From assembly GCA_964016885.1 (NCBI GenBank), contig OZ024755.1, positions 8,308,001 to 8,372,000 of the forward strand: DNA of 64,000 bases. Reading direction: 5' to 3'. The stretch comes from Eledone cirrhosa (lineage: Eukaryota). A program made the position numbers and the translations under genes. Of this stretch, positions 1 through 64,000 are shown in pieces. Position 1 is the first letter of the stretch, and every line of letters starts with the position of its first letter. Under the pieces are notes generated by a model, which made no database searches, had not been told where the DNA came from, and saw only the letters and a program-made list of their open reading frames with translations.

Positions 1-552
1 TATTTCTGTTAAAGAATATTGAATATTCTCGCAACACTACTTAAAATAGACATAATTTTCTTATTCATTGGAGCAGAAAAGATTCCAATTCTTCACGATG
101 TGTAGTCAAAATCTGGAAAAACATGACTACATCGTTTGTTATAATCCCAGTTAATTTTACACTACACAGAAAACAGAAAACTGTAACGACGTCGTATAGA
201 ATGGATTTTACATGAGTGCTATTTCTATTGAACCTAGCATGGATTAACGGTGAAAATCGAAAGAAATTTCTAATGCACCGTTGCTTTTAAATACTATATA
301 TTACGTTTCACTGTGCTTCTCCTCTTAACAGTAAAATAGAATGAAAATATTCAATGGTGGTAGTTGAATTATATGGACAGTAAAGAGGATTTAATTATCC
401 TTCCTGGATATTTTCTAAATAAGATACAACTAACTCGCTATCAAAACCAATCAATATTTTCGCCATAAAACTCATTCAATTCAAAACATTTCACGTATGT
501 TTCTACAGATATATTCCTGCATCGCTTAAATACACATATCTCTTACCTACAT

Positions 553-574
553 ATGTATATATATATAAATTGTG

Positions 575-605
<31 letters not shown>

Positions 606-635
606 GTTATATATATATATATATATATATAGTGT

Positions 636-667
<32 letters not shown>

Positions 668-697
668 GTTATATATATATATATATATATATAGTGT

Positions 698-729
<32 letters not shown>

Positions 730-730
730 G

Positions 731-761
<31 letters not shown>

Positions 762-790
762 GTTATATATATATATATATATATATAGTG

Positions 791-868
<78 letters not shown>

Positions 869-897
869 TTATATATATATATATATATATATAGTGT

Positions 898-928
<31 letters not shown>

Positions 929-952
929 TTATATATATATATATATATAGTG

Positions 953-1001
<49 letters not shown>

Positions 1002-1002
1002 G

Positions 1003-1033
<31 letters not shown>

Positions 1034-1089
1034 GTTATATATATATATATAGTGTAATATATATATATATGTATATATATATATGTATA

Positions 1090-1169
<80 letters not shown>

Positions 1170-1170
1170 C
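553..1170. repeat. Compound microsatellite: (TA)n blocks punctuated by GTGT (TAGTGTTA/TTGTGTTA)
   Basis: Read directly; the GTGT interruption recurs roughly every 22-50 bp. Confidence 0.95.
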
Positions 1171-1242
1171 ATATGGATGTAGAAGTGTACATGTGTGCAT
1201 GTCAGCGGAATTAATTAACTGTGTGGGTACGCATGAACATGA

Positions 1243-1285
<43 letters not shown>

Positions 1286-1327
1286 CCTCCCAAAGTATAA
1301 CAATATATATATATATATATATATATA

Positions 1328-1405
1328 CAAGTTGTCCCAAAATATGTATACACATTATTATCAAAATGCTGTTGAAGTGTATATACATTTTTGAGGGACA
1401 TCATG
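1328..1405. mobile_element. Short Tc1/mariner-type MITE remnant
   Basis: Imperfect terminal inverted repeats CAAGTTGTCCCAAAATATGTATACAC / GTGTATATACATTTTTGAGGGACATCATG flanked by TA; related copy at 7733-7809. Confidence 0.6.
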
Positions 1406-1844
1406 TATACACATACACACACTCACACAATCCTACTTATGTGTGTGTGTTCAGAAAGATGTCATGTTTAAGACTAAGGTAATGTCTTAATCATTATTCA
1501 ATCCAAAAGACTTATAGATATTCTAAGGATTCTACCATACAGTTAAGCTTCTATTGTTTCGAATCGGTGTGTGTATATGTATCTATATGTAATATGTATG
1601 TATAATATACGTTTCTTTATATATGGCTGGCTATATACACACGTACTATCCTTCTGTAAATGTTATTTTTCCGTTTCTTCGTCTATCGTTCTATTTCTTT
1701 TATCTCTCATTCTAACTTCTTACGAAACATACTTTTCCTACAATGTCAAGCATTAAATTAATATATATCTTCATTGTAATCTATCATTTACCTGTGTTAT
1801 TTTTTCGTTTGATATTTGCATACATATATGTGTGCGCGCACACA

Positions 1845-1846
1845 TG

Positions 1847-1885
<39 letters not shown>

Positions 1886-1917
1886 TATATATATATATAA
1901 TATATATTATATATATA

Positions 1918-1982
<65 letters not shown>

Positions 1983-2174
1983 TATATATATATTATATAT
2001 TATATATATATTATATATTATATATATATTATATATTATATATATATTATATATTATATATATATTATATATAATATATATATATATTATATATATATAA
2101 TATATATATATATATTATATATATATTATATATATATTATATATATATATATAATATATATATATATAATATAT

Positions 2175-2234
<60 letters not shown>

Positions 2235-2250
2235 GTTTGTATGTGTTTAA

Positions 2251-2281
<31 letters not shown>

Positions 2282-2434
2282 ATGTATATATGTATACATT
2301 GTATATATATATATATGTATATATGCACGTGTATATAAATATTTATTTTATATAGATGTTTATATAAATATGTGTGTATATTTGTATATATGTATATATG
2401 TATATATATCCATATATATATATATTTATTTATG

Positions 2435-2468
<34 letters not shown>

Positions 2469-2590
2469 TATATATATTCACATGTTTATGCACCCGAACA
2501 CACAGTCACACATAGACATATACGTACATATATACATACATACACGTACATATATATATATACATAGATACAAGTACATATATGTATAAT
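1845..2590. repeat. (CA)n/(TA)n/TATTA-type microsatellite complex
   Basis: Read directly. Confidence 0.9.
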
Positions 2591-2944
2591 ATCATATAGA
2601 AATATCTCATTGCTGAGATTTGATTCATTTTTATTTTTTGCTTCAAATTATTTTCCTGTATATTACTTGGTTGCCTAAATCTCTATATCTCCTACATAAA
2701 TCTGGGCATATTTATGGTTATAAAGATGGCACGTACAGCATCACAACATTGCCCACTGTATTTTATAGGCGTTCACTTATTGTCTATGATTGTTCAAGTA
2801 GTGACATCTAGTGTCTTGCGTTGAACAATATCTCATAAAACAGCTGTGATTGTTTGACACGGGAATCCTCTAAACGCGACAAATTGCACATTACTGTCAA
2901 AAGTAATTTTGAAATTACTGGCATTAATATAAATAACAGCAATA

Positions 2945-3530
2945 TATTTGTTATTGTTGTTAGGGATGTTATCATTGTTGTTGTCGGTACTATTTTTGGT
3001 CATTGTTTTATTTCTGTTATTATTGTTTTTATTTTGTTTTTGGTATTTTTATTATAATTTTTATTTTTATTATTTTTATTATTAGTTTATTGCTGTTGTT
3101 ATTTTTTATTGTTGTTGTTATTGTTGTTATTTTCTATTGTTGTTATTGTTTTCGTTATTGTTGGTGTTATGCTTGTTATGCTGTTGCTGTTGTGTTTTGT
3201 ATTTTGTATTTTCATTGTTGCTTTCGTCATCAGTGTTGCAGTTTTTGTTATTATTATTCTTAGTATTATTATTAACGGTACTACAGTACTAGTTTGTAAA
3301 CATCAATACTAATGATAATTAAATAAATACAATGATAATTATGAAGATGTTGATTATGACGATAATGATGGAGATGATGACGATGATGATAACACTGCTG
3401 ACGATGATGGCGATATCGATGAGCGATGTGATGATGACAGTTGTAGTGACAATGAGAATTGTGAAGATCATAAACATATTGATGATGACGATGATGTTGA
3501 TGGTGATAAGGAGGAGATGGTGACGATGAC
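2945..3530. repeat. Degenerate (TTA/TTG)n then (GAT)n trinucleotide repeats
   Basis: Read directly; explains the hydrophobic and Met-rich spurious ORFs here. Confidence 0.85.
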
Positions 3531-4489
3531 GTATCAAGGAAGCGAGAAATATCAATTTAATATTGACAGTTTTATAGAAATGACAAGGAAATTTTAAAAC
3601 TTGAAAATTTAAGGAATAAATTGAAATAATGTTAATACGAGACAACAGACCAAAGGGGGCAGAAAATGATACAAGGTATGGCACGACAATATATTGTTTC
3701 ACGTGATTAATGATACAGTACTGAGGACATATCATATGATTAGCCTCGAGAGAAGGATGTACTATTTTTCTATGACATTTGATTATAAGATAATTTCCTG
3801 GTTACAATTTGCGTTGACTGTTTGCTGGTTATAAACCCTCCGTAGTCTTCCGTGATTAACATTATGTGTTCGCTCAGCTAAACATTAAAAACTCTATATG
3901 ATTCTATACAGAAATTGAAACACATTTCCTCATGAAAAAGTCACTCATCAGTCATGTGCTAAATCTCATAGACCAACACTTAGCTATGAATGGAGGGAGA
4001 GAGAGAAGAAAGAAATCAATCGAAAAGGAGTTGTCTGGATTTAGACAATATAGAAATAAAAGCTACCATAATATAGAAAAGAAAAGACAGCGAAGTAAAT
4101 CCCTACGAGTAGTTACATATATTGGCAGTACAGCATGACAAAGTTACGTGAAATAGTTGCATAAGATTCAGTAGAAATTTCGCTTCTGTTTTCCAATATC
4201 GGGAAAAAGACGAGATATCAAAGCAGATTCCTAATACTTTGATGTCTCCAGCAAACTATATTTGAAAAATACTTAGCTAATAGAGAGCCTTTGGCAAAAA
4301 TACCGATGAAGAAGAATAGTTATTATTTTATATGTTTATTTCAATAATTAGTCTGCGGCTTGGGCACCACCATCATACCAACATTAGTACTGGATTTTTT
4401 TCTTAAATTCAAATAGTTATCTTATTGATCTCTTGTTGTGGAACATTTAATTACGAATCATAAACATAATTGTAGAAACACACACACAC

Positions 4490-4569
<80 letters not shown>

Positions 4570-4656
4570 AAACACTAAGTATCGAGTATTCTGGTATGTG
4601 TTATGGTCCACCTGGTATCCTACCACATCTTCTTTGTTATATATATATATATATTA

Positions 4657-4769
4657 GAAAGTGTCGGGGCCCGACGTTTGAGCTCTTGTCGCTTCGACAG
4701 CTAGTTCTAGACACTTTGGATCTAACTATCGAAAAGGCAAGAGTTCATCCATCGAGGCCCATCCCTTTC
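4657..4769. mobile_element. Diverged 113-bp fold-back element built from two inverted HHR 3' halves (same family as 7919-8031)
   Basis: Left arm GAAAGTGTCGGGGCCCGACG...TTCGACAGCTAG aligns to the reverse complement of the right arm. Length and tail (CCCAAGTATCAAGTACTCTG) match the 7919-8031 element; a further tail copy lies at 4567-4639. Confidence 0.7.
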
Positions 4770-4837
4770 TAGTATCCCAAGTATCAAGTACTCTGTTGGA
4801 TAATGAATGCTCTAGCTAGTGTAATACAGGTTTAATC

Positions 4838-4919
<82 letters not shown>

Positions 4920-4976
4920 TATAACCAAAACTGGAATTGAACCATCAGCACAGTTGAGGTATGTCAGACATCAATT

Positions 4977-5042
4977 TATTTTATCTGATGAGTAGGTACT
5001 GATGGAACAGCTCAGTACCTCTGAAATATATATAATAAAATA
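4977..5042 (+). ncRNA. Type I hammerhead ribozyme (PLE-type)
   Basis: Stem I UAUUUUAU/AUAAAAUA; core CUGAUGA 4985-4991; stem II AGGUACUGA/UCAGUACCU; GAAA 5023-5026; palindromic stem III AUAUAUAU; cleavage triplet AUA (after 5034). Confidence 0.75.
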
Positions 5043-5088
5043 TATTTGATCACATGAATGTCTATATTTATTAATATTTTGAAGTTAA

Positions 5089-5150
<62 letters not shown>

Positions 5151-5262
5151 GTCTGTATAAACTCTCTCTATTTCACTCTCTTTCTCATATATTATACATG
5201 TGTGTGTGTGTTATGTTTGTGTTTAGATATGTACATTTGTGTGTTCATAGAAAAGTTTGCAA

Positions 5263-5371
<109 letters not shown>

Positions 5372-7732
5372 GTGTGTGAGTGTGTGTTTTCTAAATATAC
5401 ATTTTTCATACATTAATATAGAAATAACAAAAAAACAAACAAACGAAACAGATATAATTTTTCAGAGAAATGTAAGATCTTTCAAGATTGATAGAACATT
5501 TCAAAATATAAATATTTATTATTTTATAACTAAGTAGCAGTGAATTGATTAATAGATATTACAAAGTTCAGTTAGTTTCTATCATCATTTTATACGCGGA
5601 AAAAAATGTACTCTTTAATAAACTAGAAATATCTAAGTTGCATGAAAAAAAGTCAATATATGTGATCTATGAGACATTATATAGACACATATATGTAATT
5701 AAGATAATATATTTGTTAACGCCAATTGATAGGGTGAATGGCAAACAATGACAATGATTGATGTAATAGATGAGAAATATTTATTATTTCATGTTTGCTA
5801 TATTTTTATGTGATATTTCAAATGCACGACGGACCGGTTAGTATAATCTCTATTTTTCTTAAAATTAAAAAGGATCAGTCTGACCAATAGGCTAACAAAT
5901 TGTTATTCTCCCCCCCCCCCCTCATTGTTGTTGCTATTTGTCGATCAGAACCCTGGCAGAATATCACTGATTTCCACACTAACAGAAAGTGGGATTTCAA
6001 CAAAGAACCTATTCAGCGGAACCGATATCGCAAATTATCCTGTACAACACTTTAACAATTCCACCAATCCACCATGCCTGGACTGCTACACTATTTATCG
6101 ATCTTCAAATGGTAACTAACAAAATGGACCTCAACGAAAATTAAACTCAGAGAGCAGAGAACTGAAATATTTATCGGGGTATTTAATCGAACCATCTTTT
6201 GCCGACTATTTTGTCAACACACCACCTATATATGAAAAATACTAGGTCTCAAAATTGCGATGCAACCATTATGTATGTATGTATGTGACTGGGCTGTATA
6301 TAGACATAGTTATGTGTCGCTATGTGTTCTGTGTTTGTGTGATAACGTCGATGAATAAATATAGTAGATGGTGTTCTTTTAGAAGCCAGCCATTACAGGA
6401 ATATTGATAAGACAGGAAGATCAATGGAAGGCTATCTTTAGTTTTATCAAGCATGACCTTGAATTCTTCACGTGAAATCTGCAGCTCTATCGCTGACAGC
6501 AAGTCTACACACAACACACATACATTAGCTAAGCATTCGTTGCATTCGTGTATTTCGCTGCGTCTTCACACGACACTATCGCTAAGAGGCAGTCTATACA
6601 TATTTACACACACACACACATGTATATATATATATATATATAGTATTGTACTGTTTTATATTTTTGTATATACGAATGTATCGTATGTATGTGAATTTGA
6701 CAAAGTGTTGATGATGAAGTTAGTTGTGGTGAAAGCAGAGACGTTGCTTTATCTATGTTGTATTACATTATTTGTTTATTGTATAGCAATATATATTTAA
6801 GTTTATTGCTTAACATAAAAGGAAGTTTATATTGAAAAGAACGACACAGTTATTGCAAAATTAATTTCAATCTGACATTTAACAATACTCCCCCGAAACA
6901 TGTTAAGCTATTGTTAGAATCTATTATAAAGAAGAAAAAATAAAACATCAGTCGTTTTAAATTACTGAAATGAAAGGGGGAAATTATGTGGAAGTGTCGA
7001 GATTTTCGAAATAGTTCAATTTGGGTGCAAAGTGCCGTGCAACATAGAAATAAATTAGCTACAGATTAACAGCTATTTGACATTTTAATGGAATCGCTTC
7101 GATATTTTCTCTACTGCAGTTACTTAAATTTATACAATTTACTGTTTGTCTCTAGGTGCCTTCTATAACACTCGACCTAATTAGTCTGTATTTCTATGTG
7201 ATGCTAATATTTAACATAGAACACGAAATACGACAAATACTGGACATACACTTGTTCTCTCTAAGTGCTGGAAATAGCAGCTGTACCTTCTTAAACACAG
7301 ATATACATTAGGTAATATTGATCATAGAAATGTATGTTGTGGGATTGACATTCTTATTTCTTTTCTAAGATCTATTTTAATTAAAATTACATTTAATCTC
7401 TTATCAGAGGTGCCTCACGAAATTGGTACACTGGTACACGAAATTGGTACGCTTTTGTGGAGCGAGAGACTCCTAGTCTTCATTAAGACATCTTTCTACG
7501 AGAAGGTCACTCTTATATAAGACCTGCAACTTCGTTTGCCTCCGATGATGTAGACCAGTTCTTCTTTTTGAGTAAATGCATTCGATCTTCAGAGAGAGGG
7601 ATTGGTTTCGTACAAAGACTTTCCTCGCTTAAAAAGCCATGTTTGTGATGCTCGTGCTTAAGTATCAAACGATGACATTACTCAAAATCGAGTAACAGCC
7701 TTCAACATCATCATCATATATATATATATATA

Positions 7733-7804
7733 CAGGGTGTCCTCGAAGATGTATACAGACAGCAACAGCGTTCTAATAAAAGTGTGTATACATTTCTGGG
7801 GACA

Positions 7805-7809
<5 letters not shown>
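7733..7809. mobile_element. Short Tc1/mariner-type MITE remnant
   Basis: TA-CAGGGTGTCCTCGAAGATGTATACA ... TGTATACATTTCTGGGGACACC inverted termini inside (TA)n. Confidence 0.65.
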
Positions 7810-7835
<26 letters not shown>

Positions 7836-7838
<3 letters not shown>

Positions 7839-8027
7839 CAAAGGAATTGTGGTAAGGAACCAAATGGACCATAACGCACCAGAGTACTCAATACTTAGGG
7901 TAGTAGAGTGGCAAATAGGAAAAAGTATGACCCCGACGGCAGAGTTCAAGCCGTTTCGAGGGCTATTTCTGGACAGTCCAGAAATAGCCGTCGAAAAAGC
8001 TTGAGCTCTGCCGTCGGGGTCATACTT

Positions 8028-8031
<4 letters not shown>
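7836..8031 (-). mobile_element. Fold-back element: 113-bp near-perfect palindrome (7919-8031, centre 7975) of HHR 3' halves plus about 80-bp tail, in (TA)n
   Basis: Arms GAAAAAGTATGACCCCGACGGCAGAG...CTGGAC-A-GTCCAG...CTCTGCCGTCGGGGTCATACTTTTTC; minus strand reads GAA-ACGGC-loop-GCCGU-C (stem III plus GUC). Confidence 0.8.
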
Positions 8032-8066
<35 letters not shown>

Positions 8067-8601
8067 CATATACATATATTGCATACATACATATTATTGC
8101 ATATTGCCTCTATCACAGTTCCATTGCGTGTCAGCAAGCTTTATGTATGATGTCATTTTGTTCATTTTGTCACATGAGAATTATTATAAACATCGGGACA
8201 CCTGCATCTAATATTGTCATTATTGGTCGCTTATGTTTTTATACGACAGAGAGTTTTATATCATATTTAATTCAGTCATTGTCTCCTTTTATTTTTTCAA
8301 TAGTTTTTGTTTTCAGTTATTTATTTCAATTATTACAGTGGCTACTCTAAACGAATATTTCATTAGATCGTTAAATACGAACCAATGTAAAAAAACCCAT
8401 TGTAATTGAGTATTATATTTTCCCTTTACCATATTTCAGAGATAGAGAGATTGAGTATATCATGTTCTATTTGGTAGCATCTGTATGTTATGATATACTA
8501 GTAAATATTCGCTGAAGTCTAAAGTGTATTATTTTACTGATGTCGGGACATCATTATATATATATATATCAACCCGCCAATCTATATTATTTCTCATTAT
8601 T

Positions 8602-8637
8602 TCTTCTGATGAAGGACTAGCGTCCGAAACGTTGAGA
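8602..8637 (+). ncRNA. Minimal type I hammerhead ribozyme (PLE pseudo-LTR type)
   Basis: UCUU-CUGAUGA-A-GGAC(UAGC)GUCC-GAAAC-GUU-GAGA. Confidence 0.7.
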
Positions 8638-8734
8638 CCCTCTTCCTGCTATATCAAGCGTTAACCTAATATATCCCTTCCATATACTGTTGCGATTGTG
8701 TTTTTATTTCTGTTTAACTTTTACACACACACAT

Positions 8735-8779
<45 letters not shown>

Positions 8780-8829
8780 ATCAGTCAATTTTTGTCGTCG
8801 AACCGTTACGTCAGGGGACATAATGTGTG

Positions 8830-9003
8830 TGTGTGTGTGCGTGTTGTGTAAAGCCTCTACACACTTTCCATGTGCCAAATTCCAAGACATTGGTCGAACC
8901 GAGGCTATATTAGAAGACACTTTCCCAAGACTCCACACAGTTAGAAGGAATCTGAGACCGTATGGTTGAAATGCGAACTCCCTAACAAGTCAGCGCCAGG
9001 CCT
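8830..9003 (-). mobile_element. Degenerate tRNA-derived SINE 5' part
   Basis: Reverse complement contains TTGGGAAAGTGTCTTCTAATATAGCCTCGG, a SINE body motif recognised by eye; related remnants near 16540-16710 and 22430-22750. Confidence 0.5.
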
Positions 9004-9303
9004 GTGTGATTGATAGTATTATGAAAGTTATCACTTATGAATATTCTGATGAAAATTCTTTGAATGAATTACATTGGCTTCAAATGTAAACTAAACCAGA
9101 GATAGCATAGTACGAAGATATGTCATATGTAGTTTCAATTTCACTATCGCAACACGGTATGTAAATATATGTTGTCCAAAATGAAATGTAATATGAGAAT
9201 CAATATTTCACAATGTTTATAAATTGATGTTAGTAGGTTTCTTGGCGATCTGATTTGAATAATATAAATTATCCAGTGACTCACACAGTATATATACATA
9301 TAT

Positions 9304-9339
<36 letters not shown>

Positions 9340-9351
9340 GCCCCTATACAG

Positions 9352-9398
<47 letters not shown>

Positions 9399-11149
9399 CA
9401 TACACACACATATATATATATACAGACACACATATATATAAATATATTCACATAAATATATATATAGAGAGAGATATATACAGTTTTATATATATATATA
9501 TATAAATTCACAACTTCTTCACGTATATATTTTGATATGCAATGATGTGACAGAATATTTCGCAGTTTATGTTCGTATTCTATACAAACATAACTAGGCC
9601 CGTATCCTTTCAAACTCTAACACATAAGAATAATTAAAAAAAGCCCAAGTAGGAACTATTGCCTCCATATCTCGGGGTGTGGTTTTGTTTTACGAACTGT
9701 TACGTTAAACCACATAAAATCAGCTAATCCTTATAATGTCACTCACTCTCCAGCATCTGGCCCACGGACATGTTATTTCACCCCTCAGATTTTTCTATCC
9801 TTTCTACAACTACAATCGTCTCTACTTCTCCCCTCCCAGCTTACCAAAGGTATTTCACCTCCAGGAGAACATTATCTAATTATTAGACACCCCCCACATC
9901 ACTCAAGGTGATTCTACCGCGCCCCTATGAACAAAACCTTGGCCTACACATGTCATTTCCAAGGGAGTGAACTTGCAACAATTTATAGAGTATAACAACG
10001 TATTTCTAAAAACCTACAGACAAAGGATGAGGATGGTATCGTGGCAGTTGAAAATGCAAATTCATGAATTTTAATAATCGATCAATAGTTTCGAATTTTG
10101 GTGTTTTTTGTACATCACGTATTTCCTGGTTGTTGAGGTTGAGAGATGATTCAATATAAGGAAATTGATTGGAAAAAAAAAAGAATAAATAAAATATCTA
10201 GTATTTTTCTGGCAGCGTTTTCATGGACTTGAACCTATGACCTTATTTTAAGTCGAGAAAAAATAACATTCCCCTCTTGGAAAGTGTAGAATGTTAGCTA
10301 CGTTTAGTGGGTGACACCAACTTTAGATTAATCTTTGATTATGTACTGTTTTAAAGAATATAATTGAAATGTGAAGGGGATCGAAGTTGGTGCATAGCAC
10401 ATGCCAATAATCGAAGGAAAATTAGAAGAAAAACTCTCTTCCAAATATAAAACAAAAACAATATCTGACAATAATAATTATGCTATAAAAATGAACCCCG
10501 ATTTCTGCAGCAACTGCTAGGATATGTTAAGAAAGGTTAGGATGGCTAAATGTTCAATATTTCTTGAGAAAAGTTACGAAGTTTAACGCTCAATACGTCT
10601 GTTGGCTATATTTAATGTTTTAGTCACGGAGAAGGGGTAACAGCCATGACCCTGGTAGACCCTTCGAAACCAGAAATTGATTCGGTTGGTGTTAATCTGA
10701 AAGAACCGAAAGTTGACGAATGCATGTTAACACAGGAACGGGAAAGTCATTGCAGACAATTGGCGTTCTGAGAATCATTAGGTAGCACATAGTTTATGGC
10801 AAGTAAGAAGAAATCAATAGCAAAGTTGGAATGGACGTCCGTAGGTTATAACGGTAAGACATCCAGTTGTGTGATCAACGGAAGAATTTGCTCTTGAAAT
10901 GAAGGTTTAAATGCCTGAACATTCAACAGTCATTATTCTCGTGGAGATTCACTGTGAAATCGTGTATAACAAGCCTAATACTTCTATTTCTAGTCCAGTC
11001 TATGCGAACTGCTTCGAAAATGTGTCCGTCTCCTACCAAGTAACGCTGACAAGGATCGAATCAAGGCTCTGTGAAAGGAAATATGATCCCCATGCCACTC
11101 ACTTAGAATCCTTGATTGATTGAACATAATTGTTCAGTTGTATTGTGTT

Positions 11150-11400
11150 GTTGTTGTTACAGCTCACACCTATGCAGGTTTAGCTGGCCTCCTCCAAGGT
11201 CTATCTCGTTGGAGGTGTCTCGTGTGATTTAATGATAGGGACCCCAGTCCTATCATCTCATTTCTACAGCTGAGTAAACTGGAGCAACGTGAAATAAAGT
11301 GTCTTGCTCAAGGAAACAACACATAACCCGGTCCGAGAATTGAACTGACAACCTTTCGATTGCAAGCCCAAAGCCCTAACCACTAAACCATGCGCCTTCA
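11150..11400 (-). mobile_element. tRNA-derived SINE
   Basis: Minus strand: TGAAGGCGCATGGTTTAGTGG (A box)...GTTCAATTC (B box)...CCTTGAGCAAGACACTTTATTTCACGTTGCTCCAG, ending in (CAA)n; same motif at 17190-17330 and 61215-61250. Confidence 0.8.
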
Positions 11401-14121
11401 CGTATTGTGTCCACTCAGCAAATTTAATACTGTAACATACGGCAGCAACAATCTAGAAAGAACATATTTAAATGACACTTGTGCTATGCGTGATTCATGA
11501 AAAGTATTCAATCAATGTGTAATTGTATCGTGTATAGTATATCCTCTGACATTTAAATTTAGAACATAGTCATAAGAACTTAATTTCATTTTAAGTAGAT
11601 TATTCAATGAATTAGTAGCTTCACACATATATTGGTGATAGACAAATAAATGACAGCTTCCTTCTAGAGTATTTCACACGATATATCAAAGAAAACAAAG
11701 TGGCAAGTTGGCACAGTCGTTTGATTGTCAGCTAGAACGCTTTGTGTTATTTATTCCCGTTATTTACATTTCACCTTAAAATCCTGCAGGCTTCGATGTT
11801 GTTTTTACATTTTCGACATCTCTAAGTAAAATACAAGTGCTGAGTTCGAATCTTTCATGCTTTCTAGTTCATGTTCTCCACCTTTCTTTCTTTTGACAAA
11901 ATCAGTTGTGATCAGACGTGCAGAGACAAAATATCGATCATGTCTATTTCCGTTAATATTTGCAAGTCAGTTTTATTCTGTAAATCACGTTGTACTGATG
12001 ATGTGCTTTGATATTTGTTTCATCAGCATTCCATCAGTTTAGGTTCCATCTCATTATTTGTGTTTTCTTCATATTTTCACTCTGCTATTGAGCATATCCA
12101 CTGATGAGCTATATGCAACATATATATAAGTTATAGCATATTTCTGGCTGAGGACCAAGTGAGTAAATGTCACAAACGGTGAATAGAAAAACCCCAAACA
12201 AACTAAAACAATGTTGCCTAGCATTCATACGTTGCTACTCATATAGCTGTAACTCAGCCATAGCTTAAGAAAACTTTAGCGAGATTTATTTATGTTTATT
12301 ATAGATAGATATTTTCTACAAGCTTTCATATGTGCATCTATTGTTTATAATGCTATGTAAGTACTACTCATATTGAATAATTTATGTCAACAGATCCTGG
12401 TGAATGTCCTTTATTAATCCAAAGGCTATTTAAAAGTGATTTCGTATAACAGAAATCTGCTGAAATGAAAACAAAAATGAAGTAATTCTGAATTAGAACA
12501 CATAATTTGCTTTGCTTCATATTTAACAATATATGTCAACAGCGTTCTTGAACCAAACGTCATTTTAAGAAGATTTCCTCTAACAGATATCTACTGAAAT
12601 GGAAGAAAAATGAAGTTCTTTTGATTTGTACAACGAATATTAACATTGAAAACTAGTTGCTGGAGGTAGAGTAGCGTAATATTTGAATCAAATTAAAGCA
12701 GTGAAGTGTTAAAATTGAAATTATTATTTCGGACAGGTCAATGAAAAGCTATTGAAAAGAGGGCAGACATCCCTATAAACGAAGATGTTAACTCGACAGA
12801 AACAGAAGTGGAAGAGAGAAAAATCGATATGTTTGTGGTAGGTGACGATAAGAACTATAAGGATGACAGGAGTTACACATACACGGAAGCAAATAAGAAG
12901 ACATATATAGATATGTATTGAGTCATTCTCCTGCGTGTCAGTTCAGAAATAGACGTATGCATAGGATTAAGTATTTCTACACGTAATATCTTATAAATAC
13001 ATACATGAGCAAACGGGCATATAGATATAACACTCTTATGCACGGTCACATACATACAGGCATGCACATATACATACATACGCAGGATTATGCATTTCAG
13101 CACGCAACATCATATCAACAAATAGAACCAGACACACATACTCACGTGCTCACAAACTCACACACAGTCACACACACTCTCACACACACATTCACACCAA
13201 CACACACACTCAAACACACTCTCACACACTCATATACTCACACACACACTTACACACACACACTCACATACTCTCTCACACACAAACGCACACACTCCCA
13301 CTTACACACACACATATAACAGAGGTATATGGTCAATAGAGAAAGGTATATACACACACACATATAACGGATTTGCGCATGATCACAAATAGCCAGAAGC
13401 ATACATACGAACACACACAGATATACACACACATACACACCAGATTATGCATGTCTGCACGCAACTTCACATAAATACATACAATATGAACTTCCATATA
13501 TAGACATATGTGAATTTATCAAATAGATGTGCTTTCTTAAATACACATGTATGCCTACGAACACTCAAACACACACACACGCTCATATGCGCACAAACAT
13601 TCACATACATGCATACACACACAATAATATGGAACATACACGTGGATATAACATGTCAGAGGTCATAGACGCCCGTCGACATAGAACTACACATACGCAG
13701 AGAATCTCGTGTATGTCTGCTTATAAAACCACATAACTATACGAAAATAGATGTGAATATTAAATATGTATAAATTCGATCCCAAATAGGCACATGTATG
13801 TATACAAATACATATACAAATACATATGAATACATATGATATGAACATGCGATCCTAAACACAAGCATATGTACGAACACACACACACAAATGCATGCTG
13901 TCAGTAACGCAAGGATGTATGAACAAACGCCCATAATATGCATTTCCACACGCAATAATATAAACACATGAGATATTGAGATATTTCCGCTCAAAAATAG
14001 ACACTCGTATACATACGAACACACACATATACATAGATATTACCGTGCACGTCGGAATGCCACATCAAAACTACAAACCATAACTCAAACACAAAACAGC
14101 ATTATCACAGATCTCCTTATA

Positions 14122-14155
<34 letters not shown>

Positions 14156-14430
14156 AACGCATTAAACTAATCATTTACACAAATACCTACAAATCCCACA
14201 GCCATTCTTTCATATATAAACCAGCATTTATACACCGGAATTTACTTAAAAAAAGAGTAAGACGCCCATCGCTAGAAATAGACAGAGAAATCACGTGCAT
14301 AGCTTATTAGATGAAAATCTGTTCCAGTAATTCAATGAACTTAGGAGCGATATTATAATACATCCCTGTCGTTAGTGCTGCAATCACAGAATATGTGTAA
14401 ATAATGTTTCACTGGTATTTAAGAAAAGTA

Positions 14431-14462
<32 letters not shown>

Positions 14463-14568
14463 CGAAAGAAAAACATAAATCAAACTATAATTCATTCATA
14501 GGTTCGCTCCTCTTAGTCTCACTATATACACATATATATATAAAATATATATATATATATATATTCAT

Positions 14569-14615
<47 letters not shown>

Positions 14616-15463
14616 TACATACACATATAATATATATATATATTCATACATATATATATATATATATATATAAGAGGGGGAGTGGTGAATTGTCTATGAA
14701 AGACATGATATATCTAACACAAGATAGCTAATACATATTAACACGGTCACTCGGTGCGATCTATCTGATATCGATTTCCACACATTGAAGAACGTACCAG
14801 ATATTGATTTACATGTCAGTGGTTCTTATATAAGAAATTATCACACTGTAATCTCTTTTACAACAACAATAATACTATTAATAAAAGATAACGAGAGAAA
14901 ATATACTTATCCTTTCCTAAACTCAAGGCGTGTTATTGTGATAATAGATATATATTTTGTAAGAGGCCATATTGTATGAGGTATAATTGATCAAATAGTT
15001 TTATCGACATCGTTCGAACGAAATATAATAATAGTGTGAACTGGACTCCAAAAATAGTAAAGCATCGAATACGAAATAGGACAGCAGTTCAGTAGGTTCC
15101 TTTTTATATCAGAGACTACATTCAATGACAGAACAGAACCATTAATTATATAATAACTAGTTGTCACCTGTGGAAATTCCACGTTTTATAAAGCTCCATG
15201 TTATTTCTTATGCATACTTCTTCATAACAGTTGTTTCATAACGTTAAACATTTTGATTATGTTTTCAATTGCCTTCCATAGTTATAGTTGTTTAAAATGT
15301 AAAACTCGACTTTGTTTTATTGTATACATATACATATATTATACATTTATATATAAATATATATATATACACACATATATATATATACATATATGATTTC
15401 ATTTATCTTAACAACATATATATACATATATATATTTTATATATTATCTTAACAACATATATA

Positions 15464-15525
<62 letters not shown>

Positions 15526-17189
15526 GCTTTACGGCTGTACGAATAATCTCAATCCAGTTCGCTTTGTAAATTGTAAAAGTTTGTTTCTTTGGTTCTATGA
15601 CTTTATCAACTGCAGCGCTACAGCGAAAATAACATTCTTTCCTTCATCTACTTCTGGAAGGATAGATGAAAAATGAGATGAATAGAAACAATAGATTCCA
15701 CATCAAAAACAAAATGACGAAACTTCTCCAATACTATATTGCATCATGCATTAAAAATGAATGCAGCCGAGATGAATAGAAACGCAGTGGATTGAGAGAT
15801 TCAGCATTATGAAACTGGAAAGAAAGTGAAGTGATCTGAAAAATATCAATTACACGGTTTTCTGAAATTAGACAGGTTGATGAAAATATGCGTGCATCTC
15901 ATTAGTTTATGAAAAACAAAAAAAACAAAAATAGTGTTGAACATATTAGGAGGGGACACGTCATACTTAGCTAAGATTAGTTTTGATAAAAGTTTTTTTT
16001 CTTTAATATCCAAGTTTTCCAATTATTTTGGGAGTATAGTGTCTTTATATTCATATTTTTATGTGTTGATAGTGTTTTATTCTTTTACTAGTTCCAGTTC
16101 GTTGATAACGGCATTAACGTAATACAGTTGATAATATCGACCCCATTTTGACAAGTTTTGTACTTATTTTATCGACCTCTTTCTTGTTGAATCTGTAAGT
16201 TACGCCATATAACAAGCTGTAAGCTTTAACACAGGTACGGATGAGCGTGGACACACTCGCACAAACACAGACAAACGCATACACGCAAGCACGTACGAAT
16301 TCGACATAATTTACGAGTACGAGATTGAACTCACTGGTCAAGGTCTATCATAGGACGTCTAGATTTCTTCTTGGTGTCATTTCCAATGATAGATCCTCCG
16401 TCATACAAGGCAATGGTCTTCAACTAGTAAATTATAATAATATGCAAGTGGTTGAGGATTCCACTAACACAAATATTCTAAATATAAATAATTCACAGGC
16501 AAAATGAGTCTGACATAATGCGTGGTTTGGCTAGACTTTTGAGTTACAGGTCCAATACATATCACTAGTTTCCATAGATTTTCTAACTACCATATTAAAT
16601 TCACGTCATGCTTTGACTCGAAATTATGCTGAAGACGCTTATGGAAGATATTATATAGTTTGATTGAACCCGAGACCACATGATTCCGATGTGAACATCT
16701 TAACCATTCAACTATGGGATTTTCACTTTGTCTTTAATATTTCAGTGGTAGATAAATTAAATGTGAATATATTCACAAATATTCAAATGAATTTCCTAAT
16801 AGAAATACTTGAGACGCCATAACGTCTAAATATATATATGTATAAAAAGAGATTTGTCAGATATTTTGACAACTAAATATACTCATATTTCTTATATATC
16901 AGAGTGGTTTGCAGACATCATCACCATCATCCTTTCATCAGTCTACTTCAATACAACATAAATATATACATCTCCGATTTATTTATGATAAATCAAGTTT
17001 ACTTACATTTCCTCACGTTAGGAGAAATACTATACTACAAATAGTTTGCTGCTGGGTTATACGTATAGGGTTAATATTCTTTTCTTTTAGGATATTTCAG
17101 AATGCACGTCTGTAATCAGAAATTTACAATACTGTCAGAAGTTAATCTCATCTTATTCCATACATTTCAGATAATATTTTTTAAAACAT

Positions 17190-17330
17190 TGAAGGCGTGT
17201 GTGGCTTAGTGGTTCGTGTTTTGGGATCATAATCTTAAGATTGTTTGTTCGATTCCCAAACAGCGCGGCGCGTTTTGTAAAACATTTTCTTTCTCGTTGC
17301 TTAAGTTCACGATGCTCTAAAAATGTTGCA
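17190..17330 (+). mobile_element. Degenerate tRNA-derived SINE head
   Basis: TGAAGGCGTGTGTGGCTTAGTGG...GTTCGATTCCC; homologous to 11260-11400. Confidence 0.65.
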
Positions 17331-18714
17331 AGCTAGATCTGTATTACAATTTCTTTAGAATAAATGACAGGGAGATGGGTGAGTGCTATGCATAGGTAAT
17401 TGCTGGTTTCCCGCAAGAACATATTATCTAGGAGAAGAATCATCCGCATATTATCTTTGGGAGAAGAATAATCCGCAGTACTAGAAAGTTACTTCATTTA
17501 TCGATCTCAGAAGGATAAAAGGCAATGTTTGTCGTTGAGGGATTTAAACTCGCATTTTACAGATATGACGATCATATAATTGTTTTAGCATTTTCAATCG
17601 ATTACTTGAATGCGAGGGTCTTCCTGTTTCACATGTGGCGTTACTTCACCAGTAGAAAGGGTCCATCTTCTCATGTTATCTGTCATTCCAAATATCACTG
17701 GATCTCTCAGTAATATTTGGAATTTATATTGTGAAAAAAGTTGATATAATGTCACATAATATTTAGTTTACCTCATGTAGATTCTGCGTTCAAACCCCAC
17801 GAAAGTTGTCTTTTTACTCTACTAAAATCGATAATATATTGTTACTGAAATCAATTTCAATCGACTACACCTCACCTCAAGACATGTATAACCAGGTGAC
17901 TATGTAAAGAAATCCTCCCTATTAAATTACTATTAACAAATTCTCTCATAAATATGAATGAGAACAAGATTGCCACTTCTAATTTCTATCTAACCTAATT
18001 AATTTCTGCATATATTTTATTACATTACAAAGGAGTATTCTTTTGTTTTTTTATATTAAAAGCAGAATTTCATTATTTATATGAAATCTGTGTGAAAGAT
18101 AAAGATCAGTTGTAAGAAGCCAGGTGAAGTGCTTACATGAATATGATTTGAATGTATGATTTTATTTTTATAGATAACTTTTTTTAATATTCATTTACAG
18201 TCTTTTGTTTCCCGTTTCTCACACGTTATTTCATTCAGATTTTAACTGCGGCAACATGTCAAGTACTCTAAGAATTCTGGAGATTCGGATGAAAATCAAA
18301 GAAATTATTAAATCACAAATGGAAAAGAGACAAAAACAAAATAAGTATATAAAATATATACCAGTAAAATCAATATTCCAGGAAATTAGAGGCACGTGCA
18401 ATCATATGCTTGAATACATAATTTTCAATTCGTTTTCTCGACTATTTAGTTTATGTTAGTCTTATAAACAAAAATGTGTATCCAACTCGACTGGAACCAT
18501 AATTATAATATGAGGTTTTGATATAGAGTTAAAAGGTAAATTTATAGTCATGTATATTCTTCATTAAATATAAAAATTCTCAGGTGATTATTTTTATATA
18601 AACTCAAAGAAAAAATTAATTGTGAAGAAATATTATGAAAGCAGCTATGAGGGTTACATAATGCTTGCAAGTATATATATATATATACATTATATATATA
18701 TATATAGTATAAAT

Positions 18715-18826
18715 AACGAAAAATCAGTGATGCACTCAGTTTATTGCGTGTTACAATTGTTTCGCCGGCAGGTAGCAATTGTAATACGCAATAAACTGAG
18801 TCCAGATGCATCACTGATTTTTCGTT
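18715..18826. mobile_element. Fold-back element centred on an HHR 3' half
   Basis: Arms AACGAAAAATCAGTGATGCA-CTCAGTTTATTGCGTGTTACAATTG and its reverse complement, 16-nt loop; minus strand reads GGCGAA-ACAAUUGU-A then AATAAA; tail carries TATTGAGTGCT. Confidence 0.75.
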
Positions 18827-19012
18827 TTTTTAATACTATTCCCACTCTGCTCTGTAAGAATATTGAGTGCTAATTTTGGCATACCGCATATGGAAGCACC
18901 ATAGCTACCATTATACACACGTATATATAAGTATATATATATATATATATATGGGACTATGAAGAAATACTAGTTATTTTTTCTCTTTGCTCTTCTCCCC
19001 CCCCCCCCACAC

Positions 19013-19076
<64 letters not shown>

Positions 19077-19154
19077 GTTATTCCGGGTTGAATCGGAGGT
19101 AACCACAGTAAGTAAGGTACTCAATACATTGCAGAGTATACAAGTTTTAATATG

Positions 19155-19258
19155 GAAGAGATTCTACAGGACTAGAACTGTTTCATTCTTTAGAAATCAT
19201 CAGGAATCCCTGATCATTTCTAAAGAATGAAACAGTTCTAGTCCTGTAGAATCTCTTC
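19155..19258. mobile_element. 104-bp palindrome of two back-to-back hammerhead copies, in (TA)n
   Basis: 50-bp arms with 1 mismatch and a 4-nt loop (19205-19208). Confidence 0.85.
19158..19210 (-). ncRNA. Type I hammerhead ribozyme
   Basis: GGGAUUC-CUGAUGA-U-UUCU(AA)AGAA-U-GAA-ACAG(UUCUAGUC)CUGU-A-GAAUCUC; stem II is weak. Confidence 0.65.
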
Positions 19259-19833
19259 TATATATATATATATATATGTATAAATTAGTCTCTATTTCGG
19301 GTGTTATATATATATATAGATAACCTGATCTTTAAGTTATATAACTATAGTGGTTTTTATTCTTGAATGTTCTAAATCTTTTGATAGAATTCCATCACTC
19401 AGACAATATTTTGCATTAGTAATATCTACATGCAGGTTCCTGTTGTTCCAATTTCTACCATTTCGGCATTATTATGTAATTATTTTATTCAATGTTCATT
19501 GAGTAATAACAATAGCGTTGACAATTACATCGTGTTTCCACGATATGATTCTGATTGTACCCAGTATGAGTTAGAAAGTTAAAATTTCATTGTTCTTGTG
19601 TTTCAGTCCTTTTCATTTTCATAAATTTAATTTCTAATATATTTCCTATTGAGTTATTGTTTGCATTGTTATCTGCTCCAGGGTATGTTATTACTAGTTT
19701 AACACACTTTTGAAACTAATCTATAAACAGTGTATAGTCTGGTATTTCTTGATATGTTACATCCACTCTTCATGTTTAATTCTCTTATTCGTGACTGAAA
19801 TAGAAAATTGGTCTCTCTCACTCTCCTGTCTTT

Positions 19834-19841
<8 letters not shown>

Positions 19842-19918
<77 letters not shown>

Positions 19919-20627
19919 AATATATATACATATATATATATATAAATATATATACATATATATATATAAATATATATACATATATATATATAAATAAATA
20001 TACATATATATATATAAATAAATATACATATATATATATAAATAAATATATATACATGTATATATATAAATATATATGTATATATATGTATATATATAAA
20101 TATATATACATGTATATATATGTATATATATGAGTATATATACATGTATATATATAAATATATATACATGTATATATATAAATATATATACACATATATA
20201 TATAAAATATATACATATATATATAAAATATATACATATATATATATAAATATATATACATATATACATATAAATATATATACATATATACATATAAATA
20301 TATATACATATATATATATAAATATATATACATATATATATATAAATATATATACATATATATATAAATATATATACATATATATATAAATATATATACA
20401 TATATATATAAATATATATACATATATATATAAATACATATACATATATATATATAAATACATATACATATATATATATAAATATATATACATATATATA
20501 TATAAATATATATACATATATATATATAAATATATATACATATATATATATAAATATATATACATATATATATATAAATATATATACATGTATGTATATA
20601 AATATATATACATATACATATATATAT

Positions 20628-20723
<96 letters not shown>

Positions 20724-20919
20724 TTACATATATACATATATATATATACATATATATATACATATATATATATACATATATACATATATATATACATATA
20801 TATATACATATATATATACATATATATAAATACATATATAAATACATATATATATACATATATATATACATATATATATACATATATATATACATATATA
20901 TATACATCTATATATATAC

Positions 20920-20950
<31 letters not shown>

Positions 20951-21032
20951 CATCTATATATACATATATATATATACATACATCTATATATACATATATA
21001 TATATATACATTATATATATATATATATATAT
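19842..21032. repeat. (TC)n followed by a long patterned (TA)n minisatellite (TAAA/TACA interruptions, about 20-22-bp period)
   Basis: Read directly; source of the 297-398 aa YI-repeat ORFs. Confidence 0.95.
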
Positions 21033-21181
21033 ATTATTTCTGAAGACGGCGTATATATGTGTTAGGTATGTATATTTAATCTTGATAATTTGTATAATTT
21101 TGTATAATTTTGTACATAGATCTGTTGAATATGCATACCAATTATAACACATATATACCCTAGAAACGATCGTTAAATAAT
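21033..21181 (+). ncRNA. Type I hammerhead ribozyme with very long stem II
   Basis: Stem I AUUAUUU/AAAUAAU; CUGAAGA 21040-21046; stem II GUAUAUAUGUGUUA/UAACACAUAUAUAC plus GGUAUGUAUAUUUAA/UUGAAUAUGCAUACC; GAA-ACGAUCGU-U; base of stem II mismatched. Confidence 0.65.
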
Positions 21182-21372
21182 GAACTTTTTTTGTTTAATA
21201 TAAGGAATTGTTTATTCATTATTTGTTTAATATTTTATCTTGACTCTGTATACCGTTTATCTTTCACCGAAAGTGGTTTTTCATTACATCTCTTCTTTCC
21301 ATGATATCCGGAATACATTGAGTTCTTCATACGGATTGGACACTACCGTAAACTCTTGGTAGATTTATCTAC

Positions 21373-21446
<74 letters not shown>

Positions 21447-21594
21447 TTGTGTGTGTGTGTGTTTATTTATTTAATCATTTATGAAATCACATTATGAATA
21501 AATGTTATTTATATACCTATAAAACTACACATATATACACACATACACACACATACACACATACACACATATTATATATATATATATATATATA

Positions 21595-21652
21595 ATTCGG
21601 ATGTAGTTGTCGAAACGGCCGGAGCCCTGCCGTCGTGGTTCTGACTCTTTTC
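21595..21652 (+). repeat. HHR 3'-half fragment of the 7919-8031 family, in (TA)n
   Basis: GTCGAA-ACGGC-CGGAGCCCT-GCCGT-C-GTGGTTCTGACTCTTTTC; a more decayed copy lies at 56365-56428. Confidence 0.65.
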
Positions 21653-22050
21653 ATATATATATATATAGAGAGAGAGAAAGAGAGACATGCAAATACATTT
21701 ATTGGCGTCTCATATGTTTCCTGCATCTAGTGAAACAAATCATTCACCTATGTGTAGGTTACGATAGTATCAAGAAGAGGCAAACTAACTGTACTCTTGG
21801 GTTGAGTAAAAGGTAACATTAAAACCACCAAATGCAATTTTTCCTTCCTCGCAGGTTGACACTGGTTTGTTTCAGTAGTTTCCATAGATCACATTAATGC
21901 ATCAAGTCAATTAATTTCTCTCTTGGTGGATTATCAAAATAGAAAACTACTAAACTTATCGAACTTTAAATTATATTAAAATATGAAAAAGTTGAGTTAA
22001 CTCTAAATGTGTTTATTTTAGCATAACAAACAAAATTCTCCTTATTTAAC

Positions 22051-22149
22051 TATAATACAGTCTGTATAGCTCTACACCTCGACACTGAGTGAACCTAAAC
22101 ATTGAGTGCTCACCCTGGTGAACCTACAGTAACTCCAAGTGACACTCCC

Positions 22150-22152
<3 letters not shown>
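22051..22152 (+). repeat. Dispersed ~100-bp tail repeat ending in (TA)n
   Basis: GCTCTACACCTCGACAC..GTGAACCTAAACA..GGTGAACCTACAGTA..ACACTCCC; copies at 44602-44668 and 47926-48021. Confidence 0.85.
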
Positions 22153-22209
<57 letters not shown>

Positions 22210-22427
22210 TATATACATAAATTGCATTTATATGTTTCAATAACATATTTACTGAAGGTGTTCACCTGAATTATGTTTACCCAATTGGAATTCAATAGTT
22301 TAATATAAAGAAACTGACAGCAGCCATAAATAACGTCTTTATTATTAACGTATCGAAACGTGAGGATTCTGCATATTTTCTCGTCAGCCTAATTAAACAT
22401 AAGCAGATAGATACTATTCAAAACCAT

Positions 22428-22750
22428 GGGACGCAGCATCGCCAGGTGGTTAAGAAGTTCAATTCGATATCATAAGAAACCGGATTCGATTCTGCCGTCT
22501 GGGTCGTGAGTCATATAAGTTGAGTAGATATATTTAGATGACAACTGTTTAAAAGTGTGTCGGGTTGACTGTACATGTACGACAGAGAGAGGGTTTTCTC
22601 TTACTATGTCTTACGCTGCATCTTGAGAATTACGTTAGGGTTCCACGTGTCTGTGCAAGACGAAGCCACATACACTATAATAAAATTAGGATTGTACCTG
22701 TAATTGAAAGGGCGATACTTGTCTCACTGAGTCTTAATCGGAATTACCTT
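22428..22750 (+). mobile_element. Degenerate SINE
   Basis: GGTGGTTAAGAAGTTC...GGATTCGATTC head; body related to the minus-strand remnant at 31270-31400. Confidence 0.45.
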
Positions 22751-23979
22751 TAACTCTACACGAATCTATGGTTCACTCAGCCATTAGCATGTGAATTTCA
22801 TGAGCAGAATATTTTATTGAAGGCAGTTACATCGACGAAGCCATCGGATGTTTATTGCTCAGTATAAGGTAGAGATTATCTCTCAAATTTGAATAGAAAT
22901 TGCCGAGACAGAAATGTATATTACAACGCTCCAAGCGTTCGAGTCGAGAGGAAATGTTTATTTTATAACACCATTTATAAAATAGGTAATGTAAATAGAA
23001 ACAACAAGATTATAAACAGTTTACGATAACATCATAACTTGAATCAGCAAAACAAAAGCAACAACAAACATAAATTGGACATCTTAAATTTCAATTTTAA
23101 AATGTGAAAAAGAGATCAAATCAATTACTCTGGAGTTCTAACATATAACGTTTAATTATTCTTTGTCTAACTAAATATATTAAGAAAAATGTTATAGTAA
23201 ATAGCGTAGAGATAAAGAAAAACAGTTTAGACGGCGGCATTTAATCTAGCACTAAAACTAAATATGATTGGTTATTCAAAATACAGAATTTAAAATTGAA
23301 TTGTAAAGAAAGAGGAAAAAAAGATGAAACCTATGTTAAGAACATGATCACATCAGACTAGCTTTGATTCAATGTAATCTGCACTTTTCTTACATGTTAT
23401 TTGTTGTAATCACTACCTATTAATTGTGTAAGCATAAACGAGGAGAAATCTTCAAAGAGAAAGTTTGGTGCAGACATTAAAAAGAGAAACTGCATATAAG
23501 TAAACACAGTTAAAACAATTTGATGTAATGAAATATTCAATTATGGCGGGAAAGGTTGATGTGATATGAAAGCTATTATCAAAGTACGTATGGCACGGTT
23601 GAACTGCGGTTAAAATGTCGATTAAATTACATGAAAGATTCTGAAAAGAGCAAACTTTTTTGTCCTGTTATAACAGATTATTATTTACCTCCTGTGCATA
23701 CACGAGTTAACATAATTAATTTTCTTATTAATTCAATAGAATCTAAAGAAAACTCTCGATATACCCCACTACAAGTGATTGCCGGTTTCTTTTAAACTTT
23801 CTGGTAATACGGAAATTATTACTCAATTTGACAGGCTAGAATGTCTCCTTTGTGTTTGAAAATGAAAGGTGTTTTTTTTATAGGAAAACAGGAAAACACG
23901 TGTCTTTGTTTGTGAGTGTGTACTTTATCCACATATATCTCCCTTTCTCTCTGTTTATATATATACACACACACTTACA

Positions 23980-24281
23980 AACACATATATATATACATGT
24001 ATATATGCATATATATGTATATATACATGTATATATATGTATATATACATGTATATATGCATATATATGTATATTTACATGTATATATGTATATATACAT
24101 GTATATTTACATGTATATATGTATATATACATGTATATTTACATGTATATATGCATATATACATGTATATATGCTTATATATGTATATATGCATATATAT
24201 ACATGTATATATATATATATGTATATATATATACATGTATATATTATATGTATATATACATGTATATATATATATATATGT

Positions 24282-24327
<46 letters not shown>

Positions 24328-24380
24328 ATATATATATGTATATATACATGTATATATGCATCTATATATGTACATATATA
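23980..24380. repeat. TACATGTATATA-type minisatellite
   Basis: Read directly. Confidence 0.9.
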
Positions 24381-26205
24381 TTTGTTAGTTAAGTGTGCAA
24401 CTGCATATATAAAGGGTTTGCCGTTCAAAACACTATGCTGTTACAAGGATCGTTTCGTGATGGGTTAAGGCAGTAGTGTGCAGAATATAAATAAAAGTAA
24501 GCAGGATGGAACTCAATGTTACAATATATATATAAAGTAAATATACGTATATTATCTCAGCATAGTTGTATTCGAGATTTCTTCCTTCCGATTATGTATT
24601 TAACACATACATTAGACATAGTACTACTGAATACTCAAGGACCCAACACCTTGGTTTGACTTATTGAGCTGTAACCGTCGGGGACCTTGTATGTATATTT
24701 ATTACATATATATGTTGTTTATTCCCATCAGGTCGGGGTTTATCGTTAAATATCGTTTAACGACTGACAGTATAAGTCATACCTTTCGTCAGATAAGTAA
24801 CCACAGCGGTTACATTTTCTCTGACTGGCCTGATGATGTGAAATGTAATGCTTTGTTGGCGGCACAGTTTACCTCCTGGTTACAGGATAGAAACCATAAA
24901 TATACCATCCCAAGAACCACACTTTAACTACTAGGCCAAGTGTCTACAACAAGAACGGATATTTTCAAGTTCGTTTGTCAATAGTTACTACATACATTGT
25001 CTTAACATATATGTCCGAAGGGTGAATAAAATCATAAAATTTATAATTTAATTTTGTGTAGTCGTAAAATATTTCAATTAGGAGAATGTAACAGGTTTAC
25101 ATATATTTTAGTTTATAACACGGCCTAGAATTTTGTAGTTTAGTATAAACTATATCTTAAGTCATCTCATTACAGAATTTAGTTTCGATTAGGCGCTAAG
25201 TGCCTTCATGTGTTGACGAGTGAAAACACTGTCAAACACATTGTATTGATTTCGCTTTTCATCCTCTCGGAATCGATGTTATAATTAGAACTAATGCATG
25301 GAAATCGAATACATCGATTATTTTACTCTCATATAAAACAATCTCATTCGTTGTCCAGAGAAATCGATGATGCAACAAAATATTGGTTCATATTGTTGTT
25401 AGACTTTAACCTAGTACAGAATACTTTACAGCACTTGATTTTCGTGCATCAACATTATGATTTCAAATAGTACTAGCTTAAGATTTACGCTTGATGAGCC
25501 CTGGTTCTACATCATAAATACACATCACACTTTCCGAATCTTTCGATCACCTCTGAACATTTTTCTTTAGATTTCATCTAACCGTAATCCTCTACAAAAT
25601 TTCTTAAGATTATATCCATTATTTAGAAGGTTACGAGAAAACAAATTCAAGATGAGTGCTCTAAAATTCAGCTATGTTTATTAGCTGATAAAAATGTTTT
25701 ATGTGGTATATGTTGCTGCAAACCATGCGATTGCATTGAGGCTTTATGAAAAATAATTTTTAATCCCTTCCAGCATATTGCATTATGGTTTAATATGGAA
25801 GGTAAAAAAATGTTTTAATAGTAGATTAAAATCTGAAAAACAAACAAATATTAATTATTAAAAAGGAATGAATTTAATTCTTTTCTTAAATCAGAAAATA
25901 ATTTACAGCTGCAGTAATATTTTTCATATACAAATACAGTTTATTTGTATTTGAAAAGTATAAATACACATTTACTTGTTCACATTTGACGATATTATTT
26001 GGCACTATAGTTATAGTGCCAAATAGGGAATCTAATATCACCTGATTGAAAAGCATACGTTTTAACCTCACTCTGATGCATGGGCTCTTAATATATGTAT
26101 GAGCTATACATATCAAATATATAACATACGCATATTTGTGGGTATACACATACACACACATATCTATACCATAACACACACACACGCAAACACACACATA
26201 CACAA

Positions 26206-26296
<91 letters not shown>

Positions 26297-26388
26297 AGGT
26301 ATGTTTGATAATAATTAAGTTGTCTGATATAGAACTTTGTCAAAGCTTTATTATATACGATTGATATAAGAAAGGTTTCACTTTCTAG

Positions 26389-26440
<52 letters not shown>

Positions 26441-27334
26441 CCAGTATTCTATGAGAAACACGGACACGTCACATTGATAACAATAAAATATTACAACGCA
26501 AACATTATTCAAAGGAGATGAAAAGAAAATTTACATATAGATGCATAAATTTGAAGTTTTAGCAAGAATATATCTGAAGAATCTATATGGAATGAATTAT
26601 ATATGTATGTATATAAAAAACGTTATTATATATGAAAAGTATAATATCATTAACCTTAAAAATAAGGATTTTAGAACAAATGCGATATCTTGTTTAATTA
26701 TTTCAAAATTGAATTAGGATTATATGTATATATATTAGTAGAAATTGAAATAAGAATAGATGAAAATTTAAGATATACATATTATTTATTTGAAATAGCC
26801 CAAATATAAAGAATCATGATATATATACTTTTAAAAGAACCCTCTTATTCATACCAAGTTTCATTTACAGAACAAAATATGACACGACTCATATAAAATA
26901 ACAGTACAATGCATTTTGTTGTGCTATCTTGTTCAATAAGTTCAACCGGCTACCATTTACCTTCACCTAAATGTTTCCACCTTGCCCCTCCAGAGTAGAA
27001 TCCTACACTTCTGTCGCCTCCAGTCGCATCCATCAATCTCTCCCCTTTTCCTCTTCCCTCAGTTCTCTCTATTATACGTACACACAACATTAAGAACCTT
27101 CTCGTCCACAGTAGTTCTTTACTTCCTTCCAACTCCTCTCATCGATCCCTTCCTTGCTACCGACCCCGCTGTCACACAAGCAGCTTCATTACTTTCTATC
27201 TTTATATACGCCACTGATAATATTTCATATACAAAGAAAACACATTCTCGACAGGTGCTATGTGTCCTCACACAAAAGAGCCGTCATCGCCGTCTTCTCT
27301 CTCGCCCCAATCTCTCTGTATAGTGAGCAAAAGG

Positions 27335-27572
27335 GATCCCGCGCGCTGGCCGCCCCACAGCCCCGGAGGACAGAATAGAGAAGGCGTTTCCCCTGGAGTA
27401 TGGTAAGGGAGATGCATTGGAAGAGCCATTCCATCTCGCGAGGCTCACACCTGCGGCTGGCCAGCCCAGCGCCTATAGTGGTGAGTAGGTAGGTAGTCTT
27501 AGGGCCAAGGACACCAGAAGTCTCCACTGCCAAGGGCACGACCGCAAACCTGTCGGAGAGCGACTGGTATAA
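27335..27572 (-). pseudogene. 3' remnant of a restriction-like-endonuclease non-LTR retrotransposon (CRE-like clade)
   Basis: Translation YQSLSDRFAVVPLAVETSGVLGP...IGAGLASRRCEPREMEWLFQCISLTILQG/NAFSILSS resembles the RLE C-terminal motif PxAxETxGxxG...LFQRxSxxxxRGNA; one frameshift near 27388; GC-rich island. Confidence 0.75.
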
Positions 27573-27924
27573 ACTGAATAGTTTGAGAGCCAGAGTTTTA
27601 AATGTAATACGAGGCTTGTCACATTATAAACCATCAAACACACACACACACATACATACAGACATATACATACACACGTAGGCACACATACACACACACA
27701 CAAACCGTGTGTGTTTCGTAACATTTATCAATGTAATTGAATAGATGTTTTATTACCTTTCTTGGTGTCTAAACGTGTGTCCAAATAAATGTAAGAATTA
27801 AAAATTAAACAAAAAATATTAGCAATTAGATTAATGCTATGTATAATTAATATATTATTAAATAATGACGCATTCAATGAAATGGCAACCTACCTACCTA
27901 TCTATTGATCATTCAATTTATTGA

Positions 27925-27980
<56 letters not shown>

Positions 27981-28170
27981 AGATGTATATATATATATAT
28001 GTATATATATAAATGACAATTGTGTAAAAGAGCGACCCGAAATATGTAAATAAATATATTTTCATCAGAAGACATATAGTCGAATAACTGTGCTTTTGGT
28101 ATAAGTAAATACGACAATTTCAACTATGAGTTTAGTACACTGTTCATTTGTTTGTACTCCTGTGTGTATG

Positions 28171-28211
<41 letters not shown>

Positions 28212-28259
28212 TCCTGCACTCCTGTGTGTATGTATTCATCGATATACATGTATATACAT

Positions 28260-28354
<95 letters not shown>

Positions 28355-28538
28355 ATATATTCTTGTGTGTGCGTGTGCCTCTCTCTATATATATTATTTG
28401 TTTGTTAAAATAATCATATTAAATTAATTGAACAGTTAAACACAGGAATAACAAGAGCCAGAATATTGAAAAGTCGACCCTAAATATGACTAATAGCTCT
28501 AGGAAAGCCATGAACGACATCACAATTTTTAACTTTGA

Positions 28539-28852
28539 TTTTGAAAGTAGGTTTATAATTATTAATTTCATTATACTTTTGTAGCTGTCTTGGCGGCCTA
28601 GTTGGCGTAATCATAGACGGTAGTGAGCCTGGTCTGAAGTTCCATCCTGGTCAGGAGTAGGGTACGCGGAAAAACTGTTTCACTTTTTTTTCTATGGATG
28701 TAAAATAAAAACTGAAAAGGATTACATGTACCTCTTGACCAGGATTGAACCAAAGGCCAGGAACTCCACCGTCTCTAGTACCTACCGCTAGGCCACTGAG
28801 ATAGCTACTAAAAATCTATTGAAAATTCATGCTTATAAACCTACTTTCAAAA
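28539..28852. mobile_element. Inverted-repeat element with two converging tRNA-like (A/B-box) heads
   Basis: Perfect 20-bp outer repeats TTTTGAAAGTAGGTTTATAA; inner diverged arms; minus copy has TGGCCTAGCGG and GGTTCAATCC. Confidence 0.65.
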
Positions 28853-29080
28853 GGTTCTATACACTGAGTATATATGTGTGTGTGTGTGTGTATGAGTGTG
28901 TGTGCGTATGTGTGTGTGCGTGTATTACACACACACACACATATTTTTATATTAGAGTATATTATATTAATGAATGCATTAAAGCGATGAAGCTAGGCCA
29001 CGTGAATCAATCTCAGTGGACATTTCCATTTCCATCAAAATTCTATCGGAAAGATTCAATTAATGAATTGAATAATTATA

Positions 29081-29132
<52 letters not shown>

Positions 29133-29138
29133 TATATA

Positions 29139-29214
<76 letters not shown>

Positions 29215-29222
29215 CATATATA

Positions 29223-29261
<39 letters not shown>

Positions 29262-30584
29262 CGGCTTCCAGATATATGGAATAATATTTTTCACACCTTT
29301 TAAGTTGATAAACGAAAATCTGAACAACAATTACAGAGGCGAATACAGAGATATAGTACTATATAAATTTAACAAGTTAAAATTGTTGTTATGTCTTTGA
29401 TGTTGGCAAATATTGCGACTTGCAAAGTTTTTAATTGATGTAAAATCGATATAAATTCCACCAGATGTTCAAATTACTTTAATACAATATTCTTCAATAT
29501 ATTTTCGTGAAGAAAAAAATAATAACATTATTATTATTATACCTATTATTGTCATTATCATTATTATTATTATTGTTATTATTATTATTATTATTGCATA
29601 TAATTTATCGTGTTTGAATGCCAATTAACAGATACCGGAATGCTTGTTTATTTTTATAGAGACACATATGCATATTCTCTCAGAGCGATGTTCAGTTTTG
29701 AAGATCAAAGTTATATATTGTTATATTTCCCAGGATAGAAAAACTAAACTCGACGCCGCGAAATAATTAACTACGTGAAAATGTATTTTTGCGCTATCTC
29801 GAAAAACAAATATCACTTAAGTGAACGTTATTTTATTTATTTCCATTTTGAAATTAACGAAATGCACATCGGCTGTATATATTCTCAGAATACTTTTAAA
29901 ATAAACATAGAATTCTTTTTTCTCCTTCGCTAATGAAAGCAGAGTATTAATAATTTTTTCAAAAATGATATTCTTTACATTATATTTTTTAAGGCTTTAA
30001 GAAATAAAATGTTTTCCAGCATTTTGAATTGCATTGCGCGAAAAATATGGTTCTTTTAAATCATTACTATGAATCAAAATTAAATACAAACAAATACTGA
30101 TAAAGAACTGACAAAATATCTGGTTTATTTCTGAGTTTATAACAAGTCCCACTACGAAATATTATATATAAATCAATGTATGTGAATTTTATGTGGTTAT
30201 TATATACGTTTATATGTAATTCCTTAAACGTTCCGCATTTCTTTCTCACCTCTCGTTTCTAGATATAGGCAATCATCAACAACATTCGGATATTCATAAA
30301 GTACAACAAGAATAAATCTGATAGAAAATAAAAACTTCCAAATCATTAATGTCGCCATATATATATTTGACCTTTTCCTTATGTATGTTATTGCTCTTAA
30401 CACATCGTACGTTCGATACACACTGGTATGTTTCTTCATTTAGTTTTTCTTCCACCAATGACATTATGAGAATGTCTATAATAAACATACACAAATAGTC
30501 CTACACACACACAACACACACATATATATACATACATATATATATACATATATATATACGTACATACATATATATATACATATA

Positions 30585-30624
<40 letters not shown>

Positions 30625-33600
30625 CATGCATATATATATATACATATATATACATACATATATATATATACACATATATATATATATACACACATGCACA
30701 TATATATATATAATATAACAATAATAATAATATATATATTTGTGTATGTGCACATATCTATATATTCACATTGCTAGGATAAGCATACATACGTTATTAT
30801 ATTTATGTATGAATGTGTGATGATATTTATTAATGTGTATATTTTTCTCTTTTTTTTTCGTATATTTTTGTATACACAGTTGCTTTTTGTTGAAGTTCAA
30901 TTTAATATTCGTGGGAAATACCATTTGTATGTAAAAGAAAATATGGAAAAATATGAGAGAGCTTTAGTGAACCCATTTTAATGATAAATACACTCTGACA
31001 TTTAAAATTTCCATTGGACATATTTTAAAGAATTTTCAAAATAAATTTTCATAAAAATCTATGATGTAAACAAGCAAAGTAACATATAGCTCCGTCTGGT
31101 GTATATGTCCACTATAAAATAGTTATTTATCTCGTATTAAATATCTCGCAACGAAAATAATAGGCATCTATTTCTTGCTTATGTATGGACACCTATGAAA
31201 TCCATACAATGTGTGTCTGAGCTGAACCTTCCACGGTGCTGGAGACGGTTCAGTGTGTTTGAGCAAAAGAAACTCTAGTTCGTGAAACTAACCTTCACGT
31301 GATTGAACATTCCGTAGACGAATGTACTCTGAACTTAATTCTCATGGAGATTCAGCCTGACAAATTGTGTGACAATGCTGGCCATGAATTGCAGGCATAT
31401 TTGATCGCTAAGTGGATTAGAACAATATAAAATAAACTGTCGTGCTGAGGGGCACGTATGGAGCTGGAAATTGAACATCATAAGCAGTAAGCCTTCAAAC
31501 TCCATTTAATACGCCACTTCAAATGTACTTAGCCATGAATATAAATTTATGAAATACATATCAGCTTGAGAGATAGACCCTGGGATTGCTATGATTGACT
31601 AGAAACCCTTAAAAATAATTTACAGATTGAAACCAGTAAAAGAATAAAACATTCGTATAGATTATTTTCATTTAATCTACTGGAAAACAGGCTCACCGAC
31701 TATCTATTCATTTATTCCATATAAAACAACATTTTGTTGCAAGAATTAGATGTGAGGAATAGCAATCATTAACTGTTTCATACCTAATGTATCTAAAACA
31801 TTTTCTAACTTTTGACTCAGTTGGTTGACTTCTAATCACAATATTGAGGATTCCTGTTGGGAATCAATAATCTTTCATGTTCTCATTGATTTTGTTTATT
31901 TGAAGTTTGTCATTTCTCCGTTCATTCACAACTTGATTTGGAATAGTAATTTCAGCAAAGGTTCCCCCACAGCATGTGTATTTACTATATCCCGCGCCAG
32001 ACAAACAGCATGTCATCTCTAAAACATATGATGTTATATAGATTTTTTATGAGTTTAACATTACATAAAGTAACACATATTATACAGTGAATTTAATAAA
32101 ACCATTCAATATACAAAGATTGTAAAATTACTTGGTTTTAACCCACATATTTTATTTCCATAACTTACATAACTCGAACCAGCAATCAAGCACATTACAA
32201 GTAGAATATATCTGAAAAAGATGTCGAATCAATGCCATTCTTTTACAGTTAACCAATATAATGTGGTCCCGATTAAAAAAAAAAAGAAATGAACTGATAT
32301 ACAAGTATGCAGGGATTACACATAACCTATGCAATAGAAATTAGTCCGCTATAGATTCTCCCGAAACATTCCAAGCGATTTCGTTCGGACGTACACATAA
32401 CCCCTGAAATAACGATGACCTCCAGTATGTATTCCATTGATTTTGATGTATAATATTCATGAATTATATTGCTATATGACACGGCGTCATAGACACGATT
32501 GCATAAGATAGATATTTATAAAATTAAACATATAACTCAAAAGAGAAATATGCGAGTTGATAAAATGTATAATTCTCAATCTACAGGGTTAGAAAAAACA
32601 CAGATATTTAAGAAGCGCAAAAGAAAAAAAACAACATAAAACTTGTACAAAATAAAACTTGTACAAAATATATCAATTTCTTCACTCTACTTAAAAATGG
32701 TATTTATTATCTGAAAATCATTGTCTTGAATGGGTCTTATTCGGAAGAATGATACGACCTCTGAACTATAACAGCAGAAGCTATCTAGAAATAGATGCCT
32801 GTCTTGCAATTTATCTTTATTTTCTTTATATATCAATAGCTATCATCGTTGTCAATTCATATAAAAAGAATATTGTGTTTCATAACGGAATTACAAAGTT
32901 CTTTGACATTTATATTTTTAAGAAAACTTTTTCCTGTCTAAAAATTTATCATTTGGTAATTCGATAAAGAAATTCATATTTTTTTTTTTTTTTGTTGAAT
33001 CTTCTTTTAAATTTTGCCTAAAATCTTTCCGATATATGTTTCTTTAATATATTATAACACACTCCAATATACGTAGCAGCCGTTATTTATAACCCTCCCC
33101 ACAAACAAAAAGAAAACAACAACTTTGTTATATAAATCGGAATAGTAGAAGGAATTATTTGTAAGAGATTTGTTTTAAATATTCTGATTAATATTTATTT
33201 GAACATAAATGTCGATGTTTGAAATGTTGTAGGATAGAATGGAAGAGATGATGGATTATATCAGACACATTGTAAAATATATATACTGATGAAATATAAT
33301 TCTTCAAATATGGTTGAACATAACATAAAATATATGAACACATTTAATATCACAATATAAATCGTTGTATAACCGGAACATTTCATTACCTCTTTGTATT
33401 TTTGAAAATTCTATTAATATATTTAACGAGTGGCATAGTGGTTAGTGTGTTCATCACACCATTATTTCTTGGTTTTGGATCACATGAATATATTGTTTCA
33501 GGTAAAACTTGTGTATTTATATAATGTTTGATCTTCTAGATATAGATTCTTCTTGACTATAGATTAATGATTTGGTTTTAAACAAAAATCATATTCTTTG

Positions 33601-34658
33601 TAAGAACCTTCAGAGTTCATTCTCTTAAGTTTGATAATTTTTGTTAGTGATGTATATGTACAGGGATCGTTCCGCGCCAAGATGCAAACGTCGGGAAGAT
33701 ATGTTAGTTTTCCCTCTCCATGATTTTTTAGGTTGTCCAAGCGACAAATAAAGAACTAAATCACGGTACCAGTGTCACAGGCGAGTGAGTTCTTTCATCT
33801 TCATCGTGTTACCTACTAAATGTTGCTGTTACTATTTTATCAGCTTTGTGGAATAGAGTAAAACCAATTGTCACACGCAATGATACTGCAGTTCGGAAAT
33901 CGAGCAGATGACCTTACAATCATTATCCCAAAGTATATACTAAACAGCGCGAATCACACTTAATCTAGAAAAGTATGATGTTGATAGAAGGAAATTCTCT
34001 CAGACGTTTGTAGTTGTAATGTGCAAGCTATTAGGCACTAAACGACCATAGAATTTAACACAATCTGTCTCGATAAAATATCATATGACTTTAGCAACGT
34101 AGTATATTTTGTGAACAACAACGATGCACCTTTTAACTTAATACAACTGCAACGAAGACGGAATTTTCCATATGAAATGTTGAGGCTATTGAAAATCTAA
34201 CAGGAAATAGAAATCGTATTAAGTTTAGATAAATACACTCACAAATTTCTGAAGATGACAGTTTGAATGTGACATGTTAATTCTATTATACAGAAAATGA
34301 CTTCTTTGTACTTTCATGTCGTTGCATGTTGTCGATATTCAGCAATAAATTGAAATATTAACTTTAAACTACTCTTGATTTATTTCGAATTTCGTTTCGT
34401 TATTTGGAAATTACTACGGAAATCTTAGGCCTGTTGTGAATTTTAATGTACAGCCTGACATTGTACATCCATTTATTCATTTTCTTAGAATATGCCCGCA
34501 ACGTTTCTTCAAAGCGTATGCATTCTAAGATATCACAAGGAGAAAAATATATTTCTTCTTTGATGAAGCTTAGCTAATACAAGCTTCTCTCAAACACGAT
34601 GGTCATCATATAAAAAATATTAAGTCTTCTTTCCTTGGGAATGTGTCTTCCATCAGTA

Positions 34659-34722
<64 letters not shown>

Positions 34723-35061
34723 TATATACATACATATATATACTATATACATACATATATATATATACTATATACATACATATATATATATACTATATAC
34801 ATACATATATATATATACTATATACATATATAAATTATATATATATACTATATATATATAATATATATATACATACCAAAATTAGACTTATCGTCCCCTA
34901 CTTTTGCTCTTTACTCTTTGTTCTTGAATGTTTGGTTGGTAGAGTCCATAACACCAATCAAACCCCTTTTATAGCTCTGACGAATCCTACGGTTACGTAA
35001 GGAAGAAACATTGTAAGCCAATAAAAATCTTTTGATGTTGTAGACGCTCTTGTGTTCTTTT

Positions 35062-35118
<57 letters not shown>

Positions 35119-35226
35119 AAGTGAATAGGTTACAATGAAAAACTAGGCAACATCTGTTGAAAATAGAAGTTCTGTTGCATAAGGTGTAAAATGTGGATTA
35201 GTCTATATAAACGGATATTACTATTT

Positions 35227-35283
<57 letters not shown>

Positions 35284-36984
35284 GTATGAAACGATGCGTA
35301 AATTACAATAACATGTGATAACTTGAGATTCATGTATTTCAATGAATGTATCATTTAACGTAAGTTTTAGAAAAATAATCTTTTTATTTATATTTGAGCA
35401 TTTAAACTGCTTCATGGGCACATTAATATAAAAATATCTTCCTTATAGCTCGCCCATATCGGCAGGTAATTTAAAGTGTCTCTTTATGCCATATAGCTTG
35501 AAGATAGTATACATAATTATCGTGTATTATTCAAAATTTTATAACAAACTCAGGTTCCACAAAAACGTTCGTTAACAATGTTATTACATTCATGCTAAGA
35601 TTTTGTCGCATCTTTTCAAAATTTGACAATCTAAAGGATGATGTCATGAGTATAAAAATGCAATGTCTCAATTTGAATTTAGTGTCAATGGAAGAAAGAA
35701 ATTTGCGCTTAGAAAAAAATATAGTCACGTTGAGAATAAAAGGTTGTTCGTGTCAAATCTTTAATTGGATTACAAACAGCATGCAACGAATATTTGGAAT
35801 ACAATGCATTATAATGAGGTTGATGATAATAATTCTAACTGCAGCGACAACAAAAATATTAATGATAACCAAATATAATAATAATAATGACGTTAATAAA
35901 ATTACAAAAAATAATAATTACAATAGCAATTATGAAGCTAATAGGAATAAAATTATATATGTATATTTCTTAGTATTTTTATTATCTGTGTTATTATTAA
36001 CATTATAATTTTCATAATTATCATTGTTGTTGTTATTATTGTTATTGTTGTTGTTAATATTTTAGGTTTAGTTTTTGCGCTTGCGTCGTTTAATTCTCTT
36101 TGTTATTAATTTGTACAAGATGGCGTGAAAATGACAAGTATTTGGTTTATTTCTACAAAAAAATGTCACAACAATCACATGGGATTATAACTAAACCTGA
36201 TCATTTCATATGGTAGCAACGAAATGAAACATACAGATGGCATTGCGAAGATAACAAATAGAGTTATAGTTGATATTGAATTTAATACATGTAAATGTCG
36301 TATTTACTCTTACCTGACTTCGTAATTCACAACTAAAGTTATTTTATTATCTATTACAATATATCTCTTGATGAGGTTTCCATCATTTTAATCGTCGTCA
36401 TCTTCATCCCATACCACATCAACATCGTCATCATATTCATCAACTTTTCAATACAGGCTTCCATCATCAATAATCTCGTACTTCTCTTCAAGTGGTAAAT
36501 GTTATTTCCATGAAACTCATCAGTGCATGTTTCAAACAGTGTTGTGTAGCATCAAATACTGACCATTAACTTTCAGCAGAATAATTAATAACTTTCGCGT
36601 AAAATGATTAGATGCTCTTGGTAGTATTTATAAGGAAACAAAATCCAATTGACAGTTTACGTTGGCGGAAATAATTTGATAAACTTCGGATAAGAATCGA
36701 TATTGCCAAGAGACAATAGTGTTTGAAGAATGGTGCATATTTTAAAAGCTTATAATATAAAAAAATATTTATCATTACATGGTACATCTTGACATTGGCA
36801 TGACTTCATCCTGAATAGAATATAATATTTCAAAATTATGGAGACGCTGTATACTAGTAATTCTACAATACTGGTTTAATATGCCTTGATTATCTGTATA
36901 GGACGTTGTTCATCTATACAATATATTTAACTGAAACATTACATAGAGGATTTATACTATGGAAATTGGATCGATTACACTCTA

Positions 36985-37049
<65 letters not shown>

Positions 37050-40000
37050 GAATAGCTTTCACCGTATGTTTTGATTGACTAAAGACATTTTAGTTTGATA
37101 ATGGGGTTTAGAACCCTCAGATAAATGGAAAAGGATGAGTATTGATGTAATGTGTGCGCGTGTATGTATATTAGAATTAGATTTCGGCGTATTTTGAGTA
37201 AAGAATATGGTCTAATAATGAAGCATATACACCCACTGACCGGAAAACGATGCGCATTAGAGATAATTGGTGTAAACAGTTTGATTGAACATTTCAGATA
37301 AAACCGATTGCAGTAGCTCTGGTGTTTCGCAATATCTAGTTAAACTAACTGACGTCTTCCAGTTTTATTAGAACACTTTACCATATTCTTCTCAGCTGGC
37401 CAGTCTTAGGGATGCTACTATATAGAAATATAAACGAATGTAGCAATGCTGATGAGGAAAATATTGAGTTGAAATTTTCAAGCAGTCTACAATATTTCTT
37501 TGAAGTGTGTAAAAACTAAACACAACAAATAGTTGGGTTAGGGTCAATAATACCAGTTGATCCAATCACACTTCATATTAGAAGGTTTCTGTTATGTAAA
37601 ACAACTGCCGAACGTTGAGTATTTTTCGGTTTTAAAGGACTTTTACGAAGATTATTCTACGCAGTTGGCAGGATATTGCGAGATCAACGTACATTTTGAT
37701 AGAGAGAGAGAAAGAGAGTGTGTGTGTATGAGAGATTGAGGGAGAGAGAGGGTGTGAGAGAGTATCTAGTAAAAATGATTATAATAATATGGCCGAGGGA
37801 AAATCCATCAGGGGAACAACCGATAAAAAGAAATGCGAAAGAGTTTTGCCAATCGTGAGTAAAAAAATAATCAATATTAAAGTCAGCGTTAAACCAATTT
37901 AGTTTTGCAATAATAATGAGCCAATTAACAATTTGTGAGATTCCAAAAAAATTATCATAAAAGTTTGTTATAAAATATGATTAAGGGAGGTGGTTTAGAA
38001 CTAAATTAATGTAGCTTCATTTGAGTCAACATTACTAGGTATTAGAGACGGGGACTTTCTGTAATTTTGATGTGTTATTTCTTTAATGATGTTTTGTAGC
38101 ATCTTAAGAGATCCCGAGTTAGCAAAACAAATTACGTTGGAAAACAAATGCTCGTTATTCAAATTAGCCTGGCCATTTCAGTTACATTCTGGTTTGTGTT
38201 TTACGTTAATATAAATTGCTATAACATCGCTGCTTGGATAGTAGTATAAGAAAGGTTTGTTGATAAAGATCCAGCTAGCTGTGTAGTATGTAAATTCAAA
38301 TTATAATGTACTATGGCAAAACCAACCTGTCTTTACACATATCTCTTTTACACAGCAAGCTCTATAACGTAACAAAACTATCATAGGAAACTTAATTTTG
38401 CATATATATGTTTATTCATGAGCGCGTGTGTGTCCGTGAGGATGTGTTGGTCCATATGCATATGGAGGAGTCTCAATAATCGCCAGCTTTATGGATGTGT
38501 TATACGAAGCATAGAAACAACTATTTTTATATGAAGTAACAACGAGAAAACAACATAAATTCAGATTGCATTCAAACAGTAGAACGATGATATTTACATC
38601 AATCAACTATTTTGACACATATTATCTAATCAATATTTAATGGGATCATTTGAAGTTAATTAATCATTTTGTCCTGGGACATTTAAGTCTCTTTAACAAT
38701 GCCAGCATCAGTTTCGTATTTAATGCCATGATTATAATGCAGATATTCATAGTCGCCATGTTCAGCTCTAATACAATTTACGAATACTATCCAGCCCACG
38801 TTTGTATTAATGTTGTTTCTGCTCTGCCATGAGGATCATTCATTGCAAGCTGGGGGATCTCGAATCTATGGAACCTAGCAACAATAATAGAATTAAATAT
38901 TTATTACTTTAACATTAAGTGTCTCAGATGCTTGTTTTTGCTTCAATTACTGTCAATAATTTCCATGGAATCATTTAAAATTGTTAAACCAATTTTAACA
39001 TTCCAATTATGTTTGATATCCTCTAAAAGCAAAAGAAAAATTTCTGTTAAGCTATAACCGAAGGTAAGGGTTAATGGTGCGGTTAGGGAACATTGGTATC
39101 CATGCTGAAAATAAAGGACATTGTTATGACGATGACATCACATAATAAGGGGAAAATGTGGAATATTTCTACCCTCAGCAATCAATGGCAGGAATTGCTT
39201 GTTGGCAAAATCGACCTCAAACGTAGCAAACAAACAAACAAAGATGACTGCTCTTTGTAAAAGAGCAAAACCTTTAGAGAAATACAGAGTATGGGAAAAG
39301 GAGGTAGAACAGTTTATGTCGATAACGAAACTTTAGTGTAATGAGAGACTCCTTCGTATGAATAAATATTTATTTGGAAAGAAGTAGATGTTAATGTAGT
39401 GCCTTATCATTTTCTCCCAGTTTTACTCATTTATAACTGAGAGCTTTTAGTAGAATAGTTGATGCAAAATTAAAACACCTTTTTGTAATTATATGCTGAA
39501 AACTATGTGAACCATTACTCTAATAGTGCTTCTATATAGCACCACTTATCAGTAATACGGGTGTATATTTTACTAATAGTAGAGAATAAACTGTTCCTCC
39601 ATATTTGCCGCAAATTTTTATTTATTCTCTTGATGCTTTGAGATGAATAATAATCACATATTCAGTGCATATATACTGTTTGGTAGAATTGTCACAGAAA
39701 GATTAAATATATATTTTCCAAATGCTATATATTAGTAAATCAGATGTTGCAAATCATTTGTCTGATGCTCTACTAATTCTGCCAATCACCACCCCACCCT
39801 ATTATCTAATTTAATAATTTTATTTGTAAAAACTACGCACAACTTCCGCTTTATGATTGTAATGGGAATATTCTTTAATGTGTTAAACATAATATTTTAT
39901 TGCTAAAACAAATATGAATGTGGCCTATTGATCGAGTATTACTAAGACTAAGTTCCATAATTTCATATGATGGTAGAAAGAAAAATGTCTACGTCTGTTA

Positions 40001-40695
40001 AATTAAGGTTACTCTGCTGATAATTTACAATAATTTCCAAGTTTAATAAACGTTATTTACACCATGTTGAAAGTGCAATGAATGGAAGTGACAAATAGAT
40101 AAATTGGCTAATTGGAACTTTCTTTACATTTGTTATTCATTTAATTTTAATAAGAAATTTTATCCTAACATATTTTATTTCACTTTATTCTATATATTCA
40201 TATATTATTTTTTTCTCTTCAATTCATTTTTCTTATTCTTTTTTCTTTCCTTCTTCATGTTTTTCTTCTTTTTCTTTTTTCGTTTTTATTTTACTCTTTC
40301 TCTTACGTTTTTTCTTCTTTTTCTTTCTTCTTCTTCTCCCCCTTCTTTCGTCTTCTCATCTTTATTATCATTAATATTATTATTAACATTATCATTATTC
40401 ACCATTGCGGAGATAATTCTAGAATAAACTAAAAATATAAATATATATTTAAAAAAAAATCAACTTGACTTTGGAAGCCATACAATTCTATTTTATTTTT
40501 TACTCTTCTTCAACTTATATTTTATTTAAAAGTTCAATATATTCTTATAATTTATTATGAAAGACACTGACGATGAGGCAGCTAAGTTTCTATTGATTAG
40601 CTTGAAAAATAACGACGATGAATGTACTAAGAACTTGATGTTTTATATCGATTTATTGTTCTGGTTATTATTATTATTATTGCTAATAATATAAA

Positions 40696-40696
<1 letters not shown>

Positions 40697-40770
<74 letters not shown>
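40697..40770. repeat. (TAG)n microsatellite
   Basis: Read directly. Confidence 0.95.
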
Positions 40771-40772
<2 letters not shown>

Positions 40773-40914
40773 ATAATAATTGTCTTAGAAAGAAGAAAAA
40801 GGAGCAGAAATACAAGCAGTCAAAAATGTGCACATAAACTCCCCTCCTCACACACACACACACACACATACATACACACACACCAGTACCCGCATGTATT
40901 CTCAGACGCAACAA

Positions 40915-40958
<44 letters not shown>

Positions 40959-40992
40959 CATATAAGTATATATGTATGAATGTGTATTGGTG

Positions 40993-41045
40993 TGTATATA
41001 TACATACGTATGTACATCTAAATATGTGTCTATATATCAGTGTGC

Positions 41046-41103
<58 letters not shown>

Positions 41104-41157
41104 GCACAGTGATATATAGACACATATTTAGATGTTCATACGTATGTATATATACAT
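40993..41157. repeat. Inverted repeat of about 55 bp centred on a (TA)n tract
   Basis: CATACGTATGTACATCTAAATATGTGTCTATATATCA..TGCATG versus CATGCA..TGATATATAGACACATATTTAGATGTTCATACGTATG. Confidence 0.85.
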
Positions 41158-41989
41158 ATATATACATATATATATATGTGTGTTTTGATATATATGTAAA
41201 TGTGCAAAGACATGAATGTATATATACACATATACACACATATATATGTGTGCGTTTGTATGTGTAATAAGGTTATGCGTTAGAGGTGGTTAAGGTGAGA
41301 GGTTGAGATATTTGAGTTATTAGTCTAGACATTGAAGTTCATATGTGAATCTTGAATAAGCCACAAAGATGTGTTTTCACCAATTTCATTTTGAGTCTTC
41401 TTTATTCACTAGCCCTAGGCCTGGACAGAAGAAATGGTGGTATATTACGTGTTTTATACAAAGCTATTCCAAATTAATCGTTAATGTATTACAAAATAAG
41501 CAGCATGCCATAGACGTAATCTTCGTCATCGTCATTTCATGTGCGTATTAAATAAGAGGTGAATACAGATACCAGTGTCGTATCAATAATATGTGCATTA
41601 CGTAGGTGAGCATGTGTAAAGAAGACCTATTATTTTGTACTTTGTAGCATTTAAGAAGAATATTTTTAAAGAGATTAGACTTAGATTGTAAGTGTAAATA
41701 TATTGGTATTAGAGCAAATTGTTTAAGTTCAAAACCGGTTATAAGTTACATCTCTTGGCAGAATATGCTGAAGTGTTGTACGGAGTGTTATGAGGAATTT
41801 CTTCCGGTCCAGTGCCTTCTGACGTTCATTTATAGCCTCTTTCTTTTCTGTCGCGTGTCGTACTTGCACCCGTTGGAAGTATAGAGATCGACAGTCTGCC
41901 TATGCAGTCTTGGTTGTCTTTTGCAGTAAGCAGAAGTATTCAACAATTATGCATGTTAAATACTTCGTATATGAACCATTGCGTATGAA

Positions 41990-42051
<62 letters not shown>

Positions 42052-42226
42052 CCATTGTGTACGAACCATATATATATCTATCTATATATATATTTAAGGA
42101 AAAGAAATTGAAAATGCAACTAGAGTCGTTTAAGTATATTTATTTATTTACTTTACCGGTTTCACAGTTTCAAAAGTAAATTTGAGATGGAAGGTTTGTG
42201 TTTCTGTTGTGCTTTGTCTCGCATCT

Positions 42227-42273
<47 letters not shown>

Positions 42274-43320
42274 CTGAAATCTATTATTTCTGAAACCGGA
42301 TAGTATCCATGCACAGAATAGAGAAACAGAAGAATACGATGAACATAGAGAAGACATGGAATACATAATCCATTTAATTCTTTCAGAAAACTGTAATCAG
42401 AGAGAAATGCTATTCAAGGCTTATCAGACGATGCTACCACTTTAACAGACCAGTCAATTACTGGAGTTTTTTTTAGCTGCAAGAAACTTTACTCATAATG
42501 TTAAGCTATATATATGATGTCAGAAAATAAATGTCAGAACCAATTACAGATTAACACTAAAGCTAGGATGATGCAGTTAGACAATGGAATCAAAACTAAA
42601 TTTTCAGAATAAGCGGCAAACAACTCCATAATAGAAATTTTAGAAAATAGATTTAGCGAATAAAAACAATTATTCGGAAATATTCGTATAATTAAATTTC
42701 ATCAACAAGAATTATGTATATATAGTTTTACTGGAATATAAATGCTTAAAAAGTCAGTTGTGTATTGTATAATAAGGAGAGATGTCGGGGTGTTTGGTAT
42801 GAAAGGTTTTAAGATGTGTGGTGCATAATTTCGAGTTGAATCGAACTCAGTATCACGTTGGAAATTATATTGTATTAAAAGCCTTGTCAAAAAACTTGTG
42901 AGAGATACTTAGCGGGTAGAAACTGTGTGGAGGTAGATAACGGTAATCGTTTCTGTTTGATAGTAGCTAGAATCTACTACTCGGTATAAAACAACCACCT
43001 GACCTTTTAGTATATTAATCAAAACTTGGTTTGTTCAAATGTTTCGTACGAGGGTTTTTATCAGAGGATAAATTTCACCTTTACTCAAACTTATTTCGGA
43101 AACCATGAAATCGCGTATTGGTATTTCAAGTTCGTCATCTGCTGACTAAGTAGGCAATAAAAGAAAGCAGAGTTGTCACAGTACGAGATGAAACTTGCCA
43201 AAGACACTGAGCGTTGTGATTTGACGCCAAAACTTCAAACATGAGAAGCTAACTTCTTACAATATGTTTCACTTCCTTTTATGAAATCTGATGTGTTCTT
43301 TCGAGACGTTTGAACACACC

Positions 43321-43421
<101 letters not shown>

Positions 43422-43583
43422 ACATATATACACTCACATATATGTGAGTGTTTGTATCTGAACAATGTTATGGTCACGACTGGATAGACTCTGAGCAGAA
43501 TACGTGCCAACATACAGCGAGCCAAGAATAACAAAAATGATACATTAGCTACATTATCATCATGAAAGATGAGCCTGTATATA

Positions 43584-43629
<46 letters not shown>

Positions 43630-43633
<4 letters not shown>

Positions 43634-44109
43634 TAAACGGAATAGAAAATGCTGACAAATTGTTCACAGTTGAAAAATGGTTTAATTAGGAATAAAAGAG
43701 TATTAGTGATTGTATGGGTTAGTATTCAGTTGTGGTTTTAAGTTTTTAAGTTTTTACCGGTTGCGCATTTCTAAATGCTTTTCAAAAATAATTTTGAGAT
43801 AGAGTGTCCGTGCTGTTTGCTCTGATCTGATTAGTTTTGGGAATTCTACCTGTTTTTATGTTAAAAAAATGGCTCCAGCGTTATTTTTGTGTTGCAAAAA
43901 TGCTTGTGGTCAAAACAATTTTGATTGGTCGGTAGAGGTCATGTGAATGTAAAAAGTTGATTTTGCGCCAAGACTGTTTTTATGTTAAAATGTTAGAAAA
44001 GTGGCTCCAGCAAAAATTATGGTCAAAACAATTTTGATTGGTCGGTAGAGGTCATGTGGATAAAAAATTGGTTTTGCGCCAAGATTGAGAAATGACTCTT
44101 TCACAACAA

Positions 44110-44175
<66 letters not shown>

Positions 44176-44244
44176 TAGTAGTAGTAAGGTGTTCGATGCT
44201 GCGACAATAGCCACCAGCGATGTGTGTCAAATGGCTATTAAGAT

Positions 44245-44284
<40 letters not shown>

Positions 44285-44555
44285 ACATACACACAGCAGA
44301 GTCATTCGAAGGTCAAAAGATATTTTTCAGCTTTTGTCTTATACGGAGAAGTGCGTGTGTGTGTGTGTGTGTGTATTAGAAATGCGCAACCGGTAAAAAC
44401 TTAAAAACTTAAAACCACAACTGAATACTAACCCATACAATCACTAATACTCTTTTATTCCTAATTAAACCATTTTTCAACTGTGAACAATTTGTCAGCA
44501 TTTTCTATTCCGTTTACCAATATATAATAACTTGTGTGTTACACCTCTATTCTTT

Positions 44556-44558
<3 letters not shown>
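43630..44558. mobile_element. PLE-like fold-back element: 145-bp perfect inverted arms (43630-43774, 44376-44520), 601-bp spacer, about 38-bp tail, in (TA)n
   Basis: Arms read as exact reverse complements; degenerate HHR on minus strand at 43752-43788; internal duplication of about 110-125 bp at 43851-44084. Confidence 0.8.
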
Positions 44559-44593
<35 letters not shown>

Positions 44594-46770
44594 TACATTA
44601 TGGAGTGAACCTAAACATCGAGTGCTCACGCGGGTGAACCTACAGTATCTCCAAGTTACACTCCCTGGATATATATTGATATATTGATAGATTGATTGAT
44701 AGATAGTTACTCTCTCTCTAAATATACAAATATGTGTGTATGTATATAGATTCACACATACTCTCTTCTTTCTCACTAGAGTGTGTGTGTGTGAGAGAGA
44801 CGATATATATATATGTGTGTGTGTGTGAGTGCTGCTTTATCAACATTTTGAACCGCTTTTGATTTACTACTATACACCATACAATTACATATAATAAAAT
44901 ACAAAATTTCTCACATCAATATTTCACAGCTGCTCCAAATATTTAAAGTATTTAGTTTATTATAGTTTCCAAATGATAATTACACGCAGAGTATTTAAAT
45001 TTAATACAATATGCCACTTTCATTGACTGGTCTTATACATGTAATGGTTCTTTACAATTTTATATTTATTCTTTCCAACTGTTACGTATGTCCAACTGTT
45101 CGTAGACATTCTGCTGCTAGCAAAAATGAAACTCAGTATGTTTTACTATTGCAATTCACTTGACTTACTAGCAAGATTACATTCGAATGGAAACAAGAAT
45201 AAAATATATACTAAAACTTTATTCCAAATCGGAAATTAAATATAACGTAATACTATTAATGCATATACAGTTTAATCGAGATTGCCTAAATATATATTTA
45301 CACATACGTATTCAGTACATACTAAATGTGTATATTCTTATACCTGTTTAATATATATTGAATATCTGTATTTGTATACACATTCACAAATACTGTACAA
45401 TATATTTACGGATATGTATTTATCGTATACATGTATATATCGTCTGTTTAGTGCACAGTTTAATATAAAATGATAATATGTATATAAAAACGTTAAAACA
45501 TTCAGAGGAACATTCATATAGAGTTTGAATCAAAGGAAAAAATACGATCGAAAGATATATTTCTTTGTATAAACATTGTGACGAAAAAATTGCAGCGATA
45601 TTTAGGAACTAAGATTAAATAAATATACAATATTGATTCATATAATGCTAAAATGAAAACTGGTATCTTGACATTAGAGGTCATTTAGAAAATAAAAGAA
45701 AGGTTATCAAATAATATGTGATGAACAAGAAATAGACAAGACTGAACAATAGAAAAAGTTAACGCATGATGAGATTCAATTCGAGTCAGTAATCTGAGCG
45801 CCGTGTAATCTCTTCCATTACAATTTCAATATGGCCTTATGGGAAAGGTTTCCTGTTGACATCACAAACGGAAATTAGAGATTTTATAGTTGGCTGAATA
45901 TTTTAAATTAAAATACAATTATGTCCTTTCTTTACAATACGATAAAAATATATTTCTCTCTATGTCGTTTTCCTTCGATCTTACATAATGATATTTTTAA
46001 CAGTTACAATGTACATTTTACAACGTAAAGTCTTTCCCGCAAAAATGTATGTCAGGCTTCTAACATTTGGTTGCTCTGCGTTTTAACATAATTACTATGA
46101 AGCCAACATCAATTAAAAATCAAATTGGAAGTGAAACTATAAATGTTAAACAAGCAAAACAGATTCATTTAATTGTGTTCATGACAGAAAATGAACAAAG
46201 ATACTATATTAATTAGCACCCAATTAACATAATTTGAATTGCATTCTTCAAATTAGAATAGCTAGATATATTGATGCTGTAATGATTGAATAATTAACCT
46301 ATTGTTTAGATTTTAAAAGAGAAACTCCTCAATATAGCCTAACTATAAATAATATAGTGATGATATATTATTTCCATGACAGGTAATCGGGTTTTAATGA
46401 TTATACAATCACGTCAATCACAATTGAGGGTTGTCCGTCGGTTTCTACGATGGACAACTTGCCGTTCAATTAATTGAGTACACCAAAAACACGTGTACCG
46501 GTAACATAGTTATTTTCAAACCAAATCAACACAACAAAGTATATATCAAGACTAGAGAGTTAAGTTATAGATACTATCGATCCGATAGGTTTTCGTACTG
46601 CATCCGTTACTGAATCTGGTCCACAAAACTACCTTTTTTCCCTCCACTTGTTATATATATATATAATGTAAAAGGGTTTAGATTGATATCTAGCGATCTC
46701 GATCTCGCGAGAGCGATCTCCTTAGATATAGCATGGAGGTGGCGATATAAGAATTAGATTAATAAATAAT

Positions 46771-46958
46771 TGTTTCTACTTTTTGGCACAAGGCCAAAAA
46801 TTACCCAGCGCATTACTGGTACTTTATTTTATAGACCCCGTAAGGATGAAAGGCAAAGTTAACCTCGGCGGGATTCGAACTCAGAATGGCAAGGGTCGTA
46901 ACTCTATGCGTCAAAGCATAGCATCCGACCCTCTACCGATACTGCCAATCCACCGCCC
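46771..46958 (-). mobile_element. Full-length tRNA-derived SINE (MetaSINE-like core) with 17-bp target-site duplication
   Basis: TSD TTAGATTAATAAATAAT at 46754-46770 and 46959-46975; B box GAGTTCGAATCC; core GCCTTTCATCCTTACGGGGTCTATAAAATAAAGTACCAG. Confidence 0.85.
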
Positions 46959-47478
46959 TTAGATTAATAAATAATGATATTGATATTTACCAAGACGTGG
47001 TTTCGAGCTAGCCAGACTGTCTATTGCATTTCCATTCCAAATAAATACGTAACATTTAATTACGAAAGTAATCCTTGATTAGCCAAATCTCTTCAGTAGT
47101 TTCGTCATGTTTTTCCATCTCAGAATAACCCGGCGGCCTTCGTCACAGACACCATCACCTCTAGCTGGATATTAGTAGCAGTATGTATCACCTAATATAG
47201 AAGGTCACTGTAACGACTCCTCTCTTGGATATGGGATAGCAGGAATGAAGAAAATATTCACTCTTGGCATCAGAAGCACAAACTAGATTATGGAACGGTT
47301 TAGATACTAGGAGTAAAAATATATGCATGTCCTTTGGAATAGAATGACTCTATAAAGTCCTGGGATACTATAGATATTTGTCATTTTAAAATAAGTAATC
47401 ACTCACACAATCACAGATACAGTATATATATATAAACTCTCTCTCTCTGTCCCCCCCTCTCTCTCTATATATATATAT

Positions 47479-47509
<31 letters not shown>

Positions 47510-47538
47510 CACATATATATATACACACACATATACAC

Positions 47539-47637
<99 letters not shown>

Positions 47638-47662
47638 CATACATACATATATACATATATGT

Positions 47663-47701
<39 letters not shown>

Positions 47702-47708
<7 letters not shown>

Positions 47709-48018
47709 AAAAGATAACAAGGAAGATTGGTTACTCCTTCATTACATTTATTGGTAGGTGACGCGCGTTTCGCCACAGATCAGCTCAAGGTTCGATCTGT
47801 ATCGATCTTACCCGACTCTATAATCCGCAGCTCGATGAACCCCTTAAAATGCAAGTAGAAAATGAAACCCTACCAATAAATGAAATGAAGGAGTAACCAA
47901 TCGTCCTTGTTATCTTTTCAATATAATACACTCTGTCTAGCTCTACACCTCGACACAGAAGTGAACCTAAACATCTAGTGGTCTCTCGGGTGAACCTACA
48001 GTAACACCAAGTTACACT

Positions 48019-48021
<3 letters not shown>
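47702..48021. mobile_element. Fold-back element: 57-bp arms (47702-47758, 47869-47925), HHR 3' half in the loop, ~100-bp tail, in (TA)n
   Basis: Arms differ at about 2 positions; minus strand reads GGCGAA-ACGCGCGU-C-ACCUACCAAUAAA. Confidence 0.8.
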
Positions 48022-48074
<53 letters not shown>

Positions 48075-48997
48075 CATACATACATATGCATATATCTGTG
48101 TGTGTGAATATTTCATAAGTTCTATTAAATACGAAAATCCTAGTATTCTCGTCAATCGTATAGTTTCGCAGCTATAATAAAATAGTGTATGTTTTTGATG
48201 AGAGAGAAGCAACAGTTTATCTTCTATGCATGTCAAAACGGTCTATATAGAATATCTCTATGATATTAATATAATTGTGATTGTTCACATTCATCTGTTC
48301 ACAGTAATATATTATATTATTCACCATTACGTCGATTGCATGTTAACCAACCTTCAGTTCCATCGACGAAATGTCTGCCTCGTAGCATATAGGCAAACTA
48401 ATATATATATAAATAAATAATTACTGGTTCTATAAATCAAGACGTCATTGTGATTTGCGCCAACTTTGCTGCATGTAATCGAAAGGGAAATTCAATTGTC
48501 TTCAATTTCCATCTATAGCTCATATAGTTTCATATAAAATGTATCTTTCTTAGTCTCAGCTTTTCGTCACGTAAAGAATTTGATTGAAATAACCTAGTCA
48601 AATTCTGCTGACAGAATCGCCAGCTTTATGCTGATTTTCACAATGGCTTTTATACAGCCTAAATGATCAGAATCAGCAGTAATGTTACAAGTCAACTGTC
48701 ATTTCATTTCTTTTTGCTATTTGCTGTGGTACCAAGATTAGTTTTGTCAATACAAATCTTTAGAAAATCTCTCACATTATATATGACTCGGGCATGTTGC
48801 AGGGAATTCAATCGCGTGAAGAATATTCAACAAGTTTCATTTGATTAGAAACAGGAGAAGGAATCAGAAATAACTCAGAATGATACGTCGTTGAATCGGT
48901 GGGCATGCTGACATACACATGCGCACACATATATGCTTGTGTGTGAATACATATGAGCTTATACACACACAAATGTATATATACATATATATATACA

Positions 48998-49034
<37 letters not shown>

Positions 49035-50829
49035 ACATTTCAAAGAATATAAAGAGACAGAGAGAGTTAAAGGTTTAGATATGTATGCCTGATCGATAAA
49101 GGAACGTATCGAAAACGTTTTGTTATGTTTGTAGTTAAGGGGGTTTATTAGATTTTGGGATAGACAGTTAAAATGTGGAGATGAAATCTGTCAGTCTGTC
49201 ACTATGACTGTCTGTTTCACACTCTTTTATACATACATGTATATATATACACCCATGTATATATACACCCATTCTCACAGACATATATACTGATATCCTC
49301 AGTGTACATATAAACAACCATGTTTGCGCATGTGTATGAATAAACATTGCTATTTTATCTAATTTATATAATTTGAATGTATACACTCACGCACATATAC
49401 ACAGCCACACACACATATATATATATAGAGAGAGAGATAGATAGATACACATGTGTGTGTATGTGAACTGTGAATGTTTGGTTGTGCATGAGCGAATGTA
49501 TAGATATTCATGTGTGTGTGTTCCAATAATTTGTGAAGAGTTTATACGACGGCGCATGTTTGTGTGCGTGTGTTAATATACAGATACGTTAGTAGAATAT
49601 ATATCATTAAACCTCTAACATGATCTTCTATTTAACTTCTTGTATATTCCCAAAGAAAGAATCCACCATTACATTAAACTAATGAATGCGGCATCTTCTC
49701 AGCTTTTGTATGAAGCTTGCCATCACTTTCCATCTCACAATGTTAGCTAGTGTAAAGGAATGTTTTCCCATGTTACAAGCAGTTTAAGGAGTAAGTAGCA
49801 AATCAATTATTTTTTTTTCTGGCAAATTCCTTGAATTTCTTAAATGGAAATCGATAGGAAATCGTGATTGAGAAAATATTAACATGTATAGAAAGCGTTC
49901 TAATGAATAGAAAATGTATTTGATTTGCCGTTACTTGCATAAATATCTCCGGGCAATCGCAATAAATCCTTTGAAAGAAATACAGAAAAGTGTTTCTTTT
50001 GATTGCATTTCCCGTCTAAAAAAACTGTTCTTGGACATTTAATACCATGATTAGCATTATTAATACTGAGAAATGGCAGAGTTTAAGGTAGGTCAGGAGT
50101 AATAAATATTTCTGTTAAAGCTAATGATTAAATGATACTTGGTTTCAAAGCGAGATTACGAAAGGTTAAGCTTTAATAGATTAACCGAGGTCGTTGTTGA
50201 TGATATGATATCAAATTGCATCATAATGTAATGTTTCTTTTCCTCATAAATATGGAAGGTAAAGAGATATTAAACTCTAGGTAATTATCATGAATACACT
50301 CGTATAGCAGCCCAACATACTGTCAGCCGTCATGACCGGTTTGGGTTTTCTAATAAAGTCGTTTTAATTAACATATACTATTAGATGAAATATAACAAAA
50401 ATATAAAAAATAAAAATTGAAAGGAAATTCACCATTATGATTTCTTTTGTACGCAATGAAAACAGACCTTTGGTTCTAAATACTGTTCTTAACCCAAAAG
50501 TAATTAATATCATAATACAATGAAATTGAGAATATTTGATTAATTACCTGTAACAGGTTGTCGGTCCATGAAAATATTAGAAAAGTCTGTAATATAACAA
50601 ATGTATTGATAGAGAGAAACTAGTCTCGGACACACACACACATATATATATATATACCATCACAAGAATACATACATATATACATTCAAACCAATCGCTC
50701 ATCTGTCTCTCTCTCTATATATCTATCTCTCTCTCTGCGTGTCACTGCGATTTACTTAGAATTAGGAGCTTCAAAGCACATATCTTTTCTTTGAAAATAT
50801 TGTAGCAAATTGTGTATAAAAGGTTCACC

Positions 50830-51190
50830 AGAGGTTCTAATTTCAAATACCACCGAGGTTAGCTTTGTCTTTCATCGTTACGGGGTCGATAAATAAAGTA
50901 CCAGTAACGCACTGGTGTCAATTGAATAGGCTTTCACCACCAATTCAAATTGCTGGCCTTGTGCCAAATACAGAAACAATTATTATTAGCAGTTGTCGAA
51001 TTAGTAGTAGTAGTAGAACTACTAGTAGTAATAATCGAGAGGCAGTGATGATTGTAGTAGAAATATTATTATTTTCATCTCGCGAGGTTAACTTTGCCTT
51101 TCATCCTTACGGGATCTATAAAATAAAGTACCAGTAATACACTGGAATAATTGCTGGCCTTGTGCCAAAAGTAGAAACAATTATTATTTT
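50830..51190 (+). mobile_element. Two partial copies of the MetaSINE-like SINE
   Basis: CGAGGTTA(G/A)CTTTG..TTTCATC..ATAAAGTACCAG..TTGCTGGCCTTGTGCCAAA at about 50830-50985 and 51078-51188; a 3' fragment also at 62895-62960. Confidence 0.8.
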
Positions 51191-51770
51191 TATTATCAAT
51201 AGTAGTATTAGGTTTTCGAGTGCGTTCTACAGAATGTCCATATATATTCTTTTATAAAAATTAGATTTCGTTTCGCTTCCATTCTTTTTTTTTTACTCAT
51301 TCATATTTAATATTCAGTTTTCTCAAAACAATCACCAGAAACATACAGATACTTATGATTTCCTGTAGTGAGTGGCGTGGTGTATGTGAAAGTATTATTG
51401 TGTATTCGCTTCAGTATTTTATTCTCTATTATTAATATTCAGGCAAAATTAGTATTCTGTTCAAAATCCTACGTATATTGAACTAAACTTTTTTCTGTAT
51501 GTAAATTCACTATTTTAAAATTTCTTTGGTTATTTTGAGAGGAGATCTAATACACTGATGATCGAAAATATTCTCATTTGGTGATATTATGTTCCTATGC
51601 AAGACATACCCGAATGGTTGCATCAAAATAGACTCGGCTAAATTCACCAAATGACCAAATGGTGGTGTTCAACTGGGTGAAGGATATATATTACTCATCT
51701 ACTTCCTCATAAGCGTGATACTGATAAGAATTTGTGGTTTTGCATCTATGTGTTTGTGTAGTCATTTCTT

Positions 51771-51831
<61 letters not shown>

Positions 51832-51964
51832 GTAAGAGAAGTTAAGACTTCACCATAATTGCTTTATTGCATGGTATATATTTCTGTTACTTGGTTATGG
51901 GTTATGCATGTGACTTCATCAGAAGTTTATACTATCATAGGTGTTATTATGCAATCCTGGGGAT

Positions 51965-51996
<32 letters not shown>

Positions 51997-52004
51997 ATAT
52001 ATAC

Positions 52005-52630
<626 letters not shown>

Positions 52631-52651
52631 ATATATATATATATATACATG

Positions 52652-52689
<38 letters not shown>

Positions 52690-52705
52690 CATATCTATCT
52701 ATCTA

Positions 52706-52940
52706 TCTAAGGCGGATAAAATTCCCGAGATCCATGGACGAGTTCTCTCCAGCTGTCTCTGTCCCTCATTATCGCTGCCATATCCTGCATCTGCAACAGA
52801 CCAGTGTCTGTCCTTAGGGCATCAACATATGTTAACCTTGGTCTTCCTCTTCTAGTGTGTCCATGTAGGGGCTCCCAAAGGAGCACTGAGTGCAATGTCA
52901 ACTCTGGATGTCGGTGAGCATGTCCAGCCAATCTCAGTTG
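52706..52940 (-). pseudogene. Second, shorter copy of the same RTE 3' fragment
   Basis: Highly similar to 52244-52476 with the same 3' end, offset 462 bp. Confidence 0.85.
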
Positions 52941-53811
<871 letters not shown>

Positions 53812-53818
<7 letters not shown>

Positions 53819-53959
53819 CAGACGTACAGTAGTATGTACATACATGCACACATATAGATATATGCACGTATCGGTTTACCGAACATTTATAATGCATATA
53901 TATATGTGTGTGCATGTATGTATATATATACATACATACTACTGTACGTCTGTATACAT
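53812..53959. repeat. Hairpin / inverted repeat
   Basis: ATGTATACAGACGTACAGTAGTATGTA / TACATACTACTGTACGTCTGTATACAT, with an inner TCGGT-TT-ACCGA hairpin. Confidence 0.8.
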
Positions 53960-54069
53960 GTATGTATGTACGTATATATACATACATACTTACATTTAAG
54001 TAACTGCCGTACTAAGAGTGAGAAATGAAATTTCGTTTCATTATATTCCATTTATATATATATATATAC

Positions 54070-54147
<78 letters not shown>

Positions 54148-54573
54148 GTATATATATTGTTCGTAGTAATCTACGATACAGATTAGTAGACATATGGGAA
54201 GACTAATTTGCATATTCCGTATTATATTAAGAAACTCTGAATCAGTTGCAACTTATTTGTATAGTTACAGCTTCTGAAATACTACCTCGCAGTACTGAAT
54301 AATTCTATTCTATATTCGGCTGTTTGAATTTACAATGAATGTATTAATTAACTACATAAAACCCTCGTCTTTAATTTTAATAGTCTTCCTGAATAATTCA
54401 TCTACTTGAATATTATTTCGTTTGCCTGTCGATAACGTTACCTTTGGAAGCTATTAGAAAGGCACTACTTGACGTATGCTAAATCTATTTGAACTATGAA
54501 CACTTAAAGTTTCCAGACGCCATGTTGCATATTTCTCATACAAGCGTCAAGATCCTTGAATTGGCTATCTTAT

Positions 54574-54653
54574 TCTTCTCCCCCTTCTCCTTCTTCTTCT
54601 TCTTCTTCTTCTTCTCATCCTTCTCCTTCTTCTTCTTCTTCTTCTTCTTCTTC
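54574..54653. repeat. (CTT)n microsatellite
   Basis: Read directly. Confidence 0.9.
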
Positions 54654-55715
54654 GACGTCGTATCTGATGAACACTAGGAAGTTCTTTGAAACGGAATTAT
54701 TCCAGAAGTAAAAGTTTAAATACTTCCTTGGATTTGTTCATAGAGAATATTCCACAGCAGACATATCCAGGACACATATAACCAATACAAATATATGTCA
54801 GTAATACATATTTCACATATTTCTGTAATGGAATATGTGACCTAAAATATAATACCTTATTTTCCTGCACCTTTTTATATTAACTTTTACAATGAAATAG
54901 AATGTGACCCGAAACAGCAATCGATTATTAATCATTCCTTAATGTCCTCTATTCGAATCGGAGATATCGATTATACCCCATACAAGTGCCTGGCGATTAG
55001 AACGCCAACGACACAGAATATAATAGAGATCGTTAACATTTTTTCTTGCGGAAACCTATGGGAAAAGAAGAGATGAAATTTACTATGTTGTTTAGTGTAG
55101 GTCCGTCTTTGTTTACCATTGTTTCATTCAAACCACGCGGGAAACATTCCAATCAATTATTGAAAGTAATTATAAATTATGCCGTGATTACCAATGGTGT
55201 TGTTAAGGAAGTTGACGTGGTTATTATTGTTATAGTTATTGTCAGTATAGTGACGAATGCATTTCAAATACCATTATTAACAAAACGCCCATTACCATTT
55301 GGTATTTTTTGTTATTAAAGGAGAAGTCTTTCGCAGCCAAGGTTGCGATCAGGTGAAAGTAGTCAGAATTGATTAATTAGGTATACAATTCCAATAGATC
55401 ATCTAAAATCGATACACTAACTGTGCTCTGAAATGATTTACCGCACCTTGACAACAGCGCTCACCCCATTCATTATATATTTAAAGAATGAAACTGATTG
55501 TCGTCATCTAGTAATTCATTGGAAGGGAATTAGGCGAAGTTTATCTTATACACTTAGAGAAATGTCATTATTTTTTCATGATTGCTGAATGACTACTCCA
55601 ATAATAGTATGTTGATAGTTGACACTAACACAAATAGACATACGCATATATATACGCATATATATATATATAAGAAAAAAATGGCGTAGACATACAATAC
55701 AACAGGAGGAATATA

Positions 55716-55769
55716 ATAGTACCACTGATGATGTTGCAGATGTGCAACGAAAGAACTTTGTTAGACTAT
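55716..55769 (+). ncRNA. Degenerate hammerhead motif
   Basis: CUGAUGA-U-GUUGCA(GAUG)UGCAAC-GAAA intact; stems I and III decayed. Confidence 0.45.
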
Positions 55770-56010
55770 ATATATGTGTTTATACCTATATTATATCTGT
55801 ATTTTTGACCGTTGGTCAGTCAATGATAAATATTGAGGAGCAAATTAATTAGCTGTGGAGATATAAAATATACAGAAGCGAAAACCAACCAAACAATGAG
55901 TGTGTTCTGTTATTATTTCTGGCAATATTATTACAATATGACCCTCCCCAAGTATAACTATATATAACACACACACACACACACACATGTATACATATAT
56001 ATATATATAT

Positions 56011-56349
56011 ATAAATGTAATCTGAGTTTTTCGAATATTAATAATAACATTCGATTCGTTTGCAATTATGCAAACAAGCCTCAATGTTATAGCCGTGTCA
56101 CTAGCTCTGACAGTTGGGCAGGTGAAACGTGAGCTGTACTGATGAAGGGTGATACCCAGAAACATTAGTGTTTGCAGTTCTGTTCGCATGCCAACACAAG
56201 AGCAAGAATGAAGTATTCATTCCACTGACATGGCTATACAATTAAGGCTTGTTTTCCTAATTGCAAACGAATCGAATGTTATTATTAATATTCGATAAAC
56301 TCAGATTACATTTATTGTATTCAGCCATGTAGAGCGAAAATATTCTTTA
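56011..56349. mobile_element. Fold-back element: 90-bp arms (56011-56100, 56226-56315), intact HHR in the loop, about 34-bp tail, in (TA)n
   Basis: ATAAATGTAATCTGAGTTT..TCGAATATTAATAATAACATTCGATTCGTTTGCAATTA and its reverse complement. Confidence 0.85.
56131..56180 (+). ncRNA. Type I hammerhead ribozyme
   Basis: GAGCUGUA-CUGAUGA-A-GGGU(GAU)ACCC-A-GAA-ACAU(UA)GUGU-U-UGCAGUUC; 8-bp stem I with two G.U pairs. Confidence 0.75.
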
Positions 56350-56426
56350 TATATATATATATAACTAGTTCGGATCTAGCCGTGAAAAACAAGCCGAAGT
56401 TCAGCCGTCCGAGTCCTGACTCTTTA

Positions 56427-56464
<38 letters not shown>

Positions 56465-56530
56465 GAAGAGAGAAGAAACATTTAGATATAATTAGTAATA
56501 AAATGTATCATACCTAAACTGTTCCTAAAT

Positions 56531-56618
56531 TCCTCGACTACGTAGTTTCGTGGCATAAACAAAAACAATATATCAAAGATATAGAGTCCTTGCGAGGTCT
56601 GCCGACTTATCAAGAGGA
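56531..56618 (-). ncRNA. Type I hammerhead ribozyme, U3-A8 variant core
   Basis: Reverse complement of the motif at 58263-58350. Confidence 0.8.
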
Positions 56619-57121
56619 TACCTCATTTTACTAGTCTCAAGAACGCGTCTACACGACGTGAGAAAGAATCCCAAAAGGCGGAGGGGGAGATAGTCACGCG
56701 ATATAACGGTCGAGAAACAGAGCTAAGCCTCTTATAACCACGAAAAAAATACCACGGAGGCGGAGGGGGTATTCATATCGAGGCCGTAGAAGAGGTAGTG
56801 AAGAAGGCGAGAAGTATGAGTAATGGAAGCTTTCCAGTTGTCCCCACACTTCAAAGATTGCTCGACCAGAGGGAGTTATTAATACATTTAGAAACACACA
56901 GATACATGCGGACACACACATATATACATGAATGCATCCGCACCCAACTGTGAGTTAAGGGTGCCAACTTCACTGATGTTGCTCAATGAATGACTGGGAC
57001 AGACCAATTCAGTTTGAACCAGACTGAACCAGTATCAGAGTTAAAAATACATTATGAAGAGAGAAGAAACATTTAGATATAATTAGTAATAAAATGTATC
57101 ATACCTAAACTGTTCCTAAAT

Positions 57122-57209
57122 TCCTCGACTACGTAGTTTCGTGGCATAAACAAAAACAATATATCAAAGATATAGAGTCCTTGCGAGGTCTGCCGACTTA
57201 TCAAGAGGA
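57122..57209 (-). ncRNA. Type I hammerhead ribozyme, U3-A8 variant core
   Basis: Reverse complement of the motif at 58263-58350. Confidence 0.8.
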
Positions 57210-57679
57210 TACCTCATTTTACTAGTCTCAAGAACGCGTCTACACGACGTGAGAAAGAATCCCAAAAGGCGGAGGGGGAGATAGTCACGCGATATAACGG
57301 TCGAGAAACAGAGCTAAGCCTCTTATAACCACGAAAAAAATACCACGGAGGCGGAGGGGGTATTCATATCGAGGCCGTAGAAGAGGTAGTGAAGAAGGCG
57401 AGAAGTATGAGTAATGGAAGCTTTCCAGTTGTCCCCACACTTCAAAGATTGCTCGACCAGAGGGAGTTATTAATACATTTAGAAACACACAGATACATGC
57501 GGACACACACATATATACATGAATGCATCCGCACCCAACTGTGAGTTAAGGGTGCCAACTTCACTGATGTTGCTCAATGAATGACTGGGACAGACCAATT
57601 CAGTTTGAACCAGACTGAACCAGTATCAGAGTTAAAAATACATTATGAAGAGAGAAGAAACATTTAGATATAATTAGTA

Positions 57680-57759
57680 ATAAGTCGGCAGACCTCGCAA
57701 GGACTCTATATCTTTGATATATTGTTTTTGTTTATGCCACGAAACTACGTAGTCGAGGA
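57680..57759 (+). ncRNA. 5'-truncated hammerhead at the inversion junction
   Basis: Lacks the 5' strand of stem I and the UUG of the core; starts at AUAA-GUCGGCA. Confidence 0.7.
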
Positions 57760-58262
57760 ATTTAGGAACAGTTTAGGTATGATACATTTTATTACTAATT
57801 ATATCTAAATGTTTCTTCTCTCTTCATAATGTATTTTTAACTCTGATACTGGTTCAGTCTGGTTCAAACTGAATTGGTCTGTCCCAGTCATTCATTGAGC
57901 AACATCAGTGAAGTTGGCACCCTTAACTCACAGTTGGGTGCGGATGCATTCATGTATATATGTGTGTGTCCGCATGTATCTGTGTGTTTCTAAATGTATT
58001 AATAACTCCCTCTGGTCGAACAATCTTTGAAGTGTGGGGACAACTGGAAAGCTTCCATTACTCATACTTCTCGCCTTCTTCACTACCTCTTCTACGGCCT
58101 CGATATGAATACCCCCTCCGCCTCCGTGGTATTTTTTTCGTGGTTATAAGAGGCTTAGCTCTGTTTCTCGACCGTTATATCGCGTGACTATCTCCCCCTC
58201 CGCCTTTTGGGATTCTTTCTCACGTCGTGTAGACGCGCTCTTGAGACTAGTAAAATGAGGTA

Positions 58263-58350
58263 TCCTCTTGATAAGTCGGCAGACCTCGCAAGGACTCTAT
58301 ATCTTTGATATATTGTTTTTGTTTATGCCACGAAACTACGTAGTCGAGGA
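58263..58350 (+). ncRNA. Type I hammerhead ribozyme, U3-A8 variant core
   Basis: Stem I UCCUC/GAGGA; core UUGAUAA 58268-58274; stem II GU(C)GGCA/UGCCAC closing a 44-nt insert; GAA-ACUACGUAGU-C; predicted cleavage after C58345. Confidence 0.8.
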
Positions 58351-58853
58351 ATTTAGGAACAGTTTAGGTATGATACATTTTATTACTAATTATATCTAAA
58401 TGTTTCTTCTCTCTTCATAATGTATTTTTAACTCTGATACTGGTTCAGTCTGGTTCAAACTGAATTGGTCTGTCCCAGTCATTCATTGAGCAACATCAGT
58501 GAAGTTGGCACCCTTAACTCACAGTTGGGTGCGGATGCATTCATGTATATATGTGTGTGTCCGCATGTATCTGTGTGTTTCTAAATGTATTAATAACTCC
58601 CTCTGGTCGAGCAATCTTTGAAGTGTGGGGACAACTGGAAAGCTTCCATTACTCATACTTCTCGCCTTCTTCACTACCTCTTCTACGGCCTCGATATGAA
58701 TACCCCCTCCGCCTCCGTGGTATTTTTTTCGTTGTTATAAGAGGCTTAGCTCTGTTTCTCGACCGTTATATCGCGTGACTATCTCCCCCTCCGCCTTTTG
58801 GGATTCTTTCTCACGTCGTGTAGACGCGTTCTTGAGACTAGTAAAATGAGGTA

Positions 58854-58941
58854 TCCTCTTGATAAGTCGGCAGACCTCGCAAGGACTCTATATCTTTGAT
58901 ATATTGTTTTTGTTTATGCCACGAAACTACGTAGTCGAGGA
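58854..58941 (+). ncRNA. Type I hammerhead ribozyme, U3-A8 variant core
   Basis: Identical copy; predicted cleavage after 58936. Confidence 0.8.
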
Positions 58942-59444
58942 ATTTAGGAACAGTTTAGGTATGATACATTTTATTACTAATTATATCTAAATGTTTCTTC
59001 TCTCTTCATAATGTATTTTTAACTCTGATACTGGTTCAGTCTGGTTCAAACTGAATTGGTCTGTCCCAGTCATTCATTGAGCAACATCAGTGAAGTTGGC
59101 ACCCTTAACTCACAGTTGGGTGCGGATGCATTCATGTATATATGTGTGTGTCCGCATGTATCTGTGTGTTTCTAAATGTATTAATAACTCCCTCTGGTCG
59201 AACAATCTTTGAAGTGTGGGGACAACTGGAAAGCTTCCATTACTCATACTTCTCGCCTTCTTCACTACCTCTTCTACGGCCTCGATATGAATACCCCCTC
59301 CGCCTCCGTGGTATTTTTTTCGTGGTTATAAGAGGCTTAGCTCTGTTTCTCGACCGTTATATCGCGTGACTATCTCCCCCTCCGCCTTTTGGGATTCTTT
59401 CTCACGTCGTGTAGACGCGCTCTTGAGACTAGTAAAATGAGGTA

Positions 59445-59532
59445 TCCTCTTGATAAGTCGGCAGACCTCGCAAGGACTCTATATCTTTGATATATTGTTT
59501 TTGTTTATGCCACGAAACTACGTAGTCGAGGA
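59445..59532 (+). ncRNA. Type I hammerhead ribozyme, U3-A8 variant core
   Basis: Identical copy; predicted cleavage after 59527. Confidence 0.8.
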
Positions 59533-60035
59533 ATTTAGGAACAGTTTAGGTATGATACATTTTATTACTAATTATATCTAAATGTTTCTTCTCTCTTCAT
59601 AATGTATTTTTAACTCTGATACTGGTTCAGTCTGGTTCAAACTGAATTGGTCTGTCCCAGTCATTCATTGAGCAACATCAGTGAAGTTGGCACCCTTAAC
59701 TCACAGTTGGGTGCGGATGCATTCATGTATATATGTGTGTGTCCGCATGTATCTGTGTGTTTCTAAATGTATTAATAACTCCCTCTGGTCGAGCAATCTT
59801 TGAAGTGTGGGGACAACTGGAAAGCTTCCATTACTCATACTTCTCGCCTTCTTCACTACCTCTTCTACGGCCTCGATATGAATACCCCCTCCGCCTCCGT
59901 GGTATTTTTTTCGTGGTTATAAGAGGCTTAGCTCTGTTTCTCGACCGTTATATCGCGTGACTATCTCCCCCTCCGCCTTTTGGGATTCTTTCTCACGTCG
60001 TGTAGACGCGTTCTTGAGACTAGTAAAATGAGGTA

Positions 60036-60123
60036 TCCTCTTGATAAGTCGGCAGACCTCGCAAGGACTCTATATCTTTGATATATTGTGTTTGTTTATG
60101 CCACGAAACTACGTAGTCGAGGA
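60036..60123 (+). ncRNA. Type I hammerhead ribozyme, U3-A8 variant core
   Basis: One T>G change at 60090 in the stem II insert; predicted cleavage after 60118. Confidence 0.8.
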
Positions 60124-60357
60124 ATTTAGGAACAGTTTAGGTATGATACATTTTATTACTAATTATATCTAAATGTTTCTTCTCTCTTCATAATGTATTT
60201 TTAACTCTGATACTGGTTCAGTCTGGTTCAAACTGAATTGGTCTGTCCCAGTCATTCATTGAGCAACATCAGTGAAGTTGGCACCCTTAACTCACAGTTG
60301 GGTGCGGATGCATTCATGTATATATGTGTGTGTCCGCATGTATCTGTGTGTTTCTAA

Positions 60358-60410
<53 letters not shown>

Positions 60411-60617
60411 GTATAATGCTACTTTAGTTATATATATATATAGTATAAGGTTTCATACACTTACCATGTATCTGCTACCATCAGTTTCGGGGTCTAGTCA
60501 TGGCCACCACAGTATAATTATGGAGGCACTTTGAAACTGGTCCTTCATTCAGGAACGTGGACAAAAATATGGTCCCGGTAAACCCAGATGAAAAGGCTTA
60601 TCAGCACTAGCTAAGGG

Positions 60618-60715
60618 TTTAACCCTGCGATTGATGGGTGTCCTGTCCAGATGGGTGTCTTAATCCCAGTCGCTTAACACTGCGAAAACCGAAACAAGCA
60701 CCGACTTGATGAGAC
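60618..60715 (+). mobile_element. SINE central-domain remnant
   Basis: AACCCTGCGATTGATGGGTGTCCTGTCCAG resembles a conserved SINE central domain (AACCCTGCGATGGACTGGCATCCCGTCCAG type). Confidence 0.45.
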
Positions 60716-62478
60716 TAATCCACTGTCATAAACTGGTTCATAATTAATAATATAGAACAATAGCAGCCATATTGATATCTCTACACCAACTATATATATC
60801 CCACTATAATGTAATCACAAGAAATAACTAATTCAATATAACGACACAAATTAGGACACCAAAATGTTATCACAACAAAACTAAATCTAATATCACCGAA
60901 AAACTTGGCGAGGACTTCATTTCTAATCATCTTTAGAATCAAATCAAAACAATATTGAGAATGGAATTATTGGAAGGTAATAGTAAGTAAAAGGTGTATA
61001 GAAATCATACCTTTTCAAGCTAAAGGTTATTAGTAATCAATATATAGACAGAATTATTTCATTATTCATTTCTTACTGAGAATCAATACAATGTTAGTAG
61101 TTCCTCTCAATTGTTTTGGTTCGGCTTGTAGTTATTCTACTTATCTAGTTTTGCTGGGCATTAATATATTTTCTTTTACTCTTTTCACTCATTATATTGT
61201 TGCTATATTTTGACTTTGAGCAAGACACTTTATTTCACGTTGCTCCTTCTACCTGGAGTTGCGACCGATAGATAGTATTAGCAATTGGAAAGATCAATGG
61301 AAACATTGTTTCTTCGGTCCGATTTGACGAAAGTCGATCGACTGTCGTCGGTTGTTTCTATGCTGGGAAACCACATTAAACTTTTCATACACATTTTTAT
61401 AAAGTCTTGTATGTATCTCAGTGTAATGTCATATTATTTTAGCGCAGGTTTTATGCTTCTGTTTTTGATTTTTTTACAAATAATAGGGGTATAACTATTG
61501 CGAGATGTCAATATGCTATTATCACCTGCGAAAATTGAGTATATTAGATTGTTTGAAAGTTGACGTATGTGAATATAACCTCGGTGTTTCGATCTATAAA
61601 CAGCGTTAAATCAATTAACAATGTAGCTTTCTTTCGTTGGCAGTCAGGCACAAAGTAGTGTGGGAACAGAACAATCAAATATATCGAACTCAATACTTGA
61701 TGCCATATGTTAGGAAACCGGCCAAACCTACGCAGGTGTGAGCAGTAAAACAAAAACAGTACTAAACAGGTATTTGATATAGGTACATTAAGTTATTTAT
61801 CTTGGAACTTTGATTGTAGTATATAACTAGGATGTGGCTCGACCTCCTTAGGGTGAAAGCAGTTAAGGGATGAAACAGCTGCTAGAAGGTGGTTTCTTCT
61901 CTGAAGACCTCCTACTGTCCCGCTCTCCTAATAATTTCTTATCACCATATCTAAGAAGACATTTTTATTTAATATGTAATTAATAATTTTGATAAATTCG
62001 GGTGTGTTCATAGTGAGAATTTGCTGCTAATTCTGTTACACATAATGGAAGCGCAGAATCCTCATCTTGTCACTTAGTCAGAAGGATATCGCTGTTTAAT
62101 TCATATATAGTTTAAGGAAATATAACCATGACTAGAGATAACAGAGTTAGTGCAATTATTGTAGAGCAGAAATAACAAATATTACCATATATAGAATCTG
62201 TATAGTTTACGTAGAAGTTTTCCTACTAGAGACCTTGCGGTGAATCTCTACATCGTAGGCGTGTTGCATTAAATACAGTTTTATATTAGCAATATTGCTG
62301 ATTAAATTAAATAGAATGCTGCCCTGCTTAGTGTTGCACGATGCATACTTCAGTGATATTTTACTAATGTATTCTTAGCATTATGTCCGTCATTTTAGGC
62401 AATTTAATTCATTAGTTGGTGAATAAAAATACTTACACACACATACACATGTAGGAGGCACGTTAAAAAGGCTCCCAG

Positions 62479-62653
62479 TCCACACTGTCAATGTAGTTGT
62501 TGTTAGGAAGGGCAACCAGCCGTAGAAAACCTGCCAGAAACAGTCAGTTTTGTACGAGCGAGACATGGTCTCCCGACCAATCTCGCCTCAGGTTGGACAA
62601 AACCGTCCAACCCATGCTAGCGTGGAAGATGGATGTTAAACGATGATGATGAT
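62479..62653 (+). mobile_element. SINE 3' part ending in (GAT)n
   Basis: GTTAGGAAGGGCAACCAGCCGTAGAAAACC...CGTCCAACCCATGCTAGCGTGGAAG..GTTAAACGATGATGATGAT. Confidence 0.6.
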
Positions 62654-63184
62654 TATACAGAAAACCACACACATACACACACATATATATATAGTTTATT
62701 GTTACTATTGACTCACCAGTTTGAGCACTCAATGTCAATACGTGTCCGCTCGACAATGTGGTATACTACATTTGGTATGACACCGTAGTTGGTATCTTTA
62801 CAAAAGAACCAGAGAGATAATAATATTAATAATTAGCACGAATGAAGTATCAATAAAGCATTATTATGTATAAAATAAAGGATTATTATGTATAAAATAA
62901 AGTACCAGTAATGTACTATGTAATTGCTGGCCTTGTGCCAAAAGTAGAAACAATTATTATGTATATTCACATCTAATGAACTAATTTAAACAGTGCACTA
63001 GATGCATATTATCGTGCACCAACTTTCGAAATATGTTAAGTCCTTAAAAGGACCAAAGAATGTAATCTCTATTCTAGGATGCCTCGGACTGTTCACCCAT
63101 CAAATTACAAATTGTACTGAACGCGTTCCATTCAGGCCCTTTCCACTTTATGCAGTCTCCAATCTCTCCCCATAAACACATATA

Positions 63185-63300
63185 TTTCCACATTGTTAGT
63201 ACTCGATCCTGTATCATCTCTTTCTTGAGGTCATTCTTCACGACATATTCCATAATCTTTCTTGATCTCCATCTTACATATGTTCCGTGTAATCCAAGCA
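63185..63300 (-). pseudogene. Highly decayed RTE-like LINE 3' remnant
   Basis: GTYVRWRSRKIMEYVVKNDLKKEMIQDR..W resembles GxRxRGRPRKTWxxxVxxDL...xQDRxxW. Confidence 0.4.
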
Positions 63301-63772
63301 CTAGCTATTTTTTTAATACAGTTTTTAAACATATGAATGAAAGTCACAGAATCTTCTTTCCAGTAAGTTTATATTCAAATATTGTAGCTCTGAAGGTGAT
63401 CGATATTTATTGTATTTGTCGTCCTAGACAAATTTGATCAAAGCATTGTCTCCATTCACTTCAATATTCTCCAACACTGTCGTAAGCTGAACACATTTCT
63501 AGTTGATTATTCTAGGTTTAATGAAATAGATTACCTGGTGACTCTAACCCTTTCCCTCTAATATCTTCTCTCTCTCTCTTTACCCCTGAATAGGATTTAG
63601 CAATAATTGAATTATTGGAAAAGTTCTGTGAATATTGTTCATATAATTGGGATATTGTGTATAATTCGAAGTTCAAATATTCATTGAGGTGAAGTGTTAG
63701 GTTTTTACATTGATTTTTATTCGCGACTAAAAGCAAAATGTTTTACACAAGTAAACGCATCTCAAAATTATT

Positions 63773-63820
63773 TATATATATATATATACATTTATATATA
63801 TACATATATATATATACATT

Positions 63821-63911
<91 letters not shown>

Positions 63912-64000
63912 TTATATATATATATATATATATACATTTATATATATATATATATATATATACATTTATATATATATATATATATATACATTTATATATA
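63773..64000. repeat. (TA)n punctuated by CATT
   Basis: Read directly. Confidence 0.95.

Follow-up and report, generated by a model that had tools for sequence, protein, structure and literature searches.

In the parts of the published work drawn on here, natural hammerhead ribozymes with U and A at positions 3 and 8 (U3-A8) go back to 2011, when Perreault et al. reported them alongside earlier in vitro activity of such swaps (PMC3088659). The same study describes pseudoknots in around 40% of its hammerheads, belonging to all three types, in which 5–7 bp hold stems I and II parallel. In 2014, Cervera and de la Pena applied their own search descriptor and reported around 1,300 U3-A8 motifs in the Penelope-like elements (PLEs) of Schistosoma, with the heptamer UUGAUAA listed in the supplement for S. 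mansoni(3) (PMC4209133). Craig et al. (2021) describe for PLEs partial tandem copies, a 5′ copy in inverted orientation, a tail on one of the ends and (TA)n targets, and call the role of the hammerhead in these elements unclear (PMC8557442). Frangieh et al. (2024) explain the PLE tail by two internal start sites of reverse transcription; in the Anolis element which they describe, mutations of the ribozyme had no effect on insertion in vitro (PMC11167929). Animal retrozymes are argued to be non-autonomous derivatives of PLEs (Li et al. 2026, bioRxiv 10.64898/2026.07.22.740005), the circle model of their spread is reviewed in PMC6765202, and for other retrozymes ligation by RtcB is far better than self-ligation (Cervera and de la Pena 2020, PMC7229834).

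The locus considered here lies in the window, i.e., the whole 64-kb stretch of Eledone cirrhosa DNA that was analysed. The initial annotation took its UUGAUAA core to be new. This novelty does not hold, since natural U3-A8 hammerheads were published in 2011 (PMC3088659) and the very same heptamer in 2014 (PMC4209133). Of more use is the element that carries it, a large non-LTR retrozyme whose insertions are clearly of Penelope type, with a predicted pseudoknot and selection strong enough to be measured. The ribozyme is a type I hammerhead at 58263–58350 (+), composed of stem I (UCCUC/GAGGA), the core UUGAUAA, stem II, GAAA and GUC. The core, GAAA, GUC and stems I and II are all found within the coordinates given by the initial annotation, which overlooked the palindromic helix III, the pseudoknot and the repeat context. 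The parts are as follows:

58256–58261, forward strand: 5′ strand of the predicted pseudoknot, UGAGGU, just 5′ of stem I and outside the stretch first annotated
58263–58267, forward strand: 5′ strand of stem I, UCCUC (structure parse)
58268–58274, forward strand: catalytic core UUGAUAA, with U3 at 58268 and A8 at 58273
58275–58281, forward strand: 5′ strand of stem II, with G10.1 at 58275 and C58277 bulged
58283–58288, forward strand: 3′ strand of the predicted pseudoknot, ACCUCG, in loop II
58298–58312, forward strand: loop II hairpin UAUAUC/GAUAUA
58326–58331, forward strand: 3′ strand of stem II, with C11.1 at 58331
58332–58345, forward strand: GAAA box (58332–58335), palindromic helix III and C17 at 58345 (structure parse)
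Between 58345 and 58346, forward strand: predicted cut, after GUC (structure parse)
58346–58350, forward strand: 3′ strand of stem I, GAGGA (structure parse)

Stem II has 6 bp, starts with G10.1-C11.1 and carries a single bulged C (58277). All positions required of the core are present (N3-U4-G5-A6-N7-N8-A9, G12-A13-A14, A15.1-U16.1 and H17, with a Watson-Crick pair between 3 and 8), and the three-helix layout is complete, with stem I open and G10.1-C11.1 in place. Helix III is a perfect 10-nt palindrome (58335–58344) with an energy of +0.8 kcal/mol as a monomer and -12.9 kcal/mol as a dimer; such an unstable palindromic helix III is a feature of the PLE-type dimer hammerheads. The extra unpaired base between A9 and G10.1, a trait of the min-HHRs, is absent in the repeat family of this locus (family A), where G10.1 directly follows A9, and present in another family of the same genome (family F). 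The hammerhead pattern has 7 matches in the 64-kb window vs 0.05 expected by chance. Folding of the isolated 58263–58350 fragment does not predict the hammerhead (z -0.19), the MFE of the fragment being -22.6 kcal/mol and the energy of the hammerhead, leaving the pseudoknot aside, -8 to -12 kcal/mol. The Rfam hammerhead models give zero matches, either at the gathering score or at E<=10, as expected by the initial annotation, which had stated that standard searches would miss this family. These models are insensitive to such forms, since the canonical-core hammerhead at 56139 was missed too. Weak matches to miRNA-type Rfam models were rejected as chance in AT-rich sequence. The family A motif almost certainly folds as a hammerhead, and its cleavage in vivo is predicted with good confidence. 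A hairpin GAGG-UAU-CCUC at 58257–58267 (+) competes with stem I and the pseudoknot and can sequester both, and it is possible that it serves as an off-state for the circle.

The ribozyme sits in every 591-bp unit of a tandem-plus-inverted repeat, whose local insertion has the following parts:

56460–60362, no strand assigned: whole family A insertion, with (TA)n on both flanks and without a long ORF
56460–57683, reverse strand: inverted arm of around 2 units, terminating on its outer side at the proximal fixed end (+76 to +80 past the cut site)
57680–60362, forward strand: forward arm of around 4.5 units, terminating on its outer side at the distal fixed end (+245)
58346–58936, forward strand: a complete 591-nt unit between successive cut sites, predicted to be excised and circularised as RNA
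58421–58590, forward strand: Penelope-type tail, bounded by the two fixed ends of insertion (+76 to +245)
56531–56625, reverse strand: complete hammerhead copy in the inverted arm (window pattern match)
57122–57216, reverse strand: complete hammerhead copy in the inverted arm (window pattern match)
57680–57759, forward strand: 5′-truncated hammerhead copy at the inversion junction, broken inside the core
58847–58941, forward strand: complete hammerhead copy (window pattern match)
59438–59532, forward strand: complete hammerhead copy (window pattern match)
60029–60123, forward strand: complete hammerhead copy (window pattern match)

The arms join 5′ to 5′ with a 4-nt overlap (57680–57683), and the window holds 6 complete hammerhead copies of family A and 1 truncated. 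In the genome (3.0 Gb), exact pattern searches found 7,458 matches to a 23-nt piece of the 3′ half of the ribozyme and 0 for the reversed control. The longest stop-free frame in the 591-nt unit is 86 aa and, as in non-LTR retrozymes, the tandem units each carry a type I hammerhead and lack coding capacity. Related units are 580 nt (family B) and 707 nt (family F) long. Units inside the window are >99% identical. Units 1 and 3 of the forward arm share two variants absent from units 2 and 4 and from the inverted arm (57755–60118, +). This ABAB pattern likely results from a later two-unit duplication or is an effect of the assembly; a dimeric circle as its source was ruled out, as the inverted arm shows no alternation. 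In one sequencing run (of unspecified kind, among four contig runs examined) the unit appears as a single closed 621-nt contig, which is also expected from tandem DNA.

The window contains other elements as well. A canonical-core (C3-G8) type I hammerhead of a different family is located at 56131–56180 (+), inside a 90-bp inverted repeat (56011–56100 and 56226–56315), with relatives in loci L178 and L207. At 4977–5042 (+) and 8602–8637 (+) there are two further type I hammerheads, again of other families, which have C3-G8 and a palindromic helix III; the second of them has relatives in L041. Between (TA)n runs at 52258–52900 there are 2–3 short remnants whose translation reads like what we take to be the 3′ end of an RTE-type LINE.

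The reading of the core as a hammerhead with a compensated 3-8 pair, proposed in the initial annotation, is supported by the anatomy given above and by covariation between families. Within family A, the 6,987 genome matches to the 5′ half comprise 6,972 with U3-A8, 8 with U3-G8, 7 with C3-A8 and 0 with C3-G8, i.e., they show no covariation of positions 3 and 8. Between families the pair is exchanged as a whole. It is U3-A8 in 39/39 full matches of family B (overlapping loci may be counted twice in this tally and in the N1 and N2 tallies), U3-A8 in 21/21 of family C and C3-G8 in 22/22 of family F, where the C and F counts come from the 20 best loci per query and, as the query held the core, their letters lean to those of the query. 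These families form a chain of homology: A and B are 71% identical (E 4e-98, whole unit), B and C share a segment (E 2e-6), and C and F (E 2e-66, also 9e-44) are 71% identical over around 750 nt. Therefore, with U-A in A, B and C and C-G in F, covariation between homologues holds, and the check proposed in the initial annotation turns out positive between homologous families and negative within family A. Across around 950 kb of loci, nearly all recurring hammerhead families have C-G or U-A at 3-8. The exception is one family with C-G in 13 matches and A-G in 5; other mismatched cores are single copies, copies that were deliberately searched for, or AT-repeat artefacts. Two adjacent units (G000:C19:18237718 and 18238309) both carry U3-G8, so at least one event of copying, or else a local duplication, may have involved this wobble version. 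An A9C change of the core is common to three family C copies (L246 and L251). A pattern guessed for a relative with an altered stem I had 0 genome matches.

The genome is rich in GIY-YIG elements, with 10,597 candidates. Among the 50 GIY-YIG loci examined, none holds an autonomous element sharing sequence with family A. L198 is an autonomous element encoding RT and GIY-YIG in a 938-aa frame (2809–5622, -), with pLTR copies near 1452 and 6431, and presumably Neptune-like, judged from its cysteine linker. Its ends fall near +70 and +140, following the same two-end rule as family A, and its target is likewise (TA)n. The hammerhead of L198 is U3-A8 (15/15), with the core UUGAAAA. The tail motif common to families A, B, C and F is missing from this element. 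U3-A8 is also found in a sister family of L198 (L192, L214) and in L216 at 5998–6040; thus, the variant is common in the genome.

Selection on the ribozyme was estimated from the first 100 of 655 insertions matching a 3′ anchor outside the ribozyme, of which 97 gave usable alignments. Variants common to at least 3 insertions were considered recurrent, i.e., inherited, and CpG transitions were excluded. Recurrent variants affect 0/44 sites of the ribozyme frame vs 114/547 other sites (Fisher p 9e-5; 97 insertions), and a control with same-size blocks placed elsewhere in the unit gives p from 0 to 0.011 over four definitions, all these p values being indicative, since the sites do not represent independent events. 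Rare variants, most of them younger than the insertion, have the same frequency inside and outside the frame (0.94% vs 0.95%). The sole inherited change in the frame in the block-placement analysis is the bulged C58277. When family A is compared with the older family B, the two longest identical runs are the two halves of the core. The selection on the motif postulated in the initial annotation is visible as a frame devoid of recurrent variants in which rare ones accumulate at the background rate, and the motif is real and probably functional.

The initial annotation described stem II as branched, with two sub-hairpins, CCU-CGCA-AGG and UAUAUC/GAUAUA. The latter is supported by a compensatory change from U-A to C-G in family B. 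The former fails, as its AGG arm varies freely: AGG is kept in 56/101 locus haplotypes, the others having AAA (12), AAG (8) or GGG (15), and inherited changes occur at all three positions and in family B. ACCUCG or ACCUCA is kept in 94/98 locus haplotypes, ACCUC and the upstream GAGGU are near-fixed, and the commonest change beside them converts a U-G pair into U-A. The UGAGGU/ACCUCG duplex has an energy of -8.0 kcal/mol vs -1.1 kcal/mol for CCU-CGCA-AGG. In a 15-row alignment of families A, B, C and F, 93% of the pseudoknot cells are paired (the unpaired ones reflecting a one-column misalignment of family F) vs 67% for the hairpin. In six families with a long loop II (A, D, E, F, G and H), the upstream strand of each pairs with its own loop in one register, by 5–7 bp of different letters, where the register was set after the families were seen and D, E, G and H have 1–2 copies each. 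The true pairing of upstream strands and loops ranks first of 720 permutations, with the qualification that the family E strand also pairs by 7 bp with the family D loop and that A and F are related. Of the families with a shorter loop II, 9/11 reach only 2–3 bp at this register. A pseudoknot between the region of stem I and loop II, rather than a doubly branched stem II, is thus predicted with considerable confidence. Long-loop C3-G8 hammerhead families with the same predicted pseudoknot in other letters were seen in L199 (6510–7419, +; a 459-bp tandem), L040 (738–840, +), L042 (1340–1440, +) and L119 (near 2274, -).

The geometry of insertion was followed in 99 family A insertions, chosen so that one arm ends at +76–80 past the cut site; the mis-oriented L076 was left out of all counts, and L070, L135, L144 and L167 also out of the 155 arms mentioned below. 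Inverted insertions account for 64/99, and in them the other arm ends at +245–248 in 54 and at +80 in 1. Loci chosen by the ribozyme instead follow the same rule of one end of each kind. The two fixed ends are therefore 165–170 nt apart, one per arm. A motif at 58480–58512 (+), located between them, is common to families A, B, C and F and is a candidate site for binding of the helper protein. The lengths of the two arms show no correlation, overlaps at the junctions are mostly 0–5 nt, and the stopping rate is roughly constant with length. Of the 155 arms, 133 continue across one cut site or more, and only 2/184 passes stop at +1 to +5, so a cleaved linear RNA is not the template. A pile-up of 5′ ends at the cut site, hinted at by a biased family B sample, was rejected for family A, of which an unbiased sample had 8 ends at +1 to +16 vs 5.7 expected. 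Among alleles private to one insertion, 28 are present in all of its copies (13 of them across both arms) and 166 in only some. The shared ones may represent small subfamilies with no other member among the 100 insertions sampled out of thousands. Family A thus displays 5′ truncation, partial tandems, an inverted 5′ copy, a microsatellite target and two fixed 3′ ends, as expected of a non-autonomous Penelope-like element, and its Penelope-type mobilisation is concluded with high confidence.

Taken together, the likely reading is that each unit of this non-coding Penelope-type repeat carries a U3-A8 hammerhead, which likely cleaves as a dimer, and that the product is circularised and copied by a borrowed enzyme. 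Following the literature and the shape of the insertions, the tandem units would be transcribed and cleavage after GUC would release unit RNAs of 591 nt. Covariation and energies suggest that two ribozymes would fold together through the palindromic helix III, with the pseudoknot holding stems I and II. By analogy with other retrozymes, the unit RNAs could be ligated into circles by an RtcB-type host ligase. A borrowed Penelope-like reverse transcriptase-endonuclease would then prime from both nicked target strands at (TA)n sites, starting at two fixed sites of the template (+76–80 and +245), and the two cDNAs would run round the circle, stop at random and join by microhomology. A circular RNA is favoured as the template, with some reserve.

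An uncleaved multimer would explain the lack of 5′ ends at the cut site just as well as a circle would. With such a multimer, the fold would be kept for binding or folding, as a protein handle, or for cleavage at another step, and new copies would derive from uncleaved multimeric transcripts. The published parts of PMC11167929 considered here point in this direction, as the Anolis ribozyme needed protein in order to cut, insertion in vitro went ahead with its mutants and no RNA reads ended at the cut, and the dimer-type PLE hammerheads are poor cleavers in vitro (PMC4209133). However, it is all the catalytic positions of family A, and not the stems alone, that show no inherited change, and positions 3 and 8 are swapped as a pair between families. 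Moreover, around one stop per 520 nt would shorten the arrays in each round, yet arms of 4–5 units exist in which different units have alleles in common. Copying from uncleaved multimers is regarded as the less likely but still a fair alternative, and cleavage followed by circularisation stays the preferred reading.

The model of the initial annotation, a new ribozyme family with a branched stem II of two sub-hairpins and no long-range contact, draws on the fact that CCU-CGCA-AGG can form in the subfamily of the window (-1.1 kcal/mol) and that the second hairpin is supported. It is very improbable, considering that inherited lineages, and family B too, have changes in the AGG arm, that ACCUC and the upstream GAGGU stay fixed and that U3-A8 had already been published. 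Even less credence is given to a dead hammerhead relic in a satellite spread by duplication of DNA, in which the sameness of the core would reflect recent amplification. The >99% identity of the window units and the ABAB pattern, suggesting one local duplication, would agree with it, but the copies are dispersed, 5′-truncated and inverted with fixed 3′ ends, and families A and B diverge by up to 29% outside an unchanged core. Rare variants strike the core at the neutral rate and inherited ones do not, which contradicts a relic.

A wider reading is put forward tentatively, with slightly less than an even chance of being right. According to it, pseudoknot-braced dimer-type hammerheads drive large retrozymes, cleavage and circularisation are required for their spread, and a Penelope-like protein dimer primes each of the two target strands from its own fixed site, these sites lying 165 nt apart on a single RNA circle. 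If true, it would provide genome-scale evidence for selection on PLE-type hammerheads in the transposition cycle, a question left open in the literature. The thousands of copies give a direct signal of selection on the ribozyme, the sister families provide natural variants of both kinds, C3-G8 and U3-A8, that differ in the letters of the pseudoknot, and the rule of one start site per arm is a sharp prediction for priming by a Penelope-like dimer; together, they make the circle model testable by standard assays. Descriptor searches which cap loop II or require CUGANGA would undercount such families. A literature search (pseudoknot with Penelope or retrozyme; U3-A8) returned no pseudoknotted dimer-type hammerhead in such an element, although Lunse et al. 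2017, on PLE hammerhead dimers, could describe such variants.

The comparison with known systems refers to the parts of the cited papers used here. Family A resembles the min-HHRs of Schistosoma mansoni PLEs in its compensated core, heptamer, type I topology, palindromic helix III and PLE context (PMC4209133). Unlike them, it has a helix III that is not minimal but a 10-nt palindrome, its G10.1 follows A9 without an additional base, and its loop II, of 44 nt, contains a hairpin and takes part in the predicted pseudoknot. With animal non-LTR retrozymes it shares non-coding tandems, a type I hammerhead per unit, thousands of copies, a GC content <45% and co-occurring PLEs (PMC7229834; bioRxiv 10.64898/2026.07.22.740005). 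It differs from them in its unit of 591 nt vs around 170–400 nt (a matter of the size of described cases, not of mechanism), in the non-canonical core and in the predicted pseudoknot, which replaces the usual contacts between loops 1 and 2; in the portions of these two sources used here, no description of a retrozyme with PLE-type inverted arms and tail was found. The 5′ truncation, partial tandems, inverted 5′ copy, (TA)n targets and two internal start sites are those of Neptune/Poseidon PLEs (PMC8557442; PMC11167929), whereas family A has no ORF, a tail of 165–170 nt instead of 30–40 bp, and arms that use different start sites almost without exception. Finally, family A is similar to the pseudoknotted hammerheads of PMC3088659 in the pseudoknot, here predicted, that braces stems I and II, and unlike them it belongs to an animal retroelement and combines this pseudoknot with a palindromic helix III of the dimer type.
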